NCBI GenBank assembly: GCA_963665665.1
Contig: OY762428.1
Location: 3,488,001-3,552,000 of the forward strand
Length of the DNA stretch: 64,000 nucleotides
Reading direction: 5' to 3'
Source of the DNA: Candidatus Kapaibacterium sp.
GTDB lineage: Bacteria > Bacteroidota > Ignavibacteria > Kapaibacteriales > UBA2268
Shown here: piece by piece, positions 1 through 64,000 of the stretch
Position numbering within the stretch: position 1 is the stretch's first letter
Layout: the number at the start of each line of letters is the position of its first letter
The notes under the pieces: generated by a model
The model's database searches: none
Told to the model about the DNA's origin: nothing
What the model saw: only the letters and a program-made list of their open reading frames with translations
Program-made: the position numbers and the translations under genes

Positions 1-787
1 TAATTGGCCCTTCCAGTAAAAGCCGGGATGCAATAAGGCTTACTCCGCCGGAACCGGAAATTTTTTCTTTAGTACCTTCCTTCATATTCAGGTCTATCAC
101 GCTGGAAATCCTGCCACCGTATTCAGCCGGAAAAGCTCCTTTGATCAATCGTACATCGCGAATAGCATCGCCGTTGAAAGTACTTAGAAATCCTCCGAGA
201 TGAGACGGGTTATACACTATTACCCCGTCAAGAAGTGTAAGGTTCTGGTCCGGGGAGCCTCCCCTGATGTATAAACCACTTGATAATTCAGTTGACTGAG
301 AAATACCGGGCAAAAGCTGCAAAGCCCGGAAAACATCATTTTCACCGCCAATTGACGGCATTTTCATAAGGAATTCCGGTTTAACGTTTACGGTGCTAAT
401 TGTTTTGGCGGAGCCTGTTTCACGATCTGCTGTTACTTCAACTTCTTCGGTTTTGATATCTTTTTGGTTTAATTCAATATCAAGCCTTATTGAACTACTG
501 TCGATGAATTCGATTGATTTCTGGTATTGGCCAAATCCGATAGAACTAACTTTCAGAAAGTATTTGCCGACAGGTATATTCTGTACTGAATAAAATCCGA
601 ACTTATTGGAATATGCTCCTCTGAATGGTGTGTTGCTATCGGGTTTATACAGGGCTACGGTTGCTCCTGTAATAGCTTCTCCGGATTTTTTGTCGCTTAC
701 CTTACCGTTAAGAATTGTAGTTTCGGATGCAATACTAATATCAAAAATCAAATAAAAAATTGCTATGCAAATTAATAATACCCTCAT
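1..787 (-). CDS. TonB-dependent receptor, 5' part (runs off window start)
   Basis: ATG at 787; translation MRVLLICIAIFYLIFDISIASETTILNGKVSDKKSGEAITGATVAL... gives signal peptide plus carboxypeptidase-regulatory-like domain, then plug motifs (LQLLPGI, GLYIRGGSPDQNL, FPAEYGGRISSV). Confidence 0.85.
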   Translation of the reverse strand, partial: MRVLLICIAIFYLIFDISIASETTILNGKVSDKKSGEAITGATVALYKPDSNTPFRGAYSNKFGFYSVQNIPVGKYFLKVSSIGFGQYQKSIEFIDSSSIRLDIELNQKDIKTEEVEVTADRETGSAKTISTVNVKPEFLMKMPSIGGENDVFRALQLLPGISQSTELSSGLYIRGGSPDQNLTLLDGVIVYNPSHLGGFLSTFNGDAIRDVRLIKGAFPAEYGGRISSVIDLNMKEGTKEKISGSGGVSLIASRLLLEGPI

Positions 788-822
788 TGAACCTCCGGGC
801 AATAATGTAGAAAAAGTAATTA

Positions 823-2712
823 CTATTTATTTGGTAAAGAAATCTCAAATACAGAACCATGACCGGGGCTGCTGCTTACTTTAATATTGCCGCCCTGTTT
901 CCTTATAAAATCATAGCAGATCAATAGTCCGAGCCCGGTTCCGCTTTCATTATTGGTTCCCGGGGTGGATTTGTTTTTATCGATAACAAACAGCATAGAA
1001 ATTTGTTCGCTATCCATACCTATACCGGTATCAGAAATAATAATTTTCAGATGCTCTTCGCTGATATCAGAACTCAGAACAATTTTTCCGCCAGGGTTTG
1101 TGAATTTAATGGAATTAGATATAATGTTCCTGATAGCTGTCATTGTTAAGTTCACATCAATATTTATCTTTTCATTGAGAGAAATATTGTTATCAATTTT
1201 AATTTTTTTGTTATTAGCCTGCAATTTCAAAACTTCCACAGAATTGGAAACAAAGGAAGCCAGGTCTGTTTCTTCAATGTTCACTTCAATAATCCCTCTT
1301 TGCGAACGAGACCAAAGCAGCAGGTTTTCCAGGAGGTCATAAATGTTGTTTACTGATTCATGGAACATATCAATAAATTCGCGCTTGTCTTTTTCACTAA
1401 GCTCATTATAATCATTTGAAAGCATTTCGCTGCCAAGCTTCAGCCCTCCGAGCGGCCCGCGAAGGTCGTGCGCAATAATCGAGAAGAATTTATCCTTGGT
1501 TGCATTTAATTTGTTCAGTTCATCATTCTGATCAATAATTTTATTATTCTTTTCAATAATTTCATCATTGTTCTTTTTCAGAAGTTTATGTTTCCTGAAT
1601 TGCAGAATTGTAAGTACTAAAGAAAAAAGTATTATGGTAGAGAACAGAGCTGTAATATATGTGGTACGTGTTTTTTCAGCTTCAATTTCGTTTTGTTTTC
1701 GTTCCAGTTCATATTTTGCCTGTAGTTCAAGCATAATGTCCTGTTTCTGGTGGAAAAATTTATCTGTTTTCATATCAAGCGTTCGGCTGGCAAAATAGTA
1801 TGCGGAATCATATCTTTTCAGGCTGTCGTAGCACATGGTTAGAAATGAAGCTACTCCGTCGCCGTATATATCAAGGTCGTTTTCTTCAATAAAATCGAAA
1901 TTAAGCCGGCCATAATGGATTGCTTTATAAATTTTTCCCTGCATTCGGTACATATTTACAATATTATTAAGCACCATTGAATAATTATATATTTTATTAT
2001 TTTCGTCGATCAGGTTGAAAGCGTTGAATAAATGTTTTTCTGCCAGATCAAATTCCTGCCTTGATGAATAACAACTGCCGATTATATTATTCAGGCTGAG
2101 AGTGAGCTGTATGTTGTCTTCGGGGCTGAAAAGAGCCAAAGCTTTTTTCGCGTATTTTATTACTTTTAATGTGTTATCTTCATCCGGGATTTCAAAATAT
2201 ACAGCTGCATATCTGTCGTAAGTTTTGGCCAGCATCATTGAATCTTTCAATGATATGAAAAGTTTTTCGGCTTTTTTAAGCGATTTCAGGGCCAGGTCAT
2301 AATCCAGAGATGCTCTGTACGCCTCACCCAAAGCTCTGTAAATCATGGCTGTTTCAAATTTCATATCATTATCGATATAAAATTTCAGTGCTTTCTGGAA
2401 GTAATTGATCGATTGGTAGAAGTTACTTCTGATTTTCCAGTAAGTTCCGTATAAGGTGTTTATGTCTGCAATTTTTTCATGTTTATCGAATTTTTCAGCC
2501 AGTTTCAAGGCTGCATCAATTTCATTTATTGCTGTTTTATCAAGATTACCGTTTTTAATATCGGCCATTTCAATAAGCAAATCAATTTTCTTTTCAATTA
2601 TCGTGGTTCTGTTGAATTCATTTTCCAGTTCTTCAACAGTTTTTGTATCCGCAATTGAACCCGAATACATGAAAAAAATAATAATCCCGATTAAATAATA
2701 TGACTTTGCCAA
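823..2712 (-). CDS. TPR-containing membrane sensor histidine kinase
   Basis: N-terminal hydrophobic segment, TPR-like helices, TM, H-box FSIIAHDLRGPL, N-box NIISNSIKFT, G1 DTGIGM, G2 GTGLGL. Confidence 0.9.
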   Translation of the reverse strand: MAKSYYLIGIIIFFMYSGSIADTKTVEELENEFNRTTIIEKKIDLLIEMADIKNGNLDKTAINEIDAALKLAEKFDKHEKIADINTLYGTYWKIRSNFYQSINYFQKALKFYIDNDMKFETAMIYRALGEAYRASLDYDLALKSLKKAEKLFISLKDSMMLAKTYDRYAAVYFEIPDEDNTLKVIKYAKKALALFSPEDNIQLTLSLNNIIGSCYSSRQEFDLAEKHLFNAFNLIDENNKIYNYSMVLNNIVNMYRMQGKIYKAIHYGRLNFDFIEENDLDIYGDGVASFLTMCYDSLKRYDSAYYFASRTLDMKTDKFFHQKQDIMLELQAKYELERKQNEIEAEKTRTTYITALFSTIILFSLVLTILQFRKHKLLKKNNDEIIEKNNKIIDQNDELNKLNATKDKFFSIIAHDLRGPLGGLKLGSEMLSNDYNELSEKDKREFIDMFHESVNNIYDLLENLLLWSRSQRGIIEVNIEETDLASFVSNSVEVLKLQANNKKIKIDNNISLNEKINIDVNLTMTAIRNIISNSIKFTNPGGKIVLSSDISEEHLKIIISDTGIGMDSEQISMLFVIDKNKSTPGTNNESGTGLGLLICYDFIRKQGGNIKVSSSPGHGSVFEISLPNK

Positions 2713-2957
2713 ACTAATGAAATGCTCCCTATTGCTTAGACAAATAAAAGTATAGTTTATGGTGTTTATTAATCTATACTTCTTCTCTAATAAAATAAGA
2801 AAAAAATATGTAATAATATTAATTTTTCTTTTTTTTGCTACTTTTTTTTCTTTTTGTTAACAACCTGGAAATTGTGGATAACTTTCACTCTCCTTTCTAT
2901 TTCTTTTTTTATCAATTGCTTACCGGATTGCATTTTTTCACTTTTCCAACAAAGTTT

Positions 2958-3803
2958 TCAATTAACGAACCGCTGTTCGTTCATATATTTTTCAGCCGGA
3001 ATCTGGTATTCAATTCCTGCGTGCGGCCTCGTGTTGTTATACCAATCGACATAAGCCTTTATACCGCCATAGAGCTCTTTTCCGTCTTCGTAAGACTTCA
3101 GATACAGGTCTTCGTATTTAAAGCTGCGCCAGAAGCGTTCTATGTAAACATTGTCCAGTGCACGGCCTTTGCCGTCCATGCTTACCTTAACATCAGCATC
3201 CAGAATCGTTTTCACAAAATCATTGCTCGTGAACTGACTGCCCTGATCCGTGTTTGTTATTTCCGGTTTCCTGGTTTTCAAAGACCTTTTTATTGTATCT
3301 ATGCAGAACTCCTTCTCAAGGTTATTCGATAATTCCCAGTCGACGATATACCTGCTATAAACATCTATAATTGCTATAAGATACATAAATCCTTTACGCA
3401 TCGGAATATATGTTATATCCAGGCTCCAAACCTGATCCGGACGACTTATTTTCATATCCCTCAACAGGTATGGATAAATTTTGTGCTCCTTGTTCGGTTT
3501 GCTCGTGTCCGGTTGGGGATATATTGCCCGAAGTCCCAATAATTTCATTAATCGCCTGATTCGTTTATAGTTAACATGGTATCCCAAAGAACGTAAGTGT
3601 GCTGTCATTTTTCTGGCTCCATAAAATGGAGTAATCGCGAATTGTTCTTTGATCAGCTTCATATATAGAATATTTGCTTCACTTTCACCCTTGGGTTTGT
3701 AATAATAACAGCTCCTGCTAATACCCAAAAGCTCGCACTGCCGGCTTATGCTAATTTCTTTATTATCAGCATCTACCATATTTCTACGCTCTTTTTTACT
3801 CAC
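2958..3803 (-). CDS. IS3 transposase OrfB (DDE integrase core)
   Basis: WSLDITYI, IIDVYSR, NTDQGSQF, IERFWRSFKYE, YNNTRPH motifs. Confidence 0.95.
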   Translation of the reverse strand: MSKKERRNMVDADNKEISISRQCELLGISRSCYYYKPKGESEANILYMKLIKEQFAITPFYGARKMTAHLRSLGYHVNYKRIRRLMKLLGLRAIYPQPDTSKPNKEHKIYPYLLRDMKISRPDQVWSLDITYIPMRKGFMYLIAIIDVYSRYIVDWELSNNLEKEFCIDTIKRSLKTRKPEITNTDQGSQFTSNDFVKTILDADVKVSMDGKGRALDNVYIERFWRSFKYEDLYLKSYEDGKELYGGIKAYVDWYNNTRPHAGIEYQIPAEKYMNEQRFVN

Positions 3804-4083
3804 GTCCCAATTTTTTTTTTAACCAGTCTAATTCAATTTTTAGCCGGCCTATTTCTTCATATAATACTGATTCGTCTTTTTCTTTTTTATTCTTCCCTGG
3901 CCCACGCTTGTTTTCAAATACTTCCTTTTCACTTTCTTTTAAATGCTTTTTCCACATGCTTATCTGGTTTGGATGAACCCCGTACTCCGATGCCAGCTCG
4001 GTTATTGTTTTTCTCTCTTGGACTGCCTCCAGGGCTACCTGCATTTTGAATTTTGAACTGTAATTTCTTCGTTTGTTTGCCAT
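3796..4083 (-). CDS. IS3 transposase OrfA (HTH); A10 run at 3811-3820 is the likely -1 frameshift site
   Basis: RRNYSSKFKMQVALEA...ELASEYGVHPNQISMWKK...LKIELDWLKKK; overlaps orfB in the -1 frame. Confidence 0.93.
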   Translation of the reverse strand: MANKRRNYSSKFKMQVALEAVQERKTITELASEYGVHPNQISMWKKHLKESEKEVFENKRGPGKNKKEKDESVLYEEIGRLKIELDWLKKKLGRE

Positions 4084-4295
4084 TTGATGCTCCTTTTGAT
4101 TTTTTGCAAGTTAAGAATATCTTATCTTAATTCGCTGTTATTTTTGAAGGAAGCCGCTCATAATGCCTGATTTTTAAATACCAATAAATCTAAGATAATA
4201 AATTCCTGACTCATAATTTTATATTTTATTTTTCCTGTATATAATTGTTTTGCAGGATAATATTATATGCGGACTGTTAAGAAAAATATAAAATA

Positions 4296-4400
4296 TTAAC
4301 ACTATCTTAACACAAAAAATGCCATATATTTTATTTGCCTTTTAAACCCAATAAAATTAATTAATTAGGTTTGTTCTTGCCCTTTAACTTAAGATTAACA
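4296..4400 (+). promoter_or_regulatory. Two pairs of 11-bp-spaced TTAAC(A/T) direct repeats (OmpR/PhoB-type boxes)
   Basis: TTAACA at 4296 and 4307; TTAACT at 4384 and TTAACA at 4395; upstream of the TBDR start at 4483. Confidence 0.5.
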
Positions 4401-4482
4401 TCTCCTTTATCCCTAATTCACCCTCATAAAGCAATTTTGTACTGATGTAAAAATAAGTTTTTTAAACAATGTTTTTCGAGGA

Positions 4483-7365
4483 ATGACAATGACTAAGAAA
4501 ATCAAAAAAATCGGCTTCATCCTTACCATCTTCAGCATAATAACGGTGCTGACCGGGATTGAAGTTTTTGCTCAGAAGGGCGGTACGGAAAAAGGAATAA
4601 TTGAGGGTAAAGTTGTTGATGATAAAACGGGCGATCCGCTTATCGGAGCTCGTATAATGATAAAAGGCACAAAAAGAGGCGGCCTGAGTAAATACGACGG
4701 TTCCTATATTATTCGTAAAGTTGATGCCGGAGAATATACATTACAATTCACTTACGTTGGTTATTCAAAAGCTGAAGTAACCAATGTAGTTGTTAAAGCT
4801 GGTAAAACTACAAAAATTGATCTCTCGCTTAAAGAAGAATCAATCACATCCGACGAAGTAGTTGTTACAGCTAAAAGAGTTCAGGAAACCGGCGCGGCAC
4901 TTCTCAAAGAAAGGCAGAAAGCTGAATCAGTTTCCGATGCTATTGGCGCGGAAGAAATCTCACGCAGTGGCGGAAGTGATGCTGCCGATGCCATTAAGCA
5001 GGTAACAGGCGCTACTACTGTTGGCGGAAAATATGTGTTTATCCGCGGCCTTGGCGATCGTTACAGTTCAACTCAGCTGAACGGAGCAAACCTTCCGAGT
5101 GCTGATCCTGATAAAAAAGCTGTTCACCTTGATCTTTTCCCGACAAATCTTATTGAAAATATTACGACCATAAAAACTGCCACACCTGATAAACCTGGTG
5201 ATTTCACGGGTGGTACTGTTGATATAAAAACAAAATCCTTCCCTGACAAATTCCGTATGGGATTTTCAGCATCTTCATCGTATAATACAAATACAACTGG
5301 CGCTGATATGCTCAGCTACGCAGGCGGCGGAACAGACTGGCTTGCTATTGAAGATGGTACAAGAGATGTACCGTCAGATATTAGAAATGCCGATATTCCT
5401 TCGATTACAGATGCCCGAAGGGACAGGGATGCTGCTATGGAACTTGACAGGCTGTCAAATGCTTTCAATCCTCTGTTTGCACCGACAAATGAAATAGCCC
5501 CTGTTAACGGCGGTTTCTCTTTCAATGTTGGTGATAACATGATGGACGGTAAGCTTGGGTATCTTGCAAGCCTTAGCTACGGACGCAATTACAAATCTTA
5601 CGACAATGGTAAAATTGCAAATTATTCTCAGCCCGGAACTGAATCAAAAGAACTTGATGCTGAATATGATGCTACCCAGGTAGAAGGCATTTACGAAGTT
5701 GCATGGGGAGCAATGGCGAACATGGCATACAACTTCGATCAGAACAATGATATTTCCTTCAACTTCATATACAACAGAAGCGGTGAATCAAAATCTGTTT
5801 ACCAGGATGGCTACAGAAGATACTACGGTATAGATATGGAAACAAGAATTCTGAGCTATATCGAGAGAAGTATTTCTTCCTACCAGCTTGCAGGTGAACA
5901 TAATTTTGCTTCAATGCTTGGAAGCAAACTCGACTGGCAGGTTTCCCTGAGTGATAATATGCAGAATCAGCCTGACTTCAGAACATTCGATAATGTTTAC
6001 GAATGGGAAGAAGATGAAGAAGGCAACATGTACAAACAGTATAAACTGAATACCAGTGATAATAATGCCGTTCCTTCAAGGTATTACAGAGACCTGACAG
6101 AAGATCTTTACGGAGCAAAATGGAATCTCGAAATTCCGCTTAAAGACGTTTTCGATACTCCGCTTGATTTCAAAACAGGTATGCTTTTCAATATGAAAGA
6201 TCGTTCCTTCGCAGAAAGCAGATATGTTTTTGAGCAGGACAGGCAGACTTATTCTCTGAAATATAACGGCGACCCGAATTCCTTTATGGCTGATTCAACA
6301 GGCCTTCGCGATTGGGCAAGCCAGGGAGCTTTCAACTATTTCGGAAATTACCTTGTAGACTGGACTTCACCTGCCGGATCTTATACAGGTGAGCAGACAA
6401 TTATGGCCGGTTATGGTATGATTGACTGGTATGCAACCGATGAATTCAGGGTTGTAGGTGGCGTTCGTTATGAAACAACAGATATTGAAACAATAAGTAA
6501 AGACACTACAAAAGCTAAAGGTATTATTGACGAACAGGATGTATTGCCTTCAGTTAACTTAACATATATGCTTACTGAAAAAATGAATATAAGGGCTGCT
6601 TACGGAAAAACGATTGCGCGCCCTACATTCAGGGAGATTGCTCCTTATAATTCGGAAATGCCGATTGAACATAAAAAATTCTTAGGAAATCCTGATCTTG
6701 AAAGAACAATCATCGACAACGTTGATCTTAGGTGGGAATGGTTCGTAAATCCCGGTGAAATCCTTTCAGTTGGCGGTTTCTACAAGAGAATGGAAAATCC
6801 AATAGAGCTTGCTTATGTAAATGCAAATAATAATATCCAACCCAGGAATGTTGATGAAGCAATTATCTACGGCCTTGAGTTTGAATTCAGAAAACAACTT
6901 GATTTTGTTGACTTTCTGAAAGATGTCAGCTTTGGTATGAACCTTACACTTGTTCAGTCACAGGTTGATATTCCGGAATTCGAACTTCTGCAGCGCAGAG
7001 CTTTTGATGAAAATGCTGAATCAACAAGGGAACTTCAGGGACAGAGTCCTTATATCGTAAACCTCGACCTCTCGTATGCAAATTATGAATCAGGTACGGA
7101 TGCCAACATTCACTTCAACGTGTTTGGCAAAAGGCTTTCAGAGGTTGGCGATGGATCACCGGATTATTACGAATATCCGAAACCGGACCTGAATATTGTA
7201 TTCTCACAGAAATTCTTCGACAATTTCAAAGCTAAATTGAGCGTGAAGAATGTTCTTGATGCCAAAAACTACAAAGCTGTTGAGTTCCTTGGCAGAGAAT
7301 ATGTTTCCGAGCAATACCTCCTGGGCAGGACAATTTCACTAAGTTTATCATATTCATTAAACTAA
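4483..7365 (+). CDS. TonB-dependent outer-membrane receptor
   Basis: Signal peptide, CarboxypepD_reg-like domain, EVVVTA, plug (IRGLGDRYSSTQLNG), beta-barrel with C-terminal LSLSYSLN. Confidence 0.93.
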   Translation: MTMTKKIKKIGFILTIFSIITVLTGIEVFAQKGGTEKGIIEGKVVDDKTGDPLIGARIMIKGTKRGGLSKYDGSYIIRKVDAGEYTLQFTYVGYSKAEVTNVVVKAGKTTKIDLSLKEESITSDEVVVTAKRVQETGAALLKERQKAESVSDAIGAEEISRSGGSDAADAIKQVTGATTVGGKYVFIRGLGDRYSSTQLNGANLPSADPDKKAVHLDLFPTNLIENITTIKTATPDKPGDFTGGTVDIKTKSFPDKFRMGFSASSSYNTNTTGADMLSYAGGGTDWLAIEDGTRDVPSDIRNADIPSITDARRDRDAAMELDRLSNAFNPLFAPTNEIAPVNGGFSFNVGDNMMDGKLGYLASLSYGRNYKSYDNGKIANYSQPGTESKELDAEYDATQVEGIYEVAWGAMANMAYNFDQNNDISFNFIYNRSGESKSVYQDGYRRYYGIDMETRILSYIERSISSYQLAGEHNFASMLGSKLDWQVSLSDNMQNQPDFRTFDNVYEWEEDEEGNMYKQYKLNTSDNNAVPSRYYRDLTEDLYGAKWNLEIPLKDVFDTPLDFKTGMLFNMKDRSFAESRYVFEQDRQTYSLKYNGDPNSFMADSTGLRDWASQGAFNYFGNYLVDWTSPAGSYTGEQTIMAGYGMIDWYATDEFRVVGGVRYETTDIETISKDTTKAKGIIDEQDVLPSVNLTYMLTEKMNIRAAYGKTIARPTFREIAPYNSEMPIEHKKFLGNPDLERTIIDNVDLRWEWFVNPGEILSVGGFYKRMENPIELAYVNANNNIQPRNVDEAIIYGLEFEFRKQLDFVDFLKDVSFGMNLTLVQSQVDIPEFELLQRRAFDENAESTRELQGQSPYIVNLDLSYANYESGTDANIHFNVFGKRLSEVGDGSPDYYEYPKPDLNIVFSQKFFDNFKAKLSVKNVLDAKNYKAVEFLGREYVSEQYLLGRTISLSLSYSLN

Positions 7366-7372
7366 TAGATAT

Positions 7373-10300
7373 ATGTCTTTTAAAGAATTAATTATCCGGA
7401 GGATTTTTTTGATGAAAATCAAATTGTTTACCGCATTGTTCGCGATGATTGTTTTATCGCTGAATTTGACAGCAGCCGAAGTTTCAGTATTTGATGCTGA
7501 TATCAACTCGGGTGACAAGACTTACTGGACTAATGACAACGTATACGTACTTGAAGAAATGGTCTTCGTTGAAGACGGAGCAGAACTTTACATTCAGGAA
7601 GGTACAGTCATTAAAGGTAAAGAAGGACAAAAAGAAGATTCTAAAGCCCTGGTTATCTGCCGCGGCGCTAAAATCTTTGCTGAAGGTACTCCTAACAAAC
7701 CGATTATCTTCACTGCTTACGCTGATGACCCCTATTCAATGACTGATCTTCCGCTTACGGAAACAGGCCTTTGGGGCGGCGTTATCATTCTTGGTAAGTC
7801 CGTTACAAACAATACATCAGGCGAGAAAAATATCGAAGGTATCGATGAAAACGAGCCTCGCGGTAAATATGGTGTTGCAGACGGGGAAGGCGACCCGCAT
7901 GATAACTCAGGTGTTGTTCGCTACGTTTCAATCCGTCACGGCGGAACAGATATTGGCGACGGTAACGAAATCAACGGCCTTTCACTTGGCGCTGTTGGCG
8001 ACGGTACTACTATCGAATACGTTGAAGTATGGTACAACAAAGATGACGGTTTCGAATTCTTTGGCGGAACTGTAAACGCACGTTACCTTGTATCTGCTTA
8101 TAACGGCGATGATTCTTTTGATTATGACGAAGGTTTCAACGGTAAAGGCCAGTTCTGGTTCTCAATCCAGGCAGAAAACCGCGGTGGAAACGCCGGTGAA
8201 CATGATGGCGGTAACAAACCTGATGATTCTGAACCTTATGCACGTCCTGAAATTTATAACGTAACTTATATCGGTTCAGGTTTGAATTCAGAAAATACAG
8301 GCAAAGACGGATCAAAAGGTTTCCTTATCCGCGACAATGCCGGTGGAAAATACTACAACTCAATCTTCATGGATACTCCTGACCTTGGCCTTGAAGTAGA
8401 AGACCTTGAATCAGGACACGATTCACGCGAAAGACTTGAAACAGGCGATCTCGTGTTTAATAATAACATCTGGTGGAATGTTGGCGGCGAAACAACAACA
8501 GTTGAAACAATCAGCCCGGATGCAGAAAAATATTCACAGGATTTTGTAAGGTCATACCTTGCAGATGCTAATAACAATAACTGGATTGTTGATCCTCAGA
8601 TTATGAGCATCAGCAGGAATATTGCTAATCCTGATGGTGGACTTGATCCACGCCCTGCTTATGGCAGCCCTGCATTTACAAATGCTACAGCTCCTGTTCC
8701 AACCAACGGATTCTTTGAAGCAGCTGATTACATTGGCGCTTTTGGCCCCGGTAATCTTTGGATTGACCACTGGACTCTTCTTTCTCAGTCTGGTATCATG
8801 AAAGAACTTCGCAAAACAGAAGTTTCTGTATCTGATGCTGATATCAATGCCGGCGATATGGTAACATGGACTTCAGACAATGTTTACGTTCTGGATGACA
8901 TGGTATTTGTTGAAGAAGGCGCTACACTGACAATCGAGCCCGGAACAGTTATAAAAGGAAAAGACGGACAGAAAGAAGATTCAAAAGCATTGGTTATCTG
9001 CCGCGGTGCAAAGATCATGGCTGAAGGTACACCCGTACAGCCTATCATCTTTACTGCTTATGCTGACGATCCTTATTCAGTAACTGACCTTCCTTTAACT
9101 GAAACAGGCCTTTGGGGCGGCGTTCTTATTCTTGGTAAATCTATAACAAACAACGTTTCAGGCGAAAAGAATATCGAAGGTATCGATGAAAACGAACCTC
9201 GCGGAAAATATGGCGTAGCAGACGGAGCCGGCGATCCTCATGATAACTCCGGCGTATTCAAATATTGCCAGATCCGCCATGGTGGTACAGACATCGGTGA
9301 CGGTAACGAAATTAACGGCCTTTCAATGGGTGCTGTCGGCGACGGTACAGTTATTGAAAATGTTGAAGTTTGGTACAACAAAGATGACGGTTTCGAATTC
9401 TTTGGCGGTACAGTAAATACACGCTTCCTCGTTTCTGCTTTCAACGGCGATGATTCATTTGATTATGATGAAGGTTTCAGTGGCAAAGGCCAGTTCTGGT
9501 TCTCAATCCAGGCAGCCAACCGCGGTGGAAACGCCGGCGAACACGATGGTGGAAATAAACCGGATGACGCAACACCTTATGCAATTCCTTATGTATATAA
9601 TGTAACATATATCGGTTCCGGTGTAAACTCAGAAAATACAGGTAAAGACGGTTCCAAAATCTTCCTTCTTCGCGACAATGCTGGTGGTAAATACTTCAAT
9701 AATATCTTCATGGATACACCTGACCTTGGTGCTGATATCGAAGACCTTGAATCAGGCCACGATTCACGCGAAAGGCTCGAACAGGGAGACCTTAAGCTTC
9801 AGGGTAATATCTGGTGGCACATTGGCAGCGAAACAACAACTGTTGAAACAATCAGCCCGGATGCTGAAAAATATACTCAGGATTTTGTAAGGGAATATCT
9901 CTCAAATGCTGATAACAAAAACGTAATTGTTGATCCTAAACTTTATGGAATCAGCAGAAATGTTGTTACTCCTGACGGCGGACTTGATCCCAGGCCTATG
10001 ATGGAAAGCCCCGCATGGACAGCTGACAGAATGCCCGTTTACGGCGTAAATAATACATTCTTTGCTGTTGCTGAATACAATGGCGCTTTTGGACATTACA
10101 ACTGGCTCAGCGACTGGACATTCCTTTCACAGGCAGGCGTTACAGGCGGTATGGCCGGACGCAACCCGATGATTGAACTTGCAACAGGCGTTGACGAACC
10201 AACATCAGTTGAAGAACAGCCAATCGAAAACAATGGCGAAAACGGAATCAGCAACTATCCCAACCCCTTCGAAGAAACTACTGAAATTCAGTTCTACGTT

Positions 10301-10492
10301 TCAGAATACTCAAACGTAAAAGTTACAGTATTCAACTCAATGGGCCAGGAAGTTGAAACACTTGTTAACAAAACTCTTGCACCGGGCCTTTACGGAGCAA
10401 AATGGACAGTTAACAATCTTCCGGCAGGCGCTTACATAGTAAGAATGGTTAACGGTAACACAGTTAAAACACACAAGATCATTCTTAAATAA
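7373..10492 (+). CDS. T9SS-secreted protein with two tandem ~447-aa Asp/Gly-rich (beta-helix-like) domains; likely start 7412
   Basis: Internal duplication with 1341-bp period (7478 vs 8819); C-terminal NYPNPF...GAYIVRM...KIILK T9SS type A sorting domain. Confidence 0.85.
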   Translation: MSFKELIIRRIFLMKIKLFTALFAMIVLSLNLTAAEVSVFDADINSGDKTYWTNDNVYVLEEMVFVEDGAELYIQEGTVIKGKEGQKEDSKALVICRGAKIFAEGTPNKPIIFTAYADDPYSMTDLPLTETGLWGGVIILGKSVTNNTSGEKNIEGIDENEPRGKYGVADGEGDPHDNSGVVRYVSIRHGGTDIGDGNEINGLSLGAVGDGTTIEYVEVWYNKDDGFEFFGGTVNARYLVSAYNGDDSFDYDEGFNGKGQFWFSIQAENRGGNAGEHDGGNKPDDSEPYARPEIYNVTYIGSGLNSENTGKDGSKGFLIRDNAGGKYYNSIFMDTPDLGLEVEDLESGHDSRERLETGDLVFNNNIWWNVGGETTTVETISPDAEKYSQDFVRSYLADANNNNWIVDPQIMSISRNIANPDGGLDPRPAYGSPAFTNATAPVPTNGFFEAADYIGAFGPGNLWIDHWTLLSQSGIMKELRKTEVSVSDADINAGDMVTWTSDNVYVLDDMVFVEEGATLTIEPGTVIKGKDGQKEDSKALVICRGAKIMAEGTPVQPIIFTAYADDPYSVTDLPLTETGLWGGVLILGKSITNNVSGEKNIEGIDENEPRGKYGVADGAGDPHDNSGVFKYCQIRHGGTDIGDGNEINGLSMGAVGDGTVIENVEVWYNKDDGFEFFGGTVNTRFLVSAFNGDDSFDYDEGFSGKGQFWFSIQAANRGGNAGEHDGGNKPDDATPYAIPYVYNVTYIGSGVNSENTGKDGSKIFLLRDNAGGKYFNNIFMDTPDLGADIEDLESGHDSRERLEQGDLKLQGNIWWHIGSETTTVETISPDAEKYTQDFVREYLSNADNKNVIVDPKLYGISRNVVTPDGGLDPRPMMESPAWTADRMPVYGVNNTFFAVAEYNGAFGHYNWLSDWTFLSQAGVTGGMAGRNPMIELATGVDEPTSVEEQPIENNGENGISNYPNPFEETTEIQFYVSEYSNVKVTVFNSMGQEVETLVNKTLAPGLYGAKWTVNNLPAGAYIVRMVNGNTVKTHKIILK

Positions 10493-10545
10493 GAAATATT
10501 GTCATTCCTTGGGGGTGTGGACCTTGTCCCCCCCTATATTTTACA

Positions 10546-10580
10546 AATGCCGCCGGGCTTATCAGCAGGGCGGCATTTTG
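10546..10580 (+). terminator. Rho-independent terminator
   Basis: AAATGCCGCC...GGCGGCATTTT hairpin after the 7373-10492 gene. Confidence 0.7.
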
Positions 10581-11087
10581 TGTTTTATTGAAAATGAATA
10601 GGAATGTCTCCCGTTGGCGGGGGTGTCCGAAGGACGGGGGTGGATTTCTTTTTCTTGCTTTCAAACATCGGTGAAATGCCTCTGACCCTTCCTACCTCCC
10701 CCCGACCCCCTCCTTCGGAAGGAGGGGGAGTTAATTCCATGATATTTAACTTCTTATCCCCTCCTAATGTAGGAGGGGATTATAGGGGTGGTTTCTTCAT
10801 ACATTATCTGGCGAACAAAGATGGATTCTTCCGTCGCTTCGCTCCGTCAGAATGACAACATAATACTTCCTTCTCCGGCCCTTTCCCCCCGTTCTTCCAC
10901 CGCAATTAACCAAGCACCGGCCTTAATTCCCCATCCTGTGGTTTCAATGAACCTGATAATTTCCTTAATTCAAAGCTGTTTTGCTCCAGAATCCTGATAT
11001 TTGGGCTAATTGCTTTGTTGGCAGGGCTTTATACTGCCTTGTCCGGAGGTATTGAAGCATTGTTTTGCCTTAATGTAGTGATATTTG

Positions 11088-11276
11088 GCTTCATTGCTCA
11101 CTTGTTTCACCTCAATGATGTCTTGTTCGGATTCATTGATGTCTTGTCCGGTCTCATTGCTCACTTGTTCTGCATCACTGTTGTCTTGTTCCGCTTCATT
11201 GATGTCTTGTTCTGCCTCATTGCTCACTTGTATGGCTTCATTGCTCACTTGTCCGGCTTCATTGCTTGCTTGTTTG
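11088..11276 (-). repeat. 21-bp degenerate tandem array A, 9 units (consensus ~RAACAAGNNANCAATGAAGCN)
   Basis: Units such as AAACAAGCAAGCAATGAAGCC and GAACAAGACATCAATGAAGCG on the minus strand. Confidence 0.85.
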
Positions 11277-11850
11277 GCATTGAAATCCCGAAGATAGAGA
11301 TGAGAATAGTCTATAGATAGAACTGATAATCAAATATTCAATCTAAAATACTATATATTATACTATTTGTATTAAATATATAGTATTTATAATAATTTAT
11401 ATAATATATCCAAGCCTTGATATAGTTCATCTAACAAAACTTTTTATATAAATAACTAAATATTATATACATATAATTAAATAATTGGTATGATTTATTA
11501 AATTAATTTTATAAACTATTAAATATCAGTATTAACCTATTAATTAATTAGTATATCTAATTTGTTAGAACAATTAAATATATCCTTGGATACATAATTA
11601 ATTTTATAAAAAGAGAATAATAAATAATACTATTTAGTGATTAATGACTTGTATGAATTATTAATTTGATTAATTATATTATTAATATTGTAAATCTATA
11701 TGATTATTTAATAATCTGATAAATATATTTATTACAAACACTTAAATATTTACTAATTCTTATAATATATTTTATTATTCAAATATTATAAATAATAAAA
11801 TCAGTTAAATATTCCGGATTCCAACGCTACACAAGCAATCATTACCACCA

Positions 11851-12312
11851 AACAAGGCAGCAATGCCTACAAACAAGGCGACAATGCCTCCAAACAAGGC
11901 AACAATAAAATCAACCATCGGTGCAATGGCGTCAAACATTGGTGCAATGCTTCTGAACAAGGCAGCAATAACTTCAAACAAGACAACCATAATTCCTAAC
12001 AAGGCGACAATGCCTCCAAACAAGGCAACAATAAAATCAAACATCGGTGCAATGGCGTCAAACAAGGCAACAATAACTCCTAACAAGGCGACAATAGCTT
12101 CAAACATCGGTGCAATGGCGTCAAACATTGGTGCAATGCTTCTGAACAAGGTAGCAATGACTCCTAACAAAGCATCAATGACTCCTAACAAGGCATCATT
12201 ATCTTCAAACAAGGCAGCAATAACTTCGAACAAAGCGACAATACTTTCGAACATCTGTACTTTGCCTCTAAACAAGGCATCAATGACTTAGAACATCGGT
12301 TCTTTGCTTTCG
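11851..12312 (+). repeat. 21-bp degenerate tandem array B, 22 units (consensus ~AACAAGGCAGCAATGACTCCN)
   Basis: Strict 21-bp period of AACAAG/AACATC anchors. Confidence 0.9.
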
Positions 12313-12761
12313 ACCCTTCCTACCTCACCCCGGCCCCCTCCTTCGAAAGGAGGGGGAGTTAATTCTATGATATTTAACTTCTTATCCCCTCCTAAAGTAG
12401 GAGGGGAGTACAGGGGAGGTTTTCTTTCTTTGCTTCCGACCAAGGCAGCAATGACTCCGACCCCTCCCAAACCCTCCCCGAAGGAGAGGGCTTTGAAGTA
12501 AAACAAGGCAGCAATAGAATAAACCATTGGTTCTTTGCTTTCGCCTCTTCCTATCTCTCACTGGCCTTCTCCTTCGAAAGGAGGGGGAGTTAATTCTATG
12601 TTATTTAACTTCTTATCCCCTCCTTGCGGAGGAGTGGATTATAGAGGTGGTTTTCTTTCTTTGCTTCCGAACATTACATCTATTTCCACGAGATAGAGAA
12701 CGCGGCTATTGATTATTAGGATGCTAAGTCCGGGATGTCATCCTGAAACGGCTGGTCGGGA

Positions 12762-13628
12762 TCACAGCTTATTATCGAGAATATATTGTGTATTCAGGCG
12801 GGGGTCCTTATAGCCGGGGCTGATTTTCAGGGCTTTGGAAAAATGTTCCAGGGCCTTGTTATACCTGCCAATTCTTGCAAGGGCAAATCCTGTTTTGTTC
12901 TCATTCTCAGCGTAGGCATAATCTCTGCGTACAGTTGAAAGGAATAATTCCTCGTCATAATAATTGAGATCGAAATTACCTGCTTCGAGGAAAGCCTTTA
13001 TCCTGCTTTTTTCATCTTCATCTCTCCTGTAGCGGTAGCATGAGAAAATCAGCATATCATGGTAATAAGCTGCCATATCTTCCCTGTAATCAAGTGCTTT
13101 TTTGAAGAATGTATACGAATTTTCCCAGTTAGCTGTATTCATGTAGTAAATGCCTCTCTTCATAGGCTTATCTATCATGTAGCGGTTAGCATTATCAGAT
13201 TTTTCAAAATTTGCTAAAGCTCCGAGGCTGTCCTTGTTTTTCAGGCTGATAATTGCCAGGTTATTATAAATGTCTGCACTGTCTGCATGTTTCATAGTGA
13301 GTGCTTTTTTTAATGATTGCCTGGCTTCGTCTATCAGATTTAGTTTTATCATGCTTACTGCCGCGTTATTATGAGCGGCTGCTGAATTAGGCATTTCTTC
13401 TATTGCTTTGCGGTATTTTATTATTGCTTCCCGGTCGTTGCCGTTTTGGGACAGCGCCATGGCTTCTTCGAGCGTATAATTTACTTCCTGTTCCCTGTTG
13501 CCTTCAGTAATGCTTTGAAGAAATGGTGGATCGATTAATATAATGGCTGCTGAAATAGCTATGAATACATATATGCCAATTAGTGTTAACGAAATCGCTT
13601 TATCTGAAACTATCGGTTTGTTTTCCAT
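12762..13628 (-). CDS. Membrane-anchored TPR protein
   Basis: N-terminal TM followed by TPR motifs (AHNNAAVSMIKLN, IYNNLAII, KALEHFSKALKISP). Confidence 0.8.
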   Translation of the reverse strand: MENKPIVSDKAISLTLIGIYVFIAISAAIILIDPPFLQSITEGNREQEVNYTLEEAMALSQNGNDREAIIKYRKAIEEMPNSAAAHNNAAVSMIKLNLIDEARQSLKKALTMKHADSADIYNNLAIISLKNKDSLGALANFEKSDNANRYMIDKPMKRGIYYMNTANWENSYTFFKKALDYREDMAAYYHDMLIFSCYRYRRDEDEKSRIKAFLEAGNFDLNYYDEELFLSTVRRDYAYAENENKTGFALARIGRYNKALEHFSKALKISPGYKDPRLNTQYILDNKL

Positions 13629-13629
13629 A

Positions 13630-14901
13630 TCAGTGGTGGTATATTAATATCACATTTTTATTATTTTTTTTTAGCCTGTTGAATTCTTCAATGGCCTTTT
13701 TGTTTTCAAGTATAGCAAGCTGTGTGCCCCTGCCGGTATTCGGGTTGTATATGAATTGCGGTACCCTTGTACTTTTTATTGCTTCAAGCCCCTGACCGCC
13801 AATATTGTTCTTTCCTTTGGAAAATATCAGGATGTCAGGTTCTTTTTTCAGTATTGTCTGCAAATCAACCGAGTTAAAATAATCTTTTTTATCAACCAGC
13901 CTGAACCAACCATCCGAATAAAGCATTACATCAAAATATATAATTGGCAGGCCACGGTAAAGAATTGTATTCTCTCCGGAATATTCAGCGCCTGAATCAG
14001 AATTACTAACAGCAGAATAAATAACTGAAATGATTACTAATGCACTAATAACAGATATAGCATATTTTCCGATTTTAATTGTCGTGAGATGAATCAGGAT
14101 TAATAAAACAATTGTTATTGCAAGGCTTATGGAAACAGCTTCAAATATCAAAGCGGTATCGGTTAAAAATGAGGATACTGATACAAGTGCTATCGCGAAG
14201 ATCATATAAATAAACAACAGGGATATGGGATTCCTGAAATAATCTCCGATTTTTTTGTTTCTAATATTTTTGAAATTATCAAGTATTCTACCATTTTCGA
14301 TAAAAAATAATACAAAAATAATTCCCATTACTGAACCGAATGAATCTTTGGCAATATCACATAAATCAAATATTCTGTTTGAAATAAAGTATTGGAATCC
14401 CTCATCAATTGCAGAAATAATCAATGCTTTGAAGAATATTATTGTGATTAGTTTGTTATATGGAAGATTTTTATGCTTCAATGCACGGTACATAACAAAA
14501 GCGAAAAGTCCGTATGCAATGTAGTGCCAGTTCTGCTGAAGGTCAAAGAAAGAAAGATCAAGATAATAATCGCTTACATTATGCCCGATGAAAACCATGA
14601 TTATAATATAAGCAAGGGATATTGTGCGCGAGGCTGAAAGTTTCCCAAGATTCGGGATTAAACCAATAAGGCCCAGAACAATAACAACTGACAGTATTAT
14701 AGGTATATTAATATCAAATAATGAAAATGAAAGATGTGATAATTCCCTGATGGAAGTTTGAAGGTAATTAGTAACCATCAAAAAAGGTGTAATAATCAGC
14801 AGCATATCGAAAAGGATGATATTTACTGCCGGGCTGAAAACTTTTGTATTTTTATTATTTTTTGTCATTGCCTTTGTCTTTTGAATTACAATATTTCTCA
14901 A
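13630..14901 (-). CDS. Multi-pass membrane protein with VanZ-like segment and C-terminal Mth938-like domain; likely start ~14868
   Basis: HYIAYGLF...DEGFQYFISNRIFDLCD (VanZ-like); PDILIFSKG...KAIEEFNRL...VILIYHH (Mth938/DUF498-like). Confidence 0.65.
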   Translation of the reverse strand: MRNIVIQKTKAMTKNNKNTKVFSPAVNIILFDMLLIITPFLMVTNYLQTSIRELSHLSFSLFDINIPIILSVVIVLGLIGLIPNLGKLSASRTISLAYIIIMVFIGHNVSDYYLDLSFFDLQQNWHYIAYGLFAFVMYRALKHKNLPYNKLITIIFFKALIISAIDEGFQYFISNRIFDLCDIAKDSFGSVMGIIFVLFFIENGRILDNFKNIRNKKIGDYFRNPISLLFIYMIFAIALVSVSSFLTDTALIFEAVSISLAITIVLLILIHLTTIKIGKYAISVISALVIISVIYSAVSNSDSGAEYSGENTILYRGLPIIYFDVMLYSDGWFRLVDKKDYFNSVDLQTILKKEPDILIFSKGKNNIGGQGLEAIKSTRVPQFIYNPNTGRGTQLAILENKKAIEEFNRLKKNNKNVILIYHH

Positions 14902-16315
14902 TATATTCCATTGCCGGTTTAAAACCGAGATTAAAAGATTTATTCCAGCTTTTACATGCTTCGGATTCTTTTCCCATCATATATTGCGCGTTGGCAAGGT
15001 TATACCATCCCTGTGAAAATTCAGGGTCAATCTTTACGGATTTTTTGAAATCAGGTAATGCTCTGTCTGTTTTTTTCATATTCATATAAGCGTTGCCACG
15101 GCTATTGTATGCGTCCCTGAAACTATCATTAAGTGATATAACTTTGCTATAATCCTTTACAGCTCCTTTCAGGTCACCCGTGTCAAATTTAGCTTCGCCA
15201 CGAAGATAATAAGCATCTACAAATTTCCTGTCAAATTTTATTGCTTTGTCATATTCCTTTATTGCTCCGGCAGGATTCTTTTTATCTCTTTTTATATTAC
15301 CAAGCTGGAAAAAAGCTACCGGGTTTACCGGATTTATCCTTGTACTTGTTATAAGGTCTTTTTCAGCTTTATTAATTTCTCCCAATCTGTAAAAAGCTAT
15401 TCCCCGGGCCAGGAACACCTCCTGATTTTTCAATCCAAACTCTATTGCTTTGCTGTAATCTTCAGCTGCGCCTTTGAAATCATTTTTATCCATTCTGGCC
15501 AAAGCCCTGTTCTGATAAGCGTCAATATTTTTCGGATTTTTTCTTAGCGCTTCGGTGAAATCGGAAATGGCATCGTCGTATTGTCTGATTTTATACCTGA
15601 TTATTCCCCTGTTCAGGTAAAGGCCTGGTATTTTATTGTTAAGTTCAATGGCCCTGCTTAAATCGTATTCAGCTTCGGTGTTCAATCCAATATTTGATTT
15701 GGCTACACCGCGGCTCATATAAGCTTCGGCAAAATCGGGGAGCAGCTTGATAGACATATCGTAATCTTTTATTGCTTTTTTATCGTTTTTAATATTGGCA
15801 TAAGCCACTGCACGGTTGTACCATGTGTAACCGTTCGTCGGGTCAAGGTTAAGAGCGTGATTGAAATCTTCAATGGCTTCTTTATCCTTTCCCAAATCCA
15901 TTAGGACGTATGCTCTGTTCTCGTAGCTGCTGACAATAGTGGAGTCCAGTTTGACAGCCATGGAATAATCGTTGATTGCTCCTGTATCATTTCCAAGATT
16001 GTGTTTTGCGTTACCTCTGTAAATGTATAAACCTGCTATATCAGGCTTAATAGAAATCGATTTATCATAATCTTTCAGGGCTTGCTTTTTATTTCCGAGT
16101 TCAAACCATGCTTTTGCCCTGCCCGCATATAAGATATGTTCGTCGGGTGTTTGTGCAATAGCACTGTCGTAGTACCTGATTGCTGTTTCCCATTGTTCGA
16201 TTTTAAGCAGTTCCGCAGCTTTGTTATGGAAAGTATAGTCCTGCTGTGCCTGAACATTGGTAATCACTAAAATAAGGCCTGTTAATAATAGGTAAATGAA
16301 TTTTTTTATTGACAT
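14855..16315 (-). CDS. Secreted TPR-repeat protein
   Basis: Signal peptide plus a long run of 34-aa TPRs (AY..RG.AK...GD..GA..DYSKAI.L.P). Confidence 0.9.
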   Translation of the reverse strand: MSIKKFIYLLLTGLILVITNVQAQQDYTFHNKAAELLKIEQWETAIRYYDSAIAQTPDEHILYAGRAKAWFELGNKKQALKDYDKSISIKPDIAGLYIYRGNAKHNLGNDTGAINDYSMAVKLDSTIVSSYENRAYVLMDLGKDKEAIEDFNHALNLDPTNGYTWYNRAVAYANIKNDKKAIKDYDMSIKLLPDFAEAYMSRGVAKSNIGLNTEAEYDLSRAIELNNKIPGLYLNRGIIRYKIRQYDDAISDFTEALRKNPKNIDAYQNRALARMDKNDFKGAAEDYSKAIEFGLKNQEVFLARGIAFYRLGEINKAEKDLITSTRINPVNPVAFFQLGNIKRDKKNPAGAIKEYDKAIKFDRKFVDAYYLRGEAKFDTGDLKGAVKDYSKVISLNDSFRDAYNSRGNAYMNMKKTDRALPDFKKSVKIDPEFSQGWYNLANAQYMMGKESEACKSWNKSFNLGFKPAMEYIEKYCNSKDKGNDKK

Positions 16316-16454
16316 ATCAAATTTTCCGTGGCATATTTTATAATAAATTCCAATTTTGAAATTAGTGATTATTTGAATTAAAACAAAATTGGCCGGAATA
16401 TATTTTTCCCTTTGTATATCAAATTATTTGAGATGAAGTATCCTTTTTATATTT

Positions 16455-17033
16455 TTGCATTTTATCATCAACAAAAATACAGCCATGGATTGGAAAAAAA
16501 TACTTAACGACTCAGGGAAGAAAACAATATACAGGGTGGCCGGTATTGCCGGCACTGATGCGAATGCTTTCGAACAGCTTCTGGAGCTTTCGCTTACCGA
16601 TAAATCGCCAATGTGCAATCGGGCTGCCCGGGCGATGTATCTGTGCCTTGAGAAAGATATTTTTTTAATTGAGCCACACGTGGGCAGAATAGTTAGAACA
16701 TTGCCTGATTTGAAGAATGAAAGCTTACGTGGAAATTTTATAAAAATGTTCACTATTTGCAACCTGCCGGAGGATGAAGATGACCTTGGAGGTATGATTA
16801 ATATTTGCTTTGATTTTATGAACATGAGTATGAAAAGAATAGCTGCAAAAATATATAGTATGGAAGTCCTTTACAGGATTTGTGAATTTCTGCCTGAACT
16901 AAAAGGTGAATTGTACTGGACAATAAAAAATCAAATGCCGTATTCAACACCGGGCTTTATTAGCCGGGGCAGAAAAATTATCAAAAAATTGAATTATTCT
17001 CCTGATGATGAGTATATTTCAGAAATGGAGTAA
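16455..17033 (+). CDS. Hypothetical alpha-helical protein; likely start ~16485 (MDWKK)
   Basis: ORF with HEAT/ARM-like composition; no catalytic motif recognised. Confidence 0.65.
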   Translation: MHFIINKNTAMDWKKILNDSGKKTIYRVAGIAGTDANAFEQLLELSLTDKSPMCNRAARAMYLCLEKDIFLIEPHVGRIVRTLPDLKNESLRGNFIKMFTICNLPEDEDDLGGMINICFDFMNMSMKRIAAKIYSMEVLYRICEFLPELKGELYWTIKNQMPYSTPGFISRGRKIIKKLNYSPDDEYISEME

Positions 17034-17097
17034 CGAAACTTCGTTAAATTTGTTTATCTTATATATTAGATTGACTTAAAATTATTATGGTGTAAAT

Positions 17098-19968
17098 ATG
17101 ATGAAACTAAGAATATCAATAGCAGTTCTTTTTGTAATAATATTTTCTGATTTTTCCTTTGCTTCTGATAAACCAACTTATGAAATACTGGAAGCTGATG
17201 CTTTAGCTGGTCGTACAGCTCCGGTTCTTGCTCATCATGTTATGGTAAGGTTCAAAGCTCTTGATAAAGGCTTTTACAATCTTAAAAAGCTTCCCGCTAA
17301 TATTGATGCAAAAATACTCAGGCAGGCGTTGCCATATAAAAATTCAAGCATGGGCAGTAATGATCTTCAGTTTAAAAAAAGAGTAACAAATCAAATTTTA
17401 AAAACTGAAGAACCGCTTCTCAGAACGTATGTTCTATATTATGAAGAAGATATAGCTCCTGAAAAATATTGCCGTAAGTTGTTAGCAGAAAATCCTTCTA
17501 TCGAAATTGCCGAACCATATTATCTTGCTGAAAGAATGATGTCTCCAAACGATCCTCTTTTTTCTTCTCAGGGTATGTTACTCAGAATCATGGCTCCCGA
17601 TGCATGGAACAGTTTTCAGGGAGATACAAGTGTAGTAATTGCGATAAGCGATAACGGGGTTTTCCAGGAACATGAGGATATCAGGAACTCGATTGCACCG
17701 AACTGGGAAGAAATTCCTGATAATGACAGAGATGATGATTCAAACGGTTACGTGGATGATTACCGGGGATATAATTTTACTTCCGAAATGGATCATTCGG
17801 ACAAAGGCGATACCTGGCATACCGATAATCACGGTACGGCAGTAGCAGGAATATGCGGGGCAACATTCAATAACGAAATTGGTATGGTCGGGACTGCCGG
17901 TAAATGCAGAATATTTCCAATAAAGACTTCACCACTTGGCGAAAACCAGTATATTTTGTACAGCTATGAATCAATCCTTTATGCCGCAGCCCGAAAGGTT
18001 AAAGTTCTTAACTGCAGCTGGGGAACTCAGAAAGAATTTTCCGAACTGCATCAGTCATACATAGATTATGCTGTTGCTAACGACGTTGCTATTGTTGCTT
18101 CAGGGGGTAATGGCGGCGGAAGCCTGGTTCCTTATTATCCAGCTAATTATTTTGGAGTTCTTGGTGTTGGTGAAGTTAATCAATATGATAATGTAACCTA
18201 TTCGTCATCTATGGGTGAAGCTATTGATATAATGGCCCAGGGCGAAGACAATTATTATACCGATAATGATAATGCTACTGATTATGAAAATCGTGGTTTT
18301 GGGGGGACATCTGCTGCTGCACCTGTTGTATCCGGCGTTGTTGCTATGGTCAGGGCTAAATTTCCTTACCTGGGGCCGATTCAGGCTTTGGAAGTTGTTC
18401 GGCAACAGACAGATGATATTGTTGATGAAAATTATTCCTGGCAGGATATCATTCCGGGAAGGGTTAACATGTACAAAGCAATAAACTGCAGTCCATATTC
18501 TTTTCCTGGGATAAGACCGAAAGGATATGACTTATATACTGAATCCGGAGTAAAAACCAAAAGATTCAATCCGGGTGATAAAGTTACTATGAAAATTAAT
18601 GCCATGAACCATCTCGGAGCTGCTGATAACCTGACATTTAAAATTAGTGTATTAAGAGATTATGCTAATACGGTTACTCTCATCGATTCTGTCGTATCTG
18701 GTGTATCGGTTGATCAAAGCACACCTTTTATAATTGAAGATTTTAGTTTTATAATGAATACATGGAACGAAGAAAGAATCCTATTCAGAGTTGATATTTA
18801 CGGAGATAATAGCTATCGGGATTTCTTTCTGCTGTCATACCAAAGCGGAACAAAAATTACAAATTTTGAAAATGATGCCATAATTTTCAGCGTTTCTGAT
18901 CGGGGAAAATTGGGCTTTGGTGGAATAAATGACGATCGGCAGGGGTTGGGCTTTGTTTTGAAAGGATATGAAAATGCTATTTATCGCGCGGGTATTATCA
19001 TTACCGAAAGTGATGATAAATCAGTTTCTTCTTTGTTTGGAACCGGCCCGGAAAATAATGATTTTGCTATCGAAAAGCAGTTTATTGAACCTGATATGAA
19101 CATAGGTATTATTAATGATTCAAAGGCTTATACCCAAAGCCAAATTGGAGTTCGTATCCGACAGGAATTCATTGTCCCTGATGGGAACTGGTCGGTTGCA
19201 AAAGTTAAAATGACAGTCGAGAATATTTCAGGCGGAGATCTGGAAAATCTGGCTTACGGATATTTCTTTGATTGGGACTTGGGAGTTGATTCTGACTATA
19301 ATCGTGTCAGGTTGTTTAGCGAGGCTACCGAAGATATTGACGGAGCTGTTGCAGCAGCTGAACTTGCATGGGATCCGAATATTGATTCAGTTCCATTTTA
19401 TGCCGTGGCTGCAATTTCTGAAGAAGAGGGAGCTATTGCGCAGGCAGCAGGAACAAATTATACCTATACATATAATTTTTCTGTTGCTGACAGGATAGAA
19501 ACCCTGAGCAGCGGAACAAGCAAGCAATTGGAGTCTGTTGACGATATTAGTATGCTTGTTGGAATGAATTTTCCCGGAACATTTGCCAATGGCGACACAA
19601 AGAAATGCGATATTTGCTTTGGTGCTGCGCTAACCGAAGCTGACCTTGAGCGGCAGATAGAAGCCTGCCTGAAGGATGATTTTACAGGCGTTGTAGTATC
19701 GTCATTTCCCGGAGGTATGAAAATGGATATTGGGCCGCAACCTGCAGAAGAATATTTAAATATCGGGTTTAATATTCCGAAAGTAAGTGACATAAGTATT
19801 CGGATCAGCGATTTGAATGGAACAATTGTTTACAAATTGAATGATATCGCACAGCAGGGAATATTATCATATCCCGTAAATTTGGCAAAATTCCAATCCG
19901 GGGTTTATTTTGTACAGACGGTAGTTGGCAGCGAAGTTCTAAATGGGAAATTTGTAGTTTTAAAATAA
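17098..19968 (+). CDS. S8 (subtilisin-like) serine peptidase with T9SS sorting domain
   Basis: Triad VIAISDNG / HGTAVAG / GGTSAAAP, oxyanion-hole ASGGN; C-terminal GPQPA...SGVYFV...KFVVLK. Confidence 0.9.
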   Translation: MMKLRISIAVLFVIIFSDFSFASDKPTYEILEADALAGRTAPVLAHHVMVRFKALDKGFYNLKKLPANIDAKILRQALPYKNSSMGSNDLQFKKRVTNQILKTEEPLLRTYVLYYEEDIAPEKYCRKLLAENPSIEIAEPYYLAERMMSPNDPLFSSQGMLLRIMAPDAWNSFQGDTSVVIAISDNGVFQEHEDIRNSIAPNWEEIPDNDRDDDSNGYVDDYRGYNFTSEMDHSDKGDTWHTDNHGTAVAGICGATFNNEIGMVGTAGKCRIFPIKTSPLGENQYILYSYESILYAAARKVKVLNCSWGTQKEFSELHQSYIDYAVANDVAIVASGGNGGGSLVPYYPANYFGVLGVGEVNQYDNVTYSSSMGEAIDIMAQGEDNYYTDNDNATDYENRGFGGTSAAAPVVSGVVAMVRAKFPYLGPIQALEVVRQQTDDIVDENYSWQDIIPGRVNMYKAINCSPYSFPGIRPKGYDLYTESGVKTKRFNPGDKVTMKINAMNHLGAADNLTFKISVLRDYANTVTLIDSVVSGVSVDQSTPFIIEDFSFIMNTWNEERILFRVDIYGDNSYRDFFLLSYQSGTKITNFENDAIIFSVSDRGKLGFGGINDDRQGLGFVLKGYENAIYRAGIIITESDDKSVSSLFGTGPENNDFAIEKQFIEPDMNIGIINDSKAYTQSQIGVRIRQEFIVPDGNWSVAKVKMTVENISGGDLENLAYGYFFDWDLGVDSDYNRVRLFSEATEDIDGAVAAAELAWDPNIDSVPFYAVAAISEEEGAIAQAAGTNYTYTYNFSVADRIETLSSGTSKQLESVDDISMLVGMNFPGTFANGDTKKCDICFGAALTEADLERQIEACLKDDFTGVVVSSFPGGMKMDIGPQPAEEYLNIGFNIPKVSDISIRISDLNGTIVYKLNDIAQQGILSYPVNLAKFQSGVYFVQTVVGSEVLNGKFVVLK

Positions 19969-19984
19969 TTGAATTATAATTGGT

Positions 19985-20596
19985 TCAATCATTGGGATTA
20001 AATAATCTATCAACCCAGGTAACAAATTTTTTGCAAAGCATGGCATTAGCATCAAGATATGTCTTTGTGATAGCCTGTCCCATTGGCGAGCCGGGTTCTT
20101 TCTGCCATGCGAGCCATGTATGAATAATTGCTTTTGGGCTTTGTACTTTTGGGTATCTGTTTAGATTTTGCTTTTCAATCTCTGTGGTAATTTCCTGGGC
20201 AACAGGCAGGAGTTTATCATCCTGTGGAATTAAATATTTTACAAAATCTTCAAGCATACCCTTGCGATTATTGTCCGGCATAATCCATATACCAATTCGG
20301 GGATAAACTGAATTTTCAATAATTGTACCATCCTGATAAGGTTTCTCAGGTATATCATAATCGAATTTTTTAAGAATAGCTGTTAATTTATCCCATTTGG
20401 ATTTTATGTTAGTATCAGCGTCAATGACAATACCGATATTATCTATATCAGTTTTCAATTCTATAGGAATAGATCTAAATATCGAACTTCCTGATTTATC
20501 TTCAATAACGAATGACTCTGTTGTACCGTGTCTTTCAAAAATTCTGTAAAAGACATGCTTTTCGTCATTTCCTTCAACTAATAATTTACCTCTCAT
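19985..20596 (-). CDS. DUF3226-like TOPRIM-fold protein
   Basis: LLVEGNDE, GIVIDAD, GIWIMPDN..GMLEDF, KAIIHTWLAWQKEPG motifs. Confidence 0.8.
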   Translation of the reverse strand: MRGKLLVEGNDEKHVFYRIFERHGTTESFVIEDKSGSSIFRSIPIELKTDIDNIGIVIDADTNIKSKWDKLTAILKKFDYDIPEKPYQDGTIIENSVYPRIGIWIMPDNNRKGMLEDFVKYLIPQDDKLLPVAQEITTEIEKQNLNRYPKVQSPKAIIHTWLAWQKEPGSPMGQAITKTYLDANAMLCKKFVTWVDRLFNPND

Positions 20597-20599
20597 AGC

Positions 20600-35336: not shown

Positions 35337-35906
35337 TTATGAAAAGTATTTAGGTGGAGGGTTGGGAACTTCAATGTGATTTTGAAGAGTTTTACATGAA
35401 AAGTTGTTATATTCTATTTGTTGAAAAAATTCATTGTTTTTAATTTCGGTAATGGAAATAAATTGATCAGCTTGGGATTTGATATTTAACTGCCTGAATG
35501 ATTTTCCTTCACTGCTGTAAACTATACCGATGGATTCCCTTACAATATTTTCAACAGCAGCTATCAGTCGCGTTTCCCGGACATCGTGATAGCAGTGGTA
35601 TGTTATGCTGTCGCCATGTTTTTTCTTGCTAATGATATCATACATTTCACCCTGGAAGCGGAATTCTTTTGAATGTATGAATTGCAGATCGGGATTGTTG
35701 TCAAGATCATTCAAGTGAAAAGTTAGAAGTTTTTGTTCTTCAGGATAATTGAATGTTTGAATATTTTCAATTTCGATCCGAGCCTTATTACTAATAATCC
35801 TACGCAACAAAAAATAGGCAGCCGGAACGAAAATTATCTCGAACAGCAGAATAGTGATAAATAATATGGATAAGGTTCTTTTCAAATTTAATTTTCTTAC
35901 TTTCAA
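35337..35906 (-). CDS. Membrane protein ending in a PPP motif, directly upstream of the TBDR
   Basis: N-terminal TM, KEFRFQGEMYDI...HCYHD, C-terminal EVPNPPPKYFS. Confidence 0.7.
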   Translation of the reverse strand: MKVRKLNLKRTLSILFITILLFEIIFVPAAYFLLRRIISNKARIEIENIQTFNYPEEQKLLTFHLNDLDNNPDLQFIHSKEFRFQGEMYDIISKKKHGDSITYHCYHDVRETRLIAAVENIVRESIGIVYSSEGKSFRQLNIKSQADQFISITEIKNNEFFQQIEYNNFSCKTLQNHIEVPNPPPKYFS

Positions 35907-36002
35907 TATATTGCCGGCTGATTAAAGCCAACAACAAAAATATCATTAAAATAAATACGAAAAAAATCCTAATTTGTGATATTTAATTTTTGAGCAAATC
36001 AA

Positions 36003-36893
36003 ATGAATTTCATTGGTGAAATAAGCGCCCTGGCTACGGCTGTTATCTGGTCGTTTTCTTCTTTTCTGTTTACGGGCGCTGTTGTCAGGGTCGGGGCAGT
36101 ACAACTTAATATTGCCAGGATGATACTGGCTTGTGTTTTGCTTACAATAACAATTCCCCTGCTGGATATTTCTTTCGATGTTAGTTCAACTCAAATATTA
36201 CTGCTATCTATTAGTGGTTTTGTGGGCTTAGTTCTGGGGGATTCCTTTCTTTTCAAATCATTTGGAGAAATCGGCCCGAGAATCGGTTTGCTTGTAATGT
36301 CGTCAAATCCAGCTATAGCAGCTCTTATGGCCTACTTCATACTGGGCGAGGTGCTATCTTTTTGGGGTATTCTGGGAATGATAGTTACTCTGACAGGTAT
36401 TTCAATTGTAGTACTTGACAAAAGGGCAAATGCAGAGAATAAATTCCCAATAACTCGTAAGGGCGTGATCCTGGCATTTCTTGCGGCTATGGGGCAGGGG
36501 TCAGGCCTGATATTTGCAAAGATGGCGTTTCTTGAAGGCGATATAAACAGCTTTATGGCAACATTTGTCAGGCTTGCTTCTGCCGTTGCTATCATGCTGC
36601 CGGTTGCTATTATAGCAGGAAAATATAAAAACCCATTCAAGATATTCTCAAAGGATTTGAAGGCGCTTGGTTATACTGCCGGAGCATCTGTACTTGGGCC
36701 ATATCTTGGGATAACCTTAAGTTTTATTGCAATTATCTATACAAAGGTAGGAATTGCTTCCACCCTGATGTCAACTATGCCGATAATAATGCTGCCGTTG
36801 TCTGTAATTTTTTATAAGGAAAAACTTGGCTGGCGTGCTGTACTCGGGGCTTTTACAGCCGTGGGCGGTATAGCAATGCTATTTTTGGTGTGA
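36003..36893 (+). CDS. DMT/EamA family transporter
   Basis: Ten hydrophobic segments in two EamA repeats (ILGE.LS, FYKEKLG). Confidence 0.9.
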   Translation: MNFIGEISALATAVIWSFSSFLFTGAVVRVGAVQLNIARMILACVLLTITIPLLDISFDVSSTQILLLSISGFVGLVLGDSFLFKSFGEIGPRIGLLVMSSNPAIAALMAYFILGEVLSFWGILGMIVTLTGISIVVLDKRANAENKFPITRKGVILAFLAAMGQGSGLIFAKMAFLEGDINSFMATFVRLASAVAIMLPVAIIAGKYKNPFKIFSKDLKALGYTAGASVLGPYLGITLSFIAIIYTKVGIASTLMSTMPIIMLPLSVIFYKEKLGWRAVLGAFTAVGGIAMLFLV

Positions 36894-37015
36894 GAAATTT
36901 ATTACAGAATTAAATCATCAATCAAGTCGATTTATTTTGCTGAAATAAAAAAAAAGCCCTGCAATTATTTCTGCAAGGCTTTTTAAGTCATTGTAAATCT
37001 CCGCTTTACAATTTG

Positions 37016-37089
37016 TCGGCGTGACTGGATTTGAACCAGCGACCCCTACAACCCCAATGTAGTGCGCTACCGGGCTGCGCCACACGCCG
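37016..37089 (-). tRNA. tRNA-Pro(GGG)
   Basis: Revcomp CGGCGTGTGGCGCAGCCCGGTAGCGCACTACATTGGGGTTGTAGGGGTCGCTGGTTCAAATCCAGTCACGCCGA. Confidence 0.95.
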
Positions 37090-37148
37090 AACCCTTTTTC
37101 AATAGATTACAAATTTACGGAGTTTTTTGTTCGAAAACAAAAATAATT

Positions 37149-37715
37149 TTAAAAATCGAAATATTTTTCTGCCAGATCGCTTAGTTCCACGAAAGCCCTG
37201 TCAATGTTGTCATTAACAATAACATGGTCAAACTTATCAGCAAAAGACAATTCCATCTCTCCTCTTGCCAGCCTGTTGGCAATTTGTTCGTCCGATTCTG
37301 TACCCCGTTTTCTCAATCTTCGCTCAAGTTCTTCAACAGAAGGAGGTACAATGAATATCAGAAGGCTGTCGTCAGGGTAATGTTCGCGAATGGATAATGC
37401 CCCTTTAACATCAATATCAAACAAAAGAACGAAGCCTCCGATAATAGCTTTATCTATTTCACTTTTCAGAGTGCCGTAATAGTTACCAAATATTTCTTCG
37501 TATTCAGCAAGTTCGCCACGGCTAATTCTTTTTTCAAAGTCTTCCTTAGTCAGGAAAAAGTATTCAATGCCGTATGTTTCTCCATGACGTTTTTTTCTTG
37601 TAGTAGCGGATATCGAGAACTGCATATCCGGGAATTTTTTGAAGAGCCTGCGGGCAAGGGTTGATTTACCGCCGCCGCTTGGCGATGCTATTACAATAAG
37701 TTTCTTTTTATTCAT
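37149..37715 (-). CDS. gmk: Guanylate kinase
   Basis: SPSGGGKST, SATTR, YYGT, DIDVKGA, PPS..ELE.RL..RGT. Confidence 0.97.
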   Translation of the reverse strand: MNKKKLIVIASPSGGGKSTLARRLFKKFPDMQFSISATTRKKRHGETYGIEYFFLTKEDFEKRISRGELAEYEEIFGNYYGTLKSEIDKAIIGGFVLLFDIDVKGALSIREHYPDDSLLIFIVPPSVEELERRLRKRGTESDEQIANRLARGEMELSFADKFDHVIVNDNIDRAFVELSDLAEKYFDF

Positions 37716-37730
37716 ATCATCTAATCCTGA

Positions 37731-40475
37731 TTAATCGATCATTTCTTCCAACAATTTATCCTGCTTTTTCTTTTTCATATCATTCAAAATCATTTTCAGA
37801 TTTTTATTGTTGCCATTTATAATACAAAAATATATTTTCCTGCGGACATTTGCTACTAAGCTGATAAAATATTCAGGCAGTTTCTTTTTTAGTGATGAGC
37901 TTACCTTTATTTTATTGATGCTTTTATAAACTGCGTCAGTTCCGGCCTGATTTCCTGACAATGTAACAACAGATTTGAAATCCTCAAAATTAATACTCTC
38001 CTGTTTCAGAATATTATTTAATACAGTAGTCCTGACAATATAAGAGCTGTCTGCCAGGCCATTGGCCAGCCCGTTATTGAAATTTGAAAACCTGTATGCG
38101 TTGGCACGGACAAAATGGTGCTCATCACCGAGCATCGTTTTTAAAAATTTATCCTGATCCTGCCCCAAAAGGCCGCTCAAACCTGATAACCGCAGCAGGT
38201 AATCATCGGATGTAAGCAATTTTTCATACTTAGCCGATGAAATATCTTTTCCGCTGAGTTTAAGAATCTTCAAAGAGTTGGCTGCTACCCGGAAATCATT
38301 AGTATTGATAAGATCATTCAGAATTGTTCCGGAACTGTCAATTGATTTGAATAAACCTTTCCGGGCTATATCATACAATAACTCAACTTCATAACCCTCT
38401 GATGTTGCCAGGAAATTTTTCAGCTGATCGTTACTGAGTCTATCACGAAAATTAAAATTATTCTGAACCGGGCTGTTTCCGTATTTAATTTCTGAAATAT
38501 ATTCTGAAAATTCCCTGTAGGTTTCAGGCGAAGTATGATTTTTACCGGCAGGGCAATTTGCAATGCAAGATACTGTAAAAACAGGATCGAAATACTTATA
38601 AAGCTCTTTTGCGTTTGATATGATATTTGCATCTGCAGGGGCTGTATTGGGCTTTGTATGAACCAATCTGAAACCCGGGATATTGATATTACAAAACATT
38701 GGAGCCGGGAATTCGGAATAATATTTTATATCCGAAAAAGAATTATTACCAATTTGGTCACTGAAAACAGAGAATGAATATTGGCTGGTGTATCCCGTGG
38801 AATTTATTGCTGAATGATACTGATCGTCGCCGGATTCATCAATAAATCCGGAGAAAGAAAGATCGACAGAGCATCCCTGGGCAAATCCGTCAGAAAAGAA
38901 CATGTCATTGCCGCTTTTATCTATCAGCAATGCAATTGATGACCTGCCGGCAGCAGCCTGGCTGAAGGCTCCGGCACGATAATGGTCTCTGCCGTCAAGA
39001 TCGCAAAGAGCGCCAATACTATGCCAGTATGCCGCACCCTGGCTGTACAGCCCTGAAATATAATTATCATTGCCGCTGTAATCCAATAGAAGCCCGATTC
39101 CGCCCGAGGCTTTGTTTTGATACCCCGAGGCTGCACCCTGGCAGAATGATAATAAATGTCCGGCTTCACCCGATTTTCTGTTCTTGGGGCCGGTGGAAAT
39201 ATAAGTGTCATTACCGGAGAAATCAACGTTGGCGCCAAAACCTCCGGTGAATCCAAATCCCTGAGCCATTGAACGGGATTTGTAAACATCTGTACCACCT
39301 TCGTCTATCAGCAATCCGAAACCAAAAGCTCCGAACCCGGATGAGCAGGAAAGCGAGGAATAAATATCATTTCCATCAAAATCCATTAATAGCCCAAAGC
39401 CCATTATTCCTGAGCCAAGTGAAAAATTTCCGGCTGAATAGGAATCATCACCCTCGTAATCTAAAAGTATATTTATTCCAAAGGCAGCTCCTCCAAAAGA
39501 ATAGTCTCCTCCGATATAAGCGTCACTTCCCGAAAGGTCTATAATCATTCTTACAGGGTTAAGTAGTACGGACTTTTTATCTGAATCCGAAAATATATAA
39601 GTGTCATTGCCTCCAACATCAATTATCAGGACGAAATTTCCTTTATAAGTATCATCTCCCGGCCCACCCAGGGCTACTTTGCCATAAGCGGTTTCAATAA
39701 TCCCGGTTTTAAGTTCTCTGTAAATATCGCTGTTGCTGATTGTCAGTTTATTCAGCTCAAGCAATCTTTTATATATTGATACCGCTACATTAAAAATATC
39801 GGATCTTTTTGCGTTGGCGGCATTATTAAAGAAATTATCGCAGCAGTCCGGCTGCCTGATCTTATTAATGAACTTAGGCCCTGCACCCATTTCCAGCCCC
39901 ATGGGGTTAAGGATAGAATCCGCCTGGATCAAAAAAGAATATGACTTGTCAATATCACTGAAAAGAATATCTTCTTCCAGTAGATCATTGGAAAGAAATA
40001 GAATTGAAAGATATTGCCGGAGAAGATTGGTTTCAGTCATACCGAGAGCAGAATCAATATTTATTCCCGCCTTAGATTCAATATATTTAAGCGGAAGGGC
40101 TTCAAAATCATCATAAATTTTATACGGCTTAAAATCAAGCAGCGCAAGATTTCCGGCAGGAAACCCGGCGCTAAGCATTTTTCTGAATTTCGCTGCCTGG
40201 TTTTCCGGGAAAGACAAAGAGCCGAGAGGGTCAGTAAGGAATTGATTTATAATTTTTAGCCTGTGGATATCATTCTGATGATAACCCGGATGAAGGTTGA
40301 GATCACCCGTGGCAGGATTGAATTTGTTTTCAATCGAATCCCGGATATTTGAAAAAGAATATGGATGAATTGCAAAAAATATTGATAATAATATTAAAAA
40401 TAAATGCGAGCCTGTTCTCAGATTTTTCATAATTATTCCGAATTTGCCTGTCATATACCAATCAGCCGGAATCAA
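37731..40475 (-). CDS. Large hypothetical protein with D-x-x-G-x-D-x-Y repeats and HEAT-like C-terminus; likely start ~40430
   Basis: Repeats such as DVGGNDTY, DLSGSDAY, DYEGDDSY, DFDGNDIY, DFSGNDTY, DKSGNDMF. Confidence 0.7.
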   Translation of the reverse strand: MIPADWYMTGKFGIIMKNLRTGSHLFLILLSIFFAIHPYSFSNIRDSIENKFNPATGDLNLHPGYHQNDIHRLKIINQFLTDPLGSLSFPENQAAKFRKMLSAGFPAGNLALLDFKPYKIYDDFEALPLKYIESKAGINIDSALGMTETNLLRQYLSILFLSNDLLEEDILFSDIDKSYSFLIQADSILNPMGLEMGAGPKFINKIRQPDCCDNFFNNAANAKRSDIFNVAVSIYKRLLELNKLTISNSDIYRELKTGIIETAYGKVALGGPGDDTYKGNFVLIIDVGGNDTYIFSDSDKKSVLLNPVRMIIDLSGSDAYIGGDYSFGGAAFGINILLDYEGDDSYSAGNFSLGSGIMGFGLLMDFDGNDIYSSLSCSSGFGAFGFGLLIDEGGTDVYKSRSMAQGFGFTGGFGANVDFSGNDTYISTGPKNRKSGEAGHLLSFCQGAASGYQNKASGGIGLLLDYSGNDNYISGLYSQGAAYWHSIGALCDLDGRDHYRAGAFSQAAAGRSSIALLIDKSGNDMFFSDGFAQGCSVDLSFSGFIDESGDDQYHSAINSTGYTSQYSFSVFSDQIGNNSFSDIKYYSEFPAPMFCNINIPGFRLVHTKPNTAPADANIISNAKELYKYFDPVFTVSCIANCPAGKNHTSPETYREFSEYISEIKYGNSPVQNNFNFRDRLSNDQLKNFLATSEGYEVELLYDIARKGLFKSIDSSGTILNDLINTNDFRVAANSLKILKLSGKDISSAKYEKLLTSDDYLLRLSGLSGLLGQDQDKFLKTMLGDEHHFVRANAYRFSNFNNGLANGLADSSYIVRTTVLNNILKQESINFEDFKSVVTLSGNQAGTDAVYKSINKIKVSSSLKKKLPEYFISLVANVRRKIYFCIINGNNKNLKMILNDMKKKKQDKLLEEMID

Positions 40476-40766
40476 TAATATTCCTGCGGTTAATATACAA
40501 AGAATTTTGAAAAATGAACAATTAAAGATTTGAACTCCTTGCTATGGCAAAGTAAAAATCACATAGCTTCCCGGCCTTAGCAACGTCAAAATCAATAGCC
40601 GGGTGCTTTGTCTCGTGGATAAATATGCCCTGAACGGAGGCAAAGAAAGAAAACCACCCCTATAATCCCCTCCTCCGCGAGGAGGGGACAAGAAGTTCAA
40701 TATCAAAGAATTAACTCCCCATCCTTCCGAAGGAGGGGGCCGGGGGTAGGTAGGAAGGGTCTATGG

Positions 40767-41460
40767 TAATGCACCGTTGTTTGATTCTATTGTCGCCTTG
40801 GTCGAAGTCATTGCTGCCTTGTTCGGAAGCAAAGTACTGATGTTAGGAGTTATTGCTGCCTTGTTCGGAGTCATTGTCGCCTTGGTCTAAACCATTGCTA
40901 CCTTTTTCTTCTTCAAAGCCCTCTCCTTCGGGGAGGGTTTGGGAGGGGTCGGAGCCATTGCTGCCTTGTTTGAAGATAATGACGCCTTGTTCGGAAGCAA
41001 AGTACTGATGTTTGAAGTCATTGCTGCCTTGTTCAGAAGCAAAGTACTGATGTTAGGTGTTATTGCTGCCTTGTTCGAAGTCATTGACGCCTTGTTCGGA
41101 GTCATTGCTGCCTTGTTCAGAGGCAAAGTACTGATGTTAGGAGTTATTGCTGCCTTGGTCGAAGTCATTGATGCTTTGGTCGGAGTCATTGATGCTTTGT
41201 TTGAAGTCATTGCTGCCTTGTTCAGAGGCAAAGTACTGATGTTTGAAAGTATTGTCGCTTTGTTCGAAAGCATTGTCGCTTTGGTCGGAGTCATTGATGC
41301 TTTGTTTGAAGTCATTGCTGCCTTGTTTAGAGGCAAAGTACTGATGTTAGGAGTTATTGCTGCCTTGTTCGAAAGCATTGTCGCTTTGGTCGGAGTCATT
41401 GATGCTTTGGTTGGAGGCAAAGTACTGATGTTTGAAGACATTGCTGACTTGTCCCGAAGT
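40767..41460 (-). repeat. 21-bp tandem array B (~30 units, interrupted by a REP hairpin at ~40912-40950)
   Basis: Plus-strand units such as GGAGTCATTGCTGCCTTGTTC and AGAGGCAAAGTACTGATGTTA. Confidence 0.9.
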
Positions 41461-42028
41461 AATGATTGCTTGTGTAGCGTTGAAATCCGGAATATTTAAC
41501 TGATTGTATTATTTACAATACTTAAATAATAAAATATATCATAAGAATTAGTAAATATTTAAGCGTTTGTAATAAATATATTTATCAGATTATTAAATAA
41601 TCATATAGAATTACAATATTAATAATATATCTAATCAAATAAATAATTCATCCAAGTCATTAATTACTATTTCCTATAAATTCTTCTTCTTTTTTTATAA
41701 AATATATTAAGTATCCAAGTATATATTTAATTATTCTAACAAATTAGATATACTGATTAATTAATAGGTTGAAATTGATATTTAATAATTCATAAAATCA
41801 ATTTAATAAATCATACCAATTATTTAATAATATGTATAATTTATTTAGTTATTCATATAAAAAGTTTAGTTAGATGAACTATATCAAGGCTTGGATATAT
41901 TATATAATTTATTATAAATACTATATATTTAATATAAATAGTATAATATTTAATATTTTGAAATAAATATTTGATTATCAATTCTATCTATAGACTATTC
42001 TCATCTCTATCTTTGGGATTTCAATGCC

Positions 42029-42595
42029 AAACAAGCAATCAATAAGGCGGAACAAGCAATCAATAAGGCGGAACAAGACATCAATGAAGCAGAACAAGCG
42101 AGCAATGAAGCAGAACAAGCGAGCAATGAAGCAGAACAAGACAGCAATAAGGCAGAACAAGCAATCAATAAGGCAGAACAAGACATCAATAAGGCGGAAC
42201 AAGACATCAATAAGGCAAGACAAGCAATCAATGAGGCGGAACAAGCAATCAATAAGGCGGAACAAGACATCAATGAAGCAGAACAAGCAATCAATGAAGC
42301 GGAACAAGACAGCAGTAAGGCGGAACAAGCAATCAATGAGGCGGAACAAGCGAGCAATGAAGCGGAACAAGCAATCAATGAGGCCAAACAAGCAATCAAT
42401 GAGGCCAAACAAGTAATCAATGAAGCAGAACAAGCCGTCAATGAGGCGGAACAAGCAATCAATGAAGCGGAACAAGCAATCAATGAAGCGGAACAAGACA
42501 TCAATAAGGCAAGACAAGCCGTCAATAAGGCGGAACAAGCCGTCAATAAGGCGGAATAAGCAATCAATGAAGCAGAACAAGCCGTCAATGAGGCG
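42029..42595 (+). repeat. 21-bp tandem array A, 27 units
   Basis: GAACAAGCAATCAATAAGGCG / GAACAAGACATCAATGAAGCA variants; 567 bp = 27 x 21. Confidence 0.92.
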
Positions 42596-43268
42596 GAACA
42601 TTGCTGCAATAGCTTCGGCCAAGGCAACAATATATTCAACCATCGGGGCTTTGCTTTCGACCCCTCCTACCTTCCTCCGGCTCCCTACTTCGGAAGGAGG
42701 TGGAGTTAATTCTATGATGTTTAACTTCTTATACCCTCCCGATGTAGGAGGGGTGCCCGAAGGACTGGAGTGGAAAACAACTCGAAGATACCTAACAATA
42801 AAAATGGATGCTCTTGTAAACAGATTTCCGGACGGGGTTTGAAAGCATAGAATTACCTGGAAATCCTCCCCCGGCCTAACGGCCACCCCCTCAATGAGGG
42901 GAACATCAGAACAAAAACGGCACTGTCCACCGCCGGCCCCGATATATTCCCGATAAATCGGGACAGGCCGGGGTGTTTTTCTTTTCTTTCTTTTGGAACC
43001 TTGCATCTTTATCCACGAGATAGAGCATGTGGCTATTGAATTTGACGAGGGTTGGGGTGCATTTCATCCTTAAGCTGAGCTTTATAATTCCAATGTTGAA
43101 CTTTGTAGGAAATAATCAATCCCAATTATAACTTGGAAGGAGGGAAAAAGATTATAATCAAGATCATTTCGCATTTATCCCAAAAAAATTTTGAAATAAT
43201 AAAAAAAATGAGGAACTTTTTGAATCAGTTGTGACTCTTATTATGGAGAGAACAAAATAAGGTTTGAA

Positions 43269-43850
43269 ATGGGTAATGAAAATCAACAGGAAGTTTTCCT
43301 TGGTTTGCTTGAAAATGTGAACGACGACCTCGGCAGGTTCGCGGAAGCTATGACCGGAGATTACGATGAAGCAAAGGATATTGTCGGCGAGACAATCCTT
43401 CGCGCCTACGAATCTTTCGGGAAGATACGCGACCACGGGGCGTTCAAAAGCTACCTGTTTTCGATAGCCTCACGCCTTTTTAAACGAAAGAAACGAAGGC
43501 TGAAAATATTCGGAGAATACAACGAGGATGCCGCCGCCGAGATACCGGCCACAGGCGCTTCGCCGGAAACGGAAACAGATATAAAGTTCCTTTACAGCAT
43601 ACTTGGCCGCCTGCCGGCAAAGCAAAAGGAAGCTGTGATATTGTTCGAAATATCCGGTTTCCAGCTTGAAGAGATCAGGCAAATCCAGGGTGGAACTCTA
43701 TCGGGAGTAAAATCCCGGCTCAGAAGGGCAAGGGAAAACCTTGCTGAAATGATTAAAGATGATGAAAGCAGGGCTGAAGAGTCCGGAGCTTTCGGAAAAA
43801 GGAAAAACGGTACCGCTTATCCATTGCCGCATAGGGAAGTAACCGGTTAA
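43269..43850 (+). CDS. ECF RNA polymerase sigma-70 factor
   Basis: Region 2 DEAKDIVGET..FKSYLFSIASR; region 4 LPAKQKEAVIL..EEI..GVKSRLRRAR. Confidence 0.92.
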   Translation: MGNENQQEVFLGLLENVNDDLGRFAEAMTGDYDEAKDIVGETILRAYESFGKIRDHGAFKSYLFSIASRLFKRKKRRLKIFGEYNEDAAAEIPATGASPETETDIKFLYSILGRLPAKQKEAVILFEISGFQLEEIRQIQGGTLSGVKSRLRRARENLAEMIKDDESRAEESGAFGKRKNGTAYPLPHREVTG

Positions 43851-43899
43851 TTTCCCACGGCACGAAGCAATTTATGCTTTTTTTTGAAGGACATGAACG

Positions 43900-45660
43900 A
43901 TGAAAGACACACGAACCCGTCTCGATGAACTTTTCGGAAAGGCTAAGAGCAGAAAATCTGTTGTAAGCCTGGACGAAGCCCGCGATATAATTTCGGGCAA
44001 ACATAATACTGTTACAACTGATAAACCCAAAATGGGAGGAATTAAAATGAATTACCTACTAACGGCAATTGGTACCGTGGCGGCAGCCGGAATTATATCC
44101 GTCGCTACAATTTTTAATAATCCGAATGATGCCGGAACTCAGAACGCCCCGGTTGTTAATGAAAAAACTGATATTGTTGCCGAGACAAATATCAATAGTA
44201 GTAATGATGATAATAGTCCGGTAATTGAAAACCAGACTTTTGTTGCAACTGAAGATAATAATGCGCCTGAACCTGAAAGGATTTCAGAGAAAAATATCCA
44301 AACCCAAATGAACCGCAAGCCCGTGGACGTTAAGGGTGTCAACCTGATTACCTTAAATGACAATGAAATGAAAGAGTTCGGTCTTAATATCCAGAACGGT
44401 GTATTGAACTTCAGGTTTCTCCCGGTGGATGAAAGCGATCATTTCATGAAGTTGACAAAAGATGACCTGCAGGTTAATATTGGCGAAGAAAACGACTACC
44501 CGCTTTGCACACCGAAATTTATTACTGATAACAAAGGCAACCGCCGTTTCAGCCTGCTTACAAGCGAAGATGCCAACGGATACTTTGCAATGGTGGAATC
44601 GGACGAGGTTCAAAATATTAATATTGATCATGATAAATTGAATAATATCGATGCTGATATTGATATCGATATCGACAAAACTAATATTTTCATCCAGGAT
44701 TCTGACAATATTGAAACCAGCTTAAAGATTGAAATACTGGACAGCAACTTTACCGATAATAAAGAACTTCTTAAGAAGCTGAAAGAGGAGCATGGTATTG
44801 ATGTTGATAACATAATGTCAAAATCCTTTGTATCCGTGAAAGTCAATGACAGCCTGAATGCCCGGGGAAAGATGAATTCCCAGGTATATGTAATGGAAGG
44901 GAAAGATATTCCAAATTTTGCCAATAAAATTGTTGTTGATATCAGGCAAAAATTGATGGAAGAAATGGACGGAGCAGTTGTTATATCCAACGACAGCGTT
45001 GTCCAGGTAAGTGAAAAACAGATAATTGCTTCTTTTTCGGAGAAATACCCGACACTTGATTCTGCATTCGACGGCATGGGCAACGAGCTGACAAAGAAAA
45101 TCATGATAGACCTGAATGACAAAATATTCGATAATAATGTTGAAATGGACGAGCTTATCAGGATAAACAAACTTATTCCCGTAGCAATCGATCTTGATAA
45201 AACGGATGATATTGAATTTGACTATATTTTCTGGTTCGATCCTACAGCTGATATTATAAACAAACTGCCGGAAGATGTACAGGCAAGGCTGGAACCGGAG
45301 CTGTTAGCGCTCAGCGAAACAAGCAGCATTTGCGAGGCTGCTGCTATTGCAGGCGAAGACAGCTACTTAGATGTATGGCGCGCATGCAGCGGATCTATCG
45401 AAAACCTTAAGGTATATCCCAACCCTACAAGTGGCAAAGTAAACCTTAATTATGAATTGATAGACAAGAGAAATGTGACTGTTTCACTGCATGATATGTT
45501 TGGAAATAAAATTAAGACATTGCAGAATTCTGCTGCTACAAATATGGGCGAGATTAATAAGGAGTTTGTTCTTGACGGGCTGGAAGCAGGTATGTACCTG
45601 ATAGTTGTTCAGACTGATAAGGACGAACAGGCGGTTCAAAGAGTAATTTTACGAAAATAG
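43900..45660 (+). CDS. Putative anti-sigma-like protein with C-terminal T9SS sorting domain
   Basis: ~50-aa hydrophilic N-terminus, one hydrophobic segment, acidic body, LKVYPNPT...GMYLIVV...QRVILRK. Confidence 0.75.
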   Translation: MKDTRTRLDELFGKAKSRKSVVSLDEARDIISGKHNTVTTDKPKMGGIKMNYLLTAIGTVAAAGIISVATIFNNPNDAGTQNAPVVNEKTDIVAETNINSSNDDNSPVIENQTFVATEDNNAPEPERISEKNIQTQMNRKPVDVKGVNLITLNDNEMKEFGLNIQNGVLNFRFLPVDESDHFMKLTKDDLQVNIGEENDYPLCTPKFITDNKGNRRFSLLTSEDANGYFAMVESDEVQNINIDHDKLNNIDADIDIDIDKTNIFIQDSDNIETSLKIEILDSNFTDNKELLKKLKEEHGIDVDNIMSKSFVSVKVNDSLNARGKMNSQVYVMEGKDIPNFANKIVVDIRQKLMEEMDGAVVISNDSVVQVSEKQIIASFSEKYPTLDSAFDGMGNELTKKIMIDLNDKIFDNNVEMDELIRINKLIPVAIDLDKTDDIEFDYIFWFDPTADIINKLPEDVQARLEPELLALSETSSICEAAAIAGEDSYLDVWRACSGSIENLKVYPNPTSGKVNLNYELIDKRNVTVSLHDMFGNKIKTLQNSAATNMGEINKEFVLDGLEAGMYLIVVQTDKDEQAVQRVILRK

Positions 45661-45683
45661 ACAGAACTTGTTCTCTCATTTTC

Positions 45684-45720
45684 TTCCTGTCGGGTTTTAT
45701 ATTCGGCAGGATTTTTTTTG
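45684..45720 (+). terminator. Rho-independent terminator
   Basis: TCCTGTCGGG...TTCGGCAGGA followed by a T run. Confidence 0.7.
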
Positions 45721-45958
45721 CCTTTTTGGATAGACGTGGTGCAACTGGCTATTCAAGTTTATATTTATTCGATGGATAATAAAATTGCCGAAACGGGTTT
45801 GCCACATAAGGAGTAAGCTCGATATTGCATGGATAAATTTTCAGGAAAAAAGAATATTGAAAAAGAAAAAATACTTTCCCTGATTACAATTTTTTATTTT
45901 ATTAGTTGTTATTTAAAAAGAACTATTAATAAATTTTATTAATCATTTTGTGATATTT

Positions 45959-46186
45959 ATGAAAATTCTGCAGGTTAAAATACCGGATCGCCTCGAAATA
46001 AATGAAGATGACATATCGATGCTGATAGCAGCGAAATTATACGAAGATGCAAAAATATCTGCCGGCGAGGCGGCGGAAATAGCAGGACTTTCTAAAAGAG
46101 CATTTATCGAATTGCTCGGCAGGTACGGTGTTTCTGTTTTCAGTAGTTCTGTTTCTGACCTTTATGAAGACATTTCAAATGCATAG
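45959..46186 (+). CDS. UPF0175 family HTH protein (putative antitoxin)
   Basis: AAKLYEDAKISAGEAAEIAGLSKRAFIELLGRYGV. Confidence 0.85.
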   Translation: MKILQVKIPDRLEINEDDISMLIAAKLYEDAKISAGEAAEIAGLSKRAFIELLGRYGVSVFSSSVSDLYEDISNA

Positions 46187-46238
46187 AATTGTAATTTCAG
46201 ATACCAGCACATTAATAATTTTCCAATTTTTTTTTTAA
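46179..46238 (+). pseudogene. Truncated DUF3368-like PIN-domain toxin remnant
   Basis: Overlapping ATG gives MHRIVISDTSTLIIFQ then a T10 run and stop; IVISDTS is the typical PIN beta1-Asp start. Confidence 0.65.
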
Positions 46239-46457
46239 AACAGCTATAGTTTTCTTATCCATTCAAGCCGCTGGACATCTTGCCCGCAATAAATGAACCA
46301 GGCCCGCCAAATCTATGATTGAAACACCCCCCGTAAACTGCGGAATGAGAATGAATCAACATAAAATTTATGCAGAAAAGGATTGAAAAGAAAGAAAGTT
46401 AAATTCTTTTTATTAGTTTTGTATAAAAGGAGAAACATTTATCAATAAGGAAAAGTT

Positions 46458-47936
46458 ATGAGAAAATATATTATCACAATAATTATTATAGTAATTTCAA
46501 CAGGCAATATCGGCCTGTCTTCCGAATGGAAGGCTGTTGCTCATAGGGTACATCCTGATGTTTTAAACTTAATAACTAACAGATCCGGTGAATTGTTTTA
46601 TGCAGCACAGATTGCAGATGACTTGGGTAACGATATTTATTGTTACAATACAATGCTATATCACTCTTCAGATGCGGGATATACCTGGGATGAGTTTCTA
46701 AGAATTCCGACAAAGGTTTTTGGAGGGGATACAAATGTTGTCTTTGATGGATATTCTAGCTCATTATTTTTTAATCCTTTTAAATCTCAGATGGTTGAAG
46801 ATAGTATAATCTATATTTTTCTAAAGTATGAAAGATATTTCTTAAAAAGTAAAGATACCGGAAAAACCTGGAATGCTTATGAAATGCCTGGGCTATACAA
46901 CCTGTTTCAAAGGGATATGATTATTTTAATTGATATGTTTGATGAAAATATTGGATCTGCCAAAGTATATAATGACACAGCGGGTACACATTTGATCCTT
47001 ACCGAAGACCAATGGGAGACTGTTGAATTAATGCCTTTTCCCGGAACAAATGAAAAAATGATTTATTATAGTTATTCTCGTCCTGAAAAAGATGTATTCT
47101 ATTTTTCATGTCGAGACTGGGCTGTCCATGATAGTAATGACAATTATGAAAGCGATCCCAACTTTTACTATTTATCCAAAACAACTGACAGGGGAGAAAC
47201 ATGGGCGGAATACAAGAACAATCATTATGTTCTTGATCTTGAAATAACAATGGCAGACAAAAATAAAGGATATATGTACGGAGGCCAGTTAGACTCTGTT
47301 TATACCGAATCTCCCTTCTTAGTAAATGTTATATACCAAACCCTTGACGGCGGGGAAAGCTGGCAAAGAATATTAAATGTTCGGGACAGCGCACAGGGTA
47401 TAAAGGAATTAGTATATATTGACAGCCTGAATATGATAGCAAGCAGTCGTTATTCAAGAAGAACCCAGTCTCCAAGCCCGTTTTGTTTTTATCATACCTA
47501 CGACGGTGGCAAGACATGGGAGAGGAAATTTATGGAAGATTCAACATTCGGTAGTTCAGTTGGTTCTCCCCGCAATCTTGTCGTAGCCAATAAAGATGAA
47601 GCATATTGTAAGATGATGTGGAATATATTTGCCTACACGGACAGGGAAGTTGGAGTTGATGAAACTATTGGCAATGAAGAGCCTTTGTTACAGATCAGCC
47701 CTAATCCGGTCAGGCGCGGAGAGGGAGCCGTATTGTCTTACTCCGGAATCGGCATGGAGCCTGTTGACGTAAGCGTGTATGATCTTAGCGGCAGGCAGGT
47801 CGACAGTTTCCAAATACGCCATCCCGAATGGGGCGAAGCCGTTTATATGCTTCCCGGCAACATCGGCAGCGGAGTTTACATTGTGCATTTTAACGTAAAT
47901 AATAAGAATCTGTCGGCTAAGCTGGTGGTTGAATGA
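46458..47936 (+). CDS. BNR/Asp-box beta-propeller protein with T9SS sorting domain (paralog A1)
   Basis: SSDAGYTW, SKDTGKTW, TTDRGETW, TLDGGESW, TYDGGKTW; ISPNPV...GVYIV...KLVVE. Confidence 0.85.
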   Translation: MRKYIITIIIIVISTGNIGLSSEWKAVAHRVHPDVLNLITNRSGELFYAAQIADDLGNDIYCYNTMLYHSSDAGYTWDEFLRIPTKVFGGDTNVVFDGYSSSLFFNPFKSQMVEDSIIYIFLKYERYFLKSKDTGKTWNAYEMPGLYNLFQRDMIILIDMFDENIGSAKVYNDTAGTHLILTEDQWETVELMPFPGTNEKMIYYSYSRPEKDVFYFSCRDWAVHDSNDNYESDPNFYYLSKTTDRGETWAEYKNNHYVLDLEITMADKNKGYMYGGQLDSVYTESPFLVNVIYQTLDGGESWQRILNVRDSAQGIKELVYIDSLNMIASSRYSRRTQSPSPFCFYHTYDGGKTWERKFMEDSTFGSSVGSPRNLVVANKDEAYCKMMWNIFAYTDREVGVDETIGNEEPLLQISPNPVRRGEGAVLSYSGIGMEPVDVSVYDLSGRQVDSFQIRHPEWGEAVYMLPGNIGSGVYIVHFNVNNKNLSAKLVVE

Positions 47937-47957
47937 TTGATTCATTAAGGAAAAGTT

Positions 47958-49451
47958 ATGAGAAAATATTTGATACTGATAATACTATTTGTTTTCACAA
48001 TCGCCGACGCCGGGCAGTGGAAAATTACAAGTAATATGCACCCCATGGACTACTATACACTGAGATTAGACAAACAGGGTATTCCATACTTTTTCCATTC
48101 CTATGGGCGCAGTGACGGATATTCGATAAAAGGGTATTCAGAACTGATGAGATCAACGGATAAAGGCCAATCATGGGAATCCTTTTTCAATATTGAGTGG
48201 ACCAAGAGAGATAGTATTCAGGGATATAATACTGAACACTTTCATGATGTAATACAGTTTGAGGCAATTACTGACAGTGCTTTCTTTTTGTTTTTTGATA
48301 AAACGGTTCTATTCATGAAGAGTGCTGATAGAGGAGAAAACTGGAATATTCTTGTCAGAGCCGATACCGGAAAAAGAGAAGCAGGTGATTTTTCTTGTGG
48401 TTCAATTATTGGGCCAATGATGTTTAGTGAAAATGTTGGCTATTTTAATTATATTGATCAAACAAAAATATATTTTACTTATGACGGTTGGAAAACAATT
48501 GAGAAAATCCCTTTCCCGAAAGATAGCACTGTTGTCTATTCAAGCCAATGGGTCGAAGGTGATGTTCAGTTTTTTAACAGGGCAAATCTTCAAAAGTATC
48601 CCAATATTTGGGACAGGTACAAATATGCTGATTTTCACACTATACTTAAGACAACAGACAGAGGCCAAACCTGGACAGAGTATGAAAACTCGGACAGCGT
48701 TCTGGCATCAAGAATAAAATTTATAAACAAGAACCTTGGCTTTAAATATGGCAATAAATATGACCCCGATTATCCGGAATCTGAATACAAAGTAAATGTG
48801 ATTTACAGGACAACTGATGGCGGAGAAAGCTGGGATAATATCCTGTTTAAACGGGATAGTTCCCTGACAACAGGAGACGGTATCAGATATTTTGTATATA
48901 TAGACAGCCTGAATTATGTTGCCACACCCTGTAATACTTTCAAGCATAATGCTCCTGAAACCGGTTATCATATTTTCTATCATACAAGTGATGCAGGTGA
49001 AACCTGGACAACTGAATATTTTAACGAAAACATCAGCGACGGCAGCTATGAAGAGATAAAGGACAGGGCAAAAATATCCATGCTTAGGGCATCAAGCCCT
49101 GAAACAATGTATTGCCAGATTAAAAAATGGTGTGCCAGGTATTTCCCTGATGGCGTTGGTGTTGAAGAAATGACGGTGCCCGATAACTATACAGATATTC
49201 AGATATATCCAAGCCCGGCATTGCCGGGAAGCAGCGTAAATCTCTTTCCGGGAGCCAAAGTAAAGGGCAGTTTCACGGCAGAATTATATAATATACGAAG
49301 TGAAATGGTCAGCCGGATAGTTTATGATGACTACCTTGATGGCAGCGTATTGTTCAAAATACCGGCATCTATTCCTGCAGGAGTTTATATCCTTGGTATT
49401 TTGGATAAAGAAGGCAATTTCAAGGGCAGGCCATTAGTGGTTGGGGAATAG
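47958..49451 (+). CDS. BNR/Asp-box protein with T9SS sorting domain (paralog B1)
   Basis: STDKGQSW, SADRGENW, TTDRGQTW, TTDGGESW; IYPSPA...GVYIL. Confidence 0.85.
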   Translation: MRKYLILIILFVFTIADAGQWKITSNMHPMDYYTLRLDKQGIPYFFHSYGRSDGYSIKGYSELMRSTDKGQSWESFFNIEWTKRDSIQGYNTEHFHDVIQFEAITDSAFFLFFDKTVLFMKSADRGENWNILVRADTGKREAGDFSCGSIIGPMMFSENVGYFNYIDQTKIYFTYDGWKTIEKIPFPKDSTVVYSSQWVEGDVQFFNRANLQKYPNIWDRYKYADFHTILKTTDRGQTWTEYENSDSVLASRIKFINKNLGFKYGNKYDPDYPESEYKVNVIYRTTDGGESWDNILFKRDSSLTTGDGIRYFVYIDSLNYVATPCNTFKHNAPETGYHIFYHTSDAGETWTTEYFNENISDGSYEEIKDRAKISMLRASSPETMYCQIKKWCARYFPDGVGVEEMTVPDNYTDIQIYPSPALPGSSVNLFPGAKVKGSFTAELYNIRSEMVSRIVYDDYLDGSVLFKIPASIPAGVYILGILDKEGNFKGRPLVVGE

Positions 49452-49568
49452 TTAATTAGTTACGACCCCTCCTTCGGATCCCGACAAGCCGGGACAGGGC
49501 AGGTTTGGGGAGGTCAGAGATAAAAGTTGGTACTTTTGTTAATTTTTAATGTTCAATAAGGAAATGTT

Positions 49569-51047
49569 ATGAGAAAATATTTGATACTGATAATTTTAAT
49601 TCTAATTTCAACAGGCAATTTTGCCATGTCTTCAGAATGGAAGGCCACTAGCAAAAGGATACATTCCAAATTTTTAAACCTCGTAACAAATACAAACGGA
49701 GACTTATTTTATGCTTCAGAAATAATTGACAGAACTGAAACCGGAATATGTGATAATACAGTAATTTTTCATTCATCAGACGCAGGGCTGACATGGATCG
49801 AGAAAATAAGAATACCAACTTATACAATTCCTGGTGATACTAATACAACATTTGATGGATTTTCAGGAAGTAAATTTCATTCTCCCTTTAAATCTCAAAT
49901 TGTCAATGATAGTATAATATATATTTTCCTTGATCTTAATAATTTCATAATTAAAAGTAAAGATTTCGGAAAGACTTGGAATGCTTTTGAAAAACATGGA
50001 TTAAAAGATGTTTCTGTTAGTAGTGAGTTATTGATGATCGATATGTTGGATGAGAAAACCGGTTCAGCAAAAATTTATAGTGATTTAATTTTCACGCATA
50101 TGTATTTAACAGATGATGCCTGGGAGTCATTTGAATTAATGCCTTTTCCTGAAAACAGGGATAGCATGATATATTTTGGCTATAGCCGCCCGGAAAAAGA
50201 TGTATTCTATTTTTCATGCCGTAATTGGTGGGTATATGAACAAGATAAAGAAAATTATGAAAGCCGTCCCGAGTTTTACTATATATCCAAAACAACAGAC
50301 AGGGGAAAGACCTGGCAAGAATATGAGAACAATCATTATGTTCTTGATCTTGAAATAACAATGGCAGACAAAAATAAAGGATATATTTACGGAGGCCAGT
50401 TAGACTCTGTTTATACCGAATCACCATATTTAGTAAACGTTATATACCAAACACTTGACGGCGGGGAAAGCTGGCAAAGAATATTAAATGTTCGGGACAG
50501 CGCACAGGGTATTAACGAATTAGTATATATTGACAGCCTTAATATGATAGCAAGCAGTCGTTATTCAAGAAGGACCCAGTCTCCAAGTCCGTTTTGTTTT
50601 TATCATACCTACGACGGTGGCAAGACATGGGAGAGGAAATTTATGGAAGATTCAACATTCGGTAGTTCAGTTGGTTCTCCCCGCAATCTTGTCGTAGCCA
50701 ATAAGGATGAAGCATATTGTAAGATGATGTGGAATATATTTGCCTATACGGACAGGGAAGTTGGCGTTTATGAAACTATTGGCAATGAAGAGCCTTTGTT
50801 ACAGATCAGCCCTAATCCGGTCAGGCGCGGAGAGGGCGCCGTATTGTCTTACTCCGGAATCGGCATGGGGCCTGTTGACGTTAGCGTGTATGATCTTAGC
50901 GGCAGGCTGATTGATAATTTCCAAATACGCCATCCGGAATGGGGCGAAGCCGTTTATATGCTTCCCGGTAACATCGGCAGCGGCGTTTACATTGTGCATT
51001 TTAATTTTATGGGTAAGAATCTGTCAGCTAAGCTGGTGGTTGAATGA
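49569..51047 (+). CDS. BNR/Asp-box protein with T9SS sorting domain (paralog A2)
   Basis: Colinear with A1 at an offset of 3111 bp; C-terminal half nearly identical. Confidence 0.85.
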   Translation: MRKYLILIILILISTGNFAMSSEWKATSKRIHSKFLNLVTNTNGDLFYASEIIDRTETGICDNTVIFHSSDAGLTWIEKIRIPTYTIPGDTNTTFDGFSGSKFHSPFKSQIVNDSIIYIFLDLNNFIIKSKDFGKTWNAFEKHGLKDVSVSSELLMIDMLDEKTGSAKIYSDLIFTHMYLTDDAWESFELMPFPENRDSMIYFGYSRPEKDVFYFSCRNWWVYEQDKENYESRPEFYYISKTTDRGKTWQEYENNHYVLDLEITMADKNKGYIYGGQLDSVYTESPYLVNVIYQTLDGGESWQRILNVRDSAQGINELVYIDSLNMIASSRYSRRTQSPSPFCFYHTYDGGKTWERKFMEDSTFGSSVGSPRNLVVANKDEAYCKMMWNIFAYTDREVGVYETIGNEEPLLQISPNPVRRGEGAVLSYSGIGMGPVDVSVYDLSGRLIDNFQIRHPEWGEAVYMLPGNIGSGVYIVHFNFMGKNLSAKLVVE

Positions 51048-51197
51048 TTAATTTCGACCCCTCCCAAACACACGTAAGGGGCCGCGCCTCCCAGAAGGGA
51101 GGGCTTTGCAGTAAGCCCCTCCTTCGGAGGGGTTTGGGGAGGTCAGAGATAAAAGTTGGTAACATTGTTAATTTTAAATTTTCATTAAGGAAAAGTT

Positions 51198-52688
51198 ATG
51201 AGAAAATATTTGATACTAATAATACTATTTGTTTTCACAATCGCCGACGCCGGGCAATGGAAAGTTGTAAGTAACACGCGGGCAATGGACTCAAACACCC
51301 TTAGGATCGATAAACAAGGGAGACCCTATTTCTTTCATTCTTTTGGACGAAGTGACGGATATTCAATCAAAGGATATTCGGAATTGAAGAGATCAACAGA
51401 TAAAGGCCAATCATGGGAACCACTTTTAAGTATTGAGTGGACAAAGAGGGATAGTATCCAGGGATATTGTTCGGATAATTTTAGTGAAGTATCTCAATTT
51501 TCCGTTGTAAATGACAGCGTGTTTTTCCTTTTTTTCAAACATAATCTTCTTTTTATGAAAAGTACTAATCATGGCGAAAGCTGGAATGTTCATGTCAGAG
51601 CGGATACCGGAAAAAGTAAAGAAGGGAAATACACTTGTGGCGAGATCAGCAGAATACAAATGTTTGATGAAAATATTGGTTATTTCAATTATTCAGACGA
51701 AACAAAGATATATTTTACATTTGACGGTTGGGAAACAATTGAGAAAATTAATTTCCCTGATGATAGTACGGATGTTTTTCAAAATAAATGGGTTAAAGGT
51801 GATGTGCTTTACTTCAGTATTGGTGATAGTAAGAAATATCCGAATTTCAAGGATAGATACAGGTACGCGGACTATCATTCTATATTGAAATCAACAGACC
51901 GTGGAAAAACATGGACATCATATGAAAACGATGATAGCGTTTTAGTTACAAGAATCGATTTTGTTGATAAGAATATTGGATTTAAATGGGGGATGAAATA
52001 TGACCCAGACTATCCTGAATCGGAATACAAAGTAAATGTGATATACAGGACGACTGATGGTGGAGAGAGTTGGGAAAATATATTGTTTAAGCGTGACAGT
52101 TCACAGACATGGGGAGAGGGAATCAGACGGTTTGTATATATGGACAGCCTGAATTACGTTGCCACTCCCTGCAATACTTATAAGCATAATGCTTCTGAAA
52201 CCGGACATCAAATTTTTTATCATACAAGTGATGCCGGAGAAACCTGGACTACAGAATATTTCAATGAGATTATCAGCGACGGCAGTTATGATAGAATCAC
52301 TGAGGATTCGAGAATTAACAATCTACAGGCAATAAATCCTGAATCAATATATTGTCAGATTTATAAATGGTGTTGCAGATATTTTCCTGACGGCGTTGAT
52401 GTGGAAGAAATGACGACACCTGAAAATTATACAGATATTCAGATATATCCAAGTCCGGCCTTACAGGGAAGCAGCGTTAATCTCTATCCGGGAGCCAAAG
52501 TAAAGGGCAGTTTCACGGCAGAATTATATAATATCCGTAGTGATATGGTCAGCCGGATAGTTTATGATAACTACCTTGATGGTAGCGTATTGTTCAAAAT
52601 ACCGGAATCAATTCCGGCTGGAGTTTATATACTTGGCATCATGGATAAAGATGGCAATTTCAAAGGCAGGCCCTTGGTGGTGGAATAA
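51198..52688 (+). CDS. BNR/Asp-box protein with T9SS sorting domain (paralog B2)
   Basis: Colinear paralog of B1. Confidence 0.85.
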   Translation: MRKYLILIILFVFTIADAGQWKVVSNTRAMDSNTLRIDKQGRPYFFHSFGRSDGYSIKGYSELKRSTDKGQSWEPLLSIEWTKRDSIQGYCSDNFSEVSQFSVVNDSVFFLFFKHNLLFMKSTNHGESWNVHVRADTGKSKEGKYTCGEISRIQMFDENIGYFNYSDETKIYFTFDGWETIEKINFPDDSTDVFQNKWVKGDVLYFSIGDSKKYPNFKDRYRYADYHSILKSTDRGKTWTSYENDDSVLVTRIDFVDKNIGFKWGMKYDPDYPESEYKVNVIYRTTDGGESWENILFKRDSSQTWGEGIRRFVYMDSLNYVATPCNTYKHNASETGHQIFYHTSDAGETWTTEYFNEIISDGSYDRITEDSRINNLQAINPESIYCQIYKWCCRYFPDGVDVEEMTTPENYTDIQIYPSPALQGSSVNLYPGAKVKGSFTAELYNIRSDMVSRIVYDNYLDGSVLFKIPESIPAGVYILGIMDKDGNFKGRPLVVE

Positions 52689-52689
52689 T

Positions 52690-54002
52690 TAATTAGTTAC
52701 GACCCCTCCCAAACCCTCCCCGAAGGGGAGGGCAAAAAGTTCAAAGCCCCTCCTTCGGATCCCGACAAGTCGTGGACAGGGCGGGTTTGGGGAGGTCAGA
52801 GCCAATGCACCAAAGTTTGAACCTATTGCTGCCTTGGTCGGAGTCATTGCCGCCCTGTTCGTAAGCAAAGAAAGAAAACCACCCCTGTATTCCCCTCCTA
52901 CTTTAGGAGGGGATAAGAAATTAAATATCATAAGATTAACTCCCCCTCCTTCCGAAGGAGGGGGCCGGGGGGAGGTAGGAAGGGTCGAAAGCAAAGCACC
53001 ACTGGTTTATTCTATTATTGCCTTATTCTTCTTCAAAGCCCTCTCCTTCGGGGAGGGTTTGGGAGGGGTCAGAATCATTGCTGCCTTGTTTGAAGATAAT
53101 GAACTCTTGGTTGAAGCTATTGCAGCAATGTTTTACTTCAAAGCCCTCTCCTTCGGGGAGGGTTTGGGAGGGGTCCAAATCATTGTACTGATGTTTGAAG
53201 ATAATGAACTCTTGGTCGACACTATTGCAGCAATGTTTTGCTTTATTGCTGCCTTGTTCGAAGTCATTGCTGCCTTGTTTGAAGGCATTGAACTCTTGTT
53301 CGGAGGCAAAGAACATGTTCAATAAGGCCAAACAAGCGTGGGATAAAGTCAAACAAGCGTGGGATGAGGCCAAACAAGCGTGGGATAAAGTCAAACAAGC
53401 GTGGGATAAAGTCAAACAAGCGTGGGATAAAGTCAAACAAGCGTGGGATAAAGTCAAACAAGCGTGGGATGAGGCCAAACAAGCGTGGGATAAAGTCAAA
53501 CAAGCGTGGGATGAGGCCAAACAAGCGTGGGATAAAGTCAAACAAGCGTGGGATAAAGTCAAACAAGCGTGGGATAAAGTCAAACAAGCGTGGAATGAGG
53601 CCAAATTTCACTACAATAAGGCCAAACAGTGCTTCAATACCACCGGCCAAGGAAGTATAAAGCCCTGCCAACAAAGCAATTAGCCCAAACATCATGGTTT
53701 TGATTAAAAACAGTATTGAAATAAGGAAATTATCCGATTCATTGAAACCACAGGATGGGGAATTAAGGCCGGCGGCCTGTTCATTGGGGTGTAAGAACGG
53801 ATAAACTGAGCAAAAGAATGAGATGTTATGTTGTCATTCCCCGACACGTCGGGGCAGGCTTCCGGAGCTTGCGACTGAAGAATCCGTCTTTGTTTGCAGA
53901 TAGTGTATGAAGAATGGATTCTTCGCTGTCGCTCAGAATGACATCCAGTTTTACTTTCGTCAAATTCAATTGCCACGTGCTTTAGCTCGTGGATAAAGAC
54001 GC
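52690..54002. repeat. Composite dispersed element, copy 3 (AT core absent)
   Basis: REP doublet at ~52873-52985, array B fragments, array A at 53330-53602, tail homologous to ~10890-11087. Confidence 0.8.
53330..53602 (+). repeat. Near-perfect 21-bp tandem array, 13 units of two main types
   Basis: 9 x AAACAAGCGTGGGATAAAGTC, 3 x AAACAAGCGTGGGATGAGGCC, 1 x AAACAAGCGTGGAATGAGGCC. Confidence 0.95.
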
Positions 54003-54329
54003 AACGTCCCGAAGACTAAGAAAAAGAAACCACCCCTGCCTGTCCCGACGTGTCGGGAACTCGCTGCGTTCGCCACACCTCAACGAGGGGAATTTTCCGG
54101 AATTCCACCCCCGCCCTTTCCCGACTCGTCGGCGCCAGCGTGGGACATAGAGCCTCCTTCCCAAGCCCCCGCTTGGGAAGGAATATTTCTTGCAAAGTTC
54201 TACTTTGAAATAGAGAAGCTCAGCTTCAAAAGAAAACTGCATTACGAAGTATAACTTCGTAATGAGGGGAATAATCGACAGCGGCGTAGCCGCGACATTT
54301 TTGTAGAAAGGCGAATCCGGAAAGGACAA

Positions 54330-54435
54330 CAGCCCCGTAGGGGCGACATTGGCAAAAGATTGTGTCGCTCCTACGGAGCTTTTAATAATCGCAATGTAAA
54401 CATTATCTACAAAAATTCCGCTCCTACGGAGCTTT
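54330..54435. repeat. GTAG-type REP cluster
   Basis: AGCCCCGTAGGGGCGACA...TGTCGCTCCTACGGAGCT and CCGCTCCTACGGAGCT. Confidence 0.7.
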
Positions 54436-54625
54436 TTTATATAATTCCGATGCTCTTGCGACTGAAGAAACTATCTTTTCTTCCATTATAGGAGGAATGG
54501 TTCTTGTGGCCAATTGATTAATTTATAAAACTATACTAATTACATTAGGATTTTTGCAACTTTTTAATATCTTGATTGTTAAATTTGAAAGAAAAGATTA
54601 ACTTATTTTAAGTTTAAAGATTGAA

Positions 54626-55336
54626 ATGCTGAAACGAAATAAAATATTGAAACCAAATATACCTGCGCAGACAGGGAAAGCTGTTCTGAAGCTATTGATA
54701 TTATTTTCATTTTTTACGATTTCCTGTTCCGATCCCCTCGGGCTTGATGACAATGTAAAAACTACAATAGAGTTTGCAGAAATCAAACCGCTTGTGATTG
54801 GCAATTACTGGGAATACCAGGTAAATGGGTATGACGACGGAAAAGAGGCTTATAGCTACGTTGACAGATTCAGAATTGTTGATACAATTGCTGTTAGTGG
54901 CGGGGTTTGGTTTATAGAGGAACACGGCGACGAGGATATTCCTCTTGTTAATTATTTTCAGAACAGGGAGGACGGCCTTTGGAAGTCATCCGGCAACCCT
55001 GGCGAACCGGGACATGAAATAAGTATTATGGTTCCTTATCCCTTTGTTAAAGGTAGTGAATTTGTTGTTTCTACAAATCAAAGCGGGGAAAGCATACAGA
55101 AAATTATTCGTAAAGTTGAAGAAGTTGATGTCAGTATTGCTACACCCGCGGGAACTTTCCGCTGTATTAAATACGGAGATTACTTTGAATACAATGGCAC
55201 AAGGGAGGATCTGCCGAGGAACGTTCTTTACTATGCCCCGCGAACCGGTTGGATAAAAACGTTCAGGTATGTTGTTGATAACGGCCTGCAGGTTTTATCA
55301 TGGGAATATATTTTAACGGATTACCATTTGGAGTGA
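54626..55336 (+). CDS. Putative lipoprotein
   Basis: Hydrophobic stretch with lipobox FTISC; PL.IGNYWEY, TPAGTF.C, YYAP..GW motifs. Confidence 0.75.
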   Translation: MLKRNKILKPNIPAQTGKAVLKLLILFSFFTISCSDPLGLDDNVKTTIEFAEIKPLVIGNYWEYQVNGYDDGKEAYSYVDRFRIVDTIAVSGGVWFIEEHGDEDIPLVNYFQNREDGLWKSSGNPGEPGHEISIMVPYPFVKGSEFVVSTNQSGESIQKIIRKVEEVDVSIATPAGTFRCIKYGDYFEYNGTREDLPRNVLYYAPRTGWIKTFRYVVDNGLQVLSWEYILTDYHLE

Positions 55337-55395
55337 ACATTATTCCGGTTTTATTGCTGAATTATTTTAATAAGTATTTATCCCTGCCGTTCTGA

Positions 55396-56274
55396 TTATC
55401 CTCTGAACTCTTTAACTTTTTCTTCCAGGTTTAAGAACATATCATAAGGAATTACTATATTCCCGAAATTCATCTCGTCCCATTGCCTTTCTCCGCCGTG
55501 GTAATCAGAACCTCCGGTATAGATCAGCTTGTAATCTTTAGCCATATTCGTGATCTTTATCCTGAGTCTATCATTGTAGGTTGGGTGAATTATTTCTATT
55601 GCATCAAGGCCATAGCTGACAAATTCGTAGAGAATTTTCTGCTTGAGCATTTTCATCGGATGTGCCAAAGATGCAATACCCCCGGCCTTGTGTATCAGTT
55701 TTACCGCGCTGCTAACGGGGAAGTGAATTTTTTCAACATAGGCGGGACGGAAATCGCCAACATACCTGGTAAAGGCCTGCTTGACTGAAGTAGTATAGCC
55801 TTTCTCGAAAATAACATTTGCAATAAGCGGCCTTGTGATAGGTGTTTTGCCGGCTTTTACCATAATATCCTCGAAAGGAAATGTGACTCCGAGAGTTCGC
55901 AGTTTCTCCCACATTTTTTCCGCCCGGCGCATCCTGTAAACTTTAGTTTCCTCGATATGATGAGTCAGCGACGGATTATCCGGGTCGATACCATACCCGA
56001 GTACGTGCCATTCCTTGTTGCTATGGAAAGTACTCAGCTCGATGCCGTGTATGTATCCCAGCCCGGCCTTTGTAGCAATTTCTTCGGCAATGATCGATCC
56101 GTCGGCAGTATCGTGGTCGGTAATTGAAATTGCGCTTATACCATGTTCTATAGCTTTCTCTACGATTTCACGGGGGGAGTGTTCCCCGTCTGAAAAACGC
56201 GTGTGTATATGCAGGTCGGCAATTCTGTTATCTTTTTCCATTGCTGATCGTCTTTTCTTTATCTGACCGGACAA
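55396..56274 (-). CDS. PHP-domain phosphoesterase (TrpH/YciV-like); likely start ~56241
   Basis: DLHIHTRFSDG, ITDHD, GIELS, LAHP, TGGSDYHG. Confidence 0.92.
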   Translation of the reverse strand: MSGQIKKRRSAMEKDNRIADLHIHTRFSDGEHSPREIVEKAIEHGISAISITDHDTADGSIIAEEIATKAGLGYIHGIELSTFHSNKEWHVLGYGIDPDNPSLTHHIEETKVYRMRRAEKMWEKLRTLGVTFPFEDIMVKAGKTPITRPLIANVIFEKGYTTSVKQAFTRYVGDFRPAYVEKIHFPVSSAVKLIHKAGGIASLAHPMKMLKQKILYEFVSYGLDAIEIIHPTYNDRLRIKITNMAKDYKLIYTGGSDYHGGERQWDEMNFGNIVIPYDMFLNLEEKVKEFRG

Positions 56275-56292
56275 ATTACTCTGTTAAGTGAC

Positions 56293-56323
56293 CTCATCCG
56301 ATGACTTTAAGTCATCGGATGAG
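56293..56323. repeat. Perfect 15-bp-arm palindrome (REP-like)
   Basis: CTCATCCGATGACTT-T-AAGTCATCGGATGAG. Confidence 0.75.
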
Positions 56324-56340
56324 AAGGATTTATAATCAAC

Positions 56341-58041
56341 TTATTTCAGATTTTCCCTGATGAATGCGGGTATATCTTCGATCTTTACAACCGAACGTTC
56401 TCCGGATTCACGGTTTTTAACTTCAAGGTTACCGTTCTTAAGGTTTTTCATTCCAACTATAATCTGAACAGGGATACCTATCAGGTCGGCATCGTTGAAT
56501 TTTACGCCGGGAGAATCATTCCTGTCGTCATATAGAACATCAAAACCTTCTGCTTTAAGATCCTCGTAAAGTTTATCCGCAGCGTCGGCAACTTCCTGCG
56601 ATTTATTTGTACCGAGAGAAAGAATATGAGCGTCGAACGGAGCCAGAGGGCCTTTCCAGATAATACCGTTATCGTCGAAATGCTGCTCCATGTAGCATGC
56701 CATTATTCTTTCAACGCCAATACCGTAGCTGCCCATGATTATCGGTTTTTCTTTACCTTCCGAGTCAAGGAAGTTAGCGCCGAGAGCTTCCGAATATTTT
56801 GTCCCGAGCTTGAAAATATGCCCAAGTTCGATAGCTTTTACAACCCTTACAGCTTCGCCGCATTTCGGGCAGGCTTCCCCTGGCTGAATTGTTCTCATAT
56901 CGTGGAATTCTTCAATCTGGCAATCCCTGTCAAAATCAATATTTTTATAGTGGAAGCCGTCTTCGTTAGCACCGCTTACCATGCCGTTAGCGCCTTTCAG
57001 CAGCTTGTCGGCAATAACTTTCATTTTTGTTTTCAGGTTGATAGGGCCAATAGAACCATGATCAGCGCCGGTATATTTGATCAATTCTTCAGATTCAGCC
57101 GGGCGAAGAATATTTGTTCCGAAAATTGATTCGAGTTTAGTTTCATTCAGCTCATCGTTTCCGCGCATGAAAATAAGAACCGGTTTATCTTCTACAATAT
57201 AAACTACAGATTTCGCGCAGCGTTCTTCGGGTATTTTATATTGTTCAATCAGGTCGTCAATTGATTTTGCATCAGGTGTCGGGAATTTTTCAACTTCCTC
57301 GTTTGTATCAATCCTGCCAACCGGCTGAACATTTGTTGATGCAACTTCTACATTTGCAGCGTAACCGCATTTGTCGCAAACAGCACATGTGTCTTCTCCT
57401 GAATCGGATTCAACCATGAATTCCTGGCTCTGGCGTCCGCCCATTGCTCCGCTGGATGCGCCAACTATGAAATATTTAATATTACAGCGTTCAAAAATAG
57501 TTTTGTATGCATTGTAGTGTTTGTCATAAGCTACATCCAGGCCTTCGAGAGTATCGTTCAGAGAGTAGGCATCTTTCATAATAAACTGCCGTCCGCGAAG
57601 GATACCTGATTTCGGGCGTGGCTCATTTCTGAATTTTGTTTGTATCTGATACCAGATCTGTGGCATATCCCTGTAGGATTTTACGTGCTGCCTGGCATGA
57701 AAAGTAATAACTTCTTCGTGTGTAGGGGCAAGAACCAGCCCGTCACGGTTTTTCAGGTGGAACATAACGTCGCCCATGGCTTCAACGCGGTTTGTTTGCT
57801 CCCAGATTTCTATAGGATTCAGCGCCGGAAGTAGAAATTCCTGCCCGCCGATCTTATCCATTTCCTCGCGCAGGATTTCCATAATATTTTTGATAACCTT
57901 ATAACCCATAGGTAAAAAAGAAAATACGCCTGCGGCAACCTGCCTGACAAGCCCCGCCCTGATCATAAGCTGATGTGAAGGTATTACTGCTTCAGCACCA
58001 ATCTCTTTCAATGTCGGAATGAAATTTTGTGTCAGTCTCAT
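56341..58041 (-). CDS. proS: Proline--tRNA ligase (bacterial type with INS editing domain)
   Basis: SHQLMIRAG, LAPTHEE, KFRNEPRP, MKDAYS, IELGHIFKLG, MGSYGIG. Confidence 0.98.
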   Translation of the reverse strand: MRLTQNFIPTLKEIGAEAVIPSHQLMIRAGLVRQVAAGVFSFLPMGYKVIKNIMEILREEMDKIGGQEFLLPALNPIEIWEQTNRVEAMGDVMFHLKNRDGLVLAPTHEEVITFHARQHVKSYRDMPQIWYQIQTKFRNEPRPKSGILRGRQFIMKDAYSLNDTLEGLDVAYDKHYNAYKTIFERCNIKYFIVGASSGAMGGRQSQEFMVESDSGEDTCAVCDKCGYAANVEVASTNVQPVGRIDTNEEVEKFPTPDAKSIDDLIEQYKIPEERCAKSVVYIVEDKPVLIFMRGNDELNETKLESIFGTNILRPAESEELIKYTGADHGSIGPINLKTKMKVIADKLLKGANGMVSGANEDGFHYKNIDFDRDCQIEEFHDMRTIQPGEACPKCGEAVRVVKAIELGHIFKLGTKYSEALGANFLDSEGKEKPIIMGSYGIGVERIMACYMEQHFDDNGIIWKGPLAPFDAHILSLGTNKSQEVADAADKLYEDLKAEGFDVLYDDRNDSPGVKFNDADLIGIPVQIIVGMKNLKNGNLEVKNRESGERSVVKIEDIPAFIRENLK

Positions 58042-58252
58042 CGAGACCCTTTCATTAAAATTTATAATTCAATTACTTATCATCAATTTTACAGACTACA
58101 AAAATAGTGAAAATCTTCGGAGTTCCGTAATTTTTAAGATAATAATGATTGTAATCATACAAACAATGTTTTATTTTCGCAGAACTGAAACAATATTTTG
58201 TGGATGACGTTATAATAATATTAGCTGCTAACAGGTAGAAAGTAGATTAAGT

Positions 58253-61057
58253 ATGGATACGGGCCGGGCTGTAAAGTTTAAAATTTCGATTCTCGCGGTT
58301 ATGATAGTTACCGTAGCGGCTTCTGTTGTTCATTTCATTAATACAACAACAACCATGACCGATGAAAACCTGTTTGTGCCTATAAAAAACAGGGTTTACC
58401 TGAAAGAAAATATTATTATCCAGGATCTTTCCAAAAATCTATATCCCGATACAATTCCCGGCGGCAGTATTCTTGTAGCTGCCGGTAAACATAAGATTGA
58501 ACAAATTGCCGGTTTGAACGAACACCTCTATTCCAACGATTCTACAGAATATTTTAGTATACGTTATTTTCATCTAAGAAAATTAACATCAGATTCGGCA
58601 ATTTTGCACAGGGATTTATTATCAGCTGCCAATATGATAGATATTAAATCGGGGGCTTTTGTCAGCTATGTGTATGAAGGCGGTACTTCCGACAGGGCAG
58701 GTTTACAAGTCGGAGACCTGATAGTAAAAATTAATGACAAGGATTTTCCGGCCCCAACGGAAATAATTGATATGATGAACAATGCCCGCAGCGGAACAGT
58801 TCTTAAGTATCAGGTTTTAAGATTAGAACAGATTTTTGATATACAGGTTGCCCTTGCAAAATACGGCGTACACTTTTCCCACCTGATTGCCTTTATTACA
58901 GGTATGCTATTATTATTTCTTGCCGGTTTTATCGGTATCAAACAGAAAATGGTAAAAGGTGCAGGCCTCACCGCATTTTCTCTAATAGCGCTGGGTATTA
59001 TCTACACACTTGGTGTTTATACTTCCGGGTGGAACCAGTCAGTATTTGAAAGTTTCCGGGTAGTAATGACATTTCTCGGGGTTAATATCGGCGTTCCGCT
59101 GATACTTCATAGTTTCGTTTATTTCCCTAAGGAAAACCGCAGGGTATCCTCAAACAAGAAACTTATATATGGTTTATATATTTATGGAATTGCCAGTTTT
59201 GTATTTTATATCCCCAATATTTTCTTCTTCCCGGAATATTGGAACGAGAATATTTTCCATGTTGTCGCGGCTCTACCGGTATTCGTATTTGTTGCTTATG
59301 ATTTAATAAACAGAAAAAATTACAGCAAGGAATATAAACGCCTAAGGCGGTTCATATCTCTTGGGTACTATATCAATTTTGCTTTCTTTTTAATCCTGGA
59401 AATTTCAAAATTCTTCAAAATCAGCTTCCTTCTCACCTCGGCCACAGAATATGTATTCCTTGTGTCATTAATATTCCCGATATCTTATGTTTACACAATC
59501 GGCAGGTACAGAATATTTGATATTGATATCCGGGTAAAGAGAAATATTATTTATACTTTTATTACACTGCTTTGGAAGGCTTTCGTAGCAGCGATATTCC
59601 TTGTTTTAGTATGGTATATTTCGGTTATCGATTTCGACCTGCCAAATATACACTTTACCGGAACGGCCATAGAAGTTATCGACAGGCCATTATCACCAGC
59701 CCTGGAAATTATTTACGAAAAAGTAATCATCGTGATAATTTCTATCTTTCTTGGTATTATTTTCTTTAAAATTGCCAAAAAAGTTCAGAAAACTGTTGAT
59801 GAAAAATTCTATCGGGTAAATTTTGATTACAGGAAAGCCTCTGACGAGTTAAGTACGATGTTGGAAAAGAGGCTGGAATTGTCTGAACTTGCTTCAGGTA
59901 TAGTCGAAAAACTCGGCAAGCTTATAAAACTTAAAAAAGTTGGAGTGCTGATTTTTAAAGATGAGAAAAAGCTTTGCAGCCAGGATTATTATGGTTTGAA
60001 AGACCAGAATATCAGGGAATTTTGCATGTTCGCTGCAGATGAAATAATTACAGCAATCAATCAGTTTTCCGGATCATTCAGGGTTGATTATCTTGATGAC
60101 AAGCTTAAAGAAATTTTCCGAAGCTGCCAGTTTGAATATATTGTTCCTATCAGGTCAAAAGGAAAACTTGTCGGAGCTTTGCTGGTTGGCGAAAAACGTT
60201 CCGAAGCATCTTTCCATACTCAGGATCTCGATTTTCTTCTTTCAATTGCTACACAGGCGGCTTATGCCATCGAAAATAGTTTTCTTTACGAAAACCTGGC
60301 TCAGCAGGAAAGGATAAAACACGAACTTAATATTGCCCGCAGAATCCAGCTTGCGTCGCTTCCGAACGATATTCCCGAGATACAGGGGCTGGATATTTCC
60401 GGAGTTTCACTTCCGGCGCTGGAAGTGGGAGGAGATTTCTATGACTTTTTGAACGGAAAAGTCGGGAATCTGACAATTGTTGTTGGCGACGTCAGCGGTA
60501 AAGGTACTTCTGCAGCTCTCTATATGTCAAAGGCACAGGGGATAATGCGAACATTACATGAGTTTATGCCAACTCCAAAGGATTTGTTTGTAAAATCGAA
60601 CAGGCTGCTTTATAAATATATGGAAAAGAGTTCTTTCATTACGGCCATCGGAGCAGAATTCGATGTCTCTGACATGACTATATCTTTTTCCAGGGCAGGC
60701 CACCTGCCTTTGTACAGGTTTAAACGCTCAACCGCAAGCGTGGAAATACTAACGCCAAAAGGAATTGTTATCGGCCTTACTAAAGATCAGATGTTCAGCC
60801 GCAACCTGGAAGAAGTAACAATGACTTATGACGAGGGTGATATATTCCTGTTCATTACTGACGGAGTTATCGAAGCAAGAAGCGAGTCCAAAGAAGAATT
60901 CGGCGAAAGCAGGCTTATCAATGTATTTTCCTATGCAGCCAGAACCGCCGGAGAATCGCAGGCTATCAGGGATTCTATTCTAAACGCTGTGCAGGATTTT
61001 GCAAGGAATACCGACCAGTTCGACGACCTGACAGTAGTGGTTGTTAAAACAGGTTAA
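58253..61057 (+). CDS. Membrane PP2C/SpoIIE phosphatase with PDZ, multi-TM and GAF domains
   Basis: RAGLQVGD.I (PDZ), TM block, GAF (PIRSKGKLVGALLVG), VGGDFYD, GDVSGKG, TDGVIE, DDLT. Confidence 0.9.
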   Translation: MDTGRAVKFKISILAVMIVTVAASVVHFINTTTTMTDENLFVPIKNRVYLKENIIIQDLSKNLYPDTIPGGSILVAAGKHKIEQIAGLNEHLYSNDSTEYFSIRYFHLRKLTSDSAILHRDLLSAANMIDIKSGAFVSYVYEGGTSDRAGLQVGDLIVKINDKDFPAPTEIIDMMNNARSGTVLKYQVLRLEQIFDIQVALAKYGVHFSHLIAFITGMLLLFLAGFIGIKQKMVKGAGLTAFSLIALGIIYTLGVYTSGWNQSVFESFRVVMTFLGVNIGVPLILHSFVYFPKENRRVSSNKKLIYGLYIYGIASFVFYIPNIFFFPEYWNENIFHVVAALPVFVFVAYDLINRKNYSKEYKRLRRFISLGYYINFAFFLILEISKFFKISFLLTSATEYVFLVSLIFPISYVYTIGRYRIFDIDIRVKRNIIYTFITLLWKAFVAAIFLVLVWYISVIDFDLPNIHFTGTAIEVIDRPLSPALEIIYEKVIIVIISIFLGIIFFKIAKKVQKTVDEKFYRVNFDYRKASDELSTMLEKRLELSELASGIVEKLGKLIKLKKVGVLIFKDEKKLCSQDYYGLKDQNIREFCMFAADEIITAINQFSGSFRVDYLDDKLKEIFRSCQFEYIVPIRSKGKLVGALLVGEKRSEASFHTQDLDFLLSIATQAAYAIENSFLYENLAQQERIKHELNIARRIQLASLPNDIPEIQGLDISGVSLPALEVGGDFYDFLNGKVGNLTIVVGDVSGKGTSAALYMSKAQGIMRTLHEFMPTPKDLFVKSNRLLYKYMEKSSFITAIGAEFDVSDMTISFSRAGHLPLYRFKRSTASVEILTPKGIVIGLTKDQMFSRNLEEVTMTYDEGDIFLFITDGVIEARSESKEEFGESRLINVFSYAARTAGESQAIRDSILNAVQDFARNTDQFDDLTVVVVKTG

Positions 61058-61227
61058 AGGAACAATAATACTTATAGCCCGAATATTTAACTTACATAAT
61101 AAATCTAAAATCTGCCGATCATTCAGCTAAATTTTTAAATAGTAAACTATTCCCAAAATGTTATAATTTACTTTGCAGATAAAATTGGAAATACAGGATA
61201 ATAAAGCAGGTATTCCGAAATAAAAAA

Positions 61228-61259
61228 ACTCGCCCGACAATGCCTTGCCGGACGAGTTG
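61228..61259. terminator. Hairpin between convergent genes (probable alaS terminator)
   Basis: AACTCGCCCG...CGGACGAGTT next to an A run on the plus strand. Confidence 0.6.
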
Positions 61260-61278
61260 AATATCTATGATTAAAATA

Positions 61279-63822
61279 TCAGGCTAAAAAATCTGCTGCT
61301 ATTTTATCGAAATTATCCAATGTATCCTGAAGTTTGGAAACATCTTTTCCTCCGGCTGTTGCCATGTGGGGCTTTCCGCCACCTCCGCCGCCAAGCTGCC
61401 TGGCTGCAAGGCCAATTAGTTTACCGGCAGGTGCTTTTTTCTTCAGGTCATCGGTCACAGTGCAGACAAGTTGAACTTTGTCTTCGGATGCTATTGCGAG
61501 AAGGGCAATGCCGTTATTAGCAAGTTTATTCCTGATTTCATCGGCAAGCGTTCTAAGTTCGTCCACGCTCTCCATTTCAAGTTTAGCAGTTAGTATTTTT
61601 ACATCGCCGACAGTTTTAGCATTATTTATCATTTCATCGATTCCGCCCTTCGCATCCTGGCTTCTCAGGCCGGAAATCTCTTTTTCAAGCTGTTTAATTT
61701 TTGCGAAAAGCTCATCTTTCTGTTTCAAAGTGTCGTTTATCTTTTCCTGCTGGTTAAATATATATTCTTCAACGCCTTTTCCTGTTACGGCTTCAATACG
61801 CCTGATTCCGGCTGCAATGGACGATTCGGAAGTAATTTTCAGCAGCCCGATCTCGGCAGTGTTCTTCACGTGAGTGCCACCGCAAAGTTCCATCGAGAAA
61901 TTTTTATCCATTGTGATCACACGTACTTCATCGCCATATTTATCTCCGAAGAACATCTTGATTTTCCCGTTCTTCTGTGCTTCTTCAATAGATAAGACTT
62001 TTGTATCAACGTATATGTTTTCCAGGATTTTCTGATTAACCATTTTTTCAATCTTGGTGATTTCTTCTTCGCTTACTTTTTCGAAGTGATTAAAATCGAA
62101 ACGGAGGTAATCAGGTGCAACGAGCGACCCGGCCTGCTTAACATGGTTGCCGAGAGTTTCCCTGAGCGCTTCATGCAGAAGGTGAGTGGCAGAGTGGTTG
62201 CGCATAATGTGGCGCCGTCTTTCTTCGTCGACACTTGCTACTGCCATTGATCCGACAAGATTTTCCACATCACGGTCGCAGATATGTATAAAGGCTTCAC
62301 CAGATTTTTTCACATCCACAACTTCGTACTCGTTTCCGGCAAGAATAATTTTCCCGGTATCGGAAATCTGCCCGCCGCTTTCAGCATAGAAAGGAGTTTT
62401 GTCAAGGACAACCTGGTTTTCATGAACGTATAACACTTTTCCTTCGGCTGTAAGTTCATCATAACCCAGAAATTCTGTTGATGCATCAACAACAGGAAGT
62501 TCAACTTCTGCCGACTGTACTTTTCTCGCTGCACGGGAACGTTCCTTTTGTTCTTTCATGTTTTTGTCAAAACCTGCAGTATCGACTGTGTAGCCTCTCT
62601 CGCGGGCAATAAGTTCTGTCAAGTCAAGAGGAAAACCGAAAGTATCATAGAGCAGGAATGCTTCCGATCCCGGAATTTCCTTTTCGTCGCCAAGCCCGGA
62701 AATAATCGTTTCGATTTTTTCGAGTCCGCGTTCCAGTGTTTGAAGGAAACTTTCCTCTTCGCCTTTAATTACTTTCTCGATAACAACTTTCTGTTCCAAC
62801 AGTTCAGGAAATACATCGCCCATGTTATCAAACAATATGGGAAGAAGTTTGTATATAACAGGTTCGGTAAATCCAAGATTTCTTGCAAACCTGCATCCGC
62901 GACGAAGAATTCTTCTCAGAACATATCCGCGCCCCTCGTTCCCCGGCAAGGCTCCGTCGGCAATAGCAAAGGATAATGTTCTTACATGGTCGGCTATAAC
63001 CCTCATTGCAATAGAATCAGGATCAGTCAGGCCTCCATTATATTTTTTGCCCGACATTTCTTCTATTTTGTTAATGATCGGCATGAAAATATCAGTATCA
63101 TAGTTTGATTCTTTATTCTGTAACACAGCGCAGATTCTTTCGAATCCCATGCCAGTATCAACATGTTTAGACGTGAGGTCTTCCAGGCTGCCGTCTTTCT
63201 TCCTGTTATACTGAATAAACACCAGGTTCCATATTTCAATTACTTCAGGAACCCCGGCATTAACAAGGCTTGCCCCTGAAAGATCGGGAGTATTGTCGTA
63301 GTGCACTTCAGAACATGGTCCGCAGGGGCCTGTATCACCCATCTCCCAGAAATTGTCTTTTTCGTCAAAGCGCTGGATTCTTTCTTCAGGAAGGTATTTT
63401 TTCCATATTTCAAAAGCTTCGTCGTCCGTACGGAAAACTGTGGCGTATAGCCTTTCTTTTTCAAGTTTCCATACTTCAGTCAGCAGTTCCCATGCCCAGG
63501 CAATTGCTTCTTCTTTATAATAATCACCAAAACTCCAATTGCCAAGCATTTCAAAAAATGTATGGTGATAAGTATCAACACCAACTTCTTCAAGGTCATT
63601 GTGCTTGCCACTAACGCGTATACATTTCTGTGTATCGGCGGCGCGGGTATAGTCGCGCTTGCCGGCACCGAGAAAAACATCCTTGAATTGGTTCATACCT
63701 GCGTTTGTAAATAATAATGTCGGGTCTCCGTGCGGGATAACCGGGGCGCTTGGAACTATCCTGTGATCTTTTGATTTAAAAAAGTCAAAAAACTGCTGTC
63801 TTATTTCCCTTGAACTTGTCAT
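61279..63822 (-). CDS. alaS: Alanine--tRNA ligase
   Basis: LLFTNAGMNQFK, HHTFFEMLGNWSFGDY, DTGMGFER, NHSATHLL, ELCGGTHV, GGGGGGKP. Confidence 0.99.
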   Translation of the reverse strand: MTSSREIRQQFFDFFKSKDHRIVPSAPVIPHGDPTLLFTNAGMNQFKDVFLGAGKRDYTRAADTQKCIRVSGKHNDLEEVGVDTYHHTFFEMLGNWSFGDYYKEEAIAWAWELLTEVWKLEKERLYATVFRTDDEAFEIWKKYLPEERIQRFDEKDNFWEMGDTGPCGPCSEVHYDNTPDLSGASLVNAGVPEVIEIWNLVFIQYNRKKDGSLEDLTSKHVDTGMGFERICAVLQNKESNYDTDIFMPIINKIEEMSGKKYNGGLTDPDSIAMRVIADHVRTLSFAIADGALPGNEGRGYVLRRILRRGCRFARNLGFTEPVIYKLLPILFDNMGDVFPELLEQKVVIEKVIKGEEESFLQTLERGLEKIETIISGLGDEKEIPGSEAFLLYDTFGFPLDLTELIARERGYTVDTAGFDKNMKEQKERSRAARKVQSAEVELPVVDASTEFLGYDELTAEGKVLYVHENQVVLDKTPFYAESGGQISDTGKIILAGNEYEVVDVKKSGEAFIHICDRDVENLVGSMAVASVDEERRRHIMRNHSATHLLHEALRETLGNHVKQAGSLVAPDYLRFDFNHFEKVSEEEITKIEKMVNQKILENIYVDTKVLSIEEAQKNGKIKMFFGDKYGDEVRVITMDKNFSMELCGGTHVKNTAEIGLLKITSESSIAAGIRRIEAVTGKGVEEYIFNQQEKINDTLKQKDELFAKIKQLEKEISGLRSQDAKGGIDEMINNAKTVGDVKILTAKLEMESVDELRTLADEIRNKLANNGIALLAIASEDKVQLVCTVTDDLKKKAPAGKLIGLAARQLGGGGGGKPHMATAGGKDVSKLQDTLDNFDKIAADFLA

Positions 63823-64000
63823 ATCTTATCCTGCAATATTTACTTTCAATATAATATTTTACAAAATTAATAACTTATATTGATAATTACTCATATAATT
63901 TTTGTCAATCGGCTATCCAAATAATTATTCATAGCGAACAATTAATTCAAAATTTAATCCTCATAAACTGCCGGAAATATTTTAATTCAGTAAGTTTTAT

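What the first reader, a model, noticed from the sequence alone, without database searches (positions are those of the whole stretch)
10600..12715. Undescribed composite element: AT-rich core with two outward-running 21-bp arrays capped by REP modules (3 copies in 64 kb)
Seen: the same architecture occurs here, inverted at 40584-43047, and without the core at 52690-54002. The order is REP hairpins, array A (9/27/13 units), ~500-bp AT core, array B (22/~30/fragmentary), REP hairpins. Units keep a strict 21-bp period (two helical turns, seven codons) with a fixed AACAAG/AACATC anchor and interchangeable sub-blocks. It is not CRISPR (no unique spacers, no cas) and carries no transposase. Inference, alternatives: (i) a foldback-like non-autonomous element moved in trans, e.g. 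by a RAYT/HUH enzyme; (ii) an iteron-plus-unwinding-element or nucleoid-organising protein-binding platform; (iii) products of templated repeat synthesis. I cannot match it to a named family.
Basis: partly seen in the sequence, partly recalled or inferred. Interest (0 to 1): 0.9.

Follow-up and report, generated by a model that had tools for sequence, protein, structure and literature searches.

The report
Phase-locked 21-bp DNA lattice repeat
This bacterium carries about 56 copies of a non-coding repeat in which every part keeps one strict 21-base register, which suggests that the face of the DNA helix, rather than the sequence, is what is kept.

Summary
The single-contig 5.46 Mb genome holds 56 such loci (92 kb, 1.68%). 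All share one polar plan: REP-like hairpins, B array, optional AT-rich core (16 loci), inverted A array, a ~270-bp tail, then more REP-like hairpins. New here: the whole element sits on one 21-bp lattice. B-to-A spacing is 30 nt or 30 plus a multiple of 21 in 44 of 44 loci. The core is 26 units, and REP modules inside arrays are 42 or 126 bp. Sixteen cores and 51 tails show at least 469 substitutions and no indel. The core belongs to about 30 AT islands of ~462 bp; those tested have 21-bp periodicity, and all share a 19-bp signature motif. I found no coding signal, no Rfam match, no reverse transcriptase and no linked transposase. The element was not found in 120 genomes of the same family, nor by one pattern scan each of the genome and metagenome collections. 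Best reading (0.4): a non-autonomous mosaic repeat that acts as a helically phased protein-binding scaffold. Main rival (0.3): selfish minisatellite-bearing REP mosaic with no host function. No expression data could be obtained.

The parts
10600..10819 (.). Copy 1, outer REP-like hairpins on the tail side, including module M3 at about 10690-10800
   Evidence: Sequence. Module map: the cluster at genome 3498690-3500656 corresponds to window 10690-12656.
10820..11086 (-). Copy 1 tail: about 270 bp of degenerate 21-bp units in register with the A array
   Evidence: 53 genome copies at 82-95% identity. No gaps in the first 200 columns of 51 copies. The lattice-position profile matches that of the A units.
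11087..11278 (-). Copy 1 A array, 9 units of 21 bp (EQDINEA-type when read outward)
   Evidence: TRF. Anchor runs.
11279..11847 (.). Copy 1 AT-rich core: 26 lattice units (546 bp) plus transitional bases; stops in all six frames
   Evidence: 16 copies align over 661 nt with no gap. The B-to-A spacing is 576 = 30 + 26x21. Autocorrelation at lag 21 has z = 23.6.
11417..11435 (+). 19-bp signature motif TTGATATAGTTCATCTAAC of the AT islands
   Evidence: 30 sites in the genome at up to 2 mismatches, against 1 for the reversed control. The 28 sites found by the regular expression all lie in islands with GC 0.18-0.25.
11848..12291 (+). Copy 1 B array, 21 units
   Evidence: every anchor in the 21-unit run at phase 0 except one that TRF-like matching places one base early, plus one off-lattice match inside a unit.
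12292..12715 (+). Copy 1 outer part on the B side: M3 (126 bp), one unit, M4 (42 bp), two units, M3, end piece. All are in the 21-bp register.
   Evidence: Anchor positions 12292, 12439, 12502 and 12670 are 147, 63 and 168 bp apart, all multiples of 21.
40584..40794 (-). Copy 2 outer modules M1 and M3 on the B side
   Evidence: The inverted pair with 43003-43047 is 45 nt at 84%.
40795..41473 (-). Copy 2 B array, with one in-phase M4 at about 40909-40950
   Evidence: All 21 anchors are at phase 0.
41474..42029 (.). Copy 2 AT-rich core, with the signature motif at 41869-41887 on the minus strand
42030..42600 (+). Copy 2 A array, 27 units (EQAINEA-type), with an in-frame TAA in the heptad frame
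42601..43047 (+). Copy 2 outer part: B-like units, M3, other REP hairpins and M1. This copy has no tail.
52690..53030 (-). Copy 3 outer modules: M4, B units and M3
   Evidence: Anchors at 52833 and 53085 are 252 = 12x21 bp apart.
53031..53310 (-). Copy 3 B-type units with two in-phase M4 modules (105-bp higher-order repeat)
53311..53320 (.). Palindrome GAACATGTTC at the direct B/A junction of coreless copies
   Evidence: Present in 22 of 33 coreless junctions. The anchor-to-anchor gap is 30 nt in all 33.
53322..53593 (+). Copy 3 A array, 13 units (KQAWDKV-type)
53595..53865 (+). Copy 3 tail
53866..54004 (+). Copy 3 outer REP-like modules M2 and M1

Best explanation
**What it is (shown, about 0.85).** This is a lineage-specific family of non-coding composite intergenic repeats. 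I saw no transposase or other enzyme gene in the three window copies or in the module maps. It covers 56 loci, or 1.68% of the genome.

Each element has the same polar order:
1. REP-like hairpin modules
2. B array
3. an optional AT-rich island
4. an A array in the opposite orientation
5. a tail made of degenerate A units
6. further REP-like modules

Every part lies on one 21-bp lattice, which is two turns of B-DNA.

**How it most likely works (inferred, about 0.4).** The selected property is helical register.
- Each unit has two conserved patches about one helical turn apart: positions 0-5, A[AC]CAAG, and positions 10-15, CAAT[GA]A. Successive units therefore present the same sites on one face of the helix.
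- This gives a track for a DNA-binding protein that binds cooperatively or forms a filament.
- The AT island is about 22 units long. It has a recurring TATTTAAT-like motif and one 19-bp signature site. I propose it is the nucleation, bending or melting centre.
- The A and B arrays point away from the island as two oppositely oriented tracks. This is the layout of iterons on both sides of the AT-rich centre of a SaPI origin.

Arrays grow and shrink by whole units through slippage or unequal recombination (inferred). Distance then changes while rotational setting does not. Any other indel would be selected against.

Copies spread as non-autonomous DNA by an unknown route and settle mostly at the 3' ends of genes.
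For: **One architecture.** 52 loci have exactly one tail, and all share the same order of parts.

**Register between arrays.** This is not forced by how I defined arrays.
- The nearest B array is at phase 12 relative to the A array in 44 of 44 loci that have both. Counting every B array, 48 of 49 are in phase.
- The gap is 30 nt in 33 of 33 coreless loci.
- In 11 core loci the gap is 576, 702, 807, 870 or 1038 nt, each equal to 30 plus a multiple of 21.
- REP modules inside arrays measure 42 and 126 bp in all three window copies.
- 5 of 6 consecutive same-strand arrays are in phase.

**No indels.**
- 16 cores x 546 bp show at least 274 substitution events and 0 gap columns.
- 51 tails x 200 bp show at least 195 events and 0 gaps.
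- Between solitary islands that are only 67-76% identical, 13 of 14 BLAST matches longer than 250 nt have equal spans in both sequences. One core-versus-island match differs by exactly 21 bp.

**Island properties.**
- By a GC criterion, 11 of 13 non-core islands measure 460-470 bp and the 15 cores measure 430-480 bp.
- Autocorrelation at lag 21 gives z = 23.6 for cores and z = 17.1 for the others. Each of the 13 others on its own gives z = 3.4-7.4. Lags 20, 22, 10 and 11 are negative.
- The signature motif has 30 sites in the genome against 1 for the control.

**Unit anatomy.** Two conserved patches lie about 10-11 bp apart, and the 10.5-bp harmonic is among the strongest in the A, B and tail zones.

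**Not coding.**
- All six frames of the core contain stops.
- Diversity shows no 3-base periodicity.
- Four frames are about equally open in coreless A arrays: 36, 34, 36 and 35 of 36.

**Known analogue of the layout.** In the SaPI ori, iterons lie on both sides of an AT-rich centre and point in opposite directions (passage from the introduction of PMC9371898).
Against: - No binding protein, initiator or other partner was identified. The only gene tied to an AT island is a 304-aa ORF present in 6 copies. It models as long helical hairpins plus an FN3 domain, and the fold search matched only the FN3 part.
- Insertions are tolerated. IS3-family copies split 3 islands. 5 of 7 copies of a DDE IS sit in or beside elements. 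This argues against each copy being needed.
- G and C sites in the core decay towards A/T at 0.7-0.8 events per site, as expected for neutral drift.
- The lower diversity in the first half of the core units is confounded with base composition.
- Nothing similar was found in the relatives searched, so there is no deep conservation.
- Rotational phasing cannot physically persist over 2 kb of free DNA. Only local phasing, or protein-constrained phasing, is meaningful.
- A sigma-70-type promoter scan was not above shuffled sequence (12 sites against 8.3 +/- 2.9).
- I had no calibrated indel rate for neutral DNA of this organism. My expectation of tens of indels for about 470 substitutions rests on recalled general ratios.
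Confidence: 0.4

Rival explanations
1. Purely selfish or neutral DNA. On this reading it is a BIME/BOX-like mosaic of REP hairpins that picked up a 21-bp minisatellite. The register is a by-product, because arrays change only by whole units and all parts descend from 21-bp units. There is no function for the host.
For: - The element is lineage-specific: 0 of 120 family genomes hold the B array, and pattern scans gave only single chance matches.
- The sites are typical of harmless insertions: 21 convergent, 25 tandem and only 6 divergent contexts among 52 loci. Orientation is not tied to neighbouring genes.
- IS copies sit inside elements.
- The substitution spectrum is biased from GC to AT.
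- Array length varies from 5 to 34 units between loci.
- The tail and the core are recognisably degenerate units.
Against: - There are no indels against at least 469 substitutions in sequences that are unique within each copy, including AT-rich runs prone to slippage.
- Island spans are equal at 67-76% identity in 13 of 14 long matches.
- The hairpin modules are exact multiples of 21 bp inside arrays, but are spaced 132 bp apart in an M3-M1 cluster outside arrays.
- A 19-bp motif stays intact in 27 of 30 islands while the rest of the island diverges.
Confidence: 0.3
2. Small heptad-repeat (coiled-coil-like) protein genes. The A array read outward would encode a protein that starts MF[SN]K, runs through heptads such as KQAWDKV, NQVFSKV or KQVLSKA, and ends NEAKFHY[IN]KAKQ. 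The B-array frame that ends 7 nt after that ATG could be a coupled upstream ORF.
For: - An in-frame ATG lies at the junction, opening an ORF of 34-163 aa, in 34 of 36 coreless loci.
- The heptads are amphipathic across quite different DNA units.
- The codon after KAKQ is TAG in most loci and TGA in 4, so a stop is kept through two base changes.
- Sub-threshold Pfam hits go to coiled-coil families.
Against: - No frame is singled out: four frames are open in 34-36 of 36 arrays.
- In B arrays the upstream ORF's frame carries an excess of stop-creating variants, 39 against 19 expected.
- Diversity shows no third-position excess.
- Core-type loci have no ATG in that frame, and copy 2 has an in-frame TAA.
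- DNA conservation continues unchanged for about 230 nt past the stop.
- The protein search gave one chance hit among 1341 candidates.
- Coding cannot explain the register of the core or of the REP modules.
Confidence: 0.1
3. A transcribed repeat RNA. The AT island would carry a promoter that fires into the B array, giving an RNA of 10-30 tandem 21-nt units that ends at the M4/M3 hairpins. Such an RNA could act as a protein or RNA sponge, or be cut into small RNAs.
For: - In 6 copies of another repeat, the same kind of island ends 28-35 bp before the ATG of a 304-aa ORF. The signature motif lies about 400 bp upstream on the same strand. In the lattice element that side is the B-array side.
- Terminator-like hairpins are enriched (9 against 1.9 +/- 1.3 in shuffles), and those on the B side point outward.
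Against: - No Rfam match at gathering threshold or at E<=1.
- The consensus fold of the tail is weak.
- The promoter scan was not above shuffled sequence.
- No Piwi-domain gene is present.
- An RNA role would not require constant island length or in-phase REP modules.
- Solitary islands often face the 3' ends of convergent genes.
Confidence: 0.1
4. An origin-like module for a helper replicon: iteron arrays plus an unwinding element, fired or titrated by an initiator supplied in trans by a phage, plasmid or satellite. This is a special case of the best explanation.
For: - The layout matches the SaPI ori description in PMC9371898 and the iteron-plus-DUE logic in PMC4980987.
- The unit spacing is two helical turns.
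- Outer module M1 carries a 9-mer one base away from the recalled DnaA-box consensus, with 124 copies in the genome.
Against: - I saw no initiator gene beside the copies whose neighbours I read; neighbouring ORFs differ from locus to locus but were not annotated.
- No DNA match in 72,556 plasmid or 50,697 phage records.
- 56 chromosomal copies of a firing origin would be hazardous.
- The arrays are far longer than known iteron sets.
Confidence: 0.05
5. A product of templated repeat synthesis (reverse transcriptase or similar), or an assembly artefact.
For: Only the form: arrays of identical short units that lack stop codons.
Against: - No RVT_1 match in the genome.
- The substitution spectrum is strand-symmetric.
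- Copies share unique, ordered, non-repeated zones, so they descend from one ancestor by duplication.
- Short-read contigs from two studies reproduce copy-specific pieces and the edges of the element.
Confidence: 0.02

Closest known systems
REP / BIME mosaic elements of enterobacteria and pseudomonads (abstract starts of PMC2817692 and PMC3333891 seen in the listing; the rest is recalled)
   Same: High-copy GC-rich hairpins sit in intergenic DNA and cluster into mosaics with linker motifs. They are known as protein-binding sites and lie mostly at gene 3' ends.
   Different: - Here the mosaic carries long 21-bp arrays, an AT island and a tail, all in one register.
- The hairpin modules mostly share one orientation instead of alternating.
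- The genome's RAYT is flanked by other REPs.
BOX elements of Streptococcus pneumoniae (recalled, no paper read)
   Same: A modular non-autonomous repeat with fixed end modules and a middle module present in a variable number of tandem copies.
   Different: BOX is about 100-300 bp and has one repeated module. It has no inverted second array, no AT island, and no reported common register across modules.
Iteron origins, especially the SaPI ori (PMC9371898, passages; PMC4980987, passages)
   Same: Short direct repeats lie on both sides of a central AT-rich region and point in opposite directions. Repeats are spaced so that the sites share one face of the helix.
   Different: - SaPI iterons are 5-6 bp long, number 6-12, and lie next to the rep gene.
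- Here the units are 21 bp, 5-34 per arm, with no initiator gene, and the element has 56 chromosomal copies.
Eukaryotic Foldback-like transposons: FB, Galileo, Tetris (abstract starts of PMC3688188, PMC4079207 and PMC3573991 in the listing)
   Same: Long inverted arms built of tandem repeats surround a middle domain. Most copies are non-autonomous. In Galileo the repeats carry multiple transposase-binding sites.
   Different: - Those are eukaryotic, their arms are near-identical, and a transposase is known.
- Here the arms differ (A against B), one side has a unique tail, no transposase was found, and no prokaryotic example appeared in my searches.
Type II plasmid centromeres (parC of R1, pSK41) bound by ParR (recalled, no paper read)
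   Same: Arrays of 10-20-bp repeats, in R1 split into two sets around a promoter, are wrapped by a cooperative DNA-binding protein into a regular superstructure.
   Different: Those arrays are 4-10 repeats long, lie next to parMR genes, and occur once per plasmid.

Membership tests
CRISPR array | Repeats separated by unique spacers of similar length | tested here: not met
   The 21-bp units abut with no spacers.
CRISPR array | cas genes in the neighbourhood or genome | not tested
   No cas profile search was run. ORFs next to the three copies were only listed.
REP / BIME | Short GC-rich imperfect palindromes, more than 100 copies, intergenic | tested here: met
   Modules M1-M4 have 86-132 copies each. 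Hairpins are 9 against 1.9 +/- 1.3 expected in copy 1.
REP / BIME | Regularly spaced REPs in alternating orientation | tested here: not met
   Within clusters the modules mostly share one orientation, for example a run of M3+ M1+ repeats.
REP / BIME | A cognate RAYT (Y1 transposase) flanked by the same REPs | tested here: not met
   The stronger of two Y1_Tnp matches, a 155-aa ORF at genome 1821817-1822161, is flanked by other hairpins. No M1-M4 match lies within about 3 kb. The weaker match (inside a 1399-aa frame) was not examined.
MITE | Terminal inverted repeats plus target-site duplication | tested here: inconclusive
   Copy 2 has 45-nt ends that are 84% complementary. Most loci carry M1 in direct orientation at both ends. 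No duplication was seen by eye in 52 flank pairs.
MITE | A related autonomous element with a transposase and the same ends | tested here: not met
   The DDE IS found in or beside elements has unrelated ends and is inserted into module M3.
Iteron-type replication origin | Direct repeats about two helical turns apart next to an AT-rich region | tested here: met
   Strict 21-bp spacing, and a core with GC of about 0.16.
Iteron-type replication origin | An initiator (rep) gene adjacent, and replication activity | tested here: not met
   No ORF of that kind lies in or beside the three window copies. Across 52 loci the neighbouring ORFs differ in place, size and strand; they were not annotated. Replication activity cannot be tested with these tools.
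Foldback-like transposon | Long inverted arms made of tandem repeats around a middle domain | tested here: met
   The A and B arrays are inverted relative to each other in 44 of 44 loci that have both. The arms differ in unit type.
Foldback-like transposon | A transposase in some copies; excision and insertion polymorphism | tested here: not met
   No cluster exceeds about 4 kb or holds a gene other than inserted IS copies. Polymorphism could not be tested.
Retron / DGR / DRT-type templated repeats | A reverse transcriptase gene | tested here: not met
   0 RVT_1 matches in the genome; the control genomes gave matches.
Heptad-repeat protein gene family | One preserved reading frame with a start, a codon-position signal, and homologues | tested here: not met
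   Four frames are equally open. There is no 3-base periodicity. The protein search gave one chance hit. Pfam hits are below cut-off.

The most novel reading that the evidence does not exclude
A bacterial 'DNA lattice'. AT islands of exactly about 22 two-turn units, together with extensible arrays and even hairpin modules cut to multiples of 21 bp, would form a phase-locked nucleoprotein superstructure. It could be chromatin-like, centromere-like or origin-like. This would be a new class of architectural DNA element in which selection keeps helical register and length rather than sequence, present at about one site per 100 kb of chromosome.
Probability: 0.3. Interest if true: 0.85.

Novelty: new variant of a known kind. 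Interest (0 to 1): 0.68.

Why it matters
Dispersed bacterial repeats such as REP, BIME, BOX and MITEs are usually described by sequence and hairpins. In this family the conserved quantity is a 21-bp register. That register is shared by tandem arrays, GC-rich hairpins, a 546-bp AT-rich core and a degenerate tail, with no indel against hundreds of substitutions.

If the register is selected, the element gives a direct handle on how a bacterium uses helically phased DNA. It offers about 56 natural variants that differ in the number of units but not in phase.

If the register is not selected, the family is still a clean natural case of how minisatellites and REP mosaics co-evolve and inflate a genome. 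Either way, the element should be masked or flagged in annotation, because its stop-free frames invite false gene calls.

Tried and rejected
- **Expression.** No RNA holder was listed for the locus, so nothing can be said about transcription. The runs I laid are contigs only. The middle of the element has only short multi-copy pieces and no bridging contig. Joints with sides under 31 nt were ignored as repeat noise.
- **Stop-avoidance test in arrays.** One reverse frame shows five-fold fewer stop-creating variants in both A and B arrays. I rejected this as evidence of coding: the variable columns are dimorphic unit types, and the two arrays lie on opposite strands of the element.
- **Per-position diversity in core units.** This is confounded by G/C content.
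- **Orientation relative to replication.** Gene-strand bias and GC skew place the origin near 1.72 Mb and the terminus near 4.75-5.1 Mb. Elements are co-oriented with the fork in 25 of 38 coreless loci and 7 of 14 core loci, which is no clear bias.
- **Island at the replication origin.** The idea that the solitary island at 1.7325 Mb is oriC was dropped, because no DnaA-box-like 9-mer lies within about 1 kb of it.
- **Relatives.** The tail query matched only its REP part (query positions 270 and above) in 10 of 40 other genomes. The core query gave short AT-rich matches in 13 of 40. The two such loci I examined showed no 21-bp period.
- **Signature motif in relatives.** 34 of 120 genomes have 1-3 hits at up to 2 mismatches, about as many as the reversed control.
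- **The 304-aa ORF next to islands.** No Pfam, NCBIfam or PHROG family. Foldseek against the PDB matched only the FN3 domain.
- **DDE IS.** It is not a mobiliser. It is inserted in the G/C run of module M3.
- **Technical failures.** One search found nothing because my regular expression was wrong; it was redone.
- **Literature.** Searches listed no paper describing such an element in prokaryotes. That is the full basis for saying I found none in print. Supplementary files were not consulted.
Full report
**The observation.**
- TRF finds A arrays of 9.1, 27.2 and 13.0 units of 21 bp. It finds B arrays with period 21 and higher-order periods of 42-126 bp.
- The A and B units share the anchor A[AC]CAAG and a CAAT[GA]A box. 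They lie in opposite orientation, each reading away from the centre.
- Copies 1 and 2 have an AT-rich centre. The 1-kb windows around it have GC 0.28. Copy 3 joins B directly to A.
- Rfam finds only the rRNA operon and tRNAs in the window, and nothing in the element at E<=1.

**Scale.** The window lies in a single-contig genome of 5,458,198 bp.
- BLASTN finds 16 full cores at 82-93% identity and 53 tails.
- 288 of 833 TRF rows have period 21. 192 merged arrays with a period that is a multiple of 21 cover 57 kb.
- A module map groups the hits into 162 clusters. 66 of these hold an array, core or tail. 56 hold a tail or core and cover 91,965 bp, or 1.68% of the genome.
- The order of parts is always the same: [M1][M3][M4] - B array - (core) - A array - tail - M2 - M1.
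- M1-M4 are REP-like hairpin modules with 86-132 copies each. They also occur without arrays.

**The main new result: one lattice.** I defined arrays as runs of anchors 21 bp apart, so phase within an array is built in. Phase between arrays is not.
- In the 44 loci that have both arrays, the nearest B array is always at the same phase relative to the A array. Counting all B arrays, 48 of 49 are in phase.
- The distance between the arrays is 30 nt in all 33 coreless loci.
- In the 11 core loci it is 576, 702, 807, 870 or 1038 nt, each equal to 30 plus a multiple of 21. The core itself adds 546 = 26 x 21 bp.
- Inside arrays the hairpin modules are in register. Anchor distances across M3 and M4 in the window are 147, 63, 168, 252 and 84 bp. 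In an M3-M1 cluster outside arrays the spacing is 132 bp.
- The tail splits into about 10 degenerate units that keep the A-unit profile at the same lattice positions.
- The core splits into 26 AT-rich units. Those in the A-proximal half start with ATATTTAAT, and the other half carries the reverse complement.

**Length constraint.**
- The 16 cores, each taken with 60-nt flanks, are all 661 nt and align without a gap. Over 546 columns there are at least 274 substitution events.
- 51 tails show at least 195 events over 200 columns and no gap. The tail stays nearly gap-free for about 270 nt, until the variable REP modules begin.
- From recalled general ratios of indels to substitutions in non-coding bacterial DNA, I would expect tens of indels. 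I could not calibrate this for the organism.
- Choosing full-length copies could hide copies with large deletions. Truncated and IS-split copies do exist.

**A wider class of AT islands.** The 19-bp motif TTGATATAGTT[CT]ATCTAAC occurs 30 times at up to 2 mismatches, 27 of them exact. The reversed control pattern occurs once. Every site found by the regular expression lies in an AT island with GC 0.18-0.25.
- Besides the cores there are 6 copies of a 2-kb repeat in which the island ends 28-35 bp before a 304-aa ORF.
- There are also about 6 solitary islands that are only 67-76% identical to each other.
- These diverged islands still have equal spans in 13 of 14 BLAST matches longer than 250 nt. 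Core-against-solitary matches are equal in 3 of 6, differ by exactly 21 bp in one, and differ by 5 bp in two.
- By a GC criterion, 11 of 13 non-core islands measure 460-470 bp, close to 22 units. The two exceptions are 190 and 590 bp; both sit at islands that IS3 copies split.
- Lag-21 autocorrelation is z = 23.6 for cores and z = 17.1 for the other islands. Each of the 13 other islands gives z = 3.4-7.4 on its own. Lags 10, 11, 20 and 22 are negative.

**Coding?** The A array read outward gives neat amphipathic heptads such as EQAINEA, KQAWDKV and NQVFSKV. In 34 of 36 coreless loci an ATG at the junction opens an ORF of 34-163 aa that mostly ends ...KAKQ, followed by TAG or TGA. Against this:
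- Four frames are open in 34-36 of the 36 coreless A arrays.
- Core-type loci have no ATG in that frame, and copy 2 has an in-frame TAA.
- Diversity shows no third-position excess in the tail or the core.
- DNA conservation runs on unchanged past the stop.
- The core has 16-24 stops in every frame.
- The 5.8-billion-protein search gave one chance hit.
- Pfam gave only sub-threshold coiled-coil matches.

A second, unrelated 21-bp family has a leader, about 13 units, a spacer, about 14 units and a tail. It is also phase-locked, but 4 of 5 loci have in-frame stops. I conclude that the arrays are not conventional genes, though a small-protein role in the coreless subfamily is not excluded.

**RNA?** The consensus fold of the tail is weak: -23.8 kcal against -17.1 +/- 5.8 for shuffles on one strand, and -18.4 against -12.5 +/- 1.8 on the other. 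There is no Rfam family. The island's position upstream of the 304-aa ORF, together with outward-pointing hairpins, leaves room for a transcript running into the B array. This is untested.

**Mobility and enzymes.**
- The genome has two Y1_Tnp matches; the clear one (a 155-aa RAYT-like ORF) is flanked by its own, different REPs, and the weaker one was not examined. It has no RVT_1 match and no Piwi match.
- The substitution spectrum is strand-symmetric and biased from GC to AT.
- A DDE_Tnp_1 IS has 7 copies that are 99-100% identical. 5 of them lie in or beside elements, inserted in the G/C run of M3. IS3-family copies split three islands. These are target preferences, not partners.
- Elements lie between convergent genes in 21 loci, tandem genes in 25, and divergent genes in 6, of 52 in total. 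Their orientation is independent of neighbouring genes.
- No ends or target duplications could be defined.

**Distribution.**
- Not found in 40 relatives with tail or core queries, beyond REP-only or plain AT-rich matches.
- Not found in 120 genomes of the family (55 genera) with a B-array query or with the motif.
- Pattern scans of the genome and metagenome collections gave only 9 and 18 single matches.
- No match in the plasmid or phage collections.
- Contigs from a second study, about 98% identical in the flanks, run into the outer modules on both sides of copy 1. This is a weak sign that a sister strain has the element at the same site.

**Interpretation.** What is shown is a non-coding composite repeat that keeps one two-turn register and a fixed length in all its non-array parts. 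The simplest cause of such a constraint is that the sites must stay on one face of the helix for a cooperative DNA-binding protein. The AT island would be the centre, and the two arrays would be oppositely directed tracks.

The nearest described layout is the SaPI origin, where iterons lie on both sides of an AT-rich centre and point in opposite directions (PMC9371898, passages). Iteron-plus-DUE logic is reviewed in PMC4980987 (passages). Membership of that family fails on the missing initiator gene.

The main rival is a selfish REP/minisatellite mosaic with no host role. It explains the location, the lineage restriction, the tolerated IS insertions and the AT-biased decay. It does not explain the missing indels or the equal island lengths at about 70% identity. 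I give 0.4 to the scaffold reading and 0.3 to the selfish reading. The remainder is split among the small-protein, RNA, origin-like and artefact or templated-synthesis readings.

**Novelty.** My four literature searches listed no prokaryotic element of this kind. The closest eukaryotic analogues are Foldback-like transposons with tandem-repeat arms (listing). I file it as a new variant of the mosaic intergenic repeats. There is a 0.3 chance that it is a categorically new architectural DNA element.

Noticed in passing
window 27045-27218: A perfect tandem repeat of 4.2 copies of a 41-bp unit (100% matches). It lies in the rRNA operon between the second spacer tRNA (26981-27053) and the 23S gene (27361), and overlaps the tRNA's end.
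   Followed up: no
genome G000, e.g. 235702-236291, 3994235-3994692, 4735823-4736349: A second, unrelated dispersed family of 21-bp arrays. Its order is conserved leader, about 13 units (CACATCCCAACGCTAAGACGG type), a 29-bp spacer, about 14 units (AACGCTCGGAAAGCTTGGGGG type), then a tail. It is phase-locked in 5 of 5 loci that share the exact spacer. 4 of 5 have in-frame stops in the MFLEA... frame.
   Followed up: partly
genome G000, 4923545-4925585 (L058) and five further copies (3453477-3455536, 4943206-4945070, 859805-861365, and two split by IS3): A repeat of about 2.04 kb made of REP modules, a short 21/42-bp array, an AT island with the same 19-bp motif, and a 304-aa ORF. The ORF has no Pfam, NCBIfam or PHROG family. 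AlphaFold2 (pLDDT 80.9) models it as long helical hairpins plus an FN3 domain. Six homologues at 32-37% identity exist in metagenomes.
   Followed up: partly
genome G000, 2032443-2034379, 164763-166207 and 4627630-4629073: IS3-family copies (orfA/orfB) are inserted inside three AT islands, which suggests that this IS prefers the islands as a target.
   Followed up: partly
genome G000, 136660, 997185, 2158435, 2209991, 2483307 (also 371379 and 1346860): A DDE_Tnp_1 IS of 369 aa has 7 copies that are 99-100% identical. 5 of the 7 lie in or beside lattice elements, and the two whose junctions I read are inserted in the C/G run of REP module M3.
   Followed up: yes
module M1, e.g. window 43008-43050; about 92 genome copies: M1 carries the 9-mer TTATCCACG, one base away from the recalled DnaA-box consensus. 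That 9-mer occurs 124 times in the genome, against 98 for the perfect consensus.
   Followed up: partly
genome G000, 1821817-1822161 (L021): The genome's clear RAYT-like Y1 transposase gene is flanked on both sides by its own REP pair, which is unrelated to M1-M4.
   Followed up: yes
whole genome G000: GC skew and gene-strand bias place the origin near 1.72 Mb and the terminus near 4.75-5.1 Mb, so the replichores are unequal (about 3.2 and 2.3 Mb). By eye, coreless elements instead switch orientation near 0 and 2.75 Mb, with about 32 of 39 following that rule. The genome is also larger than the 2-4.6 Mb of the 24 same-family genomes listed.
   Followed up: partly
window 7373-10492: The 1039-aa ORF upstream of copy 1 consists of two long, closely similar halves of about 480 aa each.
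   Followed up: no
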